Shown here in pieces: positions 1 to 64,000 of a stretch of 64,000 nt of DNA. The notes below the pieces were generated by a model that made no database searches, was not told the origin of the DNA, and was given only the letters and a program-made list of their open reading frames with translations. Both the position numbers and the translations under genes were made by a program. Within the stretch, counting starts at the first letter, position 1; the number at the start of each line of letters is the position of its first letter. This stretch comes from Vulcanimicrobiota bacterium (GTDB taxonomy: Bacteria; Vulcanimicrobiota; Vulcanimicrobiia; Eremiobacterales; Eremiobacteraceae), in contig CAWETU010000005.1 in assembly GCA_963812135.1 (NCBI GenBank), positions 192,001-256,000 of the forward strand, written 5' to 3'.

Positions 1-1
1 C

Positions 2-460
2 TGGCGGTCGTCGAAAGAGCAGCGTTTCGCGCCCGGCAGCATGTGGCTCATACCGATCATCTTCGCGGCCTACGTCGTCTGGTTGATCTTTGCGGAGGGC
101 TATACCGACCTGCTCGACATCGGGCTGATGGCTGTCGCTCTTGCGGTCGGCCTCGCCATCGGCATGTACCAGGGCACGCACACGACGATCCGCGTCGATC
201 ACACCGCCCACGCGATGTTCGTGAAGATCTCCCCGCTGGGCTCGATGATCTTCATCGGCGTCGTCGTGCTGCGCATCGCCGTCCGGTACTTCACCCTCGG
301 ACCGGCGATGGCAGCCGGCGCGAGCACGCCGGGAACTTTGACGGCGCACACCCCCGCGAATCTCATCAGCCTTCTGCTCCTCGTGCTCGCCCTGGGCGTG
401 ATCGCCGGACTGCGCGTGTATTTGCAGCGCTTTTACAACCGCGCGCGAGCGACGCTGTAG
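2..460 (+). CDS. CcdC/DUF1453-like membrane protein, 5'-truncated by the window edge
   Basis: Frame of ORF 41..460 stays open to position 2 (WRSSKEQRFAPGSMWLIP); four hydrophobic segments. Confidence 0.55.
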   Translation, partial: WRSSKEQRFAPGSMWLIPIIFAAYVVWLIFAEGYTDLLDIGLMAVALAVGLAIGMYQGTHTTIRVDHTAHAMFVKISPLGSMIFIGVVVLRIAVRYFTLGPAMAAGASTPGTLTAHTPANLISLLLLVLALGVIAGLRVYLQRFYNRARATL

Positions 461-469
461 CGGTCAGTC

Positions 470-2041
470 ATGGCGGCTCGCATTGCGACCTACTCCAAGG
501 CGACCCTGACGTGCGTCCTCTTGGGGACGATATTGGGTTCGAGCATGGTGTTCATCGACGGAACCGTCGTCAACATCGCGCTGCCCGTCATCCAATCCGA
601 CCTGCACGCCACGTCGATCGACATGCAGTGGGTGGTCAACGCGTACACGCTCTTCCTCGCCGCGCTGATGATCGTCGGCGGATCGCTTGGCGATTACTTC
701 GGACGCAAGCGCATGTTCGTCACGGGCACGGTGATCTTCGCACTCGCGTCGGTCTGGTGCGGGTTCGCACCCAACATCAATCAGCTCATCCTCGCGCGCG
801 GGGTGCAGGGCATCGGCAGCGCGCTGCTCACGCCCGGCAGCCTTGCGATCATCAGCGCGACGTTCGAGGGGCAAGAGCGCGGGCACGCGATCGGCACGTG
901 GTCCGGCTTCACGGCGATCACCGCCGCTATCGGCCCGGTGCTCGGCGGCGTCATCGCGCAGTACCTATCGTGGCGCTATATCTTCTTCATCAACATCCCG
1001 CTCGCGATCGCCGTCGTCGTGACGTCGCTCGGCATGCCCGAAACCCACGACGACGAGAAGGTCCATCACTTGGACTATGCGGGCGCGCTTCTGGCGACCA
1101 TCGGCCTCGGCGGATTGACGTACGGTCTGATCAACGCGGGCGCCGTCGGATTCGGCAATGCCTCGGTCATCGCGGCGCTCGCGGTCGGCATGCTCGCGCT
1201 GGCTGCGTTCATCGTCGTCGAAGGGCACGCGCGGGAGCCGATGATGCCGTTGACGCTCTTCTCGTCGCGGACGTTTAGCGGCGCGAACTTATTGACGTTT
1301 CTTCTATATGCCGCCTTGGGAGGCGTGCTGTTCTTCGTGCCGTTCGATCTCATCCAGGTCCAGCACTATACGCCGACCGCGGCCGGACTTTCGCTGTTGC
1401 CCTTCATCGCGTTCATGGTGCTGCTGTCGCGCTGGGCCGGCGGCCTCGTGGCGCAGTACGGATCGAAGCTGCCGTTGATCATCGGGCCGACAATCGCCGC
1501 GATCGGTTTCGCGCTGTTCGCCGTGCCCGGTGTCGGCGGCACGTACTGGACGACGTTCTTCCCGGCCGTCGTCGTCCTGGGCCTTGGCATGTCGATCACC
1601 GTCGCGCCGTTGACCACCACGGTGCTCGAGGCGGTCGACGAAGAGCACGTCGGACTCGCGTCGGCGATCAACAACGCCGTGTCGCGCGCGGGCGGATTGT
1701 TCTCGGTCGCGGCAATGAGCCTTGTGGTGCTTTTCGTGTTCAACATGCGCCTCGATGCGGCGATCGTCGCCATGCACGCGCCGCCGCCGCTCACCGCTCA
1801 CGTCACAGCGAAGATGGCGCCGGAACGCGCGAAGCTCGCCGCCGCGCAAGCCCCGCAAGACGTGCCCGCGCAGATCCGCGACGAGCTCAGCGCAGCGATA
1901 TTGACCTCGTACCAAGCGGGTTTTCGGGCGGCGATGATCGCCGGCGCGCTGTTGGCGCTGGCAAGCGCCATCGTCGCAGCGGTGTTCATCGAGGGCAAGC
2001 CACGGCAGAAAATTGGGGTTACCGGGACCAAGATAGCGTGA
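470..2041 (+). CDS. MFS transporter, DHA2 (14-TMS drug:H+ antiporter) family
   Basis: DGTVVNIALP, WVVNAY, GSLGDYFGRKR motif A, GPVLGG motif C. Confidence 0.92.
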   Translation: MAARIATYSKATLTCVLLGTILGSSMVFIDGTVVNIALPVIQSDLHATSIDMQWVVNAYTLFLAALMIVGGSLGDYFGRKRMFVTGTVIFALASVWCGFAPNINQLILARGVQGIGSALLTPGSLAIISATFEGQERGHAIGTWSGFTAITAAIGPVLGGVIAQYLSWRYIFFINIPLAIAVVVTSLGMPETHDDEKVHHLDYAGALLATIGLGGLTYGLINAGAVGFGNASVIAALAVGMLALAAFIVVEGHAREPMMPLTLFSSRTFSGANLLTFLLYAALGGVLFFVPFDLIQVQHYTPTAAGLSLLPFIAFMVLLSRWAGGLVAQYGSKLPLIIGPTIAAIGFALFAVPGVGGTYWTTFFPAVVVLGLGMSITVAPLTTTVLEAVDEEHVGLASAINNAVSRAGGLFSVAAMSLVVLFVFNMRLDAAIVAMHAPPPLTAHVTAKMAPERAKLAAAQAPQDVPAQIRDELSAAILTSYQAGFRAAMIAGALLALASAIVAAVFIEGKPRQKIGVTGTKIA

Positions 2042-2111
2042 TTTCGACCGAAAGCGGCCATTCCGCGTCTCGTTCCTCGGCCCAAGTGTGCCGCCTGACG
2101 CTGCTCAGGCC

Positions 2112-2141
2112 TTGATTCGCGGGGCCGCTAAATGCTAAGAT
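2112..2141 (+). promoter_or_regulatory. sigma70-type promoter for the zinc-ribbon gene
   Basis: TTGATT-18 nt-TAAGAT with extended -10 TG at 2133-2134. Confidence 0.6.
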
Positions 2142-2298
2142 GACAGAGGTTTTGGAAAGTCTAGGGTCACTGCCAGGGCGTCGAATCAGGAAGAATACTC
2201 CTCTTCGCGATCGTCAGGAAACCAGGACACCGAAACGTTCACTACTGACGTGTGTGTTGTCAGAGTCTGACAATGCACCAAGGGGAGTTTCAAACTTC

Positions 2299-2625
2299 GT
2301 GTATACCGACCAACTTATTACCTGCGTCGACTGCGGCAATCAATTCACGTTTACCGCGGGCGAACAAGAGTTCTACGAACAAAAAGGGTTCCAGAACAAG
2401 CCCAGCCGTTGCCCCGATTGCCGGCAGGCCCGCAAGGCCAGCCGCATGGGCGGCGGTGGCGGTGGCGGCGGCAGCAGCCGCGGCTACGGCGGCGGCGGCC
2501 AGCGCGAGATGTTCAAAGCAACATGCTCGAGCTGCGGCGGCGTCGCAGAGGTGCCCTTCCAACCGCGCGGCGACAAGCCCGTGTATTGCCGCGATTGCTT
2601 CCAAAAGCAACGCTCAGCATACTAA
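2299..2625 (+). CDS. Zinc-ribbon / CxxC-x17-CxxC domain protein with Gly-rich linker
   Basis: GTG start after AGGGGAG RBS; CVDC...FTAGEQEFY...PSRCPDC, then CSSC...VPFQPRGDKPVYCRDC. Confidence 0.9.
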   Translation: MYTDQLITCVDCGNQFTFTAGEQEFYEQKGFQNKPSRCPDCRQARKASRMGGGGGGGGSSRGYGGGGQREMFKATCSSCGGVAEVPFQPRGDKPVYCRDCFQKQRSAY

Positions 2626-2666
2626 GCGGTTAGCCGGTCGAAGAAATTCGACCGCGACATGACAAG

Positions 2667-2699
2667 GAGGCCCGGCATTGCGCTGGGCCTCTTTTCTTT
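2667..2699 (+). terminator. Rho-independent terminator
   Basis: GAGGCCCGGC-attgc-GCTGGGCCTC hairpin followed by TTTTCTTT. Confidence 0.8.
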
Positions 2700-2708
2700 G
2701 AGCAGCTG

Positions 2709-3152
2709 CTATGATTGGGTTTGCAGAGGCTGCCTTGCTCGATTCTGCAGCATCCGTAGGTACCCGCCGAGCAACGCCGCCGCAAGGCCGAGGACGAAGA
2801 GAATCATGTACTCGCCGAGAGACACTGAGGCCTTGCCGGCGACCACGGCCCAGATACCGGTCGCCACACAAAGCCACGAGGACAAAATTCCGTTGAGCAG
2901 TTCGTCGTGCTTAGCGATCCAGGCTGCGACGTAGCCGCCGATCACGGACCCGGCAAAGCCGATCGAACCTGATACGACATAGAGACCGAGATTCGAGTGG
3001 ATGGCTGCGACATAGGCCACCTGCATGTTCGCGGCGTGGACCAGGTCGTATCGAGTAAGCATATAGATCGCGAATGGCAACGACAAGATGTTCGTGGCGA
3101 CAATGTCGACGATGCCGCCCACGAAGACTCCGAGGAGCGAAACCTTCTTCAC
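2709..3152 (-). CDS. Hypothetical membrane protein (about 4 TM)
   Basis: Hydrophobic ORF; GTG start chosen to avoid overlap with the hemerythrin gene. Confidence 0.65.
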   Translation of the reverse strand: MKKVSLLGVFVGGIVDIVATNILSLPFAIYMLTRYDLVHAANMQVAYVAAIHSNLGLYVVSGSIGFAGSVIGGYVAAWIAKHDELLNGILSSWLCVATGIWAVVAGKASVSLGEYMILFVLGLAAALLGGYLRMLQNRARQPLQTQS

Positions 3153-3156
3153 GCGT

Positions 3157-3741
3157 CTATCTGCGAAGAGAGCTTTTCGAAATCCTTTGCGGCCTCTGAT
3201 TGGCATCGATCGCAACCGTGCCAGCAGGACGTGCGGCGTTCAAGGGCGCGAGAGCCGACTTTAGTCCCCCTGCGCCGAGCGCGCTAGCCTCCACGTATGC
3301 AAAGGCCCGCTCGAGCTCGGCCTCGTCTTCTGGTGTGAGCTCGTCTTCTGCGGCCTCAAAAATCATGCCATCCTCTTTGGCGATGTGCGCGCGGATGTAC
3401 GACACGTACCCGAGCACAGCGCGTTGGACCGCGCCATCCTGATGAGCGTCAAGCGCTTGTTCCAGGGCGCCGATCTGCGCCCGCCCGTCGACGTGCTCCT
3501 CTGCGAGAAGCGAAGCCATGCCCGCAAGCCGCGGACTGCGCCTCATCATATCGAACAGCGCCTGCTCTTCCTTGCCGTGGTGGTTGGCGTCCGCGTACAC
3601 GCGCACGAACTCAACCGCTGCCCTCAAGAACATGTCGCGCGACGGCCTCACTGTCCGGTCACCGATGACGTCTTCCATGCGCTGGACGACCTGCAAGATG
3701 ACTTGGTGCTCGTCGCGCAGCTGATCGAGCGCGCCGCTCAT
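3157..3741 (-). CDS. Hemerythrin domain protein
   Basis: EH...HHGKEE..LF...EH...HIAKEDGMIF iron-ligand pattern; ATG overlaps the upstream stop (ATGA). Confidence 0.88.
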   Translation of the reverse strand: MSGALDQLRDEHQVILQVVQRMEDVIGDRTVRPSRDMFLRAAVEFVRVYADANHHGKEEQALFDMMRRSPRLAGMASLLAEEHVDGRAQIGALEQALDAHQDGAVQRAVLGYVSYIRAHIAKEDGMIFEAAEDELTPEDEAELERAFAYVEASALGAGGLKSALAPLNAARPAGTVAIDANQRPQRISKSSLRR

Positions 3742-4529
3742 GCCGCAGCCTTCTCGAGCCGTCGCTTCGCCAGCAGCGCAGCGCCCAGCGCGTTGGCGAT
3801 CTCGGGTTCCTCGGGCACGTTCAATTCCTGACCAAGAGCCTCGACAAGCGCTTTGACCATGCCGCGCTGGCGTGCCATGCCACCGACGAGCGTGATCTCG
3901 GGCTCCACCCCGACACGCTTGAGCAATGCGACGGCGCGCTCGGCGAGCGAATTGTGGATTCCGCGCACGATGTCTTCGACCGAGCGACCCTGGCTCACGT
4001 GGTTGATGATCTCTGACTCGGCGAGCACTGCGCAGATGCTGGAGATAGTCACTGGGTCCTTCCCCCCAAGGCCCAGTTCGCCCGCATCTTCGAGATCGAT
4101 CTCGAGGTAGCGCGAGGCGCGCTCGACAAAACCGCCCGCACCCGCCGCGCATTTGTCGTTGGTCTTGAACTCTTTCACGCGACCGGCCGCGTCCACACGC
4201 ACGGCCCGCGAGCTCTGCGAACCGATGTCGATGACGCAGCGCGTGTTCGGGAACAGATGCGCTGCACCGAACGCGCCGGCGGTGATGTCGGTGACTTGCG
4301 TGTCGCGCTCCAGAAAGCTGGCCCGTCCGAACCCGGTTGTGATGACGTAATCGACATCAGCGCGTGACGCGCCCAGTCCATCTAGCGCCGCCTGGAGCGC
4401 GTTCTCAACCAGATCCTCGAAGGGCGGCCGAGTGCGCGCGATGTGCGAGCCGCGCAGCGTGCCGTCGCGTCCGATGAGCGCCACTTTCGTCGCGCGCGCT
4501 CCGATGTCGATGCCGGCGATGAAACCCAT
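3738..4529 (-). CDS. bcrD: Benzoyl-CoA reductase subunit D-like ASKHA ATPase (activase)
   Basis: GIDIG, NDKCAAGAG, SSICAVLAESEIIN; RBS AAGGAG; operon context. Confidence 0.8.
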   Translation of the reverse strand: MGFIAGIDIGARATKVALIGRDGTLRGSHIARTRPPFEDLVENALQAALDGLGASRADVDYVITTGFGRASFLERDTQVTDITAGAFGAAHLFPNTRCVIDIGSQSSRAVRVDAAGRVKEFKTNDKCAAGAGGFVERASRYLEIDLEDAGELGLGGKDPVTISSICAVLAESEIINHVSQGRSVEDIVRGIHNSLAERAVALLKRVGVEPEITLVGGMARQRGMVKALVEALGQELNVPEEPEIANALGAALLAKRRLEKAAA

Positions 4530-4543
4530 GATCGCTCCTTGTC

Positions 4544-5344
4544 CTATGCCGCGCCCGCGGCGGCTTTCGCGAGACCGTGTTCCATTGCGAACACTGCCGC
4601 GCCGATGGCCCCCATGTAGTGCGAGTCGGAGCACACGTTGAGACGCATGCCAAGCCGCTCTTCGAGCGCGCGCACCATGCCGACGTTCAGCGAGACGCCG
4701 CCGGTGAACGTGATCTCCGGCTCCAGCCCGACGCGCCGGACGAGTGCGATGGTGCGTGCCGCGATCGCCCCGTGGATGCCGCCGAGGATGTCGGGCACTT
4801 TCTTGCCTTGCGCGAGGTATGCCATGATGTCGGACTCAACGAACACCGTGCAGACTGTCGAGAGACGGACTGGATTACGCGCCTGGAGCGACAGTTCGCC
4901 GATCGAATCGAGCGGCTGGTTGAGCGCCTCGGCCGCCGTCGCCAGAAAACGCCCCGTGCCCGCCGCGCACTTGTCGTTCATGACGAAATCGAGCACCTCG
5001 CCGTCCAGCACCTTGATCCCCTTGGCGTCCTGCCCGCCCATGTCGATCACCGTCCGCGTTCCCGGGAAAACCGAACATGCGCCCTTCGCGTGACAGCTGA
5101 TCTCAGTGATCTGCAGATCGCCGAACATCACCTTGAAACGGCCGTACCCGGTGCCGACGACGCACAGGATGTCGCTGCGCGACATCCCGCCCGCCTCAAG
5201 CGCCTGTTCGAACGCGCGCTCCGCCGCCCGCGTCACGTTGGACCCGGTGTTGATGAGCGCGCGGGCCGCGATCGCGCGTCGCTCATCCACGATCACGCAC
5301 TTCGTCTGCGTGGATCCGACATCGACTCCGGCTGCGAATGCCAT
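4544..5344 (-). CDS. bcrA: Benzoyl-CoA reductase subunit A-like ASKHA ATPase (activase), short form
   Basis: [58 protein letters not shown]. Confidence 0.72.
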
Positions 5345-5357
5345 GCTCGTCTCCTCC

Positions 5358-6638
5358 TTATGCCGGCGCATGCGTGAGCTTGCGATGGGCGAGCGATTCG
5401 AAGAACGCGTCGATGCGGTTGCGCATCTGCGCCTCCGAGAAATAGCGAGGATCCTCCAGATCCGACTCGACGAGCAGCGTCGACACGCCGCGCTTCGTGA
5501 AATATTCGCGCATGTCGCCCTGGCCCGCTGAGAACAGCCGGCAGCTCTTCACCGAGTGGATCACGAGCGCGTCCGCGTTCCACTCCTCGAGATAACGCTC
5601 GATCTGATCGTAGCGCTGCAAGAAATTGCGGTTGGTGAGGTTCCATTGCAGCAGGTGCTCGGCTATGCTTTCCAGCGGCCGGTCAGGGTCGTGAACGAAG
5701 CCGAATTCCCACAGTCCGCCGACGGTGGAATATGTGGAGGCCACCGCGACGGCGTTCCAGCGCGCGAACATGTCGCGAAACTGTCGCAAATATGGCCACG
5801 GCGGCGGCCCTTCGATGACGAAGCGGACGTCCTCGCGCGGCAGCGGGCCCTGCCCCGCGTCGGCTTTGGCGGCGTATTCTTCATAGGCGGTTTTGAAGAA
5901 CTCGACGCCCGGCTGCGTGCCGCGCAGGCAGTAGAGCGGCGCCATCATCGTCACGGAATCGAAGTAAGCGTCATAGGGCGAGGGCGCGCGTTTTGTGAGA
6001 TGCTTGATCTTCGACCACAGCTCGCCGGTCTGCGAGGATAGGGAAACCGCTTGGCGCAGTTTGTCCTCGTCGAGGCGGCGGCCGGTGATGCCTTCGCAGA
6101 CCTCGATGAGCTGGCGAAGTTGGCGCATGACGTACTCGATGTCGTCGAGCGTCGGACTGCCGGATCGCGTGCGGATGAACGGGATATCGAGGTGGAACGC
6201 AGGCCGCTTCGTGTATTGCGCGAGATGGTCGAACCAATGCAGGTAGACGTTGCATCCGACGTAGTTGCAGAGGAGGAGATCCGGTTCGGGGATCGTCGCG
6301 AACGGCGTCTTGCGCCCTGAGAAATACAGGCCGATATCGGCTTTGACGTACGCGCAGTTGTCGGTCGAGTAGCCCATGCCTTCGGCCGCCTGGATGTGCC
6401 CCAACGATTGCTTCTTGACCGCGAGCTGCAGCGCGTTCACCTCTGGATAGACCGGTAGGATGTCGAACGCGCGCAGCAGCTCGACCGGGTTGCCGCCGAT
6501 CAGCAGGTAGGCGGCCTTTGCGCCGTGGCCTTCCGACGATGCGGTGAGCTCGCGATAGTACTCCGCCATCAGCTCCTTTTGGAGATGGTGCAGGCGGCCT
6601 TGATAATCAGCGGTTTGCACGGCGGCTGACTCCTTCAT
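5358..6638 (-). CDS. bcrB: Benzoyl-CoA reductase subunit B (2-hydroxyacyl-CoA dehydratase family)
   Basis: [61 protein letters not shown] resemble Thauera BcrB / R. palustris BadE. Confidence 0.85.
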
Positions 6639-7810
6639 GCGAACAGCAGCGATTCCACGAACGTCTCTATTTCGGTCTTGATCTTGTCGAACAGCCACAT
6701 CTTCTCTTCGAACTCGAGGAAGACGTGCGGCACGTGCGCTTCTTGGAGCGCCTTGCGATACAGCACATAGTCGAACAGCGCAGGCTCGCAGAACTTGGCG
6801 GTGAGGACGACGACCGCGTCGGCGCGCTGCGCACGCGCGCGTTCGACCAGCCGCTCGGCCTTCGAATGACCAAGATCGTGCTTGAAGCTCGCGTCGACGC
6901 TGCGCCGCACATAGGCATCGGCCAACCGGGCGAGCGGCCGATCCGCGCCTGCGCCGATGTCTTCCGAAAAGAAACGCCGGCCAAGCAAGAAGTCGTCGTC
7001 AACGATGTAGCAACCAGCGCTCTCGATGGAGGCGATGAGATCGAGCGGCGGCTGCTCGCAGAACGATCCGATCAAAACGATACGGGCACGGTCCTTCGGC
7101 TTGCCGTCACGCTGCGCGAGCTGCTCGAGTGCGGTATCGAGCGTGCGTAAGTGCACGTCCGGCGGGACCACGTGCCCGTAGCGGACGAGCGCGTAGAGCT
7201 CACGCGTGGCGAGCAAGTGCGGCCGCTCACTGCGAAACACGTACAGCGCACGGATCCGCGCGCGGATGGCGTCATACAGCGCGATGCTCGATCGCAAAGC
7301 GTCATCGGACGGAGGCCTGCCGGTGAGCTCGCCCGCCCAGAGCGCGACCCGGGCATACTCTGCGGCGAGATAGTCGACCGCATCCGGAGCGTCGATGCGC
7401 TGCGGGAAGTGGATATAATCGACTTTGGTGTTCGGGAAGTTTCGGGCGTACACGCTGGCGAGGTTCCGGGCAGGGTCGCAGATCGAGTGGAAGACCAGCC
7501 CGTCGAAGTCATCAAGCCGGCCGGTCATGCCCAGTTCGAGCGTGCTCTTGACGATCGAGCAGATGAACGATTGAAAGCGCGCGTCGGCGTGCGCGATCTC
7601 TAACCGGTTGCCGCCGCCGGCCAATCCTACCGGCAGGGCCCCGGCCGCATGGAAGATCTCCACCGGCGAATAGACGGGGAAACAGCCCACGAGCGCCCGG
7701 CCGGGAACTTCGTGTTTCCACGCCTTCGCTTCGGCAAAGTCGAGCGATTCGATCGACTCGACACAGCGCTCGACGGTCTGGTCGAAGGCGGACTCGAGCT
7801 GTACGGCCAT
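6635..7810 (-). CDS. bcrC: Benzoyl-CoA reductase subunit C
   Basis: LDFAEAKAWK, PVYSPVEIFHAAG, QSFIC, SICDPARNL, GSFCEQPP, FCEPAL resemble BcrC/BadD. Confidence 0.85.
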   Translation of the reverse strand: MAVQLESAFDQTVERCVESIESLDFAEAKAWKHEVPGRALVGCFPVYSPVEIFHAAGALPVGLAGGGNRLEIAHADARFQSFICSIVKSTLELGMTGRLDDFDGLVFHSICDPARNLASVYARNFPNTKVDYIHFPQRIDAPDAVDYLAAEYARVALWAGELTGRPPSDDALRSSIALYDAIRARIRALYVFRSERPHLLATRELYALVRYGHVVPPDVHLRTLDTALEQLAQRDGKPKDRARIVLIGSFCEQPPLDLIASIESAGCYIVDDDFLLGRRFFSEDIGAGADRPLARLADAYVRRSVDASFKHDLGHSKAERLVERARAQRADAVVVLTAKFCEPALFDYVLYRKALQEAHVPHVFLEFEEKMWLFDKIKTEIETFVESLLFA

Positions 7811-7822
7811 GTCTCGCGCCTC

Positions 7823-8851
7823 CTACTGCGTCGGGATGATGATATTGCGCAAGCCGCGGCCGCTTCTCAGCTCGTCGAGGCCGGCATTGATCTCGTCTAA
7901 CGTGAAACGGCCGGTGACCAACGCTTCGACCGCGATGACTCCGCGGCGAGCCAGATCGATGATCCGCGGATAGTCGACCGGCCTGCAGCCGAGCGAGCCG
8001 CGCACGTCCATCTCGTTGAACATGAGCTTGGCCGCGGCGAGGGTCAGCTCGCGCTCGGAATAGCCGATGACGACAAGCCGGCCGCCCCGTCGCAAGCTGT
8101 CGAAAGCCGTGCGCATGACCTCAGGGTTTCCGATCGCTTCAAAAGCCACGTCGGCGCCGCCGCCGGTCTCGCGCTTCACGGCTTTGGCGATGGACTCGGT
8201 CTTCGAGGCGTCGATGACCGCAGCCGCGCCGAAACGCATGGCTCGCTCGAGCCGCTCCGCTTGCACGTCGACGGCCCAGACCCGCGCGCCGACGGCGGCC
8301 GCGATCTGCACGACGTTCACGCCGACACCACCGCAGCCGAAGACGACGACGCGCTGCCCGGCTTGCACCTCGCCGCGGTTGACGACCGCATGATATGGCG
8401 TTGATACCGCATCGGCGATGAGGCACGCCTCTTCGAGCGGCAGGTCGGTGGGCAGCGGCAGCGGGTCTTTGGCGGGCACGCGGACGTACTCGGCATATGC
8501 ACCGTCGATATGGTTGCCCGGCATGATGCCGCGCTCGCAGATGTTCTCGCGGCCGCGCCGGCACGCGTCGCATGCGCCGCATGTGAGGAGCGCCGGGATG
8601 AGGACGCGATCGCCCTCGTGCCAGTGCTCGACGCCTTCGCCCACCTGCGCCACGATACCCGATGCTTCGTGCCCCAGCACGAGCGGCGGCTTCTGGAACG
8701 TCGGCACGTCGTGATCGATGTAGTGCAGGTCGGTGTGGCATAGCCCGCATGCGGCGACCTTCACGGTGATCTCGCCGCGGCGTGGCGCCGGCACCGGCCG
8801 CTCCTCTAGCGCGAGCGGTTGGTGCGCGCCGTAGAAGACCGCCGCTCTCAT
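7823..8851 (-). CDS. had: Zn-dependent dehydrogenase, probable 6-hydroxycyclohex-1-ene-1-carbonyl-CoA dehydrogenase
   Basis: CHTDLHY, GHEASG, CxxCxxCx7C, ADAVSTPY, GCGGVG; position in the bcr operon. Confidence 0.78.
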   Translation of the reverse strand: MRAAVFYGAHQPLALEERPVPAPRRGEITVKVAACGLCHTDLHYIDHDVPTFQKPPLVLGHEASGIVAQVGEGVEHWHEGDRVLIPALLTCGACDACRRGRENICERGIMPGNHIDGAYAEYVRVPAKDPLPLPTDLPLEEACLIADAVSTPYHAVVNRGEVQAGQRVVVFGCGGVGVNVVQIAAAVGARVWAVDVQAERLERAMRFGAAAVIDASKTESIAKAVKRETGGGADVAFEAIGNPEVMRTAFDSLRRGGRLVVIGYSERELTLAAAKLMFNEMDVRGSLGCRPVDYPRIIDLARRGVIAVEALVTGRFTLDEINAGLDELRSGRGLRNIIIPTQ

Positions 8852-9681
8852 CGGGCTCTTTCGCGGCGTATCGCCGCGTAGTCAGGCGCGCGCTTTTCGA
8901 CGAACGCCTTCATGCCCTCAGCTGTTTCGCTATGACCGAAATGGAGCGCCAGCCATTCGCGCGCGTGACCGATGGTCGCGTACCAGGCCTGGTCTTTCCA
9001 ATAGTTCACCTGCGTCTGCGTGTAGCTCAAGCAGCCAGGGAATTTGGCGAGCAGCTCGTCGCAGAAATCGCGGACCTCAGCGTCGAGCCGGTCGAACGGG
9101 ACCACGCGATTGACCAGTCCCCACTCGAGGGCTTGCTGCGCGGTGATCGGCCGGCACAGGTACAGCATTTCACGCGCGCGACGGTCGCCGATTATGATCG
9201 GCAGCCACTGCGTGGCCCCGCCCGCCGCAACGCTGCCGACGCGCGCGCCGACTTGCCGGAGCGTGACGTGATCCGCAGCGATCGCCAGGTCGCACGCCAT
9301 GTTCATCTCGTTGCCGCCGCCGACCGCCATGCCGTTGAGGCGCGCGATCGTCGGTTTGCCCATGCCGCGCAGCGTATCGATGCAGTCCTGGAACAGCACC
9401 ATGTATTTCCAGAAGTCCTCGGGCTTGCGCAGGTAGCGCTGTTCGTATTCTTTGACGTCGCCGCCGGTGCAGAACGCGGTGCGACCCGCGCCCGTGAGCA
9501 CGACGACGCCGACCTCGTCATCCCACATCGCGGTGCGCAGCGCCTCATACAGATGACGCAACGTTTCGGTCGTGTACGCGTTGTACGACTCCGGGCGGTT
9601 GAACGTGATCGTCGCGACGCGGTCCGCAACCGCGTAAAGGACGTCGGCGGTCTCGGCCGACGGTTGCGTGAGCAGCTTCAT
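8848..9681 (-). CDS. oah: Crotonase-family ring-opening hydrolase, Oah/BamA-like (short form)
   Basis: AFCTGGDVKEY..RY...P..F.KYM.LF, GGGNEMNMACD, GSVAAGGATQWLP resemble 6-oxocyclohex-1-ene-1-carbonyl-CoA hydrolase. Confidence 0.72.
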   Translation of the reverse strand: MKLLTQPSAETADVLYAVADRVATITFNRPESYNAYTTETLRHLYEALRTAMWDDEVGVVVLTGAGRTAFCTGGDVKEYEQRYLRKPEDFWKYMVLFQDCIDTLRGMGKPTIARLNGMAVGGGNEMNMACDLAIAADHVTLRQVGARVGSVAAGGATQWLPIIIGDRRAREMLYLCRPITAQQALEWGLVNRVVPFDRLDAEVRDFCDELLAKFPGCLSYTQTQVNYWKDQAWYATIGHAREWLALHFGHSETAEGMKAFVEKRAPDYAAIRRERAR

Positions 9682-10439
9682 GGAGACACCTCTTCAACGT
9701 CGAACGAGCGCTGGAAAATGGGCTTGCGCCGTTCGAGAAACGCATTGATCCCTTCGGCAGCGTCCAGGGTGGGCAGCAAATCCCGCAGATAGATATGCAG
9801 CGCGTCTTCCGTGGCGGCGGCGCCGAGTGCGCGTTTGCAACAACGCAGCGCATCGGCGGAGAGCGCGAGCAGGGCGTCACACAATGTTTGCGCAGCCTCA
9901 GCAAGCCGCTCGGCCGGCACCGCCTCGCAAACGATGCCCCATAGCTCGGCCGTTGCAGCATCGATGGGACGTCCGGTAAAGATGAGTTCGGCGGCGCGGC
10001 GCTCCCCGATGACCTGAGCCAGCCGTCCGCACGCGATCGGCGGTAGAGCGGCGAGCTTGATCTCAGGCAGCGAGAACGTCGCTCGATGCGAGCAGACGGC
10101 TAGATCGCAGAGCAACACCAACTCGAAGCCGCCGCCGATGGCCGGCGCGCCGACCTTCGCAACGGTGACCGGAGCCGCCACCTCGAAAGCGGCCGCCATG
10201 TCCCCGACGGCATTCAACATCGCGGGCGCGCGGTCGGGCAGATGGTCGGCGATCTCCATGCCCGCGCAGAAGGCGCGTTCGCCCTCGGCCTCGAGCAGTA
10301 CGACGGCGCAATCGTCCAGCTGACGGATTGCCTGGTCGAGGCTTCGCACGTCAGCGATATCGAGCACGTTGAGCGGACCGGCGTGCAGCGTGATCCGGCC
10401 CAAATCGCCCTCGCGTTTGACGGCAATACGATCGCTCAT
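9678..10439 (-). CDS. dch: Enoyl-CoA hydratase, probable cyclohexa-1,5-diene-1-carbonyl-CoA hydratase
   Basis: PLNVLD, DHLP, GGGFEL, PEIKL, YLRDLLPTLDAAEGINAFLERR; operon context. Confidence 0.72.
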   Translation of the reverse strand: MSDRIAVKREGDLGRITLHAGPLNVLDIADVRSLDQAIRQLDDCAVVLLEAEGERAFCAGMEIADHLPDRAPAMLNAVGDMAAAFEVAAPVTVAKVGAPAIGGGFELVLLCDLAVCSHRATFSLPEIKLAALPPIACGRLAQVIGERRAAELIFTGRPIDAATAELWGIVCEAVPAERLAEAAQTLCDALLALSADALRCCKRALGAAATEDALHIYLRDLLPTLDAAEGINAFLERRKPIFQRSFDVEEVSP

Positions 10440-11035
10440 GCGACGACCTCCGTCGCACGCGGCGACGTGATGATGCCGCGCATGAACAGGTCGCACATCT
10501 GACCGGCGATTCCGGCGACATCTGCACTCCCATCAGCGCGATGCCACATGGGAGTCCAGTTCATCATCCCGAAGAGCGCGGCGGTCGCCACGCGTGATGA
10601 GACGGAGGACGGCTGCTCCTGCGCGACCGCGATGACGAGATCCGATGCGCGGGCGAAGTAGCGGCGTCGCCGCTCCTGAATAGCGCCACGGGCCGGGCCT
10701 TCAAGTGAATCTATGCCCCAGAGCAAAACGCGGAACGCTGAGGGGTGCTCGAACACAAAACGCAGGTGGCCGCGAACGAAGGCGCGCAGCTTCGCCTCTG
10801 GCGTCGACGGTGACGCGATCGAGCGATCGAGCGATTCGCTCAATGCGACGAACGCGCGCGTGCAGATCAGTTCGAGGGCGTGCTGCTTGCTGGGGAGATA
10901 GTAATAGAGTCCCGCGATGCTCATGTGGGCGGCTCGCGCGATGTCGCGCATGCTCGCGCCGCCATACCCTCTTCGTGCGAACACCGCCTCGGCGGCATCG
11001 AGCGCCACGCTTAGTCGCCGATCAAATCCCGTCAT
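10436..11035 (-). CDS. TetR/AcrR family regulator (KstR2/PaaR-like C-terminus)
   Basis: N-terminal HTH (ASMRDIA...GLYYY); GMMNWTPMW C-terminal motif. Confidence 0.9.
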   Translation of the reverse strand: MTGFDRRLSVALDAAEAVFARRGYGGASMRDIARAAHMSIAGLYYYLPSKQHALELICTRAFVALSESLDRSIASPSTPEAKLRAFVRGHLRFVFEHPSAFRVLLWGIDSLEGPARGAIQERRRRYFARASDLVIAVAQEQPSSVSSRVATAALFGMMNWTPMWHRADGSADVAGIAGQMCDLFMRGIITSPRATEVVA

Positions 11036-11052
11036 CCCACGCCTGCGCTTTC

Positions 11053-11072
11053 GTTCGAGCGTTCGTTCGAAC
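11053..11072. promoter_or_regulatory. Imperfect inverted repeat, candidate TetR operator
   Basis: GTTCGAGCG-TT-CGTTCGAAC directly downstream of the predicted -10 box. Confidence 0.55.
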
Positions 11073-11074
11073 TC

Positions 11075-11104
11075 ACCATACGCGATGCGTGGACCGCCTC
11101 ACAA
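11075..11104 (-). promoter_or_regulatory. Promoter of the tetR-bcr operon
   Basis: Minus strand TTGTGA-18 nt-TATGGT. Confidence 0.5.
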
Positions 11105-11124
11105 GAGGCAGATGAGCGGCTTAT

Positions 11125-11784
11125 CTAATGCAGATGCACTAGGCCGCTCTTGAGCGCCAGCACAACCGCTTCGACGCGCGTGTGGACGCCGAGCTTGGGC
11201 AAGATGTTCTGGACGTGGTTTCGCACGGTGCTGCGCGAAAGGTTGAGCCGCTGGGCGATGTCGTCAGTGCCCACCCCGGCTGCGAGCAGCCGGAGCACCT
11301 CGATCTCCCGACGCGACAGCGTCTCGTTGATGTGGCGCAGCGCGGCGTCGTCGGCGCGTCGCTCCGGGGCCGCCTCGGTCAGGCGCCGCGTCACTTCCGC
11401 GGCCACGCCGGCGAGATGCTTCGCAGACACGCTTTCGGTAAGCACGTGCACGGCGAGCGGCCGCTCGTCCTCGATGGTGACCGTCGTGACGTCCAGCCAA
11501 ACGTCCGACCCGTCTGGGCGGCGGGCAACCATCTCAAAGCGACGCGGTGCCGTCCCTTGCCGGCATAGCGCGACGACCGCGCAATCCGGACCGCACAAAG
11601 GTGCGCCCGCAGGCGTCAAGCCGTGCATCACCTCATGGCAGTGCCTGCCCACGGCTTCTCCAGCTGGCCGACCGAGAAGACGTTCCGCCGCATCGTTCCA
11701 CGACACGACGATACCCGCTTCGTCGATCGCGACGGTCGCCTCGGGGCTGGCGCCTAGCTTCACGCGCATGCGAGCCTGTGCCAC
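11125..11784 (-). CDS. PAS domain + LuxR HTH transcriptional regulator
   Basis: IVVSWNDAAERLLG PAS motif; LSRREIEVLRLLAAG...STVRNHVQNILPKLGV LuxR HTH. Confidence 0.88.
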   Translation of the reverse strand: MAQARMRVKLGASPEATVAIDEAGIVVSWNDAAERLLGRPAGEAVGRHCHEVMHGLTPAGAPLCGPDCAVVALCRQGTAPRRFEMVARRPDGSDVWLDVTTVTIEDERPLAVHVLTESVSAKHLAGVAAEVTRRLTEAAPERRADDAALRHINETLSRREIEVLRLLAAGVGTDDIAQRLNLSRSTVRNHVQNILPKLGVHTRVEAVVLALKSGLVHLH

Positions 11785-11791
11785 TCCCTCT

Positions 11792-12250
11792 TCAAAGATA
11801 GTGGAGCACCAGCATTTCGGCCACGCACGCTGGTTTCACTTCACTTTCGCGCTCGACCGTCGCGAGAATCCGCACGCGCACACCGCGGGGCACTTCGGCG
11901 ACCTCCACGAGTTTGAACGTGACGCGCAGGCGAGACGGGATCAGCACAGGCGCGGGAAAGCGTACACGCTCGAGGCCGTAGATCACGGCAGAAGTGAAAC
12001 CTTCGACCTGCGCGACGGAATGCCAAAACTGCGGAATGAGCGAGAGCGTGAGTAGACCGTGCGCGACGGTGCTGCCGAAGGGACTCATCTTCGCTCGGCC
12101 CGTGTCGACGTGGATCCATTGGGTGTCGCCCGTCGCACGGGCGAAGTCGTCAACGCGGCGCTGATCGATCCCGAGCCACTCACTGGGCGCGAGCGATTGC
12201 CCCGCGAGCGCCTTGAACCCCTCAACGCCGCGAATCGTCGTCACGGGCAC
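11792..12250 (-). CDS. MaoC family (R)-specific enoyl-CoA hydratase/dehydratase
   Basis: FARATGDTQWIHVD, AHGLLTLSL, YGLERVRFPAPV; start may be the GTG at 12244. Confidence 0.9.
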   Translation of the reverse strand: MPVTTIRGVEGFKALAGQSLAPSEWLGIDQRRVDDFARATGDTQWIHVDTGRAKMSPFGSTVAHGLLTLSLIPQFWHSVAQVEGFTSAVIYGLERVRFPAPVLIPSRLRVTFKLVEVAEVPRGVRVRILATVERESEVKPACVAEMLVLHYL

Positions 12251-12285
12251 TCGTCCGCGACGGAGAGCGCTTCTTCCTGTGAAGC

Positions 12286-13725
12286 CTAGCCGGACGCCGG
12301 ACCAGGCGTCGGATTCACCGGCAAGAGGATCGGCGCTCGCGGCGTCTGGTTGAAATCGAACTCGCTGAGCAGATTGCCGAGCTGTGACGCGTTCTCACGC
12401 ACATCGGGTCGCCGATCGGGCCGTCCATCGGTGCGCGGGTCGATGCGCGCGGCGTTGAGAAAATCGTCTTCGATGAACTTCAAATAGGCATCGAAGCTCA
12501 GCGTTTGATGATCGATATAGCCGCGCCGCGCGTACGGGCTGATGAGCATGGCGGGCACGCGTAGGCCATAGCCGTTCTGATCAACCTGCGGCGGCGCGAC
12601 GTGATCGTAAAAACCGCCCCAATCATCCCACGCGAGGAAGATCGCGGTGCTGTTCCAATCCGGACTGCGCATGGCAGCGTTGATGACGCCGGTGACATAG
12701 GATTGGCCGGCGCTGACAAGTGCTGGCGGATGCTCGCTCACCGCGCCATCGGGCACGACCCATGATACCGCCGGCAGCGTACCCGCCTTCGCTGCGGAGT
12801 AGAAATTTGAAATGTCCTCGACGTTGCCAAGCTCGCCATCCTGCTTGACCGTGTCGAACCACGGCAGCGGGTTCCAGATCTGCGGTACCTTGCGCGTCTG
12901 CGGCTGCGGCGAACAGAACATTTGGTCGTCGGCGCAGTCGGGTTGCGTGCCCTGCGCGAGGTAGTACGCCCACGAGATGTGGTTCTTGTGCAGCAGGTAG
13001 GTGAGGTCCGTCCACGCATAGTCCGGCTGCGCGCCGCCACCACGGGCGGTCAGACGTTGCGGGCTCTGCAACTCGTTCACACAGCTCATGGGATCGGATG
13101 ATGCGCAGCGCGCGGACCAGCCCGAGACCATGAACAGGTGTTCCGGCAAGCTCCAGGACGAGTTGGGTTCGAACATGTGGTCTTGCAGCACGAAGTCTCG
13201 CGCGTACTGCCAGTAGTTGGGGATCTCGCGCGCGTCGTGATATCCCATCACATCCGGCTGTGCGCCGCCACCACAATTCGGATCGAACGCGCCTCGGCAA
13301 TGGCCTCTCCCACCGCGCTGCTGCTGGGCGATGAAGCCGTCCATCCTTCCGCCGTCCACATCGGCCGCCGAGTTCGACGCTCCGTGCGGCCCGCCGCTGT
13401 TGCGATCCGCGGCGTCGTGGAAGGGCTGCACGCAACCGCCGCGTTGCGGATCCGGCACGCAAGCCGCAAACGTGCCGCTGCCCGTTCTCGGAAGCCCGTC
13501 AGCGCCGGGGTACGTGCCGAAGTAGCTGTCGAACGACCGGTTCTCTTGCATGATGATGATGACGTGCTTGATCTTGTGGATGTCGCCGGGCGCGGCGGTC
13601 GCCGGCTGGCCGTGCAACGGAGCGGCCATCAGCCCGGCGAGCAGCAACATCGCGAAGTAGGCGGACAGCAAAACGCCTTTCCACCGGAACCATGAATAGT
13701 TGAGCTGGGCAACGAGCAAGAGCAT
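12286..13725 (-). CDS. Secreted phosphoesterase / phospholipase C family protein
   Basis: [40 protein letters not shown]; signal-peptide-like N-terminus. Confidence 0.9.
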
Positions 13726-13819
13726 GTCCCTTTTGTTGTACTAGAAATAGGCTCTGTGCCGGGTTAAGCCGGAGTGAGAGGCCCCTGACGCGCGAGTGAG
13801 AGATCGCTCATATAAGACA

Positions 13820-13847
13820 GAGGCCCGGCGCTTTCGCGCCGGGCCTC
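13820..13847 (-). terminator. Hairpin, probable terminator of the 13867..14376 gene
   Basis: Perfect 12-bp stem GAGGCCCGGCGC / GCGCCGGGCCTC followed by TGTCTTAT on the minus strand. Confidence 0.65.
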
Positions 13848-13866
13848 GTCGCTGGTATGACTGGCG

Positions 13867-14376
13867 TCACAGCCAGGTCGGCTTCTTACCGGACGTGTTG
13901 CCGCAGTAGTACATGTGATCTTCGTGTGACACGTACCATGCGTGGATGTCGTAGTGAGGGACTTCGTAGCCGGGATGGCCGTGCGGTTCGAACCAGATAT
14001 CGACGTGATCGATCTTCTGACCCGGGAGCGGCTTCAGCTGTTCATTCCAACTCATGCCGTTTTCAAATGAGGTTTTTGCGACCATGATCTCGGTGAAGAT
14101 GGGCTTGCCATTATACCACCCATAGATCGGGCCGAATGGCAGCGTGCCAGGAACGGCATAATGGAAGCCCATCGTTGGGATGCAGCCCATCACTGGGACC
14201 ACGTTGGCTGGCAACCCAGGCGGGTGAGGCTGACCGGGCGTCATCATCATTTTGTATACTGCGGGTGTCATGCCGGGCGGTAACGCCGGTGGTTTGGCCG
14301 TATCGGCCTTCACTGTCGCTGTGACCAGCACGACGAGCGCGGCTACCGCGAGCGTTTTGAGAAAGGTCGAACGCAT
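13867..14376 (-). CDS. Secreted hypothetical protein, DUF5602-like, His-rich
   Basis: Signal peptide; MGFHY, GPIYG, HGHPGYEVPHYDIH; RBS GGGAGG. Confidence 0.7.
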   Translation of the reverse strand: MRSTFLKTLAVAALVVLVTATVKADTAKPPALPPGMTPAVYKMMMTPGQPHPPGLPANVVPVMGCIPTMGFHYAVPGTLPFGPIYGWYNGKPIFTEIMVAKTSFENGMSWNEQLKPLPGQKIDHVDIWFEPHGHPGYEVPHYDIHAWYVSHEDHMYYCGNTSGKKPTWL

Positions 14377-14503
14377 TCATATCCTCCCACGTGTAAGTGT
14401 TGAAACATCAGAACCCGACTGACTACAAAAGGTCGTCAGCCGGCATTGGTGCTTTGGATAGTCGTTCGACCCAGGACGCGAATACCCCGCGCTGGTGCGC
14501 GAA

Positions 14504-15340
14504 CTAGTGGCGCGCCGTGAGCACGAACCGTTCAATCGCCAACATTGTCGGATCGCCCGGGCTGCTCAAGCCCTCGATGATGTCCCAGTGCGAGCGGTCG
14601 GCAGGCTCGAGATCCTGGACCGAGTCACCCGCCGCTTTGAGCTGGTCGTAGAGCTGGCGCGCGATGGCTTCGGGTGCCATCGTGTCGAGCCGGCCATGGA
14701 TCACAAGAGACGGCGGCTCGTGACCGCGCAGTCGCGGCTGGATATCGAAACGCCACCATTGCGTGCGGTCAGCGCCGAACGCGGGATCGTAAATGCCTTG
14801 ATAACGCGGATCGAGCGCGCTGACGTCGCTCGATGGATTGATGCCGACGGGCGCGATCGCGACGATGCCGGCGATGTGCGTGCGTGCGACAAACCCGTTG
14901 ACGATAGCGAACCACGCGAGCTGCGCGCCCGCTGAGTGGCCCACGAGGAACGTGCGCGCCGGATCGAATCCGAAATCGCTCGCGCGTCCGGCAAGCCAAC
15001 GTATCGCCGCTGCCACCTTCTCTGCCTGTTGCGCCGCGGGTGTCTGCGGCGCGAGCGGATAGTTGACGATCGCGGCGGCGATCCCACAGCGTGCGAACGC
15101 CCGCCCAAGCTTTTCGTAGTCGCTCTTGTTGCCGCCGACCCATGCGCCGCCGTGGATGTAGATCACAAGCGGACCGCCGCGCGCGCCGTGCGGCAAATAC
15201 AGGTCGAGCGCTTCGAATTCTCGGTCGTCGCCGTATGCGTGGCTCGCCGCGTCGACCTGGTACGCCGCGTTCGGACAAGGCGATGAAGCCGGACCGCTAC
15301 CGATGGCCATCGCGGCGATCCACAGCCACGCCGCGATCAC
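14504..15340 (-). CDS. Alpha/beta hydrolase (HSL-like esterase)
   Basis: HGGAW, GHSAG nucleophile, HGRLD, SH catalytic His. Confidence 0.88.
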   Translation of the reverse strand: MIAAWLWIAAMAIGSGPASSPCPNAAYQVDAASHAYGDDREFEALDLYLPHGARGGPLVIYIHGGAWVGGNKSDYEKLGRAFARCGIAAAIVNYPLAPQTPAAQQAEKVAAAIRWLAGRASDFGFDPARTFLVGHSAGAQLAWFAIVNGFVARTHIAGIVAIAPVGINPSSDVSALDPRYQGIYDPAFGADRTQWWRFDIQPRLRGHEPPSLVIHGRLDTMAPEAIARQLYDQLKAAGDSVQDLEPADRSHWDIIEGLSSPGDPTMLAIERFVLTARH

Positions 15341-16203
15341 GCGCCCGAGACGAAGTGCGCGATCGCCGTCAGCACCGGATCATCCGGATCGCGCGTCATG
15401 TCGACGAGCACACCGCTATAGTCGTGACCGTCAGGCTGGAGGTAGGTCACGTTGTCGTGCGCGCGCGTGAGGTCCGCGACCAGCGCTTGCGACGCGGCAG
15501 CGCTTGAGAGATAGTCGTCCACGCCATGCACCACGAGGAAGCGCGGTTCGCCGCCCTTGAGGAATTGATTGCAGTCGTATTGCTTCCATTGCGAGGGATC
15601 GGCCCCGAACGCCATCGCGTATGAGCGGTAACGCGGATCTGACGGCGCGGCGGCGGCTTGCGACGGCTCGTAGCCCTCGCCTTCAAGCGCGATGACGCCG
15701 GCTATTCCTCCGGCGGGTACTCCGGCTCCCGCCAGGAGCTTTTGATCGACCGCCGCGAGCGTCGCGAGCTGCGCACCGGCGCCGTGGCCCATCACGAATA
15801 CCTTGGTGCGCGCATAGCCTTTTGCGGCCGCTTTGTCGAGCACCCATTTGACAGCTTTGTCGATGTCCGCGGCCTCCGCGTCAGCGCGCGCTTGCGGCGA
15901 GAGCGGATAGTTCAGCGCGACAAACGCGATGCCGCACGCTGCGAACGTCTCGCCGAGCGTGCGATATTGCGACTTGTCGCCGCGCGTCCATCCGCCGCCG
16001 TGCACGAACAGGATCACGGGCTCGTTGCTCGTCGTCGCCGGCAGGTAGGCGTCCAAGGCCTCGAAGTTGGTGTCTGCGCCGTACACCGCGCTCGAGGTCT
16101 GCACCGCGTGCGCGGGCGTCGGGCATGGCGCTGCGCCGACGCGCGTCGCGGTCATCCCCACGACGCCTGCTGCGACGCATACGACGATACCGACATATCT
16201 CAT
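15337..16203 (-). CDS. Alpha/beta hydrolase fold protein lacking the catalytic Ser
   Basis: HGGGW present, but GHGAG replaces GxSxG. Confidence 0.85.
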   Translation of the reverse strand: MRYVGIVVCVAAGVVGMTATRVGAAPCPTPAHAVQTSSAVYGADTNFEALDAYLPATTSNEPVILFVHGGGWTRGDKSQYRTLGETFAACGIAFVALNYPLSPQARADAEAADIDKAVKWVLDKAAAKGYARTKVFVMGHGAGAQLATLAAVDQKLLAGAGVPAGGIAGVIALEGEGYEPSQAAAAPSDPRYRSYAMAFGADPSQWKQYDCNQFLKGGEPRFLVVHGVDDYLSSAAASQALVADLTRAHDNVTYLQPDGHDYSGVLVDMTRDPDDPVLTAIAHFVSGA

Positions 16204-16261
16204 ACGGTCTATTGTAGCCGTAGTAGGCGCGGCACGGCAAGCGCGCGAATTGGCACGCGCT

Positions 16262-16939
16262 GTGTTCTACTTCGATCCGACCTACTTCATCTACATGTTA
16301 CCCGCATTGCTCTTCGGCATGTGGGCACAGTGGCGGGTGTCAAGCTCGTACAACCGCTACTCGCGGGTGCCCACCGCCAGCGGCATCACCGGCGAGCAGG
16401 CTGCCGCGCTGCTGATGCAACGCACCGGCTACACCTTCGGCATCGCGCACATCCCCGGCATGCTGACCGACTACTACGATCCCAGCAAGAAGACCATGTT
16501 CTTGTCGGAGAGCTCTGTTCAGAACTCGGTCGCTTCGGTGGCGGTCGTCGCGCACGAGTTCGGCCATGGCGCGCAAGACGTCGAAGGCTACATGCCGATG
16601 CGGCTGCGCGGCGCGATCGTGCCGGCCGTCAAGGTCGGCTCCTGGGTCGGACCCATCGTGTTCATCATCGGGCTAGCGCTTTCGATCACCCAGCTCGCGT
16701 GGGCGGGCATCATCTTGTTCAGCGCCGCCGCGGTGTTCGCGATCGTGACCTTGCCGGTCGAGCTCAATGCGAGCCACCGCGCGCTCTACTATCTCAACAG
16801 CTTCGGCATTTTGTCCCGCGATGAGCTCCCGGGCGCCCAGGATGTCCTCGGCGCCGCCGCCCTCACCTACCTGGCAGCCATCGCGCAGGTGGTACTCCAG
16901 CTGATGTACTTCATCAGTTTGCTAAGCCGCCGCCGCTAA
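16262..16939 (+). CDS. Zinc metallopeptidase, YugP family
   Basis: LTDYYDP, AVVAHEFGHGAQD, TLPVELNAS, AAALTY. Confidence 0.9.
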   Translation: MFYFDPTYFIYMLPALLFGMWAQWRVSSSYNRYSRVPTASGITGEQAAALLMQRTGYTFGIAHIPGMLTDYYDPSKKTMFLSESSVQNSVASVAVVAHEFGHGAQDVEGYMPMRLRGAIVPAVKVGSWVGPIVFIIGLALSITQLAWAGIILFSAAAVFAIVTLPVELNASHRALYYLNSFGILSRDELPGAQDVLGAAALTYLAAIAQVVLQLMYFISLLSRRR

Positions 16940-17075
16940 GGCGCTGCCGGCCCCGCCAGCCCCCTGCGCGGAGGCGGGATTCTCCGTACCCCGAGACCCC
17001 GAAAGTCCGCGAAACCACCGATTCGGCCAACCCCCTGCGCCCGGTACGATGGGGTCGTAAAGGAGGGCCACGCCC

Positions 17076-17420
17076 ATGTTTCGGTATCCGTCCATCACCG
17101 TCACGTCCTTCGTCGAGCCATTCGACCAGGACTCGGAACTACGCGTCCGCAGCCAGTTCCGCCATCACGTCAAGTTCGGCCGCCGGCTGCACATCATCGA
17201 TCTTGACCAGCTGGATGCTGCTAGCTCGGCCGTCTTCCGCTCGCTGATCATCGCGCTCCGCACGGCACGCCAGGTCGGCGGCGACGTCCGCATCGTCAAC
17301 TCACGGCCAAGCATGCGCCGCGTGCTTGCGCTGACGGGTCTGTCGCGCGTGTTCGGCGTGCACAGCACCGTGCGCGACGCCGTCATGGCGCTGCGCGAAG
17401 AGGCGCTAAAGGCGAGCTAA
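17076..17420 (+). CDS. STAS domain protein (anti-sigma-factor antagonist-like)
   Basis: RBS AAGGAGG; IIDLD...GGDVRIV...RRVLALTGL...HSTVRDA. Confidence 0.8.
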   Translation: MFRYPSITVTSFVEPFDQDSELRVRSQFRHHVKFGRRLHIIDLDQLDAASSAVFRSLIIALRTARQVGGDVRIVNSRPSMRRVLALTGLSRVFGVHSTVRDAVMALREEALKAS

Positions 17421-18217
17421 GGGGTGCGCTTTGGCCAGCGCGGTTTGCGCTTGTCGAGGAACGCTCTGATGCCTTCGTTCGCGTCGGCCATGAGCGCGTT
17501 GAACGTCATGATCTCCTTGGTGTAGGCGTATGCCTTGCGCTCCGACATATCGATCTGGCGATAGAATGCTTCCTTGCCGATCGCCACGACGTTCGGGCTC
17601 GCATCGGCGACGGCCAGAGCGAGTTCCCGCACCGCGTCCTCGAGCTGAGCGGTGGGCACGGCCTTGTTGATGAGCCCTTGCGCGAGCGCTTCCGATGCGG
17701 GGATCGGCTCGCCGGTGAGCAGCATCTCCATCGCCTTCTTGCGCCCGATGGCGCGCGTGAGCGGCACCATTGGCGTCGAGCAGAACAATCCGATCTTGAC
17801 GCCGGGAGTGGCGAACCACGCGGTGTCCGCTGCGACCGCGAGATCGCACGTCGCGACCAGCTGGCAGCCGGCCGCGGTCGCAGGTCCCTGCACTTGCGCG
17901 ATGACCGGTTGCGGGATCTCGTGGATCGTCTCCATGAGCTCGACGCACAGATCGAAGATGCGCTTGTACTCGATGACCGTGCGGTTGACGAGTTCGCTCA
18001 AGTCGTGTCCGGATGAGAAGATGGTGCCGTTGGCTCGCAGGACCACGGCTTTGATATCGAGATTCTTGCTGACTTCGCGCAGCGCCATGACCAGCTGCAG
18101 CATCAGCGCTTCGGACAGGGCATTGCGCTTTTTCGGCCGGTTTAGCGTGATGTACGCGAACTCGCCGTCAAGCTCGAGCAGGACGTCGGCGGTCGGATTG
18201 GTCAGCATCGTCGCCAT
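17417..18217 (-). CDS. Enoyl-CoA hydratase (ECHDC3-like)
   Basis: FSSGHDL, ATAAGCQLVATCDL, TPGVKIGLFCSTP. Confidence 0.9.
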   Translation of the reverse strand: MATMLTNPTADVLLELDGEFAYITLNRPKKRNALSEALMLQLVMALREVSKNLDIKAVVLRANGTIFSSGHDLSELVNRTVIEYKRIFDLCVELMETIHEIPQPVIAQVQGPATAAGCQLVATCDLAVAADTAWFATPGVKIGLFCSTPMVPLTRAIGRKKAMEMLLTGEPIPASEALAQGLINKAVPTAQLEDAVRELALAVADASPNVVAIGKEAFYRQIDMSERKAYAYTKEIMTFNALMADANEGIRAFLDKRKPRWPKRTP

Positions 18218-19887
18218 CAGTTGATACGCTTCTCCCGGCCGGCCCATTCCTTGTCGCGCAGCTTGAACTTTTGGACCTTGCCCGTCGACGTCTTCGGCAG
18301 CGGTCCGAACTCCACCGTTTTCGGGGCTTTGAAATGCGCGATCTTCTCGCGACAAAACGCGATGATATCTTCTGAGGTGGCCTTCGCGCCTGGCTTGAGC
18401 GTCACGAATGCCTTTGGAACTTCGCCCCATTTCTCGTCCGGCACGCCGACGACGGCGGCCTCGAGCACCGCGGGGTGGGCGTAGACGGCGCGCTCGACTT
18501 CGATCGTCGAGATGTTCTCGCCACCGCTGATGATGATGTCCTTGGCGCGATCGCGCAGCTCGATGTAGCCGTCAGGATGCATGACGCCGAGGTCGCCCGA
18601 GTGGAACCAGCCGCCGCGAAACGCTTTGTCGGTCGCCGCCTGATCGTTGAAGTAGCCCTTCATGACATTGTTGCCGCGCATGACAACTTCGCCCATGGTC
18701 GACGCGTCAGCGGGCACATCGTTCATCTGGTCGTCCACGACGCGCAATTCGGGCGCGTGGATGAATCCCACGCCTTGGCGCGCCTTGAGCCGCGAACGTT
18801 CTTCGGAATCGCGGTCGTCCCACTTGCTCTGCCACTCGCTCACCGTATGCGGTCCGTACGTCTCCGTCAGGCCGTAGGCGTGGGTGAGGGTGGCTCCCAT
18901 GGACTCGATGCGCGCGATGACAGTCGGCGGCGGAGGTGCGCCCGCAGTCACGATGCGCAACTGCCGCGGGAACTTGTAATCTTTGCTCGGCGGTTCGTTG
19001 GCGATCATGACCAAGACAGTCGGCGCGCCGCACAGATGCGTCACGCCTTCACGCTCGATCAGCTCGAAGATCGCCTTCGCCTCGACCTTCGGCAGCGCGA
19101 TGTGGCGCGCACCGGCCGCCGTCACCGCCCACGTGTAACACCAGCCGTTGCAGTGGAACATCGGCAGCGTCCATAGATAGACGCTTTGTCCGGTGAGCCC
19201 GGCGTGATAGACCTCGCCAAGCGCGTTGAGGTAGGCACCGCGGTGCGTGTACATGACGCCTTTGGGCCGGCCGGTCGTGCCGCTCGTATAGTTGATGGAG
19301 ATCGGATCGTCTTCGTCATCGATCCCGAGATTGAACGGTTCGGGACTACCGCGCGAGATGAACTCCTCATACGTCGCGTTGGAGGGTCGAATAAATTCGA
19401 CCCCTGCGTTGGCCGGTTCGTGGCCGACCCAAATCACGTGCTCGACGTTGGACGCTGCGAGCCCCGGAGCGATGAGCGGCGCGAAATCCGGGTGCGCAAT
19501 GATCGCCTTCGCACCGCAATGCTGGAGGATATAGCCGATCTCATCCGCGCTCAGGCGGATATTGATGGCGACGAGCACCGCGCCGATCTGCGGCACCCCG
19601 AAATGCGCTTCCAGCGCCTCGTCCGAATTGTAGGCGAGCAACGCGACGCGGTCGCCCTTTTCGATGCCGGCGGCGCGCAGCGCGCTGGCCAGCGCATACA
19701 CGCGTCCGCCGACCTGCCCATATGTGTAACGGCGCGCGCCGTCCACCATGCCGTCCTTGTCCGCGAAGACGTGAGCGCTGCGGTCGATGAACGCCAGCGG
19801 CGACAGCAGCGACCGGTTGACGGCCATACCATCCCACTGGTCACGGGACCAGAGCTTTTGAAACGTCGGTCGATCCAGCCCTAACAT
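18217..19887 (-). CDS. Acyl-CoA synthetase (AMP-binding family)
   Basis: YTSGTTGRPKG, PMFHCNGW, YGLTET, FHSGDLG, KTSTGK. Confidence 0.92.
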   Translation of the reverse strand: MLGLDRPTFQKLWSRDQWDGMAVNRSLLSPLAFIDRSAHVFADKDGMVDGARRYTYGQVGGRVYALASALRAAGIEKGDRVALLAYNSDEALEAHFGVPQIGAVLVAINIRLSADEIGYILQHCGAKAIIAHPDFAPLIAPGLAASNVEHVIWVGHEPANAGVEFIRPSNATYEEFISRGSPEPFNLGIDDEDDPISINYTSGTTGRPKGVMYTHRGAYLNALGEVYHAGLTGQSVYLWTLPMFHCNGWCYTWAVTAAGARHIALPKVEAKAIFELIEREGVTHLCGAPTVLVMIANEPPSKDYKFPRQLRIVTAGAPPPPTVIARIESMGATLTHAYGLTETYGPHTVSEWQSKWDDRDSEERSRLKARQGVGFIHAPELRVVDDQMNDVPADASTMGEVVMRGNNVMKGYFNDQAATDKAFRGGWFHSGDLGVMHPDGYIELRDRAKDIIISGGENISTIEVERAVYAHPAVLEAAVVGVPDEKWGEVPKAFVTLKPGAKATSEDIIAFCREKIAHFKAPKTVEFGPLPKTSTGKVQKFKLRDKEWAGREKRIN

Positions 19888-19893
19888 CGCCGC

Positions 19894-21492
19894 CTACATT
19901 TCGAGAGCCGTGATGTTCCGTACTGCTTCGCGCGACGTACGGACGACGATCCAGGCCACGATCAGGCTGCACCAGACCAGTCCCAGCAAAATCGCCGCCG
20001 CGCCGTCCCAGACGCCATGGAGTCCGACGCGTGACGCGGCCAAGAACGCCCCGCACAACGCCAGGACGAGCAGCCCGCTAAGGAAGGGCATTATCATGCG
20101 CACGCCGCGATTGATCGCGTTCGGGTTCTCCCAATCGAAGGACGGGAAGCGCGTGTCGAACTCCACGCCGTAACAGATCGACGCCGCTGACATCAGCAGC
20201 GCGAACACCACCAGCGAAAGCGTCTCCAGCGCCGAGAAACGATATCCGCCTCCCAGCAAAATCGCCGCGATCACCGAGATGAGCGCCGTCTGCCCGTACG
20301 CGCCGCCGATCTTGGCGGTGAAGATCTGCCGCGGCGTGAGCGGTGAGCTGCGCAGCAGCCAGATGCTCGCATGCTCGAGCGAGAGCGCGGTCATGCCCGG
20401 ATTGAGGCTGTCGAGCACGGCGACGAAGCCGATCTGCATCATGGCGAGCTGCACCGTGAGCGGCAGGAGCGGGCTCTCCACTTGGTGGCCGACCAGCAGG
20501 TAGCCGATGAAGCCGAGCGACGTGATGTGGGCAAACCAGAGCTGCGGCGAGCGGATGAAGGCGCTGATGTCTTTCCAGACTACTGCGGCGACCGGGCTCA
20601 GCTTCGGCGGCACGGTGGCGGCAAGCGCGCTGATGCGTTTGCCGGTCGCCGAACGGCTCCAGCCTTCGACGAAGCCTTGCGAGACGATCGCCAGCGCGAT
20701 CGGGCAGGCGATCAACGCGACCAGCGCGATGTAGCCGAGCCAGCCGAATGTGTTGGCGGCATCGCCGGCGCCGCCGAATGCGAGCAGTTTGCCGAGCCAC
20801 GTGCTGGGCAGCCACGCCGGCGCGCTCGGCAGCTTCAGCGACGTGATATCGCCTTCCATGTGCGCGAATCGCGCGAAGTTGAACAGCCAGAATCCGGTCG
20901 GCAAGGCGGCGCCGATCACCCAGAGCATCTCCTTCGCCAATCGCGGCGGGATGAAGCGCAAGGCGATGATCGTGACGGTTGCGAGTCCGGCATAGAGGAT
21001 GGCCGGGAACAGCGCGAGCCCCGCGATCGCGGCGAGATACGCCCACCATGGTGCGCTAAGCGCGAGCAGGTAGCCCGCGACGAACGGCAGCAAGAAGACG
21101 CCGACGTACACTTCGTTTTGCGCCACGCCGAGCATGAATTTCGCGACCACGAGGCTCGAAGCGCGCACCGGCATCACCAGCAAGATGGGCATGTCGGACG
21201 AGAGGTACATGTCGTTGAGCGCTTGGCCGAACGCGATGAAGAGATCGGTGAACAGGTACACCAAGAACGCCCACGCTGCGACGCTGAACAACAGTCCGGT
21301 GGCGTGCGCGGCCGCAAGCGCCCGCACTCCGATAAACGTGCCGCCGAAGATCATGAGCACCAGCACGCTCGAGGCGATGAACGCCACGAGGTAGATCGAG
21401 CGGCTGCTCCAGTCGCGACGCGAGGTGAGCATCCGGAAGCGGATGAGCCGCGTGGTGAGCAGCCAGGTCTCGGCGATCGCGCCGCGCGTCAT
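19894..21492 (-). CDS. Putative ABC exporter permease
   Basis: Multi-TM protein coupled to an ABC ATPase; LSSD, FDWENP motifs. Confidence 0.8.
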   Translation of the reverse strand: MTRGAIAETWLLTTRLIRFRMLTSRRDWSSRSIYLVAFIASSVLVLMIFGGTFIGVRALAAAHATGLLFSVAAWAFLVYLFTDLFIAFGQALNDMYLSSDMPILLVMPVRASSLVVAKFMLGVAQNEVYVGVFLLPFVAGYLLALSAPWWAYLAAIAGLALFPAILYAGLATVTIIALRFIPPRLAKEMLWVIGAALPTGFWLFNFARFAHMEGDITSLKLPSAPAWLPSTWLGKLLAFGGAGDAANTFGWLGYIALVALIACPIALAIVSQGFVEGWSRSATGKRISALAATVPPKLSPVAAVVWKDISAFIRSPQLWFAHITSLGFIGYLLVGHQVESPLLPLTVQLAMMQIGFVAVLDSLNPGMTALSLEHASIWLLRSSPLTPRQIFTAKIGGAYGQTALISVIAAILLGGGYRFSALETLSLVVFALLMSAASICYGVEFDTRFPSFDWENPNAINRGVRMIMPFLSGLLVLALCGAFLAASRVGLHGVWDGAAAILLGLVWCSLIVAWIVVRTSREAVRNITALEM

Positions 21493-22268
21493 ACGCCGGC
21501 CGGTTCGCGAAAAATGTCGGCGATGCGGCGGTCTTCGACGCCGCCGGTGAGATGCAGGAAGACCTCTTCAAGCGTGTCGCGGCCGCGCAGCTCGCGCAGT
21601 TCGGGCACGGTGCCGACTGCGGCGATGCGCCCATGGTCGATGATCGCGACGCGATCGCACAAGCTTTCCGCGATCTCCATGATGTGCGTCGACATCAGCA
21701 CGCCGCCGCCCGCGCGCGTCACCGCGCGCACGATGTCTTTGAACAGGCGCGCGCTCTTTGGATCGAGGCCGACGGTCGGCTCATCGAAGAAATAGATCTT
21801 CGGCTCGTGCAGCAGCGCGGCGCAGAGCGCGACTTTCTGACGCATGCCGTGCGAGAAGCTCTCGAGCAGACCGCCCGCATCAGCGTCGAGCTCGAACAGC
21901 GCGAGCAGCTCGCGGATGCGGCGCTGTTTGCGTTTCGCGTCCATCTCGTAGACGTCGCCGACGAAGTTCAGAAACTCGACCGCGGTGAGCTTGGGATACA
22001 GCGACGGCTCGTCGGGCACGTAGCCGAACAAGCGCTTAGCCTCGACCGGGTGGGTGGTGATGTCGTAGCCGCCGATCGTGGCGCGACCCGAGGTCGGGCG
22101 CAGCAGACCGGTGAGGATCTTGATCGTGGTGGTCTTGCCGGCCCCGTTGGGCCCGAGAAACCCGAAGATCTCGCCCGGCGCGACCGAGAACGAGATGCCA
22201 TCAACGGCAAGCGTATCGCCGTAGCGCTTGGTCAGGCGATCGACGACGACCAACGGGGGGAGAAGCAT
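21489..22268 (-). CDS. ABC transporter ATP-binding protein
   Basis: GPNGAGKTT, FSHGM signature, DEPT, STH. Confidence 0.95.
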   Translation of the reverse strand: MLLPPLVVVDRLTKRYGDTLAVDGISFSVAPGEIFGFLGPNGAGKTTTIKILTGLLRPTSGRATIGGYDITTHPVEAKRLFGYVPDEPSLYPKLTAVEFLNFVGDVYEMDAKRKQRRIRELLALFELDADAGGLLESFSHGMRQKVALCAALLHEPKIYFFDEPTVGLDPKSARLFKDIVRAVTRAGGGVLMSTHIMEIAESLCDRVAIIDHGRIAAVGTVPELRELRGRDTLEEVFLHLTGGVEDRRIADIFREPAGV

Positions 22269-22288
22269 ACTCTTAGATTATCGTCAGT

Positions 22289-23461
22289 CTATTGGGGAGG
22301 CCCATGGGCGGCCGGGTGCGGCGTGGCAATATCGTGGCCGTGGCCGGGCCCCGCGGCGCGTACCACGGGCGGTGCGGGCGTCGTCGGTGGAATGGAAGCC
22401 GCCTCGCCCGATAGCAACTGCTGGATGTAGGCGGCATCCGCCCCAGTGGCCGGCTGCGGCACGCCTTGCTCGAGCAGCATGGGGACGGCGCGCCACGATG
22501 TGACGATCGGTCCATGCAAGCTGATCTCGAGGACGGCGCTGCGGGTCTGGATGCCCGGCTGCGTGTCGAAGATGAAGTTGCCGAGCGAGTACGCGATCAA
22601 GCCCCCATGATATGCTTCAACCGGCCCGAGCACGTGCGGGTGCGCGCCGAGCACGATGCTGGCACCCGCATCGATCGCGGCGTGCGCCAAGCGGATATGA
22701 TCCGCGGTCGGGGTGCTGAGCAGCTCCGTACCCCAATGCTCGTAGACGATCACGATGTCGGCATTCGCGTGCGCCATGCGGATCGCGTGCGCCAGCGTGC
22801 GCAAGTATGCGGCCGTGACGTCGCCGGTCGATGGATCGCGTCCGGGCGCCACGCCGGCCGCGTGCGCCGTCGCGCCATAGCCGCGCGGAATGACTTCGGA
22901 CACGCCGAGCAACGCGAAGCGGACGCCGCGGCGTTCGAAAAAGGCCGGCTGCCACGCGAGCGCTGCGTCGTCACCGGCGCCCGCGGTGGCGATGCCGTTG
23001 TCGTGCAGCGTCTGGAGCGTGTCGTCGAGCGCGTTCTTGCCGTAATCGAGGATGTGATTGTTCGCCAGCGTCAGCGCGGCGAATCCGGCGTGCGCGAGCC
23101 CGGCGGCCGCGGCAGGTGTGCCGCGCAGTAGGAATTCTTTGCGCGCTTTGAGGTCCTTGGCAGACTTCGATTTGGTCGGCTTGCCTCGATCGGAGAGCGG
23201 GCACTCGAGATTGCCGACGATCGCGTCGGCCTGGACGAGGGTCGCGTGGGCCTGCTTGAAGGGCGCGTCAGCCCCATCGGTTTGAACGAGCGAGCTCACC
23301 CGCCAGCCGAGCATGACGTCGCCGACCGCGTCGATCTTGACGTCCGTCGTCGTCGCGCGCGCGTTTGTCGCGGTCGAACTCGTTCGACCGGGATTTGGCG
23401 CAACGGCCGATTGAAAGTTGGTGCTGACGAGCAACGCCAGCACTGCAAACGCAAACTGCAT
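22289..23461 (-). CDS. CapA family metallophosphoesterase-like protein
   Basis: VGDVML, NLECP, LANNHILDYG, HWGTE, GAHPHV, YSLGNF. Confidence 0.9.
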   Translation of the reverse strand: MQFAFAVLALLVSTNFQSAVAPNPGRTSSTATNARATTTDVKIDAVGDVMLGWRVSSLVQTDGADAPFKQAHATLVQADAIVGNLECPLSDRGKPTKSKSAKDLKARKEFLLRGTPAAAAGLAHAGFAALTLANNHILDYGKNALDDTLQTLHDNGIATAGAGDDAALAWQPAFFERRGVRFALLGVSEVIPRGYGATAHAAGVAPGRDPSTGDVTAAYLRTLAHAIRMAHANADIVIVYEHWGTELLSTPTADHIRLAHAAIDAGASIVLGAHPHVLGPVEAYHGGLIAYSLGNFIFDTQPGIQTRSAVLEISLHGPIVTSWRAVPMLLEQGVPQPATGADAAYIQQLLSGEAASIPPTTPAPPVVRAAGPGHGHDIATPHPAAHGPPQ

Positions 23462-23566
23462 GGACGTCTAAGAGTTTCCGTACCAAGCGAGCGGCTCCCG
23501 CAGGGCGAACGGGGGGCCGCTCACTGAATGATACGTTTGAAAGACGAAATCCGATGAATCGTCCCG

Positions 23567-25354
23567 CTAGAGCAGCGAGCCATTGTCGCCGGCCCCCAAA
23601 AGGAACTTGCGCGCGAAGTACAACGGCGGGTCGCCGTGCGACAGCAGCTCGTCGTGGAACTGGCTGAGTTTGTAGTTGCCTGCTTGCTTGGCTTGATAGT
23701 CGGCGCGCAGTTTCAGGATCATCAATTTGCCGAGGGTGTAGTAGCCGTAGAGCGGATCGCCGGTGCCGCGCACCGCCTCGCGGTAGGAGGGCTCGTGGCC
23801 CATATACGCGTTGGCCGTGAAAAACGCGGTCGCCTGGTCGATCGTCATGCCTTGCGTGTGCTCTTTGATGCCGACGATGTACCGGCAGTCGCGCTGCAGC
23901 GCCAGCGCGAGCTGCATCAATCGGTAGCGCGGGTCGCCATTGCCCAGCCCTTCGTCCACCATCATCTGCTCGTCGTAATGCGCCCAGCCTTCGCCGAACG
24001 CGACGTTCCATTCGACCTTGCGGATGAGGCTCAAGTCGTGCGCCTTGTTGTAGAGATAGTTCGTGTAGTGGCCGGGATACGTCTCGTGCAGCGAAATGAC
24101 GAACAGGCCCGGTCGATTGAAGAACTCCAGATGCTGCTTCTTCTCGGCGGCGGTCCAGTTCGGATCCACAACCGTGACGTTGTAATACGCTTCGGTCGCC
24201 TTGGTCTCAAGCGGACCGGGTGAATTCATCGACGCGAAGGACGTCTGCGCCTGGAATTGCGGCGTCTTTCGGACTTTGGCGATCGGCGCCGCCGGCAGAT
24301 CGATGATGTTCTTCGCCTTGATGAAGGCGACCAGCCCGTTCAGGTCAGCCTGCGCGACCGGGATCAGCTCGTCGTTCGTGGGGTGGTCCTGTTTCACGAG
24401 CGCGATGACCTGTTCCGGCGTCTTGGTGCGGTCGATCGCGCGCGCGGTCGCGACGAACGCGGCTTTGTTCTTCGCAAGATCCGCTTCGCCGACGCGCAGC
24501 AGCGTCGCAAGCGGGATGTCGACCATGTTCTGCCACAGCTCGAGCTTCGAATACGCCGCCGGCCCGATGGCGAACGACCCATGAGCCTTTGGCACGACGT
24601 CCGTGCGCAAGAACGCCGCATAGCTTTTCAACGCGTTGATCGCCGCTGCGTTGCTGGCCTCGAACTGTGCGTGGAGGCCCGCGTCTTTGACGCTGCCGAA
24701 CACGCTGCGCACGTCTTGCGCGAAGAAATCGACCGAGCCGTCGGCGTCCAGCGCATCGGTCGTCGCGACGATCTGCGAGATGTCCGCTGGGCGCAGATTC
24801 TTCTCGCCTTGTGCGAGCATCGCCGGGATCAACTTCTCGCGAGCGATCACCAGCTTGAGCCGGTCGGGCAACGGTGCGAACGCTCTCGACATGATGCCGT
24901 AGACGCCGCCTGCCGCAATGTCGGTGTAGTAGCTCGGACGCTCGCGCCACTGGGGACGATCTGCGAGCCAGAACATGTTCGTTTGGATCGAGGCCTCGAG
25001 GATGCGCTGATCGACTTGGCTGTCGAGCGACATACGGGCCGGATCCAAGCGTTGAAGGTCGGACAGCGTCGCGCGCAGGCTCGCGATCTCCGCGTTTATC
25101 GCCTCAGGCGACACCGGATCGAGCAGCGCATCGTACTCGTGCACGCCGGTCGTCGTCGCGTTCGTGGGCGAGAATTTCCATTCGCCTTGGTAGTAACGCT
25201 CGGCGAGCACGGCAAGCGCCGCATCGCCGGCCGCCGGCACCGGCGTCTCCAGCGCCGCGCTCGGCGCGGGGCTTTGTTGATCGTCGCCCAGCGCGACGAG
25301 CGGCAAGCACAGCGCCGCGGCGGCGACCAGCCCGAAAATGAAACGCTTAGACAT
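23567..25354 (-). CDS. DUF885 family secreted protein
   Basis: HETYPGHY, EGWAHY, YYTLGKLMI, FHDELL; signal peptide. Confidence 0.88.
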   Translation of the reverse strand: MSKRFIFGLVAAAALCLPLVALGDDQQSPAPSAALETPVPAAGDAALAVLAERYYQGEWKFSPTNATTTGVHEYDALLDPVSPEAINAEIASLRATLSDLQRLDPARMSLDSQVDQRILEASIQTNMFWLADRPQWRERPSYYTDIAAGGVYGIMSRAFAPLPDRLKLVIAREKLIPAMLAQGEKNLRPADISQIVATTDALDADGSVDFFAQDVRSVFGSVKDAGLHAQFEASNAAAINALKSYAAFLRTDVVPKAHGSFAIGPAAYSKLELWQNMVDIPLATLLRVGEADLAKNKAAFVATARAIDRTKTPEQVIALVKQDHPTNDELIPVAQADLNGLVAFIKAKNIIDLPAAPIAKVRKTPQFQAQTSFASMNSPGPLETKATEAYYNVTVVDPNWTAAEKKQHLEFFNRPGLFVISLHETYPGHYTNYLYNKAHDLSLIRKVEWNVAFGEGWAHYDEQMMVDEGLGNGDPRYRLMQLALALQRDCRYIVGIKEHTQGMTIDQATAFFTANAYMGHEPSYREAVRGTGDPLYGYYTLGKLMILKLRADYQAKQAGNYKLSQFHDELLSHGDPPLYFARKFLLGAGDNGSLL

Positions 25355-26414
25355 GCACCGCTCCTCTCCGCTGCGCCCGTGTCGTGGCGATGATGATATC
25401 CGCGGCGCGACGCACTTGCTCGGCCGTGACGTCGAGATGCGTCACGGCTCGAAACCGTCCGCTGCCGACGATCTGGCTTACGAGCACGCCGGCACCGCGC
25501 CACGCACTCGTGAGATGCGAGGGATCGATGTGCGCCGCATCGCGCACGCCGAATGGGATGATGTTCGTCTTCACGTCGGCCGGATCGAGCTCGAACTCAC
25601 CGCTGGCCGCCAGAGACTGCGCGAACATCTTCGCGTTGGCGTGGTCTTCGTGCAGCCGTTTGGGCCCTTCGCGTAGCGCGATGAGCGCGGCCGCCGCGAT
25701 CACGCCGGCCTGTCGCATGCCGCCACCCGCCATCTTGCGGACCTTGCGCGCGCGGTCGACGAAGGCGCGGCTGCCGGCGACGGCGGAGCCAACCGGCGCG
25801 CCGAGCCCCTTCGAAAAACAGACGTTGACCGAATCGGCGCGTGCGGCGAGCGCCGCAGGCGTGGCGTTCAGCGCGACCGCCGCGTTGAACAGGCGCGCGC
25901 CGTCGAGGTGCAGCGCGATGCCGTGCCGGCGCGCGACCTCTGCGACCGCCTCGGTGTGCGCGACACTGATCGGCCTGCCGCCACCCCGGTTATGGGTGTT
26001 CTCCAGACAGATCAACGTCGTTGGTGGGAAGTGGGCGTCCTGACCGCGGATGGCGCGCTCGACGTCATCGGGGTCGATCTCGCCGCGCCGATTCGGGACC
26101 GTGCGCAACTGAACGCCGCCGAACGCCGTGGCGCTCGCCGACTCATAGTAGAAGACATGAGCCTCATCGCCGACGATCGCTTCGTCGCCGCGCGCGCAAT
26201 GCGCGAGGACGCTCACCAGATTGCCCATGCTGCCGCTGGAGACGAAGAGCGCGGCCTCTTTGCCCAGCACGGCCGCGGTCTCGCGCTCGAGCTGGTTGAC
26301 CGTTGGATCTTCGCCATAGACGTCGTCGCCGACATCCGCCGACGCCATCGCCGCGCGCATCGCGGCCGACGGCTTGGTGACCGTGTCGCTGCGCAGATCG
26401 ATCAGTTGGTCCAT
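25347..26414 (-). CDS. ltaE: Low-specificity L-threonine aldolase
   Basis: IDLRSDTVT, GDDVYGEDPTV, ENTHN, HLDGAR, SKGLGAPVGS. Confidence 0.92.
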   Translation of the reverse strand: MDQLIDLRSDTVTKPSAAMRAAMASADVGDDVYGEDPTVNQLERETAAVLGKEAALFVSSGSMGNLVSVLAHCARGDEAIVGDEAHVFYYESASATAFGGVQLRTVPNRRGEIDPDDVERAIRGQDAHFPPTTLICLENTHNRGGGRPISVAHTEAVAEVARRHGIALHLDGARLFNAAVALNATPAALAARADSVNVCFSKGLGAPVGSAVAGSRAFVDRARKVRKMAGGGMRQAGVIAAAALIALREGPKRLHEDHANAKMFAQSLAASGEFELDPADVKTNIIPFGVRDAAHIDPSHLTSAWRGAGVLVSQIVGSGRFRAVTHLDVTAEQVRRAADIIIATTRAQRRGAVHV

Positions 26415-28051
26415 TCCCACGAATTCCAAAACGTCGTCACCGCGGGCGCCGGCCGGTAGTTGTGCAGCGAGTTCGCCACGAGATCGTTGCGCCGCGTCCA
26501 CCACAAGAATTGGACCGGCACGTCGGCCGCCAGCAGATTTTGAATGCGGTCGTATGCAGCGCGGCGAGTCGGCAAATCGTAGTGCGTCAGGGCGTCGCGC
26601 TCTGCCGCGTCGATGCGCGGATCGCAGATGAACGAATGGTTGAATGCCCCGCGCTGGTTACACGCCCACAGCGCGATGTCATCGGGGTCGAGCCCGCCGA
26701 TCCAGCCCTCGTATGCGACGTCGAACTTGCCCTGCGAAAGGATGCCGCCGGCGTTCTTGTCGGCGTAGTAGATACTGTGCGCGATGCCCTTCACCGAGAG
26801 ATCGACGCCCAACGATCTGAACTGCTGTTGCAGGATCGCGCCGATGCGTTCGCCATCGTTGGCCTCGCGGTCGAACGAGTAGACCAACTCTAAGCGCTTG
26901 CCTCCCTTGGCGCGATAACCGTCAGCCGCTACCTTCCACCCCGCGCGGTCAAGTGCAGCGGCAGCCGCCTTAGGGTCGTAGGCCGGCGCGGGGACGTGCG
27001 GATCGTACGTGTACAGGTAGGCCGGCTGGTCGCCGATCGCGGGATCGGCGGCGTCGTGCATCACCCGGTGGATGATGTAACGGATGTCGATTCCCATCGC
27101 AAGCGCGCGGCGCACGTTGACGTCGTCCAGCGGCGGATGCGTGACGTTGAACGTCAGATAATAAAACTCATTGAACGGCGTATGCAGCAGCGTCGTGTTT
27201 GGAATCGTCGCCAGCGCAGGTAGCTGATTGACCTGCGCATCGCTGTAGAGGTCGGCCTCGCCGGTCTGCATCATGATGGCGCGCGTGTTCGAGTTTGGCA
27301 CGACGAGATAATCGATCTCTCGCAGTTTCGGCGGTCCACGCCAGTAGTGCGAGTTGGCGACGAGCGTGATGCCGACTTGGGGTACGTACGATGAGACCAT
27401 GAACGGGCCGGTGCCGACCGGTTTGTTGTTATAGGCCGCTCGGTTGATGTCGGGCAGCCCTTGGAGCAGGTGCTTGGGCAGCACCGGCATCGGCGCGAGG
27501 CTCGGCGCGAAGAACGTGGCGACCGCCGGCGCGTACGGCTGCTTGAGATGGACGACGACGGTGTGCGGATCGGGAGCGGTCATCGACGCCACCTGATCCC
27601 AGCCGGTGCGGCTCACGACGTTGTTGGCCGGGTTCATGATAGCGCCGAACGTGAAGACGGCGTCGTCGGCGGTGAACGGGGTGCCGTCGTGCCACAGGAC
27701 GCCGCTGCGCAAGTGGTACGTGATGGTCTTGCCGTCAGCGCTGATGCCGCCATTCTCGCGCGTCGGTATCTTCAGCGCGAGATCCGGCTCGAGTTGGCCC
27801 TTGTCGTTGATGAGGAAGAACCAGCCGCCCCAGAACATCGCCGCATCGCTCGAGGCGGCGCTCGACGAAAGCTCGGGGACGAGCGAGTCGATCGTGCCCG
27901 CGCCCACGATGCGCACGGCTCCCGGGTGTGCCGCGCGATGCTCGCCGGGTTGGGTGTTGGACTCGATCTTCGTACAGGCGGCGACAGCAAGGCACAGCGC
28001 GACGAGCGCCAGCCGCTTCAGCGATTGTTGCGTCAGATCGAATACTCCCAT
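26402..28051 (-). CDS. Peptide ABC transporter substrate-binding lipoprotein (family 5)
   Basis: Lipobox AAC; WHDGTPFTADD, PVGTGPF; start uncertain. Confidence 0.9.
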   Translation of the reverse strand: MGVFDLTQQSLKRLALVALCLAVAACTKIESNTQPGEHRAAHPGAVRIVGAGTIDSLVPELSSSAASSDAAMFWGGWFFLINDKGQLEPDLALKIPTRENGGISADGKTITYHLRSGVLWHDGTPFTADDAVFTFGAIMNPANNVVSRTGWDQVASMTAPDPHTVVVHLKQPYAPAVATFFAPSLAPMPVLPKHLLQGLPDINRAAYNNKPVGTGPFMVSSYVPQVGITLVANSHYWRGPPKLREIDYLVVPNSNTRAIMMQTGEADLYSDAQVNQLPALATIPNTTLLHTPFNEFYYLTFNVTHPPLDDVNVRRALAMGIDIRYIIHRVMHDAADPAIGDQPAYLYTYDPHVPAPAYDPKAAAAALDRAGWKVAADGYRAKGGKRLELVYSFDREANDGERIGAILQQQFRSLGVDLSVKGIAHSIYYADKNAGGILSQGKFDVAYEGWIGGLDPDDIALWACNQRGAFNHSFICDPRIDAAERDALTHYDLPTRRAAYDRIQNLLAADVPVQFLWWTRRNDLVANSLHNYRPAPAVTTFWNSWEWTN

Positions 28052-29685
28052 GTGTTCCAGAATTGGGTCACGGCGTGCGCGGGTTTATATCCCTTGAAAT
28101 CCACGCTGCCGATATCGAGACGGCGATAGAACCAGTTGATGATGGCGGGCTGATCGTCTGCGAGACGCTCGGCGATCGTCCAATACGCCTTCTTGCGCGT
28201 CGGGATGTCGTAGTGCGTCAGCGCGATATGCTCTGCCGCATCGATCTGCGGATCGCACAGGTGGTACGTGTTCTGGCCGGCAGGCGGGAACTGATCGCAC
28301 ATCCACAAGGTCGAGTTGTCCGGATCGACGCCGTTGTTCCACGAGTAGAAACCGACGTCGAACTTGCCCCGCTGGAAAATACCGCCGGCGCCATAGCTTG
28401 CGAAGAGCTGCGGCGATAGGTAGTTCTTGATCGTCGCCTCGACGCCGACTTTGCGCCATTGCGCCTGGACGACTTCTTGCAGCTTTATGCTGTCGGCCCG
28501 CCCGGTCGCGCCGGTGAGCTGCAAGCTCAACTTTTCGCCCTTCGCGTTATGGCGAAAGCCGTCGGGGCCCATCTTCCAACCGGCCTGATCCAACAGCTTG
28601 CCCGCCATGACGACGTCGTACGGATACTTCTTGACGTTTGGATCGTAGGCCCAAAGGAACGGAGGTTGGTCGGTGTCCGCCGGGATGTTCACTCCGAGCG
28701 CGACTTTGTTTATCAGTTCATTGCGGTCGGTCGCATAGGTCAGCGCCTGGCGGACGAGCTTGTCTGAAAGTGTCGACACGCTGGTGTTGAACCCGAGCTG
28801 GCCGTACTGCGTGAACGGCGTGAGATAGACCACGGTGCCTGGAATATTCTTGAGCTCCGGGTACTGCGATGCAGAGGCGTTATAGGTGAAGTCGATCTCG
28901 TGCGTCTGCAGTTGCGTGAGCAGCGTGTTCTCGTTAGGGATGATGTGGTATTCGACGCGTTGGAGTTTGGGCGGCCCGCGCCAGTAGTTCGGGTTGGCGA
29001 CCATCGTGATCACGTTGCCCTTCTCCCAGTCCGTGACGATGAAGGGCCCGGTCCCGACTGGCTTGTTGTTGTACGCCACTTGGTTGAGGTTTGGATATTG
29101 CGAGAGCAAGTGCTTGGGCAGGATCGGATATGGATTGGCCGACATCGTGAAGAAGCTCGCGACAAACGGGGCGAACTGCTTCTTCAGATGAACGGTTATC
29201 GTGTACGCGTCCTTCTTGTCGATTCCCGAGATGATATCGTACCCGACGCGGCTGCCGACGTTGTTCGCCGGATTCATCACTTGCTGCCAGGTGTAGATCA
29301 CGTCGTCTGCGGTGAATTCAGGCCCGTCTTGCCACTTGACCCCCTTGCGCAGGTGGTAGGTGATTGAGAGGCCGTCTTTGCTGATGCCGCCGTTGTCGAG
29401 CGTCGGCTCTTCCATGGCGAGCTCGCCGATGAACTTGTTCTGATCGGTCCAGTTGAGCAAGTAGCCGCCCCAGAACATCGAGAGGTCGACCTCGGTCTGC
29501 AAGTTACCGACCACCGGGTTCATGTTATCGGGTTCCGAGTTGTTCCCGATGCGCAGCACCCCGTGGATGGTCCCTTGCGCGGCATTGCCGCCGTTTTGCG
29601 TCGACGTGCTGATCTTCGTGCAGCCGGCGAGCGCGCCGCCGAATAGAGCGGCTGCGAGCATCACGGTGAGATAACGCTGGATCAT
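28033..29685 (-). CDS. Peptide ABC transporter substrate-binding lipoprotein (family 5)
   Basis: Lipobox LAGC; KWQDGPEFTADDV, PVGTGPF. Confidence 0.92.
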   Translation of the reverse strand: MIQRYLTVMLAAALFGGALAGCTKISTSTQNGGNAAQGTIHGVLRIGNNSEPDNMNPVVGNLQTEVDLSMFWGGYLLNWTDQNKFIGELAMEEPTLDNGGISKDGLSITYHLRKGVKWQDGPEFTADDVIYTWQQVMNPANNVGSRVGYDIISGIDKKDAYTITVHLKKQFAPFVASFFTMSANPYPILPKHLLSQYPNLNQVAYNNKPVGTGPFIVTDWEKGNVITMVANPNYWRGPPKLQRVEYHIIPNENTLLTQLQTHEIDFTYNASASQYPELKNIPGTVVYLTPFTQYGQLGFNTSVSTLSDKLVRQALTYATDRNELINKVALGVNIPADTDQPPFLWAYDPNVKKYPYDVVMAGKLLDQAGWKMGPDGFRHNAKGEKLSLQLTGATGRADSIKLQEVVQAQWRKVGVEATIKNYLSPQLFASYGAGGIFQRGKFDVGFYSWNNGVDPDNSTLWMCDQFPPAGQNTYHLCDPQIDAAEHIALTHYDIPTRKKAYWTIAERLADDQPAIINWFYRRLDIGSVDFKGYKPAHAVTQFWNTWEYSI

Positions 29686-29699
29686 GCTGGTGTTGCTCC

Positions 29700-30179
29700 T
29701 TATGGCAGTGAGCGGCGTTTGGACGTCACGACTCCGGAATTCATCCCGCTGATCGTCAAGCCGCCGGCGAAGCGGGCGTGCTCGACCTTCATGCAGCGGT
29801 CGACGACGACGTCGAGCCCGGCTGCGTCGGCGATGCGGATCGCTTCCTCATTGATGACGCCGTACTGGAACCAGATCGCCTTCGCGCCGGCAGCGACCGC
29901 GTCGCGCGCCACCTGCGCGGCTTCTGCCGGTTTGCGGAAGACGTCCACGATGTCGGGCGGGCCGTTCTCGGCGGCGTATGCGGCAAGGGTAGGGTAGCTC
30001 TTGATGCCCTCGATTTCAGTGTAGGCCGGGTTGACCGGCCGCACGTCGAACCCGTGCGTGCTCAGATAACGAAACACGAAATAGCTGGGGCGCAGCGCTT
30101 TCGCGCTCGCGCCAACCATGGCGACGGCGTGCGAACGCACCAGCAGGTCGCGCCGCTGCTCGGGCGTCGTCAGGATCAC
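29700..30179 (-). CDS. CoA-binding protein (YccU-like)
   Basis: VGAS, RPSY, PVNP, DIVDVFR, DRCMKVEH. Confidence 0.9.
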   Translation of the reverse strand: MILTTPEQRRDLLVRSHAVAMVGASAKALRPSYFVFRYLSTHGFDVRPVNPAYTEIEGIKSYPTLAAYAAENGPPDIVDVFRKPAEAAQVARDAVAAGAKAIWFQYGVINEEAIRIADAAGLDVVVDRCMKVEHARFAGGLTISGMNSGVVTSKRRSLP

Positions 30180-31492
30180 GCGCCGGCCTCGGCGAGCGCC
30201 CCCGAGCGCGCGGCTGCGAGACCGCGCTCGAGATCCCAGATCAGATCGTCCGCGTCTTCCAGTCCGACCGACAGTCGCACCATGTCCGGCGTGATGCCTG
30301 CAGCGACGAGTTCGTCGTCACTGAGCTGTTGATGCGTCGTGGACGCGGGATGGATGACCAAGCTCTTGGCGTCGCCGACGTTGGCGAGATGGCTCCACAG
30401 CTCGAGCGAATCGATGAATCGCACGCCGGCTTCGCGTCCGCCGCGCACGCCGAAGGTGAAGATCGAACCTGCGCCTTGCGGCAGGTAGCGTTGCGCGAGC
30501 GCCCGGTACGGGCTCGACTCAAGACCTGCGAACTTCACCCATGCCACGCCGTCGTGCTTCTCGAGGAACTCGGCGATACGCTTGGCATTGGCAACATGTT
30601 GGCGCATCCGCACGGCGAGCGTCTCGAGTCCGAGGATGAGCAGCCACGCGTTCATCGGCGACATGCAGGCGCCGACGTCGCGCAGCACTTCGAGGCGCGC
30701 GCGGCACAGGAATGCGAACTCGCCGAACGTCTCGCCGAAGCTCATGCCATGGTAGGCCGGGCTTGGGGCGGCGATCAGCGGATGCTTGCCGGCGTTCCAA
30801 TTGAACTTACCGGACTCGACCATGACGCCGCCGATCAGCGTGCCGGTGCCGCTGAGGAACTTGGTGGCGGAGTGCAGCACGATGTCGGCGCCGTGCTCGA
30901 TCGGCCGGCACAAGTAGGGCGACGCGAAGGTGTTGTCGACGAGCAGCGGCAGGCCTTCAGCGTGCGCGGCGTCTGCCAGCGCGGCGATATCCGCGACGTT
31001 GCCAAGCGGATTGCCGATCGTCTCGACGTAGAACGCCTTGCTGTTCGGCCGGATGGCTTTGCGCATCCCTTTGGGGTCGCTGTCCGGCACGAAGGTGACA
31101 TCGATACCCATGCGCTTGAGCGTGACCGCGAACTGCGTGACGGTGCCGCCATAGAGGTTCGACGAAGCGACGATGTGGTCGCCGGCCTGCGCGAGCGTGA
31201 GGATCGCCAGCAGCTGCGCGGCTTGGCCTGACGCGGTCGCGACCGCGCCGAGCCCGCCTTCGAGGCTCGCGATCTTCTCTTCGAACGCGGCGACCGTCGG
31301 ATTGGAGATGCGCGAATAGATCGTGCCGTAGCTGCGCAGTGAGAACAGCTCCCGCGCGTGCTCCGCGGAGTCGAACACGAAGCTCGAGCTCATGTACAGC
31401 GGCGCCGCGCGAGCGCCGGTCGCCGGGTCGGGCGGCGTGCCCGCATGCAGCGCGCGCGTGGAAAAGCCGAATGAGCGGTCCTGATGTTTCAA
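30176..31492 (-). CDS. metY: O-acetylhomoserine aminocarboxypropyltransferase / sulfhydrylase
   Basis: YSRISNPT, LYGGT, HSATKF PLP lysine, LANVGDAKSLVIHPASTTHQQL; TTG start after GGGAGA. Confidence 0.9.
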   Translation of the reverse strand: MKHQDRSFGFSTRALHAGTPPDPATGARAAPLYMSSSFVFDSAEHARELFSLRSYGTIYSRISNPTVAAFEEKIASLEGGLGAVATASGQAAQLLAILTLAQAGDHIVASSNLYGGTVTQFAVTLKRMGIDVTFVPDSDPKGMRKAIRPNSKAFYVETIGNPLGNVADIAALADAAHAEGLPLLVDNTFASPYLCRPIEHGADIVLHSATKFLSGTGTLIGGVMVESGKFNWNAGKHPLIAAPSPAYHGMSFGETFGEFAFLCRARLEVLRDVGACMSPMNAWLLILGLETLAVRMRQHVANAKRIAEFLEKHDGVAWVKFAGLESSPYRALAQRYLPQGAGSIFTFGVRGGREAGVRFIDSLELWSHLANVGDAKSLVIHPASTTHQQLSDDELVAAGITPDMVRLSVGLEDADDLIWDLERGLAAARSGALAEAGA

Positions 31493-31568
31493 CCGAGGTC
31501 TCCCAACGACGAACAAGGCCCGGGAGCCCGAAAACTTCCATGGACCGGATATTTTTCCTGGAATTCAG

Positions 31569-33626
31569 CTAAACGGCGTCGGTCTGTGCGGCGGGCTTTT
31601 GCTCCAACAAACGCTGCAATTCCGCGGCCGGCAGCGGGGCGCTCAGCAGATGGCCTTGCATCTCATCGCAGCCCAGCTTGCGCAATGCATCGCGCTGGGC
31701 GTGGGTCTCGACGCCGATCGCGACGACCTGCAGCCTGCGGTTGTGCGCCACGGTGATCATCGCGCCGACGATCGAGGCGTCGAAAGAATCGCTCTCGATG
31801 CTGCGTATGAACTGGCGGTCGATCTTCAGCGACGCGACGGGCAGCTGTTTGAGATAGCCGAGCGAGCTGTAGCCGATGCCGAAATCGTCGATCGCGGTGC
31901 GCACGCCCATCGAACCGAGCTGGCGCATGATGCGCACGCTGCGCTTGATATCCGCCATGATGCCGGTCTCGGTGAGCTCGATCTCGAGCGAGCTCGGGTC
32001 CAAGCGGGTCGCGCGCAACACGCCGGCGATCATCTTGATGAAATGCGGCTCGGCGAATTGGCGCGGCGAGATGTTGACCGTCACGCGCGCAGGCGCGATA
32101 CCTTGGCGTTGCCAGTTCTTCATCTGCTCGCATGCCGAACGCACGGCCCACGCCCCGATCGGCACCATAAGCCCCGCGTCTTCCGCGATCGACGTGAATT
32201 CGTCGGGCAGACGCAGACCCAGCGTCGGATGCTTCCAGCGCAGCAGCGCTTCGGCGCCGACGATCTCGCCGCCGCGCAACGACGCGATCGGCTGATAGTG
32301 GACCAGGAACTCTTCGCGGCGCAGCGCGTTGCGCAACTCGTTCTCGAGCGACAGCCGCTTGACCGCGACCGCGTGCATCTCGGGCGCGAAGAACTGAAAA
32401 TTGTTGCCGCCGCGCTCTTTGGCTTTGTACATCGCCGTATCGGAATTGCGCAGCAGCGTCTCGACGTCGTGGCCGTCGGCCGGATACATGCTGATGCCGA
32501 TGCTGGCCGTGGTGAACAGCTCGTGGCCTGAGACGACGTACGAACGGCCGGTCTCATTGACGATCTTCTGCGCGATCTTCATCGCGGCTTGGGAATTCGG
32601 CAGATCGGTGAGCACGATGATGAACTCATCGCCGCCCAGGCGCGCGACGCAGTCCACGGCGCGCACGCTGCGCTTGAGCCGGCCGGCGACGGCCTTGAGC
32701 AAAAGGTCGCCGATCGAGTGGCCCAGCGTGTCGTTCACGTTCTTGAAGCGGTCGAGATCGAGGAACAGCACGGCGGTCGGGCGCTTGTGGCGGTCCGAGT
32801 ACGCGATCGCCTGGTTCAGGCGGTCGGTGAGCAGCGTGCGATTGGGCAGCTCGGTGAGCGAATCGTAGTGCGCGTGGCGCGCGAGCTGCTGCTCGGCCTC
32901 TTTGCGCTCGGTGATATCGGTCATCGTGCCGACGCTGCGCAGCGGCGCGCCGTTGCGGTCGAAGAAGAAATCGCCCCGCTCTTGGACCCAGCGCACCGAG
33001 CCGTCACGCCGCAAGATGCGATGATCGATGGCAAACGGTTCGCGTAGGCGCTTGGACTCTTCGGTCGCGCGATGGACCGTCGCGGCATCATCAGGATGAT
33101 CGTACTGCGAGAACGGCACCGGCTTGTCGACGCCTTCGGTCAGGCCATAGATGCGATAGATCTCTTCTGACCACGTCACTTCGCCGCTCGCGAAATCCAT
33201 CGACCAGCTGCCGAGATGGGCGAGTTGCTGGGCTTCAGCCAGCGTTGCGCGGCTGTTCTTGAGCGCCTCTTCCGCGAGCATGCGGTCGGTGACGTCACGG
33301 AAACTCCAGACGCGTCCGATCGGCTCGCCGTCGATGCATTGCGGAATCGAATAGCGCTCGAAGACGCGCCCGTCGATGAACCGTAGAACGTCGAAGCTCT
33401 CGGATTTTGGATCGGCGTAGAGCTCGCGGATCTTGCTGACAAACGAATCGGGATTCTTGAGCTGGCGCAGCACGTGCGCGATCGCGCGATCGTCGTCGCG
33501 CGCTTCTAGGATCGGCTCCGGGAGGCGCCACATGTCGGCAAAACGCTTGTTGTAGCGGACGATCTTGCCGGTGCGGTCGACGACCAAAATGCCGTCGGCC
33601 GTCGCCTCAAGCGTGGCGAGCAGCAT
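31569..33626 (-). CDS. PAS-PAS-GGDEF-EAL protein
   Basis: Two PAS domains, GGDEF, EALLRW, DDFGIGYSSL. Confidence 0.93.
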   Translation of the reverse strand: MLLATLEATADGILVVDRTGKIVRYNKRFADMWRLPEPILEARDDDRAIAHVLRQLKNPDSFVSKIRELYADPKSESFDVLRFIDGRVFERYSIPQCIDGEPIGRVWSFRDVTDRMLAEEALKNSRATLAEAQQLAHLGSWSMDFASGEVTWSEEIYRIYGLTEGVDKPVPFSQYDHPDDAATVHRATEESKRLREPFAIDHRILRRDGSVRWVQERGDFFFDRNGAPLRSVGTMTDITERKEAEQQLARHAHYDSLTELPNRTLLTDRLNQAIAYSDRHKRPTAVLFLDLDRFKNVNDTLGHSIGDLLLKAVAGRLKRSVRAVDCVARLGGDEFIIVLTDLPNSQAAMKIAQKIVNETGRSYVVSGHELFTTASIGISMYPADGHDVETLLRNSDTAMYKAKERGGNNFQFFAPEMHAVAVKRLSLENELRNALRREEFLVHYQPIASLRGGEIVGAEALLRWKHPTLGLRLPDEFTSIAEDAGLMVPIGAWAVRSACEQMKNWQRQGIAPARVTVNISPRQFAEPHFIKMIAGVLRATRLDPSSLEIELTETGIMADIKRSVRIMRQLGSMGVRTAIDDFGIGYSSLGYLKQLPVASLKIDRQFIRSIESDSFDASIVGAMITVAHNRRLQVVAIGVETHAQRDALRKLGCDEMQGHLLSAPLPAAELQRLLEQKPAAQTDAV

Positions 33627-33835
33627 TGACCGCTCAGCTGCCAGCGAGTTGGTCGAAATCGGTGCTCGCCTCCCTTCTATTACGGACTATCGTCCGTTCT
33701 TCTAAGCGTACGCCATCCATCGCGCAAGCAATGCGGGCACGCTTTCGGTGTAAGGCCCGTCACAGGGCCGGTTTGGGATGTCCTGGTTGTCAGGAGGGGG
33801 GAGCCGGCCCAGCCCGGAAAACTACAATCGAACGT

Positions 33836-34183
33836 ATGTTCGCACGGCATCCGGTCATCACGGTCACCACGTTCGTCGAGCCATTCGGCGAGGACGACGT
33901 CGGCAACGCTCTCTTCTTAATACGCAAGCACGTGCGATTCGGCCGCCGCCTTCATATCATCGATCTCGATGGACTGCGCGCCTTCTCATCAGACGTGCGC
34001 CGGGCGCTCGATCTGTCGGTGCAGTGGGTCCGTCAGTACAACGGCGACATCCGGCTGGTCTGCTCGCAGCTATCTATGCGACGCGCGCTGGAGCAATCGG
34101 GCTACGATCGGTTCGTCGATGTTCACCCCAGCGTTGCGGATGCCATCGGCGCGTTTCGCGAACAAACCACAAAAGCAGGCTAA
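33836..34183 (+). CDS. STAS domain protein, paralogue of 17076..17420
   Basis: Shares ITVTxFVEPF and HVxFGRRLHIIDLD with the first copy; ATG at 33836. Confidence 0.78.
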   Translation: MFARHPVITVTTFVEPFGEDDVGNALFLIRKHVRFGRRLHIIDLDGLRAFSSDVRRALDLSVQWVRQYNGDIRLVCSQLSMRRALEQSGYDRFVDVHPSVADAIGAFREQTTKAG

Positions 34184-34746
34184 GAAGATTTCGCGGTCAA
34201 CCCGCACTTGACCGTCGAATCCCACGGTCGACCATAGTTGCCGTTAGGGTAATGAGCCACCATCGTCTCGACCAGCGACGTCAACGAGGGTTGTTCGTCG
34301 GCGGATTTGCCTAGTTTGACGTGCTCCACGAAATCGAGCGTGATGGATACTGGAACGGTCCCCATCGCCAAATGCACGTTCGCATTGTCCAACTCCCCGT
34401 GGACTTCAACTGTCGCGATGCCGTTCGCGACGCTGACGACCGATGCGCCTACTGGAACGGTCACGCTCTGATCGACAATCAGCACGTTGGCGGTGGATTG
34501 CCACTTGCTGGTCACCTCTAGACCCGGACTGTCCGCGATGACGTGGCGGCCGGCGCGCAGCGCAAAGCCAAGAGTATTGCCCCCCGCAGGCGCGTAATCG
34601 GCGTCGAAGTCGCCGTCCGACTTCGCGGTGGTCGTGAAGACGCCTGACGTCTGTAAAGTCTGCGGTTTGCATTCGCAGTAGAACGTCGCGTCGTATTGGG
34701 CCGGGGCGACCTGCAGAACAAGCGCGCTAAGTGCTGCTATCAACAT
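34180..34746 (-). CDS. Hypothetical secreted protein
   Basis: Signal-peptide-like start, AAGGA RBS; no recognised domain. Confidence 0.6.
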   Translation of the reverse strand: MLIAALSALVLQVAPAQYDATFYCECKPQTLQTSGVFTTTAKSDGDFDADYAPAGGNTLGFALRAGRHVIADSPGLEVTSKWQSTANVLIVDQSVTVPVGASVVSVANGIATVEVHGELDNANVHLAMGTVPVSITLDFVEHVKLGKSADEQPSLTSLVETMVAHYPNGNYGRPWDSTVKCGLTAKSS

Positions 34747-34782
34747 GCGATTCCTTCTTGGCCCAGCCCGCCACTTTTCCAG

Positions 34783-36579
34783 TCACGCGGGCTGGATCTG
34801 CGCGTTCGCCAGCTGGGCGTGCAACGACTCGACCTCACGTCGAATCGAGTCGACTTCCCGCTTCATCGACTCGGCGTCGAGATGATCGTACGCAGCGCCC
34901 GCACCTGGCGCGAGACTGGCGATGGTCTTTATCTCGTCCGGATCGAGGCCCTCGCCGTGGATGTGGGAGCCGTAGAACGTTACCGCGGCAAGTTCACGCC
35001 GGACGATGATAGGCATCGCGAGCACCGGACGAGCCGGCCCCGAAGGGACGCTCTCGGTACGCCACGGGTGGTCGTACAGCGACACCGGCCCTTTCTCCGC
35101 TTGCAAGAGCATCAGTAAATGACCGTCCATCTCGTCCAGTCTGTCGATGTCGCCGGCATTCCATCCCTCGGCAGCTTCGCGGATGTACGCGCCATCCTTA
35201 TCGCGATGGAAAAGGGCGGCGGATGCAAGCTCGAGCGCGCGAACCGGCTCCTTGATCAATGCCTGGGCCACGTTCTGCGCCGTTGTGGCAAACGGCAATG
35301 CCGCAGCGTTTCTCGCGAGCTGGACTTCGGCCCGATGACGCTGGCGGAAAAACGTCGCGTCGATCAATGAATCCACGCGTTTGTGCAAACCATTGAACCA
35401 CAGCCCGAATGCGACGACCGCGCCGACCTCTGCGATCGTCCCCAGTCGAGCCAACCGTAGATAGTCGCTGAAGAACCAGTCAATGACGGAAAAGGCCGCG
35501 ACGAGCAGCGTTGTCAAAACGCCGTAGACCAGCGTGCGGCTCACGACAAAGCTCACGTCTATGACGCGATGCTTGATGACCGCATAGGCGACGGTCAGCG
35601 GCACGATGATGCTCGATAGTTGCAACACGTGTGCGAGCCAGATGGGCTCGCTGGGCATGTACACGCCGAGGAAGACGAACACGAACTGTAAGACGAGGTT
35701 GAGACCGAACCCGACGACCACCCACCGTATGCGCTGCCGGTCTTCGCCGCGAGCACGGATATACGTGTCCACGAACAAGTACATCACGATGAGCGACCAC
35801 ACCGCAGGTATTGCGACGTAGATGCGCAGGAACAGCTCCCCGGGTGGCCCGCCGACCCAGCCCCAATGATACGTGAAGTAAACCCCAAAGATGCACAGCG
35901 CAGCGAAAAGCCACGGCATCGTTCGGAGTGCCGACCAGCGCCATCCCTTGATCGGCTCGTTGAGAAAGCACAGCGCAAAAACGAGTAAGCCGACGACCCC
36001 TGCACTGTAAAGAATCCAATAGAGCGAATATGCCACGTACGGCCAAGGGGACGGGTAGAGAAGCGTCGCCGTGAAAAACGTGAAGGGAGCGTTCGCGAGG
36101 CAATACAGGAAAAAACCCCACGTCATCAGGCTCGGGCGCAACAACACGAGCGCTGCTCCGAGCACGATGTAGAGCACAGCGACGCCGAGCACCGCGATCC
36201 GATAGGCAACATAGTAGTGCTCGGTGACCTGCGGAGTCGACGTCAGCGTGACGTTGCGTAGAACACCATCGTGCTTGAGTCCGAACGTGACGCGTTGACC
36301 GGCCGCCAACGTGCCCGCCTGAGCCGCGTACCACCGGTCTTGCGCCGGCGTCGACTGAAAGTCGATGGTGTCACCGACCTGCATCCCAGCCTTCGCAGCA
36401 GGCGACCCGTCCTGGATATAATTCACCACGTCGTTGCCGTCTGCCGCGTAGCCGAAATCGCCGGACGGGATCCAAATCCGTCGAAAATCCAATCCCCCAG
36501 CGACAAGGACGATCAGCGACAGCGCCACGACGACGAACGTCCGTAGTGCTGCTCGGTTCGATGGGCTCTCCGTGGACAT
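34783..36579 (-). CDS. Membrane sensor-like protein: PDZ + multi-TM + GAF-like domain
   Basis: GSPAAKAGMQVGD PDZ, RQRIRWV...AYAVIKHRVIDV TM block, C-terminal GAF-like region and coiled coil. Confidence 0.75.
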   Translation of the reverse strand: MSTESPSNRAALRTFVVVALSLIVLVAGGLDFRRIWIPSGDFGYAADGNDVVNYIQDGSPAAKAGMQVGDTIDFQSTPAQDRWYAAQAGTLAAGQRVTFGLKHDGVLRNVTLTSTPQVTEHYYVAYRIAVLGVAVLYIVLGAALVLLRPSLMTWGFFLYCLANAPFTFFTATLLYPSPWPYVAYSLYWILYSAGVVGLLVFALCFLNEPIKGWRWSALRTMPWLFAALCIFGVYFTYHWGWVGGPPGELFLRIYVAIPAVWSLIVMYLFVDTYIRARGEDRQRIRWVVVGFGLNLVLQFVFVFLGVYMPSEPIWLAHVLQLSSIIVPLTVAYAVIKHRVIDVSFVVSRTLVYGVLTTLLVAAFSVIDWFFSDYLRLARLGTIAEVGAVVAFGLWFNGLHKRVDSLIDATFFRQRHRAEVQLARNAAALPFATTAQNVAQALIKEPVRALELASAALFHRDKDGAYIREAAEGWNAGDIDRLDEMDGHLLMLLQAEKGPVSLYDHPWRTESVPSGPARPVLAMPIIVRRELAAVTFYGSHIHGEGLDPDEIKTIASLAPGAGAAYDHLDAESMKREVDSIRREVESLHAQLANAQIQPA

Positions 36580-36636
36580 GCGCTAATCCTACACTTTGCC
36601 TAGACGGCATCGCTCAGGGGACGATGGAGAAAACCA

Positions 36637-36709
36637 AGCCGACGGTCAGGCTCGAACTGACGACCTGCGGTTTACGAAACCGCTGCTCTACCGGCTGAGC
36701 TACGTCGGC
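36637..36709 (-). tRNA. tRNA-Thr(CGT); CCA not encoded
   Basis: GCCGACGTAGCTCAGCCGGTAGAGCAGCGGTTTCGTAAACCGCAGGTCGTCAGTTCGAGCCTGACCGTCGGCT folds as a cloverleaf with anticodon CGT. Confidence 0.96.
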
Positions 36710-36784
36710 GTGTTGGTTATAATGCGCATTGCGTAAGGCTTTGCGCCTGGAGTGCCATTCTTAACCTTGGTCTATTTGGCCGCC

Positions 36785-36804
36785 GTGGTCACGAGGTGGT
36801 CACG
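36785..36804. repeat. Direct repeat GTGGTCACG x2, candidate integrase arm-type sites
   Basis: Copies at 36785-36793 and 36796-36804, between the integrase stop and the tRNA. Confidence 0.5.
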
Positions 36805-36837
36805 GACGCCTTCAAAACCAACTCGAAACCCATTTTC

Positions 36838-37011
36838 TCAAGGGCCCCAGGACGCGCCTGCTAGCGCCTGTTGCAAGGCCTTAGCAGCTGTGTCCTCAGC
36901 CGAAGGTAGTTGATGGCCGTATACGCGCATCAGCATGGCCGTGTCGTGCCCCAAGATTGCGGCCAGCGTAGTGATCGGTACTTCCGCTCTCAACGCTAAA
37001 CTCGCGAACAT
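36838..37011 (-). pseudogene. Tyrosine recombinase/integrase C-terminal remnant
   Basis: Manual translation MFASLALRAEVPITTLAAILGHDTAMLMRVYGHQLPSAEDTAAKALQQALAGASWGP*: box II LGH plus catalytic Tyr; HxxR and upstream parts missing. Confidence 0.8.
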
Positions 37012-37099
37012 GCTTGCCTCTCGTTTGCGTTGTACTATCTAGCCTCTGCTCCGGGTAGCGTGACGGCAGATCAGAACCCCGTTGTTTGAGTCGGCGGCA

Positions 37100-37373
37100 T
37101 CACTCGGTCGTGCGGCTCAGACCCCTGCCGGAAAAATAGACCGCCCAGACTCCGCCGATCGCCACCGCCGTCAGAGCGATCTTGCGCCCGATGAACCAAC
37201 GATATTCCTGTCTTAGAAGCAACGTTGGTGCCTCGTCCAGTTTTACGTTCTTGAATAGAACTCCATACGGCCCGGCCTTAGCCACTGCTTCTATGAACTT
37301 GCGGTATAGCTTTGCGAGCTCTCCGTTGCTCAGTTGTCGCTTTGTTTCGGCATTGATAGCCGCTGTGCGATTG
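37100..37373 (-). pseudogene. Possible 3' fragment of an unknown gene
   Basis: Open frame ending at 37100 with no plausible start downstream of the SDR stop. Confidence 0.3.
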
Positions 37374-38345
37374 TTAAACGCAAAGCGATGGTGCAGGATG
37401 AGAAAAGTCGACGCCGGAGACCTTGACGACGGCCTGCCACGCGGCTTCCTGGTTGGCGCGATCGTGCAAGTGTGGGTGGCGCATCGCCTCAATTGGGCCG
37501 GTGAGCTTCTTGGGCGCCGAGGCGAAGAATTGCCCCGAGAGGTCGGTTCCGAACTCCGATGCCTGGAGGTAGCGACGAGCCGCGGTCTCAGGAGTATGAG
37601 ACATGCCGGGAATGAGCTTCATCAGCGGAATCATCAGCCACTTCAGGGCCGGCCCAGCGTTTCGCACGGCCTTGGTGTCGGGCGCGCTACCGGGCGAGAC
37701 AGCGTACACGGCCATGCCGGAGGGTAGTCGGCGCGCCAGCGCCGCCGCCCACCAAGCAATGATGAGCTTCGCGTCGGCATACGCCCGGTTGGGCTCGTAC
37801 TTCACGTTCGGCCCGCTGCGCAGCAGGGCTTCCACCGCGGCGCTCCGGTCGCCGTGGTATTTCGTGACCGCAAGGGCCGCCACGTCGGTGTAGCTGAACA
37901 GAGGGACGTCCCCACGGGCCGCTTCCGAGCCGGTGATAACAATCCGCGCGTTGGGACTCAGCAGGTTGGCGCGGAGCAACCCGACGGTCAGTTGATGATG
38001 GCCGATGAGCGGGGCCTGAGCCGCCTCGACGCCCGCCGTAGTGAGCACGCGCGCCTTGCCACCGACCATCCCGGCATTGAGCAGTAGGAAATCGATCGGC
38101 TGATCTCGCTTGACGAGCTCGGCGAGGGCGGACTGAACGCTGGATGGCGAGTCCAGATCCAGCTCTAACGGTGTGAAAACCCGCGTCTTGGTCTCAGCTG
38201 CGAGCTCAGCGGACGTTTCCTGTACCCGGGCCAGGCTGCGCCCGGTGACGATGACCTCGCGGTAGCCCTCGGCGGCTAGCATGCGGGCTGCCGCATGCCC
38301 AAGCCCGGAGGTAGTGCCGGTGACGAGAGCGATCAAATGCTTCAT
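37374..38345 (-). CDS. SDR family oxidoreductase
   Basis: TGTTSGLG, LNAG, YADAK; RBS GGAG. Confidence 0.88.
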   Translation of the reverse strand: MKHLIALVTGTTSGLGHAAARMLAAEGYREVIVTGRSLARVQETSAELAAETKTRVFTPLELDLDSPSSVQSALAELVKRDQPIDFLLLNAGMVGGKARVLTTAGVEAAQAPLIGHHQLTVGLLRANLLSPNARIVITGSEAARGDVPLFSYTDVAALAVTKYHGDRSAAVEALLRSGPNVKYEPNRAYADAKLIIAWWAAALARRLPSGMAVYAVSPGSAPDTKAVRNAGPALKWLMIPLMKLIPGMSHTPETAARRYLQASEFGTDLSGQFFASAPKKLTGPIEAMRHPHLHDRANQEAAWQAVVKVSGVDFSHPAPSLCV

Positions 38346-38473
38346 AAGTTGCTCCGTGGTGAAGAGGTAGGTCGAACCGGGAGTCCCCGCACGCCAGGGC
38401 ATCTTGCCAATTTCGAACCTTTCCGTATAATAATAATGGATTGGATGACCAAGGGCAAGGAGTTTCGAACTAA

Positions 38474-39106
38474 ATGATTCAAAATACCGCCAGGCCACGT
38501 GGACGACCGCGTAGCTTCGACGAGAGGGACGCGCTGGAAAAAGCGACCCAGGTGTTCTGGTTGAAAGGCTACGACGGAGTGACGATCGACGATCTCGTCG
38601 CCGGGATGGGAGTCGGGCGGCCGAGTCTGTATTCAGTTTTTGGGTCCAAGCGGAAGATATTCTTGCGTGTCCTCCATGCGTACGCCGAGAGGAAGGGCGC
38701 TCTCGCCGCGAAGGCACTCCTCGCGCCGCAGGCTCTGCGCGACTCGCTCGCAAGCTTTCTGAGGTACGCTGTCGCAAGCGCGACCGAGAAAGGGTCCGCC
38801 CGGGGCTGCCTTCTGGAGTGCGTCGCGCCGCTTGTGAACGACGCTGAGGTTCGGCGGTTCCTGCAGAGCACGGTCGCGGGCGCCGCGGCGCTGGTGGAGC
38901 GCCGTTTCCGGGACGGGATCTGCGCGGGAGACATCCCGTCTGACTTTCCGGTAGCCGCGCGCGCGATCCAAGTCACGGATTTTGCTCGTGGCCTGACCAT
39001 GCGTGCGCGGATAGGCACGCCGCGCAAGACGCTCCTCAAAGATGCTGAGGAAGCGGCCGATTTGGTGCTCCTGCCATGGCGTCGAAATGCGGCGTCAGGG
39101 CATTGA
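38474..39106 (+). CDS. TetR/AcrR family regulator
   Basis: RGRPRSFD, FWLKGYDG, SLYSVFGSK; divergent from the SDR gene. Confidence 0.92.
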   Translation: MIQNTARPRGRPRSFDERDALEKATQVFWLKGYDGVTIDDLVAGMGVGRPSLYSVFGSKRKIFLRVLHAYAERKGALAAKALLAPQALRDSLASFLRYAVASATEKGSARGCLLECVAPLVNDAEVRRFLQSTVAGAAALVERRFRDGICAGDIPSDFPVAARAIQVTDFARGLTMRARIGTPRKTLLKDAEEAADLVLLPWRRNAASGH

Positions 39107-39202
39107 CGCTGGATGGTGAGAGCGACCCGCGAGCCGCCGAGTCGCCATGTGCGATCCTACACTTTGCCAAAACGCAATCGCGCCAGATCGAAGCGAGAAT
39201 TC

Positions 39203-39237
39203 CGAAACCGCTGCTCTACCGGCTGAGCTACGTCGGC
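39203..39237 (-). repeat. Exact copy of tRNA-Thr nucleotides 1-35 (att-like fragment)
   Basis: CGAAACCGCTGCTCTACCGGCTGAGCTACGTCGGC is identical to 36675-36709. Confidence 0.92.
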
Positions 39238-39298
39238 ACGCTATCTGCGGGGCAAATCGCGAACCGTCATTTTCTCAAAGGCCTTTCGCCGCGCCTCG

Positions 39299-39862
39299 CT
39301 AGCCGCTGGTCTCCGCGAGTTCCGGCCACGTGACATCGATCCGCAGTCGTGGTACGCCTTTGGGGTATGCCCCTTCCGCATGTTGCGCATTCCATTCGCG
39401 CGCGCGGACCACCAGATATTCAAAATTCTCCCACACGACAGGACCAGATCGGCTGCGCACGAGTGGAACGATGCCCTCAATGATTTCCCACGCTTGTGTG
39501 ACCCGAAATGAATAGACATCGAGCAGCGACTCTTCGGGGATGAGGTTGTGCTTCACAAGGCTGCCGACCCAATCGTACGAGTTCGCGAGGTTTAACCAGG
39601 CGTTGTTCTTGCGATCAAACGTCCCATCCAAGATCGCACGCCGGTACGCTGGATCGGGAAGACGGTCCGCGACCACCTGTCTCGCATTATCCACCCATTC
39701 GTTGAATTGCGGATCTTCGACGCGCGCCAAGACAGTGAGCAAACCCGTGAGCTGGTTTTGCGCCCGGAGGTGACGCAGCTGCACGACGGCTGCGACGGCG
39801 GTAGCCGCGATCACGATGAAGGTTCCGATGGCGGCTGCCGTAGCTAATGTCTCTTGCGACAT
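39299..39862 (-). CDS. Hypothetical protein with N-terminal TM helix (DUF4760-like)
   Basis: TM helix, then N.YDW.G.LVK and WENFEYL motifs. Confidence 0.7.
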   Translation of the reverse strand: MSQETLATAAAIGTFIVIAATAVAAVVQLRHLRAQNQLTGLLTVLARVEDPQFNEWVDNARQVVADRLPDPAYRRAILDGTFDRKNNAWLNLANSYDWVGSLVKHNLIPEESLLDVYSFRVTQAWEIIEGIVPLVRSRSGPVVWENFEYLVVRAREWNAQHAEGAYPKGVPRLRIDVTWPELAETSG

Positions 39863-40007
39863 GATATATTCTCCCGCTTTGTAAGAGCGCTGGGCTGCGA
39901 ACGAGAAACACGATGGCGATCAATCCTGCGCTTGAGGAGCCATCGCTTCGAGATGCTCGGGGATTCGAGCGCGTCCGAGGAGACCCTGTACGAGCGGCGT
40001 CGCATCG

Positions 40008-41765
40008 GTGGCGGGTGAATGCGTCGCGGTGCGCCAAGCGTCCGGCCGAACGATGTTCCTATTCGTCTTTCTCATCGGCGCGTTGCTCTCGCGTGCGAAC
40101 GCCGATTGGCCCACCTATGGGTACTCCTACGACAACACGCGGCATACGCCGCTTGTCCAGATCGATGCGCGCAACGTCACGTCGCTCGCCAAAGCGTGGG
40201 AGTATCAGGACTCTGCGTATGGTCAGATGGAGTCATCGCCCATCGTCGTCAATGGCACGATGTATCTGACCACTGGCGAGTACGACGGCGTGATCGCCCT
40301 CGACGCGGCGACCGGCGCAAAGAAGTGGGAGTTCACCCCGACGCTCGGTCGTTTCTACTTCTGCTGCGCCAAAGCCAACCGCGGCGTGGCCATCGCTGAC
40401 GGGCTCGTGTTCCTCGCCACGCTCGACGGCCGTCTCATCGCGCTCGATCAGCGTTCGGGATCGAAGCGCTGGGAGACAGCGGTCGGCGATCCGCTCGATG
40501 GCTTTAGCGAGACGATGGCGCCGCTCGTGTGGTCGGGCATGGTCCTCATCGGCAGCTCTGGCGGCGACTTCGGCATTCGCGGCTCGTTCTCGGCGTACCG
40601 CGCGTCGAATGGAAAACTGCTGTGGCGCTGGTGGTCGACGAATCCTGGTTGGGAAGGTTCGTTCGTTCCGAGCGTGCACGGCTATTCGCTGCATCGCGAC
40701 ATCGCGCAAGAACGTGCGGACGCGCCCCGCTATCGCGACGCGTGGCGCCATGGCGGCGGGGCGGCCTGGATGACTCCAGCGCTGGATCCGAGCGGTGCGA
40801 CGATCTATCTTTCGACGGGCAACCCGTCGCCCAGCTATAACGCGGAGACACGCCCCGGCGACAACCTGTACACGAATTCAATCGTCGCGTTAGATGCCCG
40901 AACCGGCCGCATGCGCTGGTACTACCAAGAGACGCCGCACGACGTGTGGGATTACGACGCCGCCAGTCCCCCGCTCTTATTCGACGCACTCGATCGGCAT
41001 GGCCGGCGCACGCACGCCGTCGGCGAAGCTGGCAAGACCGGCTGGCTATATGTGCTCGACCGCTCGACCGGACGTGAACTACGCGTCTCTCAGAACGTCG
41101 TGCCGCAGCGCGACATGTATGCCGCTCGCGGCAATGCGACGATGGAACCCGGCGTCCAGGGCGGCGCTATCGGACCTGCATCGTACGATCCACGCTTGCA
41201 CCTGGTCTTCATCGCCGCCGTGGACGGCCCCGATCTGCATTTGCCTGCGCCCGCCAACGCTCGACGCCCGGACAAGCTCTGGCTAGCCGGAAGCACGCAA
41301 GCGACGAGTCACACGCTCAACTATCTCTGCGCGGTCGATCCCGACACCGGCCGTCTGGTGTGGCGCCGGCATCTCTCAGGCGGCCCGGGCGAGCGCTTCA
41401 ATCTCGGTTTTATCAGCGGGTCGCTATCGTCCGGTGACATCGTCTTTGTGCCCGAGCCGAACGGCACGTTCTATGCGCTTGACGCCGGCACAGGCGACGT
41501 TCTCTGGCGATACGCAGTCGGTTTGGGCGACGTTCCGACGACGCAGAACGACATGACGTTTTCGGAACGGCTCCAAGCGTCTGCTCGCGCGCTGTTCGTG
41601 AAGCTCTTCGATCGGCCGGAGGGCCCGCCCGAGCACGCGCGCCTTGACGCCCCGCCCATCCGTTATGTCGTGAACGGTCGCGAATATATCGCGCTGTGCG
41701 CCGATGTCTTCTCCGGCGGAGTGGAGCGCAACGTCGTGATGTCGTTCGCGCTTCCCACGCGTTGA
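40008..41765 (+). CDS. PQQ-binding beta-propeller dehydrogenase (alcohol dehydrogenase-like)
   Basis: DWPTYG, ALDAATG..KW repeats, vicinal CC, NRG, TGNP, HDVWDYD; start uncertain (40008-40053). Confidence 0.88.
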   Translation: MAGECVAVRQASGRTMFLFVFLIGALLSRANADWPTYGYSYDNTRHTPLVQIDARNVTSLAKAWEYQDSAYGQMESSPIVVNGTMYLTTGEYDGVIALDAATGAKKWEFTPTLGRFYFCCAKANRGVAIADGLVFLATLDGRLIALDQRSGSKRWETAVGDPLDGFSETMAPLVWSGMVLIGSSGGDFGIRGSFSAYRASNGKLLWRWWSTNPGWEGSFVPSVHGYSLHRDIAQERADAPRYRDAWRHGGGAAWMTPALDPSGATIYLSTGNPSPSYNAETRPGDNLYTNSIVALDARTGRMRWYYQETPHDVWDYDAASPPLLFDALDRHGRRTHAVGEAGKTGWLYVLDRSTGRELRVSQNVVPQRDMYAARGNATMEPGVQGGAIGPASYDPRLHLVFIAAVDGPDLHLPAPANARRPDKLWLAGSTQATSHTLNYLCAVDPDTGRLVWRRHLSGGPGERFNLGFISGSLSSGDIVFVPEPNGTFYALDAGTGDVLWRYAVGLGDVPTTQNDMTFSERLQASARALFVKLFDRPEGPPEHARLDAPPIRYVVNGREYIALCADVFSGGVERNVVMSFALPTR

Positions 41766-43348
41766 CACGCGCGATCGCGGTCATCCTCGGTGTCCTGCTC
41801 GGACTTCTCGCGCTAAGCTGGCCGCTCGCCTCCGAACGTCGCCAACCATTTCTTGAAGACGGCGACCTGGTGATGAGCTCGGTCGAAGGACCCGCAGCCT
41901 GCGCCGTGTCGTACGATGGCTTCATCTGGTACGAGGTCGGGCCGGGTGACTTCCCGCCAATCGCGCTGCGGCACAGCCGATGCCCGGCTGGTTCGCGTCT
42001 CGTCGCGCGGCTGAGTCCGCCGGTGCCGGCATGGGCCGTGCCGAGCGGCCGGACGCAAGCGCTGTTCGTCGCCGCGTCGTTTCACGAGATCCCGTCGCGC
42101 GCTGGCATGATGAGGCTTGCGCAGCTCGCGCATCGCTACGCGATTCCGGTGACCTGGATGACCGGACAGCCCGCGACGTTCGACGTGACGGGTGACCTCT
42201 ACGATTCTTATCACCGCCAGTACGGCGACGATTTGCAGACGCGGCCGACGAACCACAATCCGAACGCAGTGTCGCAAACGCCGACTCATTTCGCGCAGTT
42301 GGCCGCGCGGCGTTTTGCGTGGTTCCGGCCGACGGTCGCAATCGAGGGCAGCGGGTACGAGCGCGGCATCGCCTCAGACTTCAATGAGGGGTATCGATCG
42401 TTCTGGGGCATCGCGTGGAACTCGCATGGCTTGGACAACGACTACGATGAAGGCACACCCTGGGGAGCGTACTGCGCGGATCCTGCTTCGTATCGGCGGC
42501 CGGCCGGCGACGGCTCGTGCAGCCTTGTCGGTCTGGAATGGACAGCTCGCGACCTGACGCGCGCCGCGATCAGCGACCACGAGGAATTCTACTCCACCGA
42601 TCCCGATGATTTGCAAGTGGCGGGATTCGATCGACTGAGCGGCGTGTCATACGCACGCGCGTTGGTCGATGCGTATGCAGCGGCCGGCGCAACGCAGCCA
42701 CTTGTTATGGTCGTTCAGCAAGAGACCGATCAGATGGAGCACGCGCCGTTCTGGTCCGATGTTTCGACGTCGAGCGTCATACTCGACGCCCTCTACGCGG
42801 AAGCGAAAGCGGACGGGATGCGCGCGTTGACCATGTCCGATGCCGCGCACGAAGCAGCGCGCTTTGCCGCGCAGCCGCGCGCGATCGCCTTTCCTTATAT
42901 AGCGACCATTGCCGTGCCCGAGGCGTGGGCGCCGTGGTCGTATCGCGGGCCATACCCAGCGACGATCGACTACCACGACACGAAAGCTGGGATGAGCTTT
43001 GTGGAAGGCCGCACGACGCCGGTTCGGGTGTTTCCCTACGATCGCGCGCGGACGTCCAGCTCCTTCTTGACGCTTCCGCGACTCGAGCGTTCGGAGATGC
43101 CGAAACTCGTCGGCGCGGAGTTTCACGACAAGACGCTGACGCTCGACTTCGATTCGCTAGTTGCGGTCCGCTACGGCGTCGCGTTGTGGAGCGATCCGGA
43201 GAAGATCCGATGGAGCTCCGCGCACGCGCAGATCACGTACGCTGGCCGCGCAGGAGCGGTCGCGGCATTTGACTTGCCGCGCGGTCGTTCAACACTGGTC
43301 TTGACCTGCGCTGGATGCAACGGATCGCCGTTCCCGCTAGCGCCGTAG
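41762..43348 (+). CDS. Secreted hypothetical protein
   Basis: TTG start overlaps the PQQ stop; signal peptide; long ORF. Confidence 0.7.
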   Translation: MTRAIAVILGVLLGLLALSWPLASERRQPFLEDGDLVMSSVEGPAACAVSYDGFIWYEVGPGDFPPIALRHSRCPAGSRLVARLSPPVPAWAVPSGRTQALFVAASFHEIPSRAGMMRLAQLAHRYAIPVTWMTGQPATFDVTGDLYDSYHRQYGDDLQTRPTNHNPNAVSQTPTHFAQLAARRFAWFRPTVAIEGSGYERGIASDFNEGYRSFWGIAWNSHGLDNDYDEGTPWGAYCADPASYRRPAGDGSCSLVGLEWTARDLTRAAISDHEEFYSTDPDDLQVAGFDRLSGVSYARALVDAYAAAGATQPLVMVVQQETDQMEHAPFWSDVSTSSVILDALYAEAKADGMRALTMSDAAHEAARFAAQPRAIAFPYIATIAVPEAWAPWSYRGPYPATIDYHDTKAGMSFVEGRTTPVRVFPYDRARTSSSFLTLPRLERSEMPKLVGAEFHDKTLTLDFDSLVAVRYGVALWSDPEKIRWSSAHAQITYAGRAGAVAAFDLPRGRSTLVLTCAGCNGSPFPLAP

Positions 43349-43365
43349 AGCCTCCGGGTCGTGTA

Positions 43366-44715
43366 TTAGTACTCCGAGTGTTCTAAATCCAGATCCGAAA
43401 ACGCCGTAAATTTCTTGTCGAAGCGCAGCATCACCGTGCCCGTCGGACCGTTGCGTTGCTTCGCGATGATCAGCTCGGCGATGTTCTCGTTCTCGGGCGT
43501 CGGCGGGTTGTAGTAGTCGTCGCGGTAGATGAACGCGACCACATCGGCTTCTTGCTCGATGCCGCCCGACTCGCGCAAATCGGAGAGCAGCGGCCGTTTA
43601 TCGTTGCGCATCTCGGGCGAGCGATTGAGCTGCGCGAGGGCGACGACCGGCACCTTGAGCTCTTTCGCCAGCGTCTTGAGGCCGCGGCAGATGTCGTCGA
43701 TGATCTCGACGCGGTTGGTCGCGCGAGCATTGCTCGATTGCAGCAGCTGGAGATAGTCGACGATGATCAGGTCGAGCCCGTACTTGGCATGCAGGCGGCG
43801 GGCGCGCGAGCGGACCTCGCTCACTCGGAGCGCTGCGGAGTCGTCGATCTGGATCGACAGGTCCGCTAGCTCGCCCATCGCGGCGGAAATCTTGCCCCAG
43901 TCGTCGTCCTTGATGTTGCCGCTGCGCAGCCGCTGCGCATCGATCTTCGATTCAGAGGAGAGCAGGCGCTGGATGAGCTGGTTGCTGCTCATCTCCAACG
44001 AGAACACGGCGACCGAGCGGCCCGCCTGCTTCGCCGCGTGTACCGCGACGTTGAGCGCGAGCGACGTCTTGCCCATGGACGGCCGGGCCGCGATGATCAC
44101 GAGCTCGCCGGCTTGGAAGCCCGCCGTGAAGTGGTCGAGCGCTTTGAAGCCCGAGGGGACGCCGGTGATCTGGCCCTGCTGATGGTAGAGTTTGTTGATC
44201 TGTTCGAAGGCCGGCTTGAGCAGGTCTTTGACCTGCGTGAAGCCGCCTTGCTGGCGATGGCCGATCTGGAAGATCATCTGCTCGCACTGGTCGAGCGTCT
44301 CTTCCACGTCTTCGGTGGGCTCGAAGCCCGCTACGGAGATCCGTCCCCCCGCCGTGATGAGCGCGCGCAGTATGGCCTTCTCCGCCACGACCTTCGCGTA
44401 GTACTCGGCCGACGCGGTCGTGGGGACCGCGTTGAGCAGCTGGGTCAAAAAGTCGAGTCCGCCGACGTCATCGAGCAAGCGGCGCCTGCGCAGCTCTTCG
44501 GCGACCGAGATCTTGTCGACCGGCTCGCCGCGCTCGTACAGCGCGCTGATGACCTCGTACATCGTGCCGTGATGCGGCGCGTAGAAGTCCTCGCGCCTGA
44601 CGATTTCGCCGACGATCGGCACAAGCTCACGATCGACCATCAACGAACCAAGAACCGCCTGCTCGGCGTCGAGGTTCTGCGGCGGGATGCGATCGATCGG
44701 GGATGCCAATGCCAT
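43366..44715 (-). CDS. dnaB: Replicative DNA helicase
   Basis: AARPSMGKT, FSLEM, VDYLQL, SDLRESGGIEQEAD, KQRNGPTG. Confidence 0.98.
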   Translation of the reverse strand: MALASPIDRIPPQNLDAEQAVLGSLMVDRELVPIVGEIVRREDFYAPHHGTMYEVISALYERGEPVDKISVAEELRRRRLLDDVGGLDFLTQLLNAVPTTASAEYYAKVVAEKAILRALITAGGRISVAGFEPTEDVEETLDQCEQMIFQIGHRQQGGFTQVKDLLKPAFEQINKLYHQQGQITGVPSGFKALDHFTAGFQAGELVIIAARPSMGKTSLALNVAVHAAKQAGRSVAVFSLEMSSNQLIQRLLSSESKIDAQRLRSGNIKDDDWGKISAAMGELADLSIQIDDSAALRVSEVRSRARRLHAKYGLDLIIVDYLQLLQSSNARATNRVEIIDDICRGLKTLAKELKVPVVALAQLNRSPEMRNDKRPLLSDLRESGGIEQEADVVAFIYRDDYYNPPTPENENIAELIIAKQRNGPTGTVMLRFDKKFTAFSDLDLEHSEY

Positions 44716-44723
44716 GATGCTAC

Positions 44724-44753
44724 ATTACATCACACGGCGATGACGTCTGGCAA
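44724..44753 (-). promoter_or_regulatory. dnaB promoter (probably leaderless transcript)
   Basis: TTGCCA-18 nt-TGTAAT, 8 nt upstream of the ATG, no SD. Confidence 0.55.
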
Positions 44754-44810
44754 GTTCTTCGAGCGTATTTCTTGTGGAGAGCGCGTGGAGAGAAATTGGG
44801 GATAACGCGA

Positions 44811-44840
44811 ATAGTGCCCGGCGAATCCGCCGAGCACTAT
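44811..44840 (-). terminator. Hairpin downstream of rplI
   Basis: ATAGTGCTCGGCG-gatt-CGCCGGGCACTAT on the minus strand (one G-U pair); weak U tract. Confidence 0.5.
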
Positions 44841-44868
44841 ATCTTGTGTCTCTTTCGCGACGAAATAT

Positions 44869-45315
44869 CTATTCCGCGACGACGCGCACGATGAGCTTTG
44901 CGTTCACGCCAGGGACAAGCTTGACGGTGACCTCGTGGTCGCCGGCGCTCTTGATCGGCTCCTCGAGCTCGATCTTGTGGCGGTCGATCTCGATCGCCAG
45001 CGACGCCTGTACCGCTTCGGCGACCTGTGCGTTGGTCACCGCGCCGAACAGCTTGCCGCTCTCGCCCGCCTTGGCGGGGATGACGATCGGCTTGCCCTCG
45101 AGCCTGGCGGCCAATTCCCTCGCGTCGGCCAACGCGACGGCGGCGCGCTTATCGTGGGCGGCGCGCTGCGACTCGGCTTGCGCGAGGTTGCCGCGCGTCG
45201 CCTCGACGGCGATCCCGCGCGGCAGCAAGAAGTTGCGCCCGTAACCGTCGGCGACGCTGTGGATCTCGCCGGCGGCGCCGAGCCCCTTGTGGTCCTTCTT
45301 CAGTATGACTTTCAC
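44869..45315 (-). CDS. rplI: 50S ribosomal protein L9
   Basis: [21 protein letters not shown]. Confidence 0.96.
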
Positions 45316-45317
45316 GC

Positions 45318-45581
45318 TCACTCCGCAGCGAACGACAGCAGCGCGATAACGCGGGCGCGCTTGATCGCAGAGGTCACTGCGCGCTGGTGCTTGGCGCACG
45401 TGCCCGAGATGCGGCGCGGCACGATCTTGCCGCGTTCCGATACGTACTTGCGCAGCTTGGGCGTATCTTTGTAATCGATCTCGGTGATCTTGTCGACGCA
45501 GAAAGAGCAGACTTTGCGTTTGGGCTTGCGCTCAACGCCGTTCTTCTTCTTCGGCCTCTTCATCTTAGTGCGAGGTGGCAT
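45318..45581 (-). CDS. rpsR: 30S ribosomal protein S18 (zinc-binding C+ type)
   Basis: [26 protein letters not shown]. Confidence 0.97.
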
Positions 45582-46028
45582 TTAAAACGGAACCTCTTCC
45601 TCTGACTCGGCGTCGAATTTGTACTCGGGAAGGTCGCTCGCCGGCGCCGCCGGACGATCGCTTGCCGCGCCCGCATTGCCAGCACCACCCGCGCCGCCTG
45701 GGCGCGAATCGAGCATCTGGAAGTCGTCGGCGACGACTTCGACTGCGGTGCGACGGTTGTTATCTTTGTCGGTGTACTCGCGGATCTGCAGGCGGCCGGC
45801 GATCAACACAAGCCGACCCTTCTGCAAGAACTCGGCCGCGCGCTCGGCGCGCTGACGCCAAACGCTCACGCCGAAGAAATCGGTCTGCTTCTCGCCGCCG
45901 TCACGGCCGCGCGGGCGGTCGACGGCGATGCGAAACGACGTCACGGGGATGCCCGCTTGCGTCTGACGCAGTTCCGGGTCGGCGACGAGTCTGCCGACCA
46001 AAACGATGTGGTTATAAGCTCCGGCCAC
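45582..46028 (-). CDS. ssb: Single-stranded DNA-binding protein
   Basis: LVGRLVADPELR, acidic VPF C-terminus. Confidence 0.97.
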   Translation of the reverse strand: MAGAYNHIVLVGRLVADPELRQTQAGIPVTSFRIAVDRPRGRDGGEKQTDFFGVSVWRQRAERAAEFLQKGRLVLIAGRLQIREYTDKDNNRRTAVEVVADDFQMLDSRPGGAGGAGNAGAASDRPAAPASDLPEYKFDAESEEEVPF

Positions 46029-46048
46029 GATAGGAATCCTCCGTTAGT

Positions 46049-46330
46049 TCAATCTCTGATGAGGAGGGCGCGAAGCACGTCATCGTGCAGCCGCAGCTGG
46101 CGGATCGCCTCTTTGGCAGAATCCGCCGAGCCGTCGAACTTCATGCAGATGTAGTGACCTTCGCGTTGTTTCTTGATTTCGTAGGCCAGCCGTCTCTTGC
46201 CCATCGGTTCGATGGTGATCTCGCTGGCGCCGTTGTTCTTCACGACGTCGGAGAAATGCGAAGACAGCTCGATGACCTGCGGGTCTTCGAGCGCGGGGCG
46301 AAGGATGTACGTGATCTCGTAAAGCGACAC
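46049..46330 (-). CDS. rpsF: 30S ribosomal protein S6
   Basis: YEITYILRP, GKRRLAYEIKK..EGHY. Confidence 0.97.
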   Translation of the reverse strand: MSLYEITYILRPALEDPQVIELSSHFSDVVKNNGASEITIEPMGKRRLAYEIKKQREGHYICMKFDGSADSAKEAIRQLRLHDDVLRALLIRD

Positions 46331-46339
46331 AGTGCGTGC

Positions 46340-46471
46340 GCTGCCTCCCCATGGGCGGTGGCTTGTCCTGACCGGCGCTTGGGAGCGCCGCGGGCGAGCA
46401 GGAAGGATAGTGTGTAGTCCCGGCTACTTGAGCCGGGCCTCGCGATCAAAATCGCGAGACTACACGCAAGC
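46340..46471 (-). ncRNA. Structured rpsF leader (S6:S18-type autoregulatory RNA plus a 5' three-way junction)
   Basis: CCTTCCT anti-SD can pair with GGGGAGG, CCG motif near the SD, perfect three-way junction at 46412-46465. Confidence 0.6.
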
Positions 46472-46477
46472 CCAGGC

Positions 46478-46507
46478 AGTATATCACACGTTTTGACGGG
46501 CTGACAA
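46478..46507 (-). promoter_or_regulatory. rpsF operon promoter
   Basis: TTGTCA-18 nt-TATACT with extended TG, overlapping the alr 3' end. Confidence 0.75.
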
Positions 46508-47560
46508 GCCGGAAAGCGACGTAATCAACTGATGCGGGATGGTTCCCGCTCGCTGTGCGACTTCGTCGAGCCGCACACCGTCCTCGTCGCCGACCACGGT
46601 CGCCTCGTCGCCCGGACGCACCGTGACGCCGTACGGCACGCGGATCATCGTGAAATTCATGCCGATCGCGCCGACGATGGCGCAGCGCTCGCCGTGCAAA
46701 CGGATCTGGCCGCCGCCGGCGAGCGCGCGCGGCACGCCGTCCGCGTAACCCAACCGCAACGTGACGATGACCTCGCCCGGCTTGGCGATACCGGCGCCGC
46801 CGTAGCCGAGCGTCGTCGCGTTCTCGAACTGTTTCGCGTAGAGCACGGTGGCGCGCAGCGAGATCGCGGTGCGCAGCGGCAAGCCCCGGATCTGCCCGCC
46901 CGGCGATGCGCCGTACAGACCGACGCCGATGCGCGCCGCCGAACCGCCGACACCCCATAACGTCGGTGCGGTCGCCGCGACATGGTCGATCGGCACGGGC
47001 AGGCCCGTTTGGCGCATCGCGTCGACGGCCATATAGAATTGATCGAGCTGCGCCAGCATCTGCTCGCGGCTGGCGATGTGCGTCCACGCGCCCTCCCAAC
47101 GCACTCCGGGGAGCGTGCGCACGGCGCCTGCGAACGACGACGCTCGGTCGGACTGGATGCCGCTCCAGCCCGTGCCCGTCTCGACCGCCACGTGCGCAAC
47201 CGCGATCTTTCCGATTCTGAGCGCATGGGCCGAGAGCGCCTTGGCGTGCGCGACGTCTTCAATGGTGACCGCGACATTCTGCCTGATCGCGATTTCGAGC
47301 TCTTCCATCGGCGTGGTCCACACGTGGATGATCGGCGCCGTGATGCCAAGCTCGCGCAGTTGGAGGGCTTCAGCGATATCGACGACGCACAGACGCTGCG
47401 CGCCGGCGTCGATGCACGTGCGCGCGACGCGCTCCAAACCCAATCCGTACGCGTTGGACTTGACGACCGCCCACAACTCGCGACCCGCGAGATACCCGAG
47501 CCACGAGCGCACGTTGTGGTCGAGCACCTTGAGGTCGAGCTCGAACCTCGGCTCCTTCAC
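46484..47560 (-). CDS. alr: Alanine racemase (divergent)
   Basis: AVVKSNAYG PLP lysine, LGYG, GYADG. Confidence 0.8.
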   Translation of the reverse strand: MKEPRFELDLKVLDHNVRSWLGYLAGRELWAVVKSNAYGLGLERVARTCIDAGAQRLCVVDIAEALQLRELGITAPIIHVWTTPMEELEIAIRQNVAVTIEDVAHAKALSAHALRIGKIAVAHVAVETGTGWSGIQSDRASSFAGAVRTLPGVRWEGAWTHIASREQMLAQLDQFYMAVDAMRQTGLPVPIDHVAATAPTLWGVGGSAARIGVGLYGASPGGQIRGLPLRTAISLRATVLYAKQFENATTLGYGGAGIAKPGEVIVTLRLGYADGVPRALAGGGQIRLHGERCAIVGAIGMNFTMIRVPYGVTVRPGDEATVVGDEDGVRLDEVAQRAGTIPHQLITSLSGLSARQNV

Positions 47561-47668
47561 GGCAAGTGCCCGTCCCCGACGGAAAGAATCAAACTCCTGG
47601 CACCCCCTGGATCCGCATTGACGGCGGTCAGCGTCAGGACCTTGAGCCCAAAGTCCCGACGAAAATGT

Positions 47669-48118
47669 TCAAAACAGCTTTCTCGAGTCGAGCAGAATCG
47701 TCACCGGACCTTCGTTGACCAAGCTCACGCGCATCTGCGCGCCGAACACGCCGGTCTGCACGTCAAGCCCTTCGCGGCGCAGCAACGCGACGACGCGGTC
47801 AAAGAGCGGCTTGGCGGCCTCGCCCGGCGCGGCATCTATAAAGGAAGGGCGACGCCCCTTGCGCGCGTCGCCGTGCAGCGTGAACTGCGAGACCGCGAGC
47901 ACCGCGCCACCGACGTCGGCGAGCGATAGGTTCATATCGCCGGCCTCATCGTTGAAGATGCGCAGTCCGGCGATCTTCGCGGACAGCGCGCTTGCATCTT
48001 CGTCGGTGTCGTCGCGGCCAACCCCGACGAGTGCCAAGAAGCCTCGCCCGATCTCGCCTATGACCGCGCCGTCGACCTCGACGGATGCAGAACTGACGCG
48101 CTGTACGACCGCTCGCAC
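47669..48118 (-). CDS. dtd: D-aminoacyl-tRNA deacylase
   Basis: [24 protein letters not shown]. Confidence 0.97.
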
Positions 48119-48130
48119 GGCTGCGAGCGC

Positions 48131-50305
48131 CTACCGGTCCCCGACGCGCGCTTCGCGCTTGGTGACGCGGTACGCGTTGCGCACGTCGCGCACGCGCCCA
48201 AGCTTTTGGAGCAGCTGGCTCAAATGGTTCAGATCGCGGATCTCGAGGCTGCACGAGATGCTCGCGCTGCCGTCGCGCTTGGTGCGCGCGGTGACCGACG
48301 TGGCGTTGGTCTTGTGCTCGGAGAGCACGCTCATGACGTCTTGGAGCAGGCCGGCGCGATCGGCGGCTTCGATCTCGACGTCGACGATGTGCGCGTCGGT
48401 GGGCGACACGTCCCACGCGACGTCGATCAAACGATCCGGCTGCGTGCCGAGCGAGCCCGCGTTCGGACACTCGACGCGATGCACCGAGACGCCCTTGCCT
48501 TGCGTGATAAAGCCTAAGATCGCGTCGCCGGGGACCGGCCGGCAGCATTTGGCGAAGCGGACCATGACGCCGCTCATGCCGCGCACCTTGACGCCCGAAG
48601 GCTGACGGCGCGCCGGCTTGCGCACGCCGATGGCTTGGCGCTCGAGCGGCAGCGGCACGACGTTGCGTTTCTTGGCCTCTTCGCGCGCGCGCGTGACGAT
48701 CGACCCGAGCGATGCGTCGCCGAAGCCGACCGCCGCGAACATATCGTCGACGCTCGTATAATTGAGCTTGGTGGCGCAGCTTTCGAGGAACGCCGCGGTG
48801 CCGACCGCCTGCAGCTGCTGGCGCGCGAACTCGCGCTCCAGGATCTCGCGGCCGGCCGTGATGTTCTCATCGCGCCGGTTCTTGCGGAACCACTGCTTGA
48901 TCTTATGCTTGGCGGATGAGGTGCGGCAGATCGTCAGCCAATCCAGCGACGGCCCAGGACTGCCTTTGTTGACGAGCGCTTCGCAGATGTCGCCGGTCTG
49001 CAACTCGTAGGTGAGCGGCACGATCTTGCCGTTGACCTTCGCGCCGACGCAGCGATGGCCGACGCCGGTGTGCACGTGATAGGCGAAGTCGATCGGCGTC
49101 GCACCCGCCGGCAGGCCCATGACGTCGCCTTTGGGCGTGAACACAAACACCTGATTGGCGAACAGATCGACTTTGAGCCGCTCGATGAACTCGCGGCTGT
49201 CGTGCGTCTCTTCTTGCCACTCGAGCAGCGAGCGCAGCCAAGCGAGCTTCTCGTCGAAGTCGTCGCCGCGGCCGCCTTCTTTATAGCGCCAGTGCGCGGC
49301 GATGCCATATTCGCTCGTGCGGTGCATCTCCCACGTGCGGATCTGGATCTCGATCGGATCGCCGCCAGGTCCGATGACCGTCGTGTGGATCGACTGATAG
49401 CCGTTGGTCTTGGGCATCGCGATGTAGTCTTTGAAGCGGCCCGGCAGCGGCGTCCAGATGCTGTGCACGATGCCGACGGCGCCGTAGCAATCCTTGACGG
49501 AGTCGACGATCACGCGGATCGCCGTGAGATCGAAGATCTCGGAGAAGTCGCGACCGCTGCCCAGCTTCTGATAGATCGAATAGAAATGTTTGGGCCGGCC
49601 CGAGATGTCCGCCGTGATGCCGGCGGCGGCGAAGCGCGTTTGCACGTCGGCGATCACGTCGCTGACTGAGCGCTCGCGATCGCCGCGACGCTTGGCAACG
49701 CGCTCGGCGATCTCTCTATAGGCTGTCGGATCGAGGTACTCGAGGCTCAAGTCCTCGAGATCCCATTTGATCTTGTAGATGCCGAGGCGATGCGCGAGCG
49801 GGGCGTAGATCTCCAGCGTCTCCTCGGCGATCATGCGGCGCTTGGCCGCGGGTAGGCTGTCGAGCGTGCGCAGGTTGTGGAGGCGATCGGCGAGCTTGAT
49901 GATGATGACGCGGATGTCTTTGGCCATCGCCAAGAACATCTTACGCAGGTTCTCGACCTTGACGTCTTCTTTGGTCTGATACGGGATTTTGGTGAGTTTG
50001 GTCAGCGCGTCGACGAGCGTGGCGATCTCGCCCCCGAAGCGCTTCTCGATGTCTTCGAGCGGCACGGTCGTGTCCTCGACGACGTCGTGCAACAGGCTGG
50101 CGGCGATGCAGGCCGGGTCCATCTCCAAGTCCGCCAAGATCGAAGCAACGGCCAGGGGGTGAGAGATGAAACTGTCGCCGCTGGCCCGGGTCTGGCCACC
50201 GTGGGCCTGGTCGGCAAAGTCATAGACGCCCTGGAGCCAGCCCTCGTCCAGGCTCGGGTAGTACCTCTTGACGTGCTTCGTAAGCTCAGAAATTGTTGTC
50301 GCCAT
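48131..50305 (-). CDS. relA: Bifunctional (p)ppGpp synthetase/hydrolase
   Basis: HDVVED HD domain, RFKDYIAMPK, EIQIRT, TGS and ACT domains. Confidence 0.96.
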   Translation of the reverse strand: MATTISELTKHVKRYYPSLDEGWLQGVYDFADQAHGGQTRASGDSFISHPLAVASILADLEMDPACIAASLLHDVVEDTTVPLEDIEKRFGGEIATLVDALTKLTKIPYQTKEDVKVENLRKMFLAMAKDIRVIIIKLADRLHNLRTLDSLPAAKRRMIAEETLEIYAPLAHRLGIYKIKWDLEDLSLEYLDPTAYREIAERVAKRRGDRERSVSDVIADVQTRFAAAGITADISGRPKHFYSIYQKLGSGRDFSEIFDLTAIRVIVDSVKDCYGAVGIVHSIWTPLPGRFKDYIAMPKTNGYQSIHTTVIGPGGDPIEIQIRTWEMHRTSEYGIAAHWRYKEGGRGDDFDEKLAWLRSLLEWQEETHDSREFIERLKVDLFANQVFVFTPKGDVMGLPAGATPIDFAYHVHTGVGHRCVGAKVNGKIVPLTYELQTGDICEALVNKGSPGPSLDWLTICRTSSAKHKIKQWFRKNRRDENITAGREILEREFARQQLQAVGTAAFLESCATKLNYTSVDDMFAAVGFGDASLGSIVTRAREEAKKRNVVPLPLERQAIGVRKPARRQPSGVKVRGMSGVMVRFAKCCRPVPGDAILGFITQGKGVSVHRVECPNAGSLGTQPDRLIDVAWDVSPTDAHIVDVEIEAADRAGLLQDVMSVLSEHKTNATSVTARTKRDGSASISCSLEIRDLNHLSQLLQKLGRVRDVRNAYRVTKREARVGDR

Positions 50306-50380
50306 GTGGATATTGCTATTCTACAGGGACAACGCGGGACGCGCAACCGGTCTGGAGCCCCAGGGCTCCGGCCAGAACTC

Positions 50381-50740
50381 TCACGCCGGCTGGTAGTCTT
50401 CAAACTCCCAGTAGCCTAGGCGCCCCAGCTTCTCACCGATTTCGTGCCAGCTCGACCCCTCGGTGTTGGCGCAATACTCCTCGATAAAGCGGACGATTCG
50501 CTTGAGGTCGAACTCGAAAACGATTAGATGGTGTCGGCCGACTACGACATCATTTGGGCCGTGTTGGCTTTTCAACCAGTCAGGCGTGCACACGGTGACT
50601 TGAAATGTCTCTTCGCCTTCTTCTGAATCCGGTCCGATGAAGAGCTCCATCGTAAAACGGAAATTCCTCGGGTCCGCCGGGCGATAAGCGTTCAGATCTT
50701 GGACGTCAGTCGCATTGTATGACTTGAGCTTAGCTCGCAC
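50381..50740 (-). CDS. Immunity protein, Imm8 family-like
   Basis: IGP...GEETFQVTVCTPDWL...W.EI...L.R...WEFEDY. Confidence 0.75.
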   Translation of the reverse strand: MRAKLKSYNATDVQDLNAYRPADPRNFRFTMELFIGPDSEEGEETFQVTVCTPDWLKSQHGPNDVVVGRHHLIVFEFDLKRIVRFIEEYCANTEGSSWHEIGEKLGRLGYWEFEDYQPA

Positions 50741-50746
50741 CGTGAG

Positions 50747-51334
50747 TCAGCTCCGCCACTTATTGTTGGTCAGCGACGTCATGACATGATCTTCCCAGAC
50801 GTCATTGATGCGCAGATAATCCTTCGCCGTTCCCTCGATCACGAAACCGAGTCGCTCCAGCAGCGCGCCGCTTCGACGATTGCGCGGCATATAGTTGGCC
50901 ATGATGCGATGCAGATTGAGATCGTCGAACGCGAAACGCAGCAGCGCTTGCAGCGCCTCGGACATCAGACCTTTGCCCTCATGGGTGCGCGCGATCGAGT
51001 AGCCGAGATAGCACGCATGGAAGGGGCCGCGAATGATGTTGGTCAGGTTCGCGGAGCCGACGACCGTGCGATCGTCCAACTCATACAGAAACGTCCGGCA
51101 TGCGCGGCCGGCATCGAACTCGATGTGCGTCTGCTCGATCCATTCGCGCCAGAACGACGGATCGAGCATCGCCGGGGTCGCCCACGAGAACTCTTTGAGA
51201 TGCGCCTCGTCGGCGCGATAGTGCGCCGCGATCGCATCCTCGTCGCCGCGACGCGCGACGCGCACGATCAGTCGCGGCGTGCGAAGGACGCATCGACCCG
51301 CCCCCGGATCAGTATGTGATAAAGGACTTGACAT
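50747..51334 (-). CDS. GNAT acetyltransferase, RimJ-like
   Basis: [36 protein letters not shown]. Confidence 0.9.
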
Positions 51335-51830
51335 CCACGCCCGGCAATTGTGCGCGGCCTTTGAGCGCCGCGAGTTCGACGAGGAACGCGAAGCCGACGA
51401 TTGTGCCGCCGAGTTTGTCCACTAACTGACGCACCGCCGCGGCGGTGCCGCCGGTCGCGAGCAGATCGTCGACCAGCAAGACGCGTTGTCCATTCGCGAT
51501 CGCGTCCTTGTGCATCTCGAGCGTGTTGGTCCCATATTCGAGCGCGTAGTCCACGCTGATCTTCTCAAAGGGAAGCTTGCCGGGCTTGCGCACCGGCACG
51601 AAACCCGTGCCCAGCTTGTAGGCGAGCGGCGCGCCGAGGATGTAGCCGCGCGCCTCGATGCCGACCACGACGTCGATCCTCTTATCTTTATATGCGTCGG
51701 CCATCAGGTCAATGGCGGAGCGCAGGCCAGCCGGATCCTGCAGCACCGGCGTGATGTCGCGGAAGAGGATACCTGGGATCGGGAAGTCGGGGATGGAGCG
51801 GATCTTGTCTTTGAGCTGTAGTGCGTCCAT
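51309..51830 (-). CDS. apt: Adenine phosphoribosyltransferase
   Basis: [36 protein letters not shown]. Confidence 0.97.
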
Positions 51831-51881
51831 GAAGCCGACCTTCTCCGAGGAAACGGGTCCGCCATTCTCGGACATCGCCCC

Positions 51882-53261
51882 ATGGCAAAGCGGAAGGCGC
51901 GCGGGTCTGCCGGGCGTCGCGTCGACGTGCCCAGCGCCGCACAGCGTTACGAGGCCGGTCGCAAACTGCGCACCAAGGTGCCGCGTTCCAGCCATGCGGA
52001 GTGGGAGCCCTCGAGCCGGCGCGATCCGATTGGGCTGATCATCGACACCGACGCGACCCGCGTGCAAGAGCTCGTGCCGATCCGCTACGGGCGCATGGCC
52101 CTATCGCCGTTCGCCTTCTACCGCGGCGCCGCCGCGGTCATGGCGTACGACCTCAAGGACACGCTGGTCTCGGGCATCAACGCGCAGATCTGCGGCGATG
52201 CGCATCTGAGCAACTTCGGCTTGTTCGGCACGCCCGAGCGGCGCATCATCTTCGACGTCAACGATTTCGATGAGACGCGGCGCGGTCCGTGGGAGTGGGA
52301 TGTCAAGCGGTTGGCGGCAAGCTGCTTCATCGCCGCGCGCAGCAACGGCGCGCGCCGACGGCCGAGCAGAGGTGTGGCGCAGGCAAGCGTCGCCGCCTAT
52401 CGCGATGAGATGCAGACGATGGCGAAGCTCGGTTACCTCGATATCTGGTATACATGGCTCGACCTGCGCCGGGCCCTCGAGATCGTGCCGCGCAGCTACT
52501 TCATGGCGGCCCGCGACCGCAAGCGCCAGGCCATCCATCGGACGTCCAGTCATGGCCTGCCGGGTTTCGTCGTCCACAAGAAAAAAGGGCTCCAGATCCA
52601 AGACGAGCGCCCGCTGATCACGCATCTTGACGATGCCGAGCGGGGGCGCCGGCTCGAACTCGACATCATCCATTACCGCGACACATTAGAGCCGGACCGC
52701 CAAACATTGCTGAACCGCTATCATTTGGTCGATCTGGCCACCAAAGTGGTCGGGGTGGGGAGCGTCGGGACCCGCTGCTACGTCGCGCTCTTCCTCGGCC
52801 GCGACAATCGCGATACGCTTTTGCTCCAGATAAAGGAAGCGCAAGCATCCGTGCTCGAGCGCTACCTCGGCAAGAGCCGTTACGCGAACCACGGCGAGCG
52901 CGTGGTAAACGGCCAGCGCCTCATGCAAGCCGCGAGCGACATCTTCCTAGGTTGGGCGCGCGGTTTGCGCCACGATTACTACGTGCGGCAGTTGCGCGAT
53001 GAGAAATATTCGGCGGCAGTACAAGCGATGGGGATGCGCGATCTTACCGACTATGCTGACCTGTGCGGGCGCGCGCTGGCGCGAGCGCATGCGCGTTCGG
53101 GCGACCCTTGCGAGATCGCGGGGTATCTAGGCCGAGGCGAGACGTTCGATCGAGCACTGGCGGCGTTCGCCGAGACGTACGGCGAGCAGAACGAGCGCGA
53201 TTACGCCGCGCTGCTCGACGCGATCAAGACGAAGCGGATCAAAGCTAAGCTCGATCTGTAA
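51882..53261 (+). CDS. DUF2252 family protein
   Basis: [35 protein letters not shown]. Confidence 0.9.
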
Positions 53262-53699
53262 CTATTTCGCGGGCTTTCGCGCCACGATTTCGAGCAGCGT
53301 GCCGGCCGGATCTTCGAAGAAAACCGCCGGGTAGCCGTCCATATCAGCCGACAGCTCGACGTTGACGCCGCCAAGTTCCGGCAGACGCACATTCCAGCGC
53401 TCGACTTCCGCACGAGAACTCACACGGAAGGCGATGCGCGTGCGAGTGGGCGTCATGCGCGGATCTTCGATGAAGCCGATGAAATAGGACGGCCGGTCCG
53501 GTCCTGGTTCTTCGAAATACTCAGCGACGTTATGAGCCTGGCCTGGCTTGAGCTCGTGCCAATCGCCGGCATCGTCGACGAACGACAGCTTCTTCCGCGG
53601 CATGCCCAACTCGGCCATCAGGCGATCGTAGAACGGCTCGACGATAACGAGCGAGCGCACGCGCGTGTCGATGTGGTCGAAACCCTGGAAACGCCTCAC
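53262..53699 (-). CDS. VOC/glyoxalase family protein
   Basis: FDHIDTRV...FY, AVFFEDPAGTLLEI. Confidence 0.82.
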   Translation of the reverse strand: MRRFQGFDHIDTRVRSLVIVEPFYDRLMAELGMPRKKLSFVDDAGDWHELKPGQAHNVAEYFEEPGPDRPSYFIGFIEDPRMTPTRTRIAFRVSSRAEVERWNVRLPELGGVNVELSADMDGYPAVFFEDPAGTLLEIVARKPAK

Positions 53700-53795
53700 A
53701 AATCGACCTTCGCGCGCGTTGCCGCGGCCCCCTAGACGCCCCTTTGACGGCGCGTGATATGAGCCGCACCTTCACCTCTTGGGGGATCGCCTTTC

Positions 53796-55076
53796 ATGAA
53801 TGTCAATCTAACGTCGGCTGCGTCGCCTGCCCCGCCCAATCGCGTCGTGTTCGGGGTCTATCGTGACGGAGACAATAATCTTGACGCGGTTCAGGAGCGC
53901 AATGTCACGGACTTCGTGCGCGAGACGCGAACCAATTCCGCATTGAAGGTCGTCGCGGAAGACACGACCGGTGTGCCGCACGCGCCCTTCCGCACGGGCG
54001 ATCTCCGGACGGAGTGGTCGACCATCGAAGGCGGAAAGCAGCATGTCGTGCGGATCGAATCCGCTCGGGACATGAGCTCCCGCGCGACACTGGCCGCGTT
54101 CGTGAACAGAACGTTAGAAGCGCGCGCCGCCGACCCGAACTTCAAGGGCGCAGACGTATGGCTGGATCTCGTGGATCATGGTGCGGGTGATGGCGGTGGC
54201 CTCGAGAGCGACAGCAACGGCGGCGGTTGCATGCCGATGGAAGATATCGCCGGGGCCATTTCCGACGGCAGGGCACAGTTTCTCAAGAAGCATCCTGGCG
54301 CCGACGCGTCGGTGACCGGTGTCTTGGCCAATCAATGCTTGATGGCGACGTTGGGATTCGCGGACGCGCTCTCTCGGAGCGGCGTTCGGTTCCTCGCCGC
54401 TTCCCCGGAAACAATGATCGCTCCCGGCGCCCCTTCCGCCAAGATCGCGGATGCGCTCACGCACGGCGATGGGTGGGCGTCGTCGGTCGTCGACGCAACC
54501 ATGCATGCGCGCTATGGGGATGGCGATTCAACGTATCATCCGGCAGCCGCATTTGACGTCCTCGACCTGGACCCGAAGAAAATAGGTGCGATGCGTAGCG
54601 CGGTCACTGCGTTCAACGACTCCGTCGTGTCACTGCGCCAGGTTGACGGCGGCGCCCAACTGCTCCACGACGTCCGATCAGATATTCGATCCGTGCCCGG
54701 CATGGCTCGCTTCGACCACACCGCAGACATGGTGTATCACGCCGATCGACCGGTCGAGGCGCTGTATGCGAAGATCAGCACCGACGAACGGCTTCCGGGC
54801 AGCGTTCGCGATGCGGCGGCCAAAGCAAGATACGCGGTGGGTGCGATCGTCCTGGCGCACGACGAATACGATTGGTTTGCGCCGATGCATGCGAGCTATG
54901 CGGATGCAGCCGGCCCGACCGCTCACATCCCGTTATCGTCAGATCAATACGACCCGTGGTCCTCGAACGGAGTGAGCGAGACGCACAACGCGTTCTTCAA
55001 GGCGGTGCATGGTCGGGAGTTCGCGCAATCGATCGGCGCGTACGATCCAAGCCAGCGCGCAGCGCTCGTCGCGTGA
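53796..55076 (+). CDS. Clostripain (peptidase C11)-like protein
   Basis: DGDNNL, DHGAG His, NQCLM Cys, AASPE. Confidence 0.65.
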   Translation: MNVNLTSAASPAPPNRVVFGVYRDGDNNLDAVQERNVTDFVRETRTNSALKVVAEDTTGVPHAPFRTGDLRTEWSTIEGGKQHVVRIESARDMSSRATLAAFVNRTLEARAADPNFKGADVWLDLVDHGAGDGGGLESDSNGGGCMPMEDIAGAISDGRAQFLKKHPGADASVTGVLANQCLMATLGFADALSRSGVRFLAASPETMIAPGAPSAKIADALTHGDGWASSVVDATMHARYGDGDSTYHPAAAFDVLDLDPKKIGAMRSAVTAFNDSVVSLRQVDGGAQLLHDVRSDIRSVPGMARFDHTADMVYHADRPVEALYAKISTDERLPGSVRDAAAKARYAVGAIVLAHDEYDWFAPMHASYADAAGPTAHIPLSSDQYDPWSSNGVSETHNAFFKAVHGREFAQSIGAYDPSQRAALVA

Positions 55077-55091
55077 CAATTGTGCCGCGCT

Positions 55092-55577
55092 TCAGAAGAT
55101 GCCGAACAACCGAACCTGATCGGCGACAACCGCGCCGCAGCAGCGTTTATAGAATTCCGCTGGACCGATCCGGGGTATGAGCGCCCATTCGAACCCGAGG
55201 TCTTTGATGGACGCGAGCGCACGCTGAGTAAGGATACAGCCGAGGCCATGCCCGCGCGACGCGGTCGCGACGCCCATGGGACCAAAAATGCCGACGTCCG
55301 CGCGTCGCCGCCAATTGCGTAACCACCACCAGCGATAGTGCCGCTGTTCGTAACTCGCGAAGCCGACAATTGCACCGGACGCATCTCGCGCGACCCAGTT
55401 CCACGCATGCCCCGCCTCCCTGGACCATGTCGCGTTGAACGCACCCATGATCCACCGCTGAACTTCTGGCGTGACGCCCTGTTCGTTGGTCAACGTGATG
55501 CCGAGCCGCTCGAGCGCCTCCTCTTGAGCGGCGCCGAAGGACACGGTGCTGAGTTCGACAATCATGTTGGTGACCAT
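55092..55577 (-). CDS. GNAT family acetyltransferase
   Basis: FGPMGV...RGHGLG, FYKRCCG; start at 55577 or 55565. Confidence 0.8.
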   Translation of the reverse strand: MVTNMIVELSTVSFGAAQEEALERLGITLTNEQGVTPEVQRWIMGAFNATWSREAGHAWNWVARDASGAIVGFASYEQRHYRWWWLRNWRRRADVGIFGPMGVATASRGHGLGCILTQRALASIKDLGFEWALIPRIGPAEFYKRCCGAVVADQVRLFGIF

Positions 55578-56124
55578 CGCCGTGACATTATATACCATTG
55601 GGCACGGAACCCGTTCGATCGAAGAGTTCGTCGCCACGATACGCGGCGCGAGCGTCGCGCGCGTCGTCGACGTCCGCGCGTTCCCAAGATCGCGCACCAA
55701 CCCGCAGTTCAATGAGGACGCGCTCGCGCAATCGCTGGCTGCGGCCGGCATTGAATACGTGCATCGGCCCACGCTGGGCGGGCGGCGGCGCGGCCTTGGG
55801 CCTGCCAGCCCGAACGTCGGTTGGCAACAACCAGCCTTTCGTGCGTATGCGGATCACATGCTATCGGACAATTTTTGGTCCGCTCTTGACGAAGTGCTCA
55901 GCCAGGCCCACGACCGGCCTACGGCTATCATGTGCAGCGAGACCCTATGGTGGCGCTGCCATCGGCGATTGATCGCCGACGCCGCGACCGCTCGCGGCGC
56001 GACGGTTAGGCATCTCATGAAGCCGGGAACGGCTTCGGCGCACTCTTTGTCGCCACCGGCGCGCGTCGTCGGCCAGCGCGTCGTCTACACTTCGGAAGAC
56101 GATCAGCGATCGGGTTCGAGATGA
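55570..56124 (+). CDS. DUF488 family protein
   Basis: YTIGHGTR, DVRAFPRSR.NPQF, LGGRR, MCSE..WWRCHRRLIAD; start at 55570 or 55582. Confidence 0.9.
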   Translation: MTIAVTLYTIGHGTRSIEEFVATIRGASVARVVDVRAFPRSRTNPQFNEDALAQSLAAAGIEYVHRPTLGGRRRGLGPASPNVGWQQPAFRAYADHMLSDNFWSALDEVLSQAHDRPTAIMCSETLWWRCHRRLIADAATARGATVRHLMKPGTASAHSLSPPARVVGQRVVYTSEDDQRSGSR

Positions 56125-57020
56125 ATGAGCACGTGGGCTCGCGGCATTTCGCGTTTGATGTCGAGCACGATCGTGTCTGAAAGATCGTGGGCCTCTTTGA
56201 GCGGCGTGCCGCCAGGCATCTGCAGATGGAAGTCGATGAACTCGCCACCGCCTGAACGGCGCGTGCGAAGCTTGTGGTAGCTGACGAAAATGTCTTTGTG
56301 CCGTTCGATGATCTCTCGGATGCGCTCTTCGTCCTCGGGGGGAAGCCGCTGGTCGGTGAGCTCGACGAAGGCGCGTGCCGTGAGGTCGTACGCGGAGTGC
56401 GCGATCACACCGGCAACCACGAGCGAAAAGATCGGATCGAGGATCGTGAGGCCCGTGAGTTTGATGGCGAGCAATATTACGGCCACTCCACCTGCGGTCC
56501 AGACGTCGACCCGCAACTCAGCGGCCTGGGCGGCAAGCGCGGGGGACCGTTCGCTCTCTGCAACCCGTGAAAGCCGGTTCGACACGAACAAGTTGAGGAT
56601 TCCCGAGGCTAACATGACGGCGATGCCAAGGTCGAGGTGCGCCACGGAAGCGCCACTGCGCAGCCGCGCGAGCGCCTCGACGACGATGAGCGCAGCGATG
56701 CCGAGGATGAACAACGCTTGCAGCGCCGCCGAGATATTCTCGTATTTGCCGTGCCCGTACGCATGATCGTGATCGGCGGGTCGCGCGGCAGCGCGCACGG
56801 AGAAGAACTGGACCGTCGTCATGAACAGATCGGCCGCGGAGTGCACGGCCTCCGAAAGGACGCTTACCGAGCCGGACACGCCCCAGACCGCGAGCTTCGC
56901 GACGAGCAGCAACGCGTTCGTCGCGAAGGGCAGGCGTAGCGCGCGCAGACGCGCGTCGCCCGCCTGCGCGATGATCTCAGCTCTGCTGGTCTGATTCGGC
57001 TTCGCCTGCGGCGTCGCCAT
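56103..57020 (-). CDS. Cation diffusion facilitator transporter
   Basis: SEAVHSAAD, HAYGHGKYE, HKLRTR, HLEP. Confidence 0.93.
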   Translation of the reverse strand: MATPQAKPNQTSRAEIIAQAGDARLRALRLPFATNALLLVAKLAVWGVSGSVSVLSEAVHSAADLFMTTVQFFSVRAAARPADHDHAYGHGKYENISAALQALFILGIAALIVVEALARLRSGASVAHLDLGIAVMLASGILNLFVSNRLSRVAESERSPALAAQAAELRVDVWTAGGVAVILLAIKLTGLTILDPIFSLVVAGVIAHSAYDLTARAFVELTDQRLPPEDEERIREIIERHKDIFVSYHKLRTRRSGGGEFIDFHLQMPGGTPLKEAHDLSDTIVLDIKREMPRAHVLIHLEPDR

Positions 57021-58212
57021 GTTCCGTTTCCGTCAGCACGCCGCCGTCTTCGTCGAGCGGCTGGTCGTCCTGGCCGAACGCCTGATCACGCTTGCGACGA
57101 TAACGCGGGGGCGGCGGTGCCGGTCGTTTCGGTTTCGGGGCAAGCTTGCGAGCCGGCGTTGACAGCGATCGTGCAGGTCCGGCTCCCGCAGCGGTCTCGG
57201 TCGCGACGGCGGCTGCCCGTTCGGACGCCCGCTTGCGCAGATCGAAGTTCTTCCATATCACGAGCAACGGGCTCGCGATGAAGATCGACGAGTACGCGCC
57301 GCTGATGACGCCGACAAGCAGCGCGAACGCGAAATCCTTGAGCGTATCGCCGCCGAAGACGAGCAGCGCGACGAGCACGATGACCACGGTGGCCAATGTG
57401 TTCACGGAGCGCGTCATGGTCTGCAACAGCGACGTGTTGACCATCTTGTCGTAGGGGACGTCGGGCATGAGCCGCGTGTTCTCGCGGATCCGGTCGAAGA
57501 TGACGATGGAGTCCATGACGGAATAGCCGATGACCGTCAGCAGGGCAGCAAGAAATGCGTCGTCTGCCTTGCGGTTGGCGATGGCATAGATGCCGACCAT
57601 GACCAGCACGTCATGGATGAGCGCGATATCGGCCACGATGCCGTAGCGCAGCTGATTGCCGAAACGGAACGCGATGTACAGCAGCTGCAAGAAAAGCGCG
57701 ATCACGAGCGCCGCGAGGGAGCGATTCAGGTACTCCTTGGAGAGCGACGGTCCCACCGACGTGATCTGGCTCTGGCTGCGATCGACGGTCAACCCAGCCT
57801 TATCGAGCGCGGCGAACACCGGACCCGGATCCGCGATTGTAGACTGCGACGAGATGATGGCGCGGTCGTTCGGCTGCTTGTCCTCGGGTTTGCTCGCCAG
57901 TTGGATGTTCGCATCGCCGCGTCGCAGCGGCTCGAGCGCGGCGCGCAGCTCCGCGTCGCTCGAGATTTGCTGCGGCGTGAAGCCTGCCTTGTCGACCACG
58001 TCGATGTTCGCGAGCGCCGCCTTGATCTCGCCCTCGCTCACTGTCCGGTTGAACTTGACGTCGATGGTCGTGCCGCCCGTGAACGACAGTCCTAACGGTA
58101 GGCCGTGATGGATGACGAGCGCGATGATGCCGGCGACGATGACGGCGCCGGACAATCCGAACCAGAAGCGCCGCTGGCCGATGATGTCCCAGTTGAGATT
58201 GCGGAAGAACAT
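56977..58212 (-). CDS. secF: Protein translocase subunit SecF
   Basis: FTGGT, VGPS, HDV, GYSVMDSIVIFDRIREN, YSSIFIA. Confidence 0.95.
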   Translation of the reverse strand: MFFRNLNWDIIGQRRFWFGLSGAVIVAGIIALVIHHGLPLGLSFTGGTTIDVKFNRTVSEGEIKAALANIDVVDKAGFTPQQISSDAELRAALEPLRRGDANIQLASKPEDKQPNDRAIISSQSTIADPGPVFAALDKAGLTVDRSQSQITSVGPSLSKEYLNRSLAALVIALFLQLLYIAFRFGNQLRYGIVADIALIHDVLVMVGIYAIANRKADDAFLAALLTVIGYSVMDSIVIFDRIRENTRLMPDVPYDKMVNTSLLQTMTRSVNTLATVVIVLVALLVFGGDTLKDFAFALLVGVISGAYSSIFIASPLLVIWKNFDLRKRASERAAAVATETAAGAGPARSLSTPARKLAPKPKRPAPPPPRYRRKRDQAFGQDDQPLDEDGGVLTETEHGDAAGEAESDQQS

Positions 58213-58218
58213 TGTCGC

Positions 58219-59511
58219 CTACGCCCCGTACGCCGCGGGCGCAGTCGCAACGTCGTTGTCGACGACGAAGTCGACGAACGCGCGCGTGATGTACACCGCC
58301 GTGAAGAGCGAGAAGATCGTTCCCCAGAGCAACGTGAATGCGAACCCTTTGACCGTTCCAGTGCCTAACCAGTAGAGCACCAGCGCGCCGACGATCGTCG
58401 TGACGTGCGAGTCGAACACCGTCCAGAACGCGCGCTTGAAGCCGACCGTGACTGCGGCTCGGGTGGTGCGGCCTGCCCATAGCTCTTCTTTGAGCCGCTC
58501 GAAGATAAGCACGTTGGCGTCGACAGCCATACCGATCGAGAGCACGAATCCAGCGATGCCCGGCAGCGTAAGCACGACGCCGAAGAGCGCGACGTAGGCG
58601 AGCATCATGAAGCAGTAGACGACCAGCGCGACGTCGGCGAGGAAACCGGGGATGCGATAGAACGCCAGCATGAACAGCAGCACGACGCCGAGTCCCGCGA
58701 GCGAGGCGACGAGCGATTTTTGCAAATCGATCTGTCCGAGCGTCGGGCCGACGTTCTCGGTCTCGAGGATCTTGGTCGGTACCTTGAGCGCGCCTGCGCT
58801 CAGCTCGTTGGCCAGCGTCACCGCCTCTTGCTCGGTGAAGTTGCCGGTGATCTGGCCGTTGGCGCTGATCGCCGACTGGATCGTGGGGCCCGAGATGAAT
58901 TGCTTATCGAGGAAGATCGGTAGCGGCTTGCCGACGTTCTTGCTCGTCCATTCGTAGAATTTCTTCGCGCCGGCGGAGGTCAGCGTGAAGTCGACCACGT
59001 GCCCGCCGGCTTGTCCGAGTCCGGCGACGGCGCTGGACATGTCGGCGCCGGTGATGATGGGAGCTGTGGAATCTTTGTAGGCGCCGGTCTGCGCGTAACT
59101 CTTATCGGGTCCTTGCAAAGACGCATAGGCGCGGGCCGTTTGTTCGGTCGTCAGCGGACGCATCTCAAGGACTGCGGCCTGACGGATCAGCGTGATCGCC
59201 TGCTCGGGATCTCGCAGGCCAGGCATCTCGATGTTGATGCGGTTGTTGCCGACCTTTTCGAACGTCAGCTCGCTGACGCCCAATCCACCGAGGCGCGTTT
59301 GGAGCACGAGCAGTTCTTCGTTCAGGATATCCGGCGTGATCTTGGGCACCGTGTCGGTCGGCTCGAGCTCGATGAGCGCCCGCAATCCGCCTTGCAGATC
59401 CAAACCGAGCTTGATCTTCTCGCGTACAGGCGTGAACGCGTACACGCAGCCGACGCACAATGCGAAGATGACGGCAAGCTTAATCAGGTTCTTCCAACGA
59501 AACCAGAACAT
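58219..59511 (-). CDS. secD: Protein translocase subunit SecD
   Basis: LGLDLQGG, GMAVDANVLIFER, GTVKGFA. Confidence 0.96.
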   Translation of the reverse strand: MFWFRWKNLIKLAVIFALCVGCVYAFTPVREKIKLGLDLQGGLRALIELEPTDTVPKITPDILNEELLVLQTRLGGLGVSELTFEKVGNNRINIEMPGLRDPEQAITLIRQAAVLEMRPLTTEQTARAYASLQGPDKSYAQTGAYKDSTAPIITGADMSSAVAGLGQAGGHVVDFTLTSAGAKKFYEWTSKNVGKPLPIFLDKQFISGPTIQSAISANGQITGNFTEQEAVTLANELSAGALKVPTKILETENVGPTLGQIDLQKSLVASLAGLGVVLLFMLAFYRIPGFLADVALVVYCFMMLAYVALFGVVLTLPGIAGFVLSIGMAVDANVLIFERLKEELWAGRTTRAAVTVGFKRAFWTVFDSHVTTIVGALVLYWLGTGTVKGFAFTLLWGTIFSLFTAVYITRAFVDFVVDNDVATAPAAYGA

Positions 59512-59610
59512 CGGGACCTTTCAAGGGCGCGAAAAATGCGGCCAGCAGCGATTCGCCAGTCGCACAGGCAACCCTTATTCACGGAGGCGGGAAGGGGCGT
59601 CCTGCCCGCG

Positions 59611-61686
59611 TTACGTCGTCGGCATGCTCGGTTGCGATGAAAGCGGCTGGTCGAGCGTCGCTTTCACCTCCACCGAGTAGCCCGGTGCGATCTCTGCCAA
59701 GCTTATCACCGTTGCGCTCACGCCGCAGAGCTCGACGAAGCGCGCCAGCGGCAGCCGCAAGCTCGGCGCGCTGAGAATGGTCGAAACGCCCGCCTCTTGT
59801 AGTCCCGTCCGGAACGCACCGGCGAGTGCGAGCGCGGCGCCGGGTTCTATCCCGAAAATGACGCCCCGATCCGTTGCGACGACCGCGTCATTGAGCTCGC
59901 TTTCGCTGAGCGCCGAAATGGCGAGCACCGGGATGACCCCAGCCGCGTCGGCAAGCATCGCGCAGATCGCCGGCGCGAGCCGGCGTCTTGCCGCCTCGCC
60001 GATGAACGCGGCATCTTTCGTGTGCTCCGCCTCATCCGCGATGGTTTCAAGAATCGCCACGAAATCGCGAATCGAAACGCGCTCTCGCGCCAGGTGTTGC
60101 AACACGCGCTGCACGAGCCCGAGGCCGGCAAGCTCGGGCACCACTCCCTTGATCGCGGCCGGATTGGTGCGCCGCACGTGGTCGATCAGCCACTGCACTT
60201 CTTGGCGACCCAGCAACGCTGCGGCGTGTTCGCGCGCGACGACGCCAAGTCGGCTCGTCAGCACCGCGATCGGATCTACGACGACCGCCTCCTCGTTGGC
60301 GATAGGCGACGTCTCCGTTTGCATCCACTTCGCGTCGCAACCGGTGACGGGGTCTGTCGTCGCCTCTCCCGGGAATCGTGAAAGCGCGCTCGGCGATCCG
60401 AGCGCTAACGCGCGGTCAGGATGCAACTGACCACGCGCGACGATGCGATCCCGCACGCGAATCGCAAACCCTCGTTGTGGAAGCCGAAGATCATCCCGGA
60501 TATGGACGCCCGGGAGCACGATACCGAGCTCGAGCGCCAGCGAACGCCGTAGCCCGCCGATCCGTTGCAACAGCGCGGTGCCTGCGGGCTCCTCGAGCAG
60601 CGGCAAAAGTGCTTCGCCCAAGTCGATACCAAGTTGCTCGACCCCCAGCAAGGCGACCGCCCCTTCGGGTTTTCCGGACTCGACACGCTTGCGTTGGCGC
60701 TCGGACGCCTCGTTGAGCGCCCGACGACGCTGATCGACGCGTTCGGCTGCGCGACTCGCCGCCAGCCCCAAGACGCCGAGCACGCCAAAGGCCACGTGCG
60801 GAAGCCCGGGCACGAGCGCGAGGACGAGCATGGCGATGCCAACGGTGCGAAGCGACGAAGGATGTGCGAGCGCCTGTCGCAGCAGGTCTTCGCCGAGGCT
60901 TTGATCCGAAGACGCGCGCGTGACGATAATGCCCATCGCAGTCGACAACAAAAACGCCGGTAAGGTGGTGGCCAAGGCGTTCCCCACCGATAGTAGCGTG
61001 AACGTCTGCGCTGCCTCAGCGAGTTCCATGTGTTTCATCAGGGTACCGATGCCGATGCCGGCAACGATGTTGATGCCGACGATGACCAGCGCCGCGATCG
61101 CATCGCCTCGCACGAATTTGCCGGCGCCGTCCATGGCGCCGTAGAAGTCCGCTTCCGCTTGAACCGCCGCACGCTTGGCCTTCGCCTCGACGGCGTCGAT
61201 GACGCCCGCATGCAGATCGGCATCGATGGCCATTTGCTTGCCTGGCATGGCGTCCAGCGTGAATCGCGCCGCGACTTCGGCCACGCGCTGCGCACCATTG
61301 GTCACGACGACCAGTTGAACGACGATGAGAATGACGAACATCAACATGCCGACGATGATGCTGCCGCGCATCACGAAGTCGCCGAACGCCGGGATGACGG
61401 TACCTACGCCGCCTGGATCAGCGCCTTGCGTGAGGATCAAGCGCGTCGCGGAGACGTCTAGGCTCAGCCGGAACAGCGTCGCCACGAGCAAGAGTGTTGG
61501 AAAGGTCGCGAATTCCAGCGGTTCTCGCAGCGTGAGTGCGATGACGAGGACGGCCGCGGCACCCATGATGTCGAGCGCGAGGAGCGCGTCGAGTAGCCAT
61601 GGCGCCAACGGTACGACCAACGTGGCGACGATGCCGAGCACCGCCACGGCGAAAGCCGCGCCGGCGGGAGAGCCCGGTCTTCTCAT
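59611..61686 (-). CDS. flhA: Flagellar export protein FlhA
   Basis: RVAEVAARFTLDAMPGKQMAIDADL, FYGAMDGAGKFVRGDA. Confidence 0.93.
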   Translation of the reverse strand: MRRPGSPAGAAFAVAVLGIVATLVVPLAPWLLDALLALDIMGAAAVLVIALTLREPLEFATFPTLLLVATLFRLSLDVSATRLILTQGADPGGVGTVIPAFGDFVMRGSIIVGMLMFVILIVVQLVVVTNGAQRVAEVAARFTLDAMPGKQMAIDADLHAGVIDAVEAKAKRAAVQAEADFYGAMDGAGKFVRGDAIAALVIVGINIVAGIGIGTLMKHMELAEAAQTFTLLSVGNALATTLPAFLLSTAMGIIVTRASSDQSLGEDLLRQALAHPSSLRTVGIAMLVLALVPGLPHVAFGVLGVLGLAASRAAERVDQRRRALNEASERQRKRVESGKPEGAVALLGVEQLGIDLGEALLPLLEEPAGTALLQRIGGLRRSLALELGIVLPGVHIRDDLRLPQRGFAIRVRDRIVARGQLHPDRALALGSPSALSRFPGEATTDPVTGCDAKWMQTETSPIANEEAVVVDPIAVLTSRLGVVAREHAAALLGRQEVQWLIDHVRRTNPAAIKGVVPELAGLGLVQRVLQHLARERVSIRDFVAILETIADEAEHTKDAAFIGEAARRRLAPAICAMLADAAGVIPVLAISALSESELNDAVVATDRGVIFGIEPGAALALAGAFRTGLQEAGVSTILSAPSLRLPLARFVELCGVSATVISLAEIAPGYSVEVKATLDQPLSSQPSMPTT

Positions 61687-62756
61687 CGGTCGTCGCTTCC
61701 ACCCAGCGATCCGCGGGTTTGTAATAACATCGCGAATATCGAGGCGACGGCCGCGTAGCACTGCTCGGGAATCGGCTCACCCAGGGATGCGCTTGCGAAG
61801 AGCGTGCGTGCGAGCTCCGGTGACTCGATGATCGGCACGTCATGGAGCGCTGCAATCGCCCGCACCAGCGTTGCTGCAAGATCCGCACCGCGAGAGACGA
61901 TGATAGGTACGTCGATCCGCGGTGGCGCGTAGCGCAGCGCGACAGCGACGTGAGTCGGATTCGCGATCACAGCCGTGGCAGCGCGGATCGCTCCGACGCT
62001 CACGCTGCGCGAGAAACGGGCCGCCGACGCCCGACGATGTGCTCGGAGCTCCGGCTTGCCTTCATTCTCCGCCCGCTCATCCCGGACTTCGCGCGGTGAC
62101 ATTCGTAACGCGCGTGCGGCTCGTTTGCGGACGTGCCACGCGTCGAAAAGCGCAAGGACGCCAAGCCCGGGCACGAGCCACGACCAAGCGTGCACGAACG
62201 TCGCGCACAAGATCGCGATGGCGGCGGCGGTCAGTAACCCCGAGGCTGCGAATTCCACGGTCCCTCGCAAAGCCGGCCATGCGCAGCACATCACGATCGC
62301 CACACCGGCTGCGGCCATTGTCGCCGCGATGACGCCCTCGGCACTGAGTAACCGGCTTGCGCCTGATCGCCAAGCGAGCCGCTCGAGACGCGGCTGCAAT
62401 GCGCCGGGAGCAAATGCCAACGCGCCGCTTGCCGCGGAAGCTATCACCGCAGCGACGCACGCAGCGATCCATGCCGAGCCGATGATCAGCCACCCATCGT
62501 GCCACCAGAGCCAGGTGGTTTGCACCGACGCGTCTGCCGCAGGGGCGTCGCCGACCGAGACCGCTGCTCGCGCCGAAGCCCGCCACAAAGCGATCCAACT
62601 CGCCGCCGCTGATCCGGCTGCCATTACAGGCAGCGCTGCGAGCGCAATCGCAAGCCATGCCCCTGTCGCTGGGCTTTGGCCCCAACGTCCCTGCGCTCTC
62701 GCTTTCGCCAGTCGCTTTGGCGTCGCGGCTTCGGTGCGCTCACCCGAATCGTTCAC
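61683..62756 (-). CDS. flhB: Flagellar export protein FlhB
   Basis: ERTEAATPKRL..AR..G, MS..EV.DE....EG.P, NPTH autocleavage motif. Confidence 0.88.
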   Translation of the reverse strand: MNDSGERTEAATPKRLAKARAQGRWGQSPATGAWLAIALAALPVMAAGSAAASWIALWRASARAAVSVGDAPAADASVQTTWLWWHDGWLIIGSAWIAACVAAVIASAASGALAFAPGALQPRLERLAWRSGASRLLSAEGVIAATMAAAGVAIVMCCAWPALRGTVEFAASGLLTAAAIAILCATFVHAWSWLVPGLGVLALFDAWHVRKRAARALRMSPREVRDERAENEGKPELRAHRRASAARFSRSVSVGAIRAATAVIANPTHVAVALRYAPPRIDVPIIVSRGADLAATLVRAIAALHDVPIIESPELARTLFASASLGEPIPEQCYAAVASIFAMLLQTRGSLGGSDDR

Positions 62757-63475
62757 GGGTGAAGCGCGGCGTGCGCGGCGATCGCCGCCATGTGCCGCAT
62801 CAGCGCGAACATCGCGGGCACGCCGACGATCGCCGCGATCAGCGCGAGCGGCGAGGCGATCGCAGGTGTCAAGAGCATGCCGTTCACGCGTGGCGCGACG
62901 CGTGCCGCAAGACCCGCGATCAGCGTCGCGACGGCGTGAGCGAAAACCGGAGGCAGTGAAAGCGCAAGGGTCAGATGGAATGCCGTTCGAATCGCGGCGG
63001 ACGCAGCGGCTGAACCCGTGTGGATCGCCAACGCGGTGAAATGCCCCGCGAAACCCGCCACGAACCAGGCGAGCGCGCCGCTGCTGCACCATGCGTTTGC
63101 CGCGACAAGCGGTAGCAGAACGGAGAACGGCCCAGAGCCTTGCTGGGTCGCATCATATGAATTTGAAGGCCCGCCCGCAAGTGCTTGATCGAACAAGGCA
63201 CCGGTTGAAGCAGCCGATCCCGCGATGATGGACGCGGTGAGTCCGACCGACGTACCTGTGGCCGCTGCGATGCACGCGGGAATGGTGACCCCTCCTGCTA
63301 CCGTAGCCCACGCGGCGTCTGTGGTCGCCGTGTCTGCGGCCAGCGGCGTTATGGACAACGCGAGAGCGGCACGCACGATTCCGGGCACATGCTTTGCGCC
63401 CGCCAGCGGAAGCGTCGCCGCAAAAGCGGTTGAACCGGCAAGTGCCACCACAAAAGCTGGATGGGGTGGTTCCAC
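62753..63475 (-). CDS. fliR: Flagellar export protein FliR (divergent)
   Basis: Hydrophobic; GLAARVAPRVN; lies between fliQ and flhB. Confidence 0.75.
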   Translation of the reverse strand: MEPPHPAFVVALAGSTAFAATLPLAGAKHVPGIVRAALALSITPLAADTATTDAAWATVAGGVTIPACIAAATGTSVGLTASIIAGSAASTGALFDQALAGGPSNSYDATQQGSGPFSVLLPLVAANAWCSSGALAWFVAGFAGHFTALAIHTGSAAASAAIRTAFHLTLALSLPPVFAHAVATLIAGLAARVAPRVNGMLLTPAIASPLALIAAIVGVPAMFALMRHMAAIAAHAALHP

Positions 63476-63745
63476 CTAAAGGCCGAGTAATCGCGGCACC
63501 GAGGCAGCCCCTATCTCGAACAGCCGGATCAGCATCGCCAAGGCCGCGACTCCCGCGACCGAGACGAGCAGAGCGACCACAAGCAGTTTCGGAAGAAACG
63601 AGATGTTCTGATCCTGGACCTGTACGACGGTCTGAATCGCGCCAGTCACAACGCCGACGATCGCAACAGCGCCCACGATCGGGACCGTGAGCACCAACGT
63701 CGTTTGGAGCGCGCGCGCCATGAGGTGGACCGCAGCATGCTCCAT
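63476..63745 (-). CDS. fliQ: Flagellar export protein FliQ
   Basis: Q...QVQDQNISFLPKL. Confidence 0.9.
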   Translation of the reverse strand: MEHAAVHLMARALQTTLVLTVPIVGAVAIVGVVTGAIQTVVQVQDQNISFLPKLLVVALLVSVAGVAALAMLIRLFEIGAASVPRLLGL

Positions 63746-63746
63746 G

Positions 63747-64000
63747 TCAGCGAAACGACTGAATCAATGTGCCACACACCGTGGTCCAGCCGTCCGCCGC
63801 GACGAAGAGAAGCAGCTTGATCGGCAGGGCGATCGATGAGGGCGAAACCATGAACATGCCGAGCGACATCATCACTGCGGCGACGACGATGTCGATCGCT
63901 GCGAATGGCAGCGCAAACGCGAAGCCCATCGCAAACGCTGCTCTCAACTCGCTCACCATGAACGCGGGCGCGACGATTTCAAACGCTGGATCGCCTTGCG
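63747..64000 (-). CDS. fliP: Flagellar export protein FliP, C-terminal part (cut by the window edge)
   Basis: PAFMVSEL..AF.MGF, MSLGMFMVSP..IALPIKLLLFVAADGW. Confidence 0.92.
   Translation of the reverse strand, partial: QGDPAFEIVAPAFMVSELRAAFAMGFAFALPFAAIDIVVAAVMMSLGMFMVSPSSIALPIKLLLFVAADGWTTVCGTLIQSFR

Follow-up and report, generated by a model that had tools for sequence, protein, structure and literature searches.

The operon at 3157..11035 of the window, by which we mean the whole stretch of 64,000 nucleotides analysed, probably encodes a class I ATP-dependent aryl-CoA reductase together with three ring-processing enzymes, placed under TetR control and accompanied by a hemerythrin-like protein with a role related to oxygen. 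It would represent an untypical type of ring reductase, and the literature searched contained no earlier paper tying the phylum Eremiobacterota to benzoyl-CoA reductase, which agrees with the view of an earlier, sequence-only reading that this phylum is not usually credited with dearomatisation. Nine genes, all on the minus strand, run from 11035 to 3157 in the order TetR, ECH1, ECH2, Zn-ADH, C, B, A, D and hemerythrin, with five ATGA start/stop overlaps (TetR/ECH1, ECH1/ECH2, ECH2/ADH, C/B and D/hemerythrin) and three gaps of 12, 13 and 14 nt containing AGGAGG, AAGGAGGAG and AAGGAG, each of them Shine-Dalgarno-like. This layout had been described in the sequence-only reading and was confirmed to the base, as were, by Pfam and NCBIfam, all the gene families named there. 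The full TetR-to-hemerythrin order was found again in 9 of the 80 related loci compared (L013, L021, L034, L037, L038, L040, L042, L043 and L045), and since it recurs in this way the array is not a product of chance; another five of the 80 carry incomplete pieces of it. The conserved unit in the relatives is larger than 3157..11035, as it adds a PAS-LuxR gene and a MaoC gene. The operon contains no ferredoxin gene, and the Eremiobacterota loci show no conserved neighbouring gene for a CoA ligase or transferase; both points count against the preferred reading.

The reductase is represented by two PF06050 and two PF01869 proteins within this one operon. The C subunit (6635..7810, minus strand; PF06050, 239 bits), a BcrC/MbdN-like gamma protein and predicted electron-transfer Fe-S subunit, scored 323.1 bits on TIGR02263 BcrC (cut-off 421.15), 181 on HadC, 116 on BzdN and 112 on DCCP, and its best PDB match was MbdN (9g87_B, 271.6 bits). 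Every one of the 75 family members has the cysteines C84, C111, C251, C267 and C341 of this subunit; C251 and C267 are common to the BCR type and MbdN and missing in HadC. Where the window has Cys at position 43, MbdN and the MBR-like clade have His and the BCR type has Tyr. The B subunit (5358..6638, minus strand; PF06050, 222 bits), a BcrB/MbdO-like beta protein that would bind the substrate and carry the catalytic [4Fe-4S] cluster, gave 306 bits on TIGR02260 BcrB (cut-off 486.55), 178 on HadB and 128 on BzdO, with MbdO best in the PDB (235.9 bits). The BcrC and BcrB models thus lie far above the dehydratase models (323 versus 181 and 306 versus 178 bits). C95, C129 and C366 of B, invariant in 67/67, align at or adjacent to the BzdO ligands C95, C128 and C380, and E66 and Y97 correspond to E65 and Y97 of BzdO, the roles of the BzdO residues being those given in PMC11971306. 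The A subunit (4544..5344, minus strand; PF01869) is a short alpha, MbdQ-like ATPase, and the earlier suggestion of a BcrA did not hold, as TIGR02259 BcrA is matched at 180.7 bits (cut-off 578) over model positions 232-432 only, the last 201 of 432; MbdQ (269 aa) was its best PDB match, at 349.3 bits across residues 1-255. An alternative upstream ATG at 5371 is possible, and the Shine-Dalgarno spacing fits 5344. The D subunit (3738..4529, minus strand; PF01869), the delta ATPase, reached 164 bits on TIGR02261 BcrD (cut-off 312.85) and, in the PDB, 205 on MbdQ, 190 on HadI and 189 on MbdP. C126 and C165 of A and C127 and C166 of D are each invariant in 63/63, so that the putative cluster-ligand cysteines are all invariant across the family.

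In the C-subunit tree the window falls on the reductase (BCR) side of the split with 98-99% support, apart from the 2-hydroxyacyl-CoA dehydratases, which bears out the earlier assignment to class I ATP-dependent reductases of the benzoyl-CoA type. Its clade stands apart from those of the BCR, MBR-like and BZD types; in the C-subunit tree it pairs with the MBR-like Rhodocyclaceae clade (SH-aLRT 93) and in the B-subunit tree its sister group comprises Zixibacteria together with the BCR type (SH-aLRT 95). The clade is widespread among soil MAGs of many phyla, and PMC11704145 has already reported class I BCR genes from MAGs outside the Proteobacteria. The operon is therefore a solid example of a widespread branch of the known class I and no new kind of system, and its description as an undescribed system is not supported. 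The literature searched yielded no assay for any member of this clade. The proposal that BcrABCD, Dch, Had and Oah orthologues are present also failed, as all seven proteins score below the NCBIfam equivalog cut-offs; because of this a transfer of function based on orthology is not licensed, and by its sequence the window's reductase is not a textbook BcrCBAD.

The same applies to the three ring-processing enzymes, in which 'dch' turned out to be a generic crotonase, 'had' a Zn-ADH that does not reach the Had cut-off and 'oah' a MenB/BadI-like crotonase of 277 aa. ECH1 (9678..10439, minus strand; PF00378, 117 bits), a crotonase-family enoyl-CoA hydratase, scored 94 bits on TIGR03189 Dch (cut-off 292.5), with generic enoyl-CoA hydratase models higher, and is a candidate dienoyl/enoyl-CoA hydratase. 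ECH2 (8848..9681, minus strand) had BadI as its best NCBIfam match (214.5 bits, cut-off 467.6), followed by MenB (205.9) and Oah (190.9, cut-off 464.45); it covers the BadI model at full length (positions 3-253 of 256) and the 360-position Oah model in part only. Its top PDB matches were MenB enzymes (181.6 bits), and genome-wide it was the best match for both MenB and Oah, below both cut-offs, with no canonical Oah anywhere in the host genome. By these scores ECH2 is equally near MenB and BadI. Copies with 57-66% identity adjoin C-B-A-D in 10 loci outside the Eremiobacterota group, and we consider ECH2 a candidate ring-opening beta-ketoacyl-CoA hydrolase. The Zn-dependent medium-chain alcohol dehydrogenase (7823..8851, minus strand; PF08240, PF00107) matched TIGR03201 Had best (241.6 bits, cut-off 338.65), closely followed by the NDMA-dependent ADH model (238.2), and among PDB structures ordinary ADHs scored higher (197 bits) than the Had entries 7qul/7quy (173 bits); it is a candidate hydroxyacyl-CoA dehydrogenase. 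Loci of Chloroflexota, Zixibacteria and Armatimonadota also combine the reductase with a trio of the window's type, and in the Chloroflexota relatives an SDR follows immediately after ECH2. Three Acidobacteriota loci (L010, L018 and L019) belong to the window's reductase clade in either tree, and right behind C-B-A-D they encode a canonical Had (438-461 bits against a cut-off of 338.65) and a canonical Oah (544-566 bits against 464.45); L018 and L019 additionally carry a gene resembling Dch (252-255 bits against 292.5). This supports ring reduction by the clade, and it also means that the window's trio is a different set.

The TetR-family repressor gene (10436..11035, minus strand; PF00440, PF17932) is the first of the translationally coupled array; its best NCBIfam matches were acyl-CoA-responsive TetR types, all below cut-off, and an imperfect palindrome, GTTCGAGCG/CGTTCGAAC, lies upstream of its start at 11053-11072 as a sequence pattern only. 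A PAS + LuxR/GerE transcription regulator (11125..11784, minus strand; PF00989 PAS, PF00196 GerE), whose gene is upstream of TetR in 9/9 complete Eremiobacterota loci, is probably a sensor-regulator of the module. The gene for a MaoC-like (R)-specific enoyl-CoA hydratase domain protein (11792..12250, minus strand; PF01575, 81 bits) moves together with the module in Eremiobacterota loci, being upstream of the operon in L013 and L021, and downstream on the opposite strand in L034, L036-L038, L040, L042, L043 and L045. In L034 and L037 a tryptophanase/tyrosine phenol-lyase family gene adjoins the module. The hemerythrin-like di-iron protein (3157..3741, minus strand; PF01814, 61 bits, cut-off 25.3), the start of which is coupled to the D stop through ATGA, retains H54, E58, E59, H83, H119 and E123 in 18-19 of 19 relatives and is the sole ORF of the 2.79-Mb genome matching the family HMM built for this analysis. 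Hemerythrin association recurs beside ordinary BCR-type genes of other phyla, and so it does not set the system apart as had been proposed.

The host is an uncultured soil bacterium of Eremiobacterota/Vulcanimicrobiota, kingdom Bacillati, as the earlier placement (Terrabacteria-like, possibly Eremiobacterota) had anticipated. Its genome encodes two heme-copper oxidases, and no NarG above the cut-off and no photosynthetic reaction centre were found in it; the presence of an oxygen-sensitive enzyme class in a host with aerobic oxidases speaks against the preferred reading. A 2-oxoacid:ferredoxin oxidoreductase, also encoded, is a possible source of reduced ferredoxin for the reductase. A benzoate-CoA ligase family gene is present as well (623.5 bits, cut-off 375.25), and both genes count in favour of the preferred reading. 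The operon occurs in 24 of the 401 Eremiobacterota genomes sampled, and the ligase in 6 of these 24 (25%) versus 103 of the 377 that lack the operon (27%); of the six other genomes of the host genus all have the ligase and two the operon. The ligase gene thus shows no co-occurrence with the operon in the phylum, which counts against that reading.

What was observed is the arrangement of the genes, the families they belong to, the conservation of metal ligands, the position of the clade and the synteny; from these we infer the substrate, the product, the order of the three ring steps and the roles of TetR, PAS-LuxR and hemerythrin. C and B would form the Fe-S catalytic dimer, and A and D an ATPase dimer bridging a [4Fe-4S] cluster, giving a heterotetramer. 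Low-potential electrons would pass from ferredoxin to the reductase, and ATP hydrolysis would drive them onto benzoyl-CoA or a close analogue, with loss of aromaticity. ECH1 may then hydrate the reduced ring, Zn-ADH oxidise the hydroxyl, and ECH2 open the beta-keto ring, giving a product of the pimelyl-CoA type. TetR, and probably PAS-LuxR too, would govern expression, and the hemerythrin-like protein could sense or scavenge oxygen or keep the oxygen-labile clusters intact in an oxygen-respiring host.

The substrate might differ from benzoyl-CoA, being another aromatic or heteroaromatic acyl-CoA, such as a benzoyl-CoA with a methyl, hydroxy or amino substituent, with the trio adapted to a substituted ring. 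That 3-methylbenzoyl-CoA reductase is the closest enzyme of solved structure, that the trio differs from the canonical enzymes adjoining the sister reductases, that the operon and the ligase do not co-occur, and that a tryptophanase/tyrosine phenol-lyase family gene adjoins two of the loci are all consistent with such a substrate; but no ligase, decarboxylase or dehydroxylase gene specific to it is conserved with the module, and we regard it as a possible though doubtful reading. ECH2 raises another alternative, as BadI is its best model and is matched at full length, Oah is only partly covered by its 277 residues, the genome has no canonical Oah, and an SDR stands right after ECH2 in the Chloroflexota relatives. 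In a Rhodopseudomonas-like route of this kind the reductase, alone or with a partner, would yield cyclohex-1-ene-1-carbonyl-CoA, ECH1 would be BadK-like, Zn-ADH would take the place of the SDR BadH and a BadI-like ECH2 would convert 2-ketocyclohexanecarboxyl-CoA to pimelyl-CoA, in contrast to the Thauera-like conversion of 6-oxocyclohexenoyl-CoA to 3-hydroxypimelyl-CoA. We consider this route unlikely: the BadI score is less than half of its cut-off and nearly equalled by MenB, the best model for Zn-ADH is Had and not BadH, the sister Acidobacteriota operons carry canonical diene-route Had and Oah, and the BzdNO paper makes the case that this enzyme does not reduce the diene any further (PMC11971306).

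It is very improbable that the operon encodes no ring reductase at all and is instead an ATP-activated radical 2-hydroxyacyl-CoA dehydratase or a BCR/HAD-family reductase of a non-aromatic CoA ester. Although the NCBI pipeline labels relatives '2-hydroxyacyl-CoA dehydratase' and the catalytic Cys, Glu and Tyr are common to the entire superfamily, dehydratase models and structures score far lower, the tree position is on the reductase side, the operon has two different ATPase genes, C carries the additional Cys251/Cys267 that HadC lacks, and canonical Had and Oah are linked to the sister operons.

Among the known systems, the BZD type (BzdNOPQ of Aromatoleum sp. CIB, PDB 8s02; PMC11971306) shares superfamily and reaction class with the window, whose B subunit has equivalents of the BZD active-site [4Fe-4S] cysteines and of Glu65 and Tyr97. 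However, the scores are low (BzdN 116 and BzdO 128 bits in NCBIfam, 106 and 122 in the PDB), BzdO His131 and Gln274 are Tyr and Pro at the aligned B positions, and the BzdN cysteine pattern is unlike C251/C267. The same paper names the 3-methylbenzoyl-CoA reductase (MBR) of Thauera chlorobenzoica. MBR (MbdONQP; PDB 9g87, 9gai, 9gal and 9gba) provides the nearest solved structures for the window's C, B and A, with a short alpha subunit in common between A and MbdQ and matching sizes (C 391/MbdN 388, B 426/MbdO 445, A 266/MbdQ 269 and D 263/MbdP 273 aa). Yet the window lies outside the MBR-like clade (Rhodocyclaceae C scores 363 bits on MbdN, the window's C 271.6), the B-subunit tree joins its clade to the BCR type instead, and its gene order is C-B-A-D, while that of MBR is O-N-Q-P, as the name implies; we know of no canonical lower-pathway genes or hemerythrin with MBR. 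The 2-hydroxyacyl-CoA dehydratases (HadBC with HadI, HgdAB with HgdC; PDB 3o3m, 4eht and 1hux) share the PF06050/PF01869 folds, ATP-driven electron injection and a three-Cys catalytic cluster with the window, but score lower in the PDB (148 and 154 bits) and stand on the opposite side of the C-tree split. They have a single homodimeric activator, whereas the window has two distinct ATPase genes, as in BCR and MBR. The BCR type (BcrCBAD of Thauera aromatica, BadDEFG of Rhodopseudomonas palustris) has the window's gene order C-B-A-D, supplies the top-scoring NCBIfam model for each of C, B and D and shares the five Cys of C and three of B, but the window's C, B, A and D all remain below its cut-offs (323/421, 306/487, 181/578 and 164/313 bits), where true members reach 478-497 or 421-640 bits. 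Finally, no window enzyme attains the Dch, Had, Oah or BadI cut-off, but the three reaction types of Dch/Had/Oah (Thauera) and BadK/BadH/BadI (R. palustris), namely crotonase hydratase, dehydrogenase and crotonase-type ring hydrolase, are all represented in the window within one operon.

The operon runs from position 11035 to 3157 on the minus strand of the window and comprises nine genes, namely tetR (11035-10436), the crotonase genes ECH1 (10439-9678) and ECH2 (9681-8848), a Zn-dependent alcohol dehydrogenase gene (Zn-ADH, 8851-7823), the genes for the HGD-D family subunits C (7810-6635) and B (6638-5358), those for two BcrAD/BadFG family ATPases, A (266 aa, 5344-4544) and D (4529-3738), and the gene for a hemerythrin-domain protein of 194 aa (3741-3157). 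In Pfam, C and B matched PF06050 with 239 and 222 bits, the two ATPases matched PF01869 with 219 and 179 bits, and the hemerythrin matched PF01814 with 61 bits against a gathering cut-off of 25.3. The nine-gene array described in the sequence-only reading was recovered exactly, with the same coordinates and the same junctions, five of which are ATGA overlaps and three of which are short gaps (12, 13 and 14 nt) with a Shine-Dalgarno-like AGGAGG or AAGGAG in every one. Of the 80 related loci that were fetched, nine have the complete order from TetR to hemerythrin, five more are truncated pieces of it, and 59 have C-B-A-D in order. The operon is real, intact and selected. Since a PAS-LuxR regulator (11784-11125, minus) and a MaoC hydratase (12250-11792, minus) accompany the operon in its relatives, the conserved unit is slightly larger than had been delimited from the sequence alone. 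Beyond this module, none of the 14 flank proteins of the window was matched in the Eremiobacterota loci, and a scan for promoters and terminators gave counts at or below shuffle expectation.

Several other features were noted in the flanks. A hydrophobic ORF of 168 aa (2709-3215, minus) without a family match shares 59 nt with the 3′ end of the hemerythrin gene. A terminator-like hairpin (2628-2611) comes after this ORF, which the related loci lack. On the plus strand, 2140-2625 encodes a protein with two treble-clef zinc-finger domains (PF13451 and PF23477) separated by a glycine-rich linker. About 6 kb upstream of the operon, the stretch 17432-19887 (minus) holds an acyl-CoA synthetase gene (NF006020, 716.7 bits, cut-off 677) and, after it, a crotonase-family ORF scoring 111 bits on the MenB model; the synthetase was not matched in any related Eremiobacterota locus. 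Two adjoining alpha/beta hydrolases at 14504-16203 (minus) carry BD-FAE domains (87 and 92 bits), a domain occurring in bifunctional feruloyl/acetyl-xylan esterases, and such enzymes free aromatic acids from plant cell walls.

The catalytic pair and the two ATPases have the make-up of the BCR/HAD radical enzyme superfamily, that is, two HGD-D-type subunits with BcrAD/BadFG-type ATPases, and as A and D are separate genes, two different ATPase subunits are encoded together with the catalytic pair. The best NCBIfam models were BcrC for C (323.1 bits) and BcrB for B (306 bits), while the dehydratase models scored far lower (HadC 181 bits on C, HadB 178 bits on B), as did the bzd-type models (116 bits on C, 128 bits on B) and the double-cubane protein model (112 bits on C, 65 bits on B). 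The assignment to the class I reductases made from the sequence alone is therefore upheld by these scores, but the orthology to BcrABCD that went with it is not, since all four subunits missed the BCR equivalog cut-offs (C 323.1 against 421.15, B 306 against 486.55, A 180.7 against 578 and D 164 against 312.85 bits). The cut-offs of the BZD type were missed as well (TIGR03190, 116.2 against 453.8; TIGR03191, 127.7 against 448.6; TIGR03192, 158.5 against 380.2 bits). Subunit A covers only positions 232-432 of the 432 positions of the BcrA model, so it is a short form and not the long alpha subunit of the BCR type. Among PDB entries, the best matches were 3-methylbenzoyl-CoA reductase subunits, MbdN for C (271.6 bits), MbdO for B (235.9 bits) and MbdQ (269 aa) for A (349.3 bits over residues 1-255 of 266), while the top three for D lay close together (MbdQ 205, HadI 190 and MbdP 189 bits).

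The residues expected around the iron-sulfur clusters are strictly conserved. For the active site of BzdO, PMC11971306 names Cys95, Cys128 and Cys380 as the [4Fe-4S] ligands, along with Glu65 and Tyr97; C95, C129, C366, E66 and Y97 of the window's B align with or next to these residues in HMMER. Across the family alignments, the three cysteines of B are invariant in 67/67 sequences, and C84, C111, C251, C267 and C341 of C in 75/75. The ATPases keep two cysteines each, C126 and C165 in A and C127 and C166 in D (63/63 in both cases), which we take to be the ligands of a bridging [4Fe-4S] cluster, as in HgdC.

To place the enzyme among its relatives, we scanned 31 of the 74 complete C-subunit ORFs (from 80 loci) with the BcrC model TIGR02263. 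Only four (L070, L072, L076 and L077) passed its cut-off, with 478-497 bits, the other 27 scoring 248-358 bits, and similarly 3 of the 50 full-length cluster representatives scanned, out of 150 listed by a search of 1.84 billion proteins, passed it. Trees of C were built with FastTree (n=139) and IQ-TREE (n=81; LG+G4, short search, SH-aLRT only), their labels being HMM cut-offs and scores together with PDB scores rather than named reference proteins. The genome scans behind them brought up MAGs almost exclusively, with Thauera aromatica, T. chlorobenzoica and Aromatoleum sp. CIB not among the matches. Grouping with the 2-hydroxyacyl-CoA dehydratases had been named beforehand as the outcome that would speak against a reductase; in both C trees a reductase side was split from a HadC-like side with 98-99% support, and the window's C fell on the reductase side. 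There, the sequences passing TIGR02263 form one clade (99-100), and the window's C belongs to a clade of 29 rows (97) in which the Eremiobacterota make up six rows (100) and the rest comes from Chloroflexota, Acidobacteriota, Binatia, Armatimonadota, Verrucomicrobiota and 'Deltaproteobacteria' MAGs. This clade pairs (SH-aLRT 93) with a 15-row MBR-like clade in a tree that does not include MbdN itself. In the 15-row clade are C-B-A-D clusters with a short alpha subunit from Rhodocyclaceae, one of whose C subunits scores 363.3 bits on MbdN; P0136 scored 235.6 bits on it. In the tree of B (49 rows), the window's clade (17 rows, 99) pairs instead (95) with Zixibacteria and the BCR type, and the MBR-like groups branch off lower, in a tree rooted on the C paralogues across a very long branch, so that long-branch joins are possible. 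From these sequences we conclude that the window's enzyme represents a distinct lineage among the BCR/MBR-like reductases, for which the C and B trees give different sister groups.

Some further observations were made while sampling these relatives. In the family of an Aromatoleum MAG, 9 of the 301 genomes sampled have a short-alpha homologue (50-58% identical), adjoined by a second ATPase gene in eight of the nine, and most other matching genomes of that family carry the usual long-BcrA type. The four loci fetched from these nine (L262-L265; genomes G122, G200, G052 and G085) all have the C-B-A-D order, and their C subunit scores 363 bits on MbdN. A search of a plasmid collection returned distant HAD-like genes only.

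The identity of the three ring-processing candidates was argued from the sequence to be Dch, Had and Oah, and this did not hold, as all three fall below the curated cut-offs. ECH1 scored 94.3 bits on Dch (TIGR03189, cut-off 292.5), and generic hydratase models scored above that. For Zn-ADH, Had (TIGR03201) was the best model, with 241.6 bits against a cut-off of 338.65, yet by only 3 bits over an unrelated ADH model, and among PDB entries the protein is closer to ordinary ADHs (197 bits) than to Had structures (173 bits). ECH2 (277 aa) gave a partial match to the 360 positions of Oah/BamA (TIGR03200, 190.9 bits against 464.45), 214.5 bits on BadI (TIGR03210, cut-off 467.6) and 205.9 bits on MenB, with 194.3 bits for TIGR01929 (cut-off 342.7). 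MenB enzymes are its nearest PDB entries. The whole genome holds no other Oah or MenB candidate and no MenB over the cut-off, and one may argue that ECH2 is simply the housekeeping MenB of the host. Since ECH2 travels with the reductase in several phyla, we read it as probably operon-specific. Loci of Chloroflexota, Zixibacteria and Armatimonadota have the trio of the window next to the reductase, and one Clostridia-labelled and one Ignavibacteriales locus have part of it, ECH2 being 57-66% identical in 10 loci and the ADH 50-61% in eight. The trio is a set different from canonical Had/Oah/Dch, in which Thauera-type and BadI-type logic are not separable by sequence.

The strongest functional evidence is provided by the neighbour enzymes in the Acidobacteriota relatives. 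In L010, L018 and L019, which belong to the same clade as the window in both the C and the B trees, C-B-A-D is followed immediately by Had and Oah of the canonical kind (438-461 and 544-566 bits, respectively), and L018 and L019 have an additional Dch-like gene just under the cut-off (252-255 bits). As this reductase clade is wired to consumers of cyclohexa-1,5-diene-1-carbonyl-CoA, the enzyme of the window's clade is most simply predicted to be a dienoyl-CoA-forming aryl-CoA reductase.

With the HMM of operon-linked hemerythrins, only one ORF was matched in the 2.79-Mb genome, the operon's own; at one match per genome, 0.006 matches would be expected by chance in a given stretch of 17 kb. Relatives retain the putative metal ligands H54, E58, H83, H119 and E123 in 18-19 of 19 cases. 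The same HMM matched in 19/80 loci of the window's family, in 10/79 loci with a BCR-type C and in 15/80 betaproteobacterial BCR-type loci, counts which come from loci of differing lengths and have no matched background. The two BCR-type sets together (L089-L248) give hemerythrin-like ORFs in the flanks of 25 of 159 loci, from Acidobacteriota, Planctomycetota, Betaproteobacteria and others. The hemerythrin link is not peculiar to the window's lineage, and class I reductases may have it in general. From the analogy to other di-iron proteins, we infer that the hemerythrin may sense or scavenge O2 or help to repair the clusters.

The host had been taken for a member of the Eremiobacterota, and DnaB bears this out: 7 of the 10 relatives found are 74-93% identical, of which five carry a Vulcanimicrobiota or Eremiobacter- label, one is labelled 'Candidatus Binatus sp.' and one is unidentified; the NCBI taxonomy places the phylum within Bacillati. 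One contig labelled 'Candidatus Binatus sp.' (L268) encodes a DnaB 92% identical to that of the window and is probably mis-binned or mislabelled. The genome (98% complete, 6 contigs) has the operon in one copy and encodes two heme-copper oxidase subunits I and a 2-oxoacid:ferredoxin oxidoreductase; NarG over the cut-off, a photosynthetic reaction centre and the aerobic Box pathway (BoxB 154 bits against 499) were not found in it.

On another contig, next to a Liv-type ABC transporter, the host has a gene of the benzoate-CoA ligase family that scores 623.5 bits (cut-off 375.25), and one could take this as support for benzoate as the substrate. A close B orthologue (79-100% identity) was present in 24 of the 401 genomes of the phylum sampled, and a distant type (37-42%) in nine. 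The ligase (E <= 1e-110) was found in 6/24 operon-bearing genomes and in 103/377 others, the latter including four genomes flagged unpublished (G660, G531, G576 and G692), all ligase-positive and operon-negative, without which the tally is 99/373 and the reading the same. Among six other genomes of the host's genus, all six have the ligase and two the operon. As related genomes are not independent, these counts are descriptions and not tests. As the ligase does not track the operon, it cannot be counted as specific evidence that benzoate is the substrate. Three other genomes of the phylum (G427, G406 and G431) have a different B-subunit homologue (40% identical) and, 3-13 kb away on that contig, a gene of the benzoate-CoA ligase family; a second class I-like gene set, linked to a ligase, therefore exists in the phylum as well. 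A gene of the tryptophanase/tyrosine phenol-lyase family stands directly after MaoC in one subgroup of the Eremiobacterota (L034, 13073-14488; L037, 13079-14500). It was identified by Pfam in L034, while the L037 copy scored 685.7 bits on NF009709 (cut-off 285) and 572 bits on the TPL model (cut-off 720.7), and it may hint at aromatic amino acid catabolism.

Facultative anaerobes begin the anaerobic degradation of aromatics with class I benzoyl-CoA reductases, of which only proteobacterial enzymes have been studied biochemically (PMC11971306). Class I bcrABCD genes are already described in Acidobacteriota, Zixibacteria and Desulfobacterota MAGs in PMC11704145, where benzoyl-CoA and WPS-2 are both mentioned, unrelated to each other. 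Class I genes outside Proteobacteria are, on that account, not new, and the operon is less unusual than first supposed, the branch being frequent in uncultured soil phyla. In the literature searched, no report links benzoyl-CoA reductase with Eremiobacterota, though supplementary MAG gene tables may already list such genes; a paper that mentions both benzoyl-CoA and Eremiobacterota deals with each on its own. The operon opens no new class of system. Judged from sequence, it would encode an aryl-CoA reductase of class I from an uncharacterised lineage, together with three non-canonical ring-processing enzymes and a coupled hemerythrin, and its host respires oxygen.

A wider reading, which we think unlikely to hold in all its parts together, is that of an oxygen-buffered clade of ATP-dependent ring reductases with cluster protection by hemerythrin and a third ring-opening route. 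Under it, soil bacteria that respire O2 and have small genomes, such as Eremiobacterota, would be able to dearomatise aroyl-CoA in microoxic settings, with the co-translated di-iron hemerythrin protecting or mending the O2-labile clusters; and the crotonase/Zn-ADH/MenB-BadI-type trio would constitute a route apart from those of Thauera and Rhodopseudomonas. If the branch is active, part of the soil turnover of lignin-derived and other aromatic carbon would pass through organisms that genome surveys call aerobes, and the Eremiobacterota would gain a metabolic trait without a report in the searchable literature. The hemerythrin coupling, the replacement of canonical Had/Oah/Dch and a Cys/His/Tyr switch in C offer handles for experiments.

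That switch concerns Cys43 of C (codon 7682-7684), which lies beside the Fe-S site and is a cysteine in 41/75 family members, including all Eremiobacterota rows. Counting it brings the conserved cysteines of C in the window's clade from five to six, which could point to a different cluster type. MbdN and the MBR-like clade have His at this position, the BCR type has Tyr and HadC again Cys. C251 and C267 of C are common to MbdN and the BCR type, whereas HadC has no cysteine there. From the BZD type the window's B differs in the HMMER alignment by a Tyr in place of BzdO His131 and a Pro in place of Gln274. In its short alpha subunit, closest to MbdQ, the window's enzyme is like the MBR type, while in its gene order, C-B-A-D, it is like the BCR type (the three types BCR, MBR and BZD being those into which the class I enzymes fall in PMC11971306).
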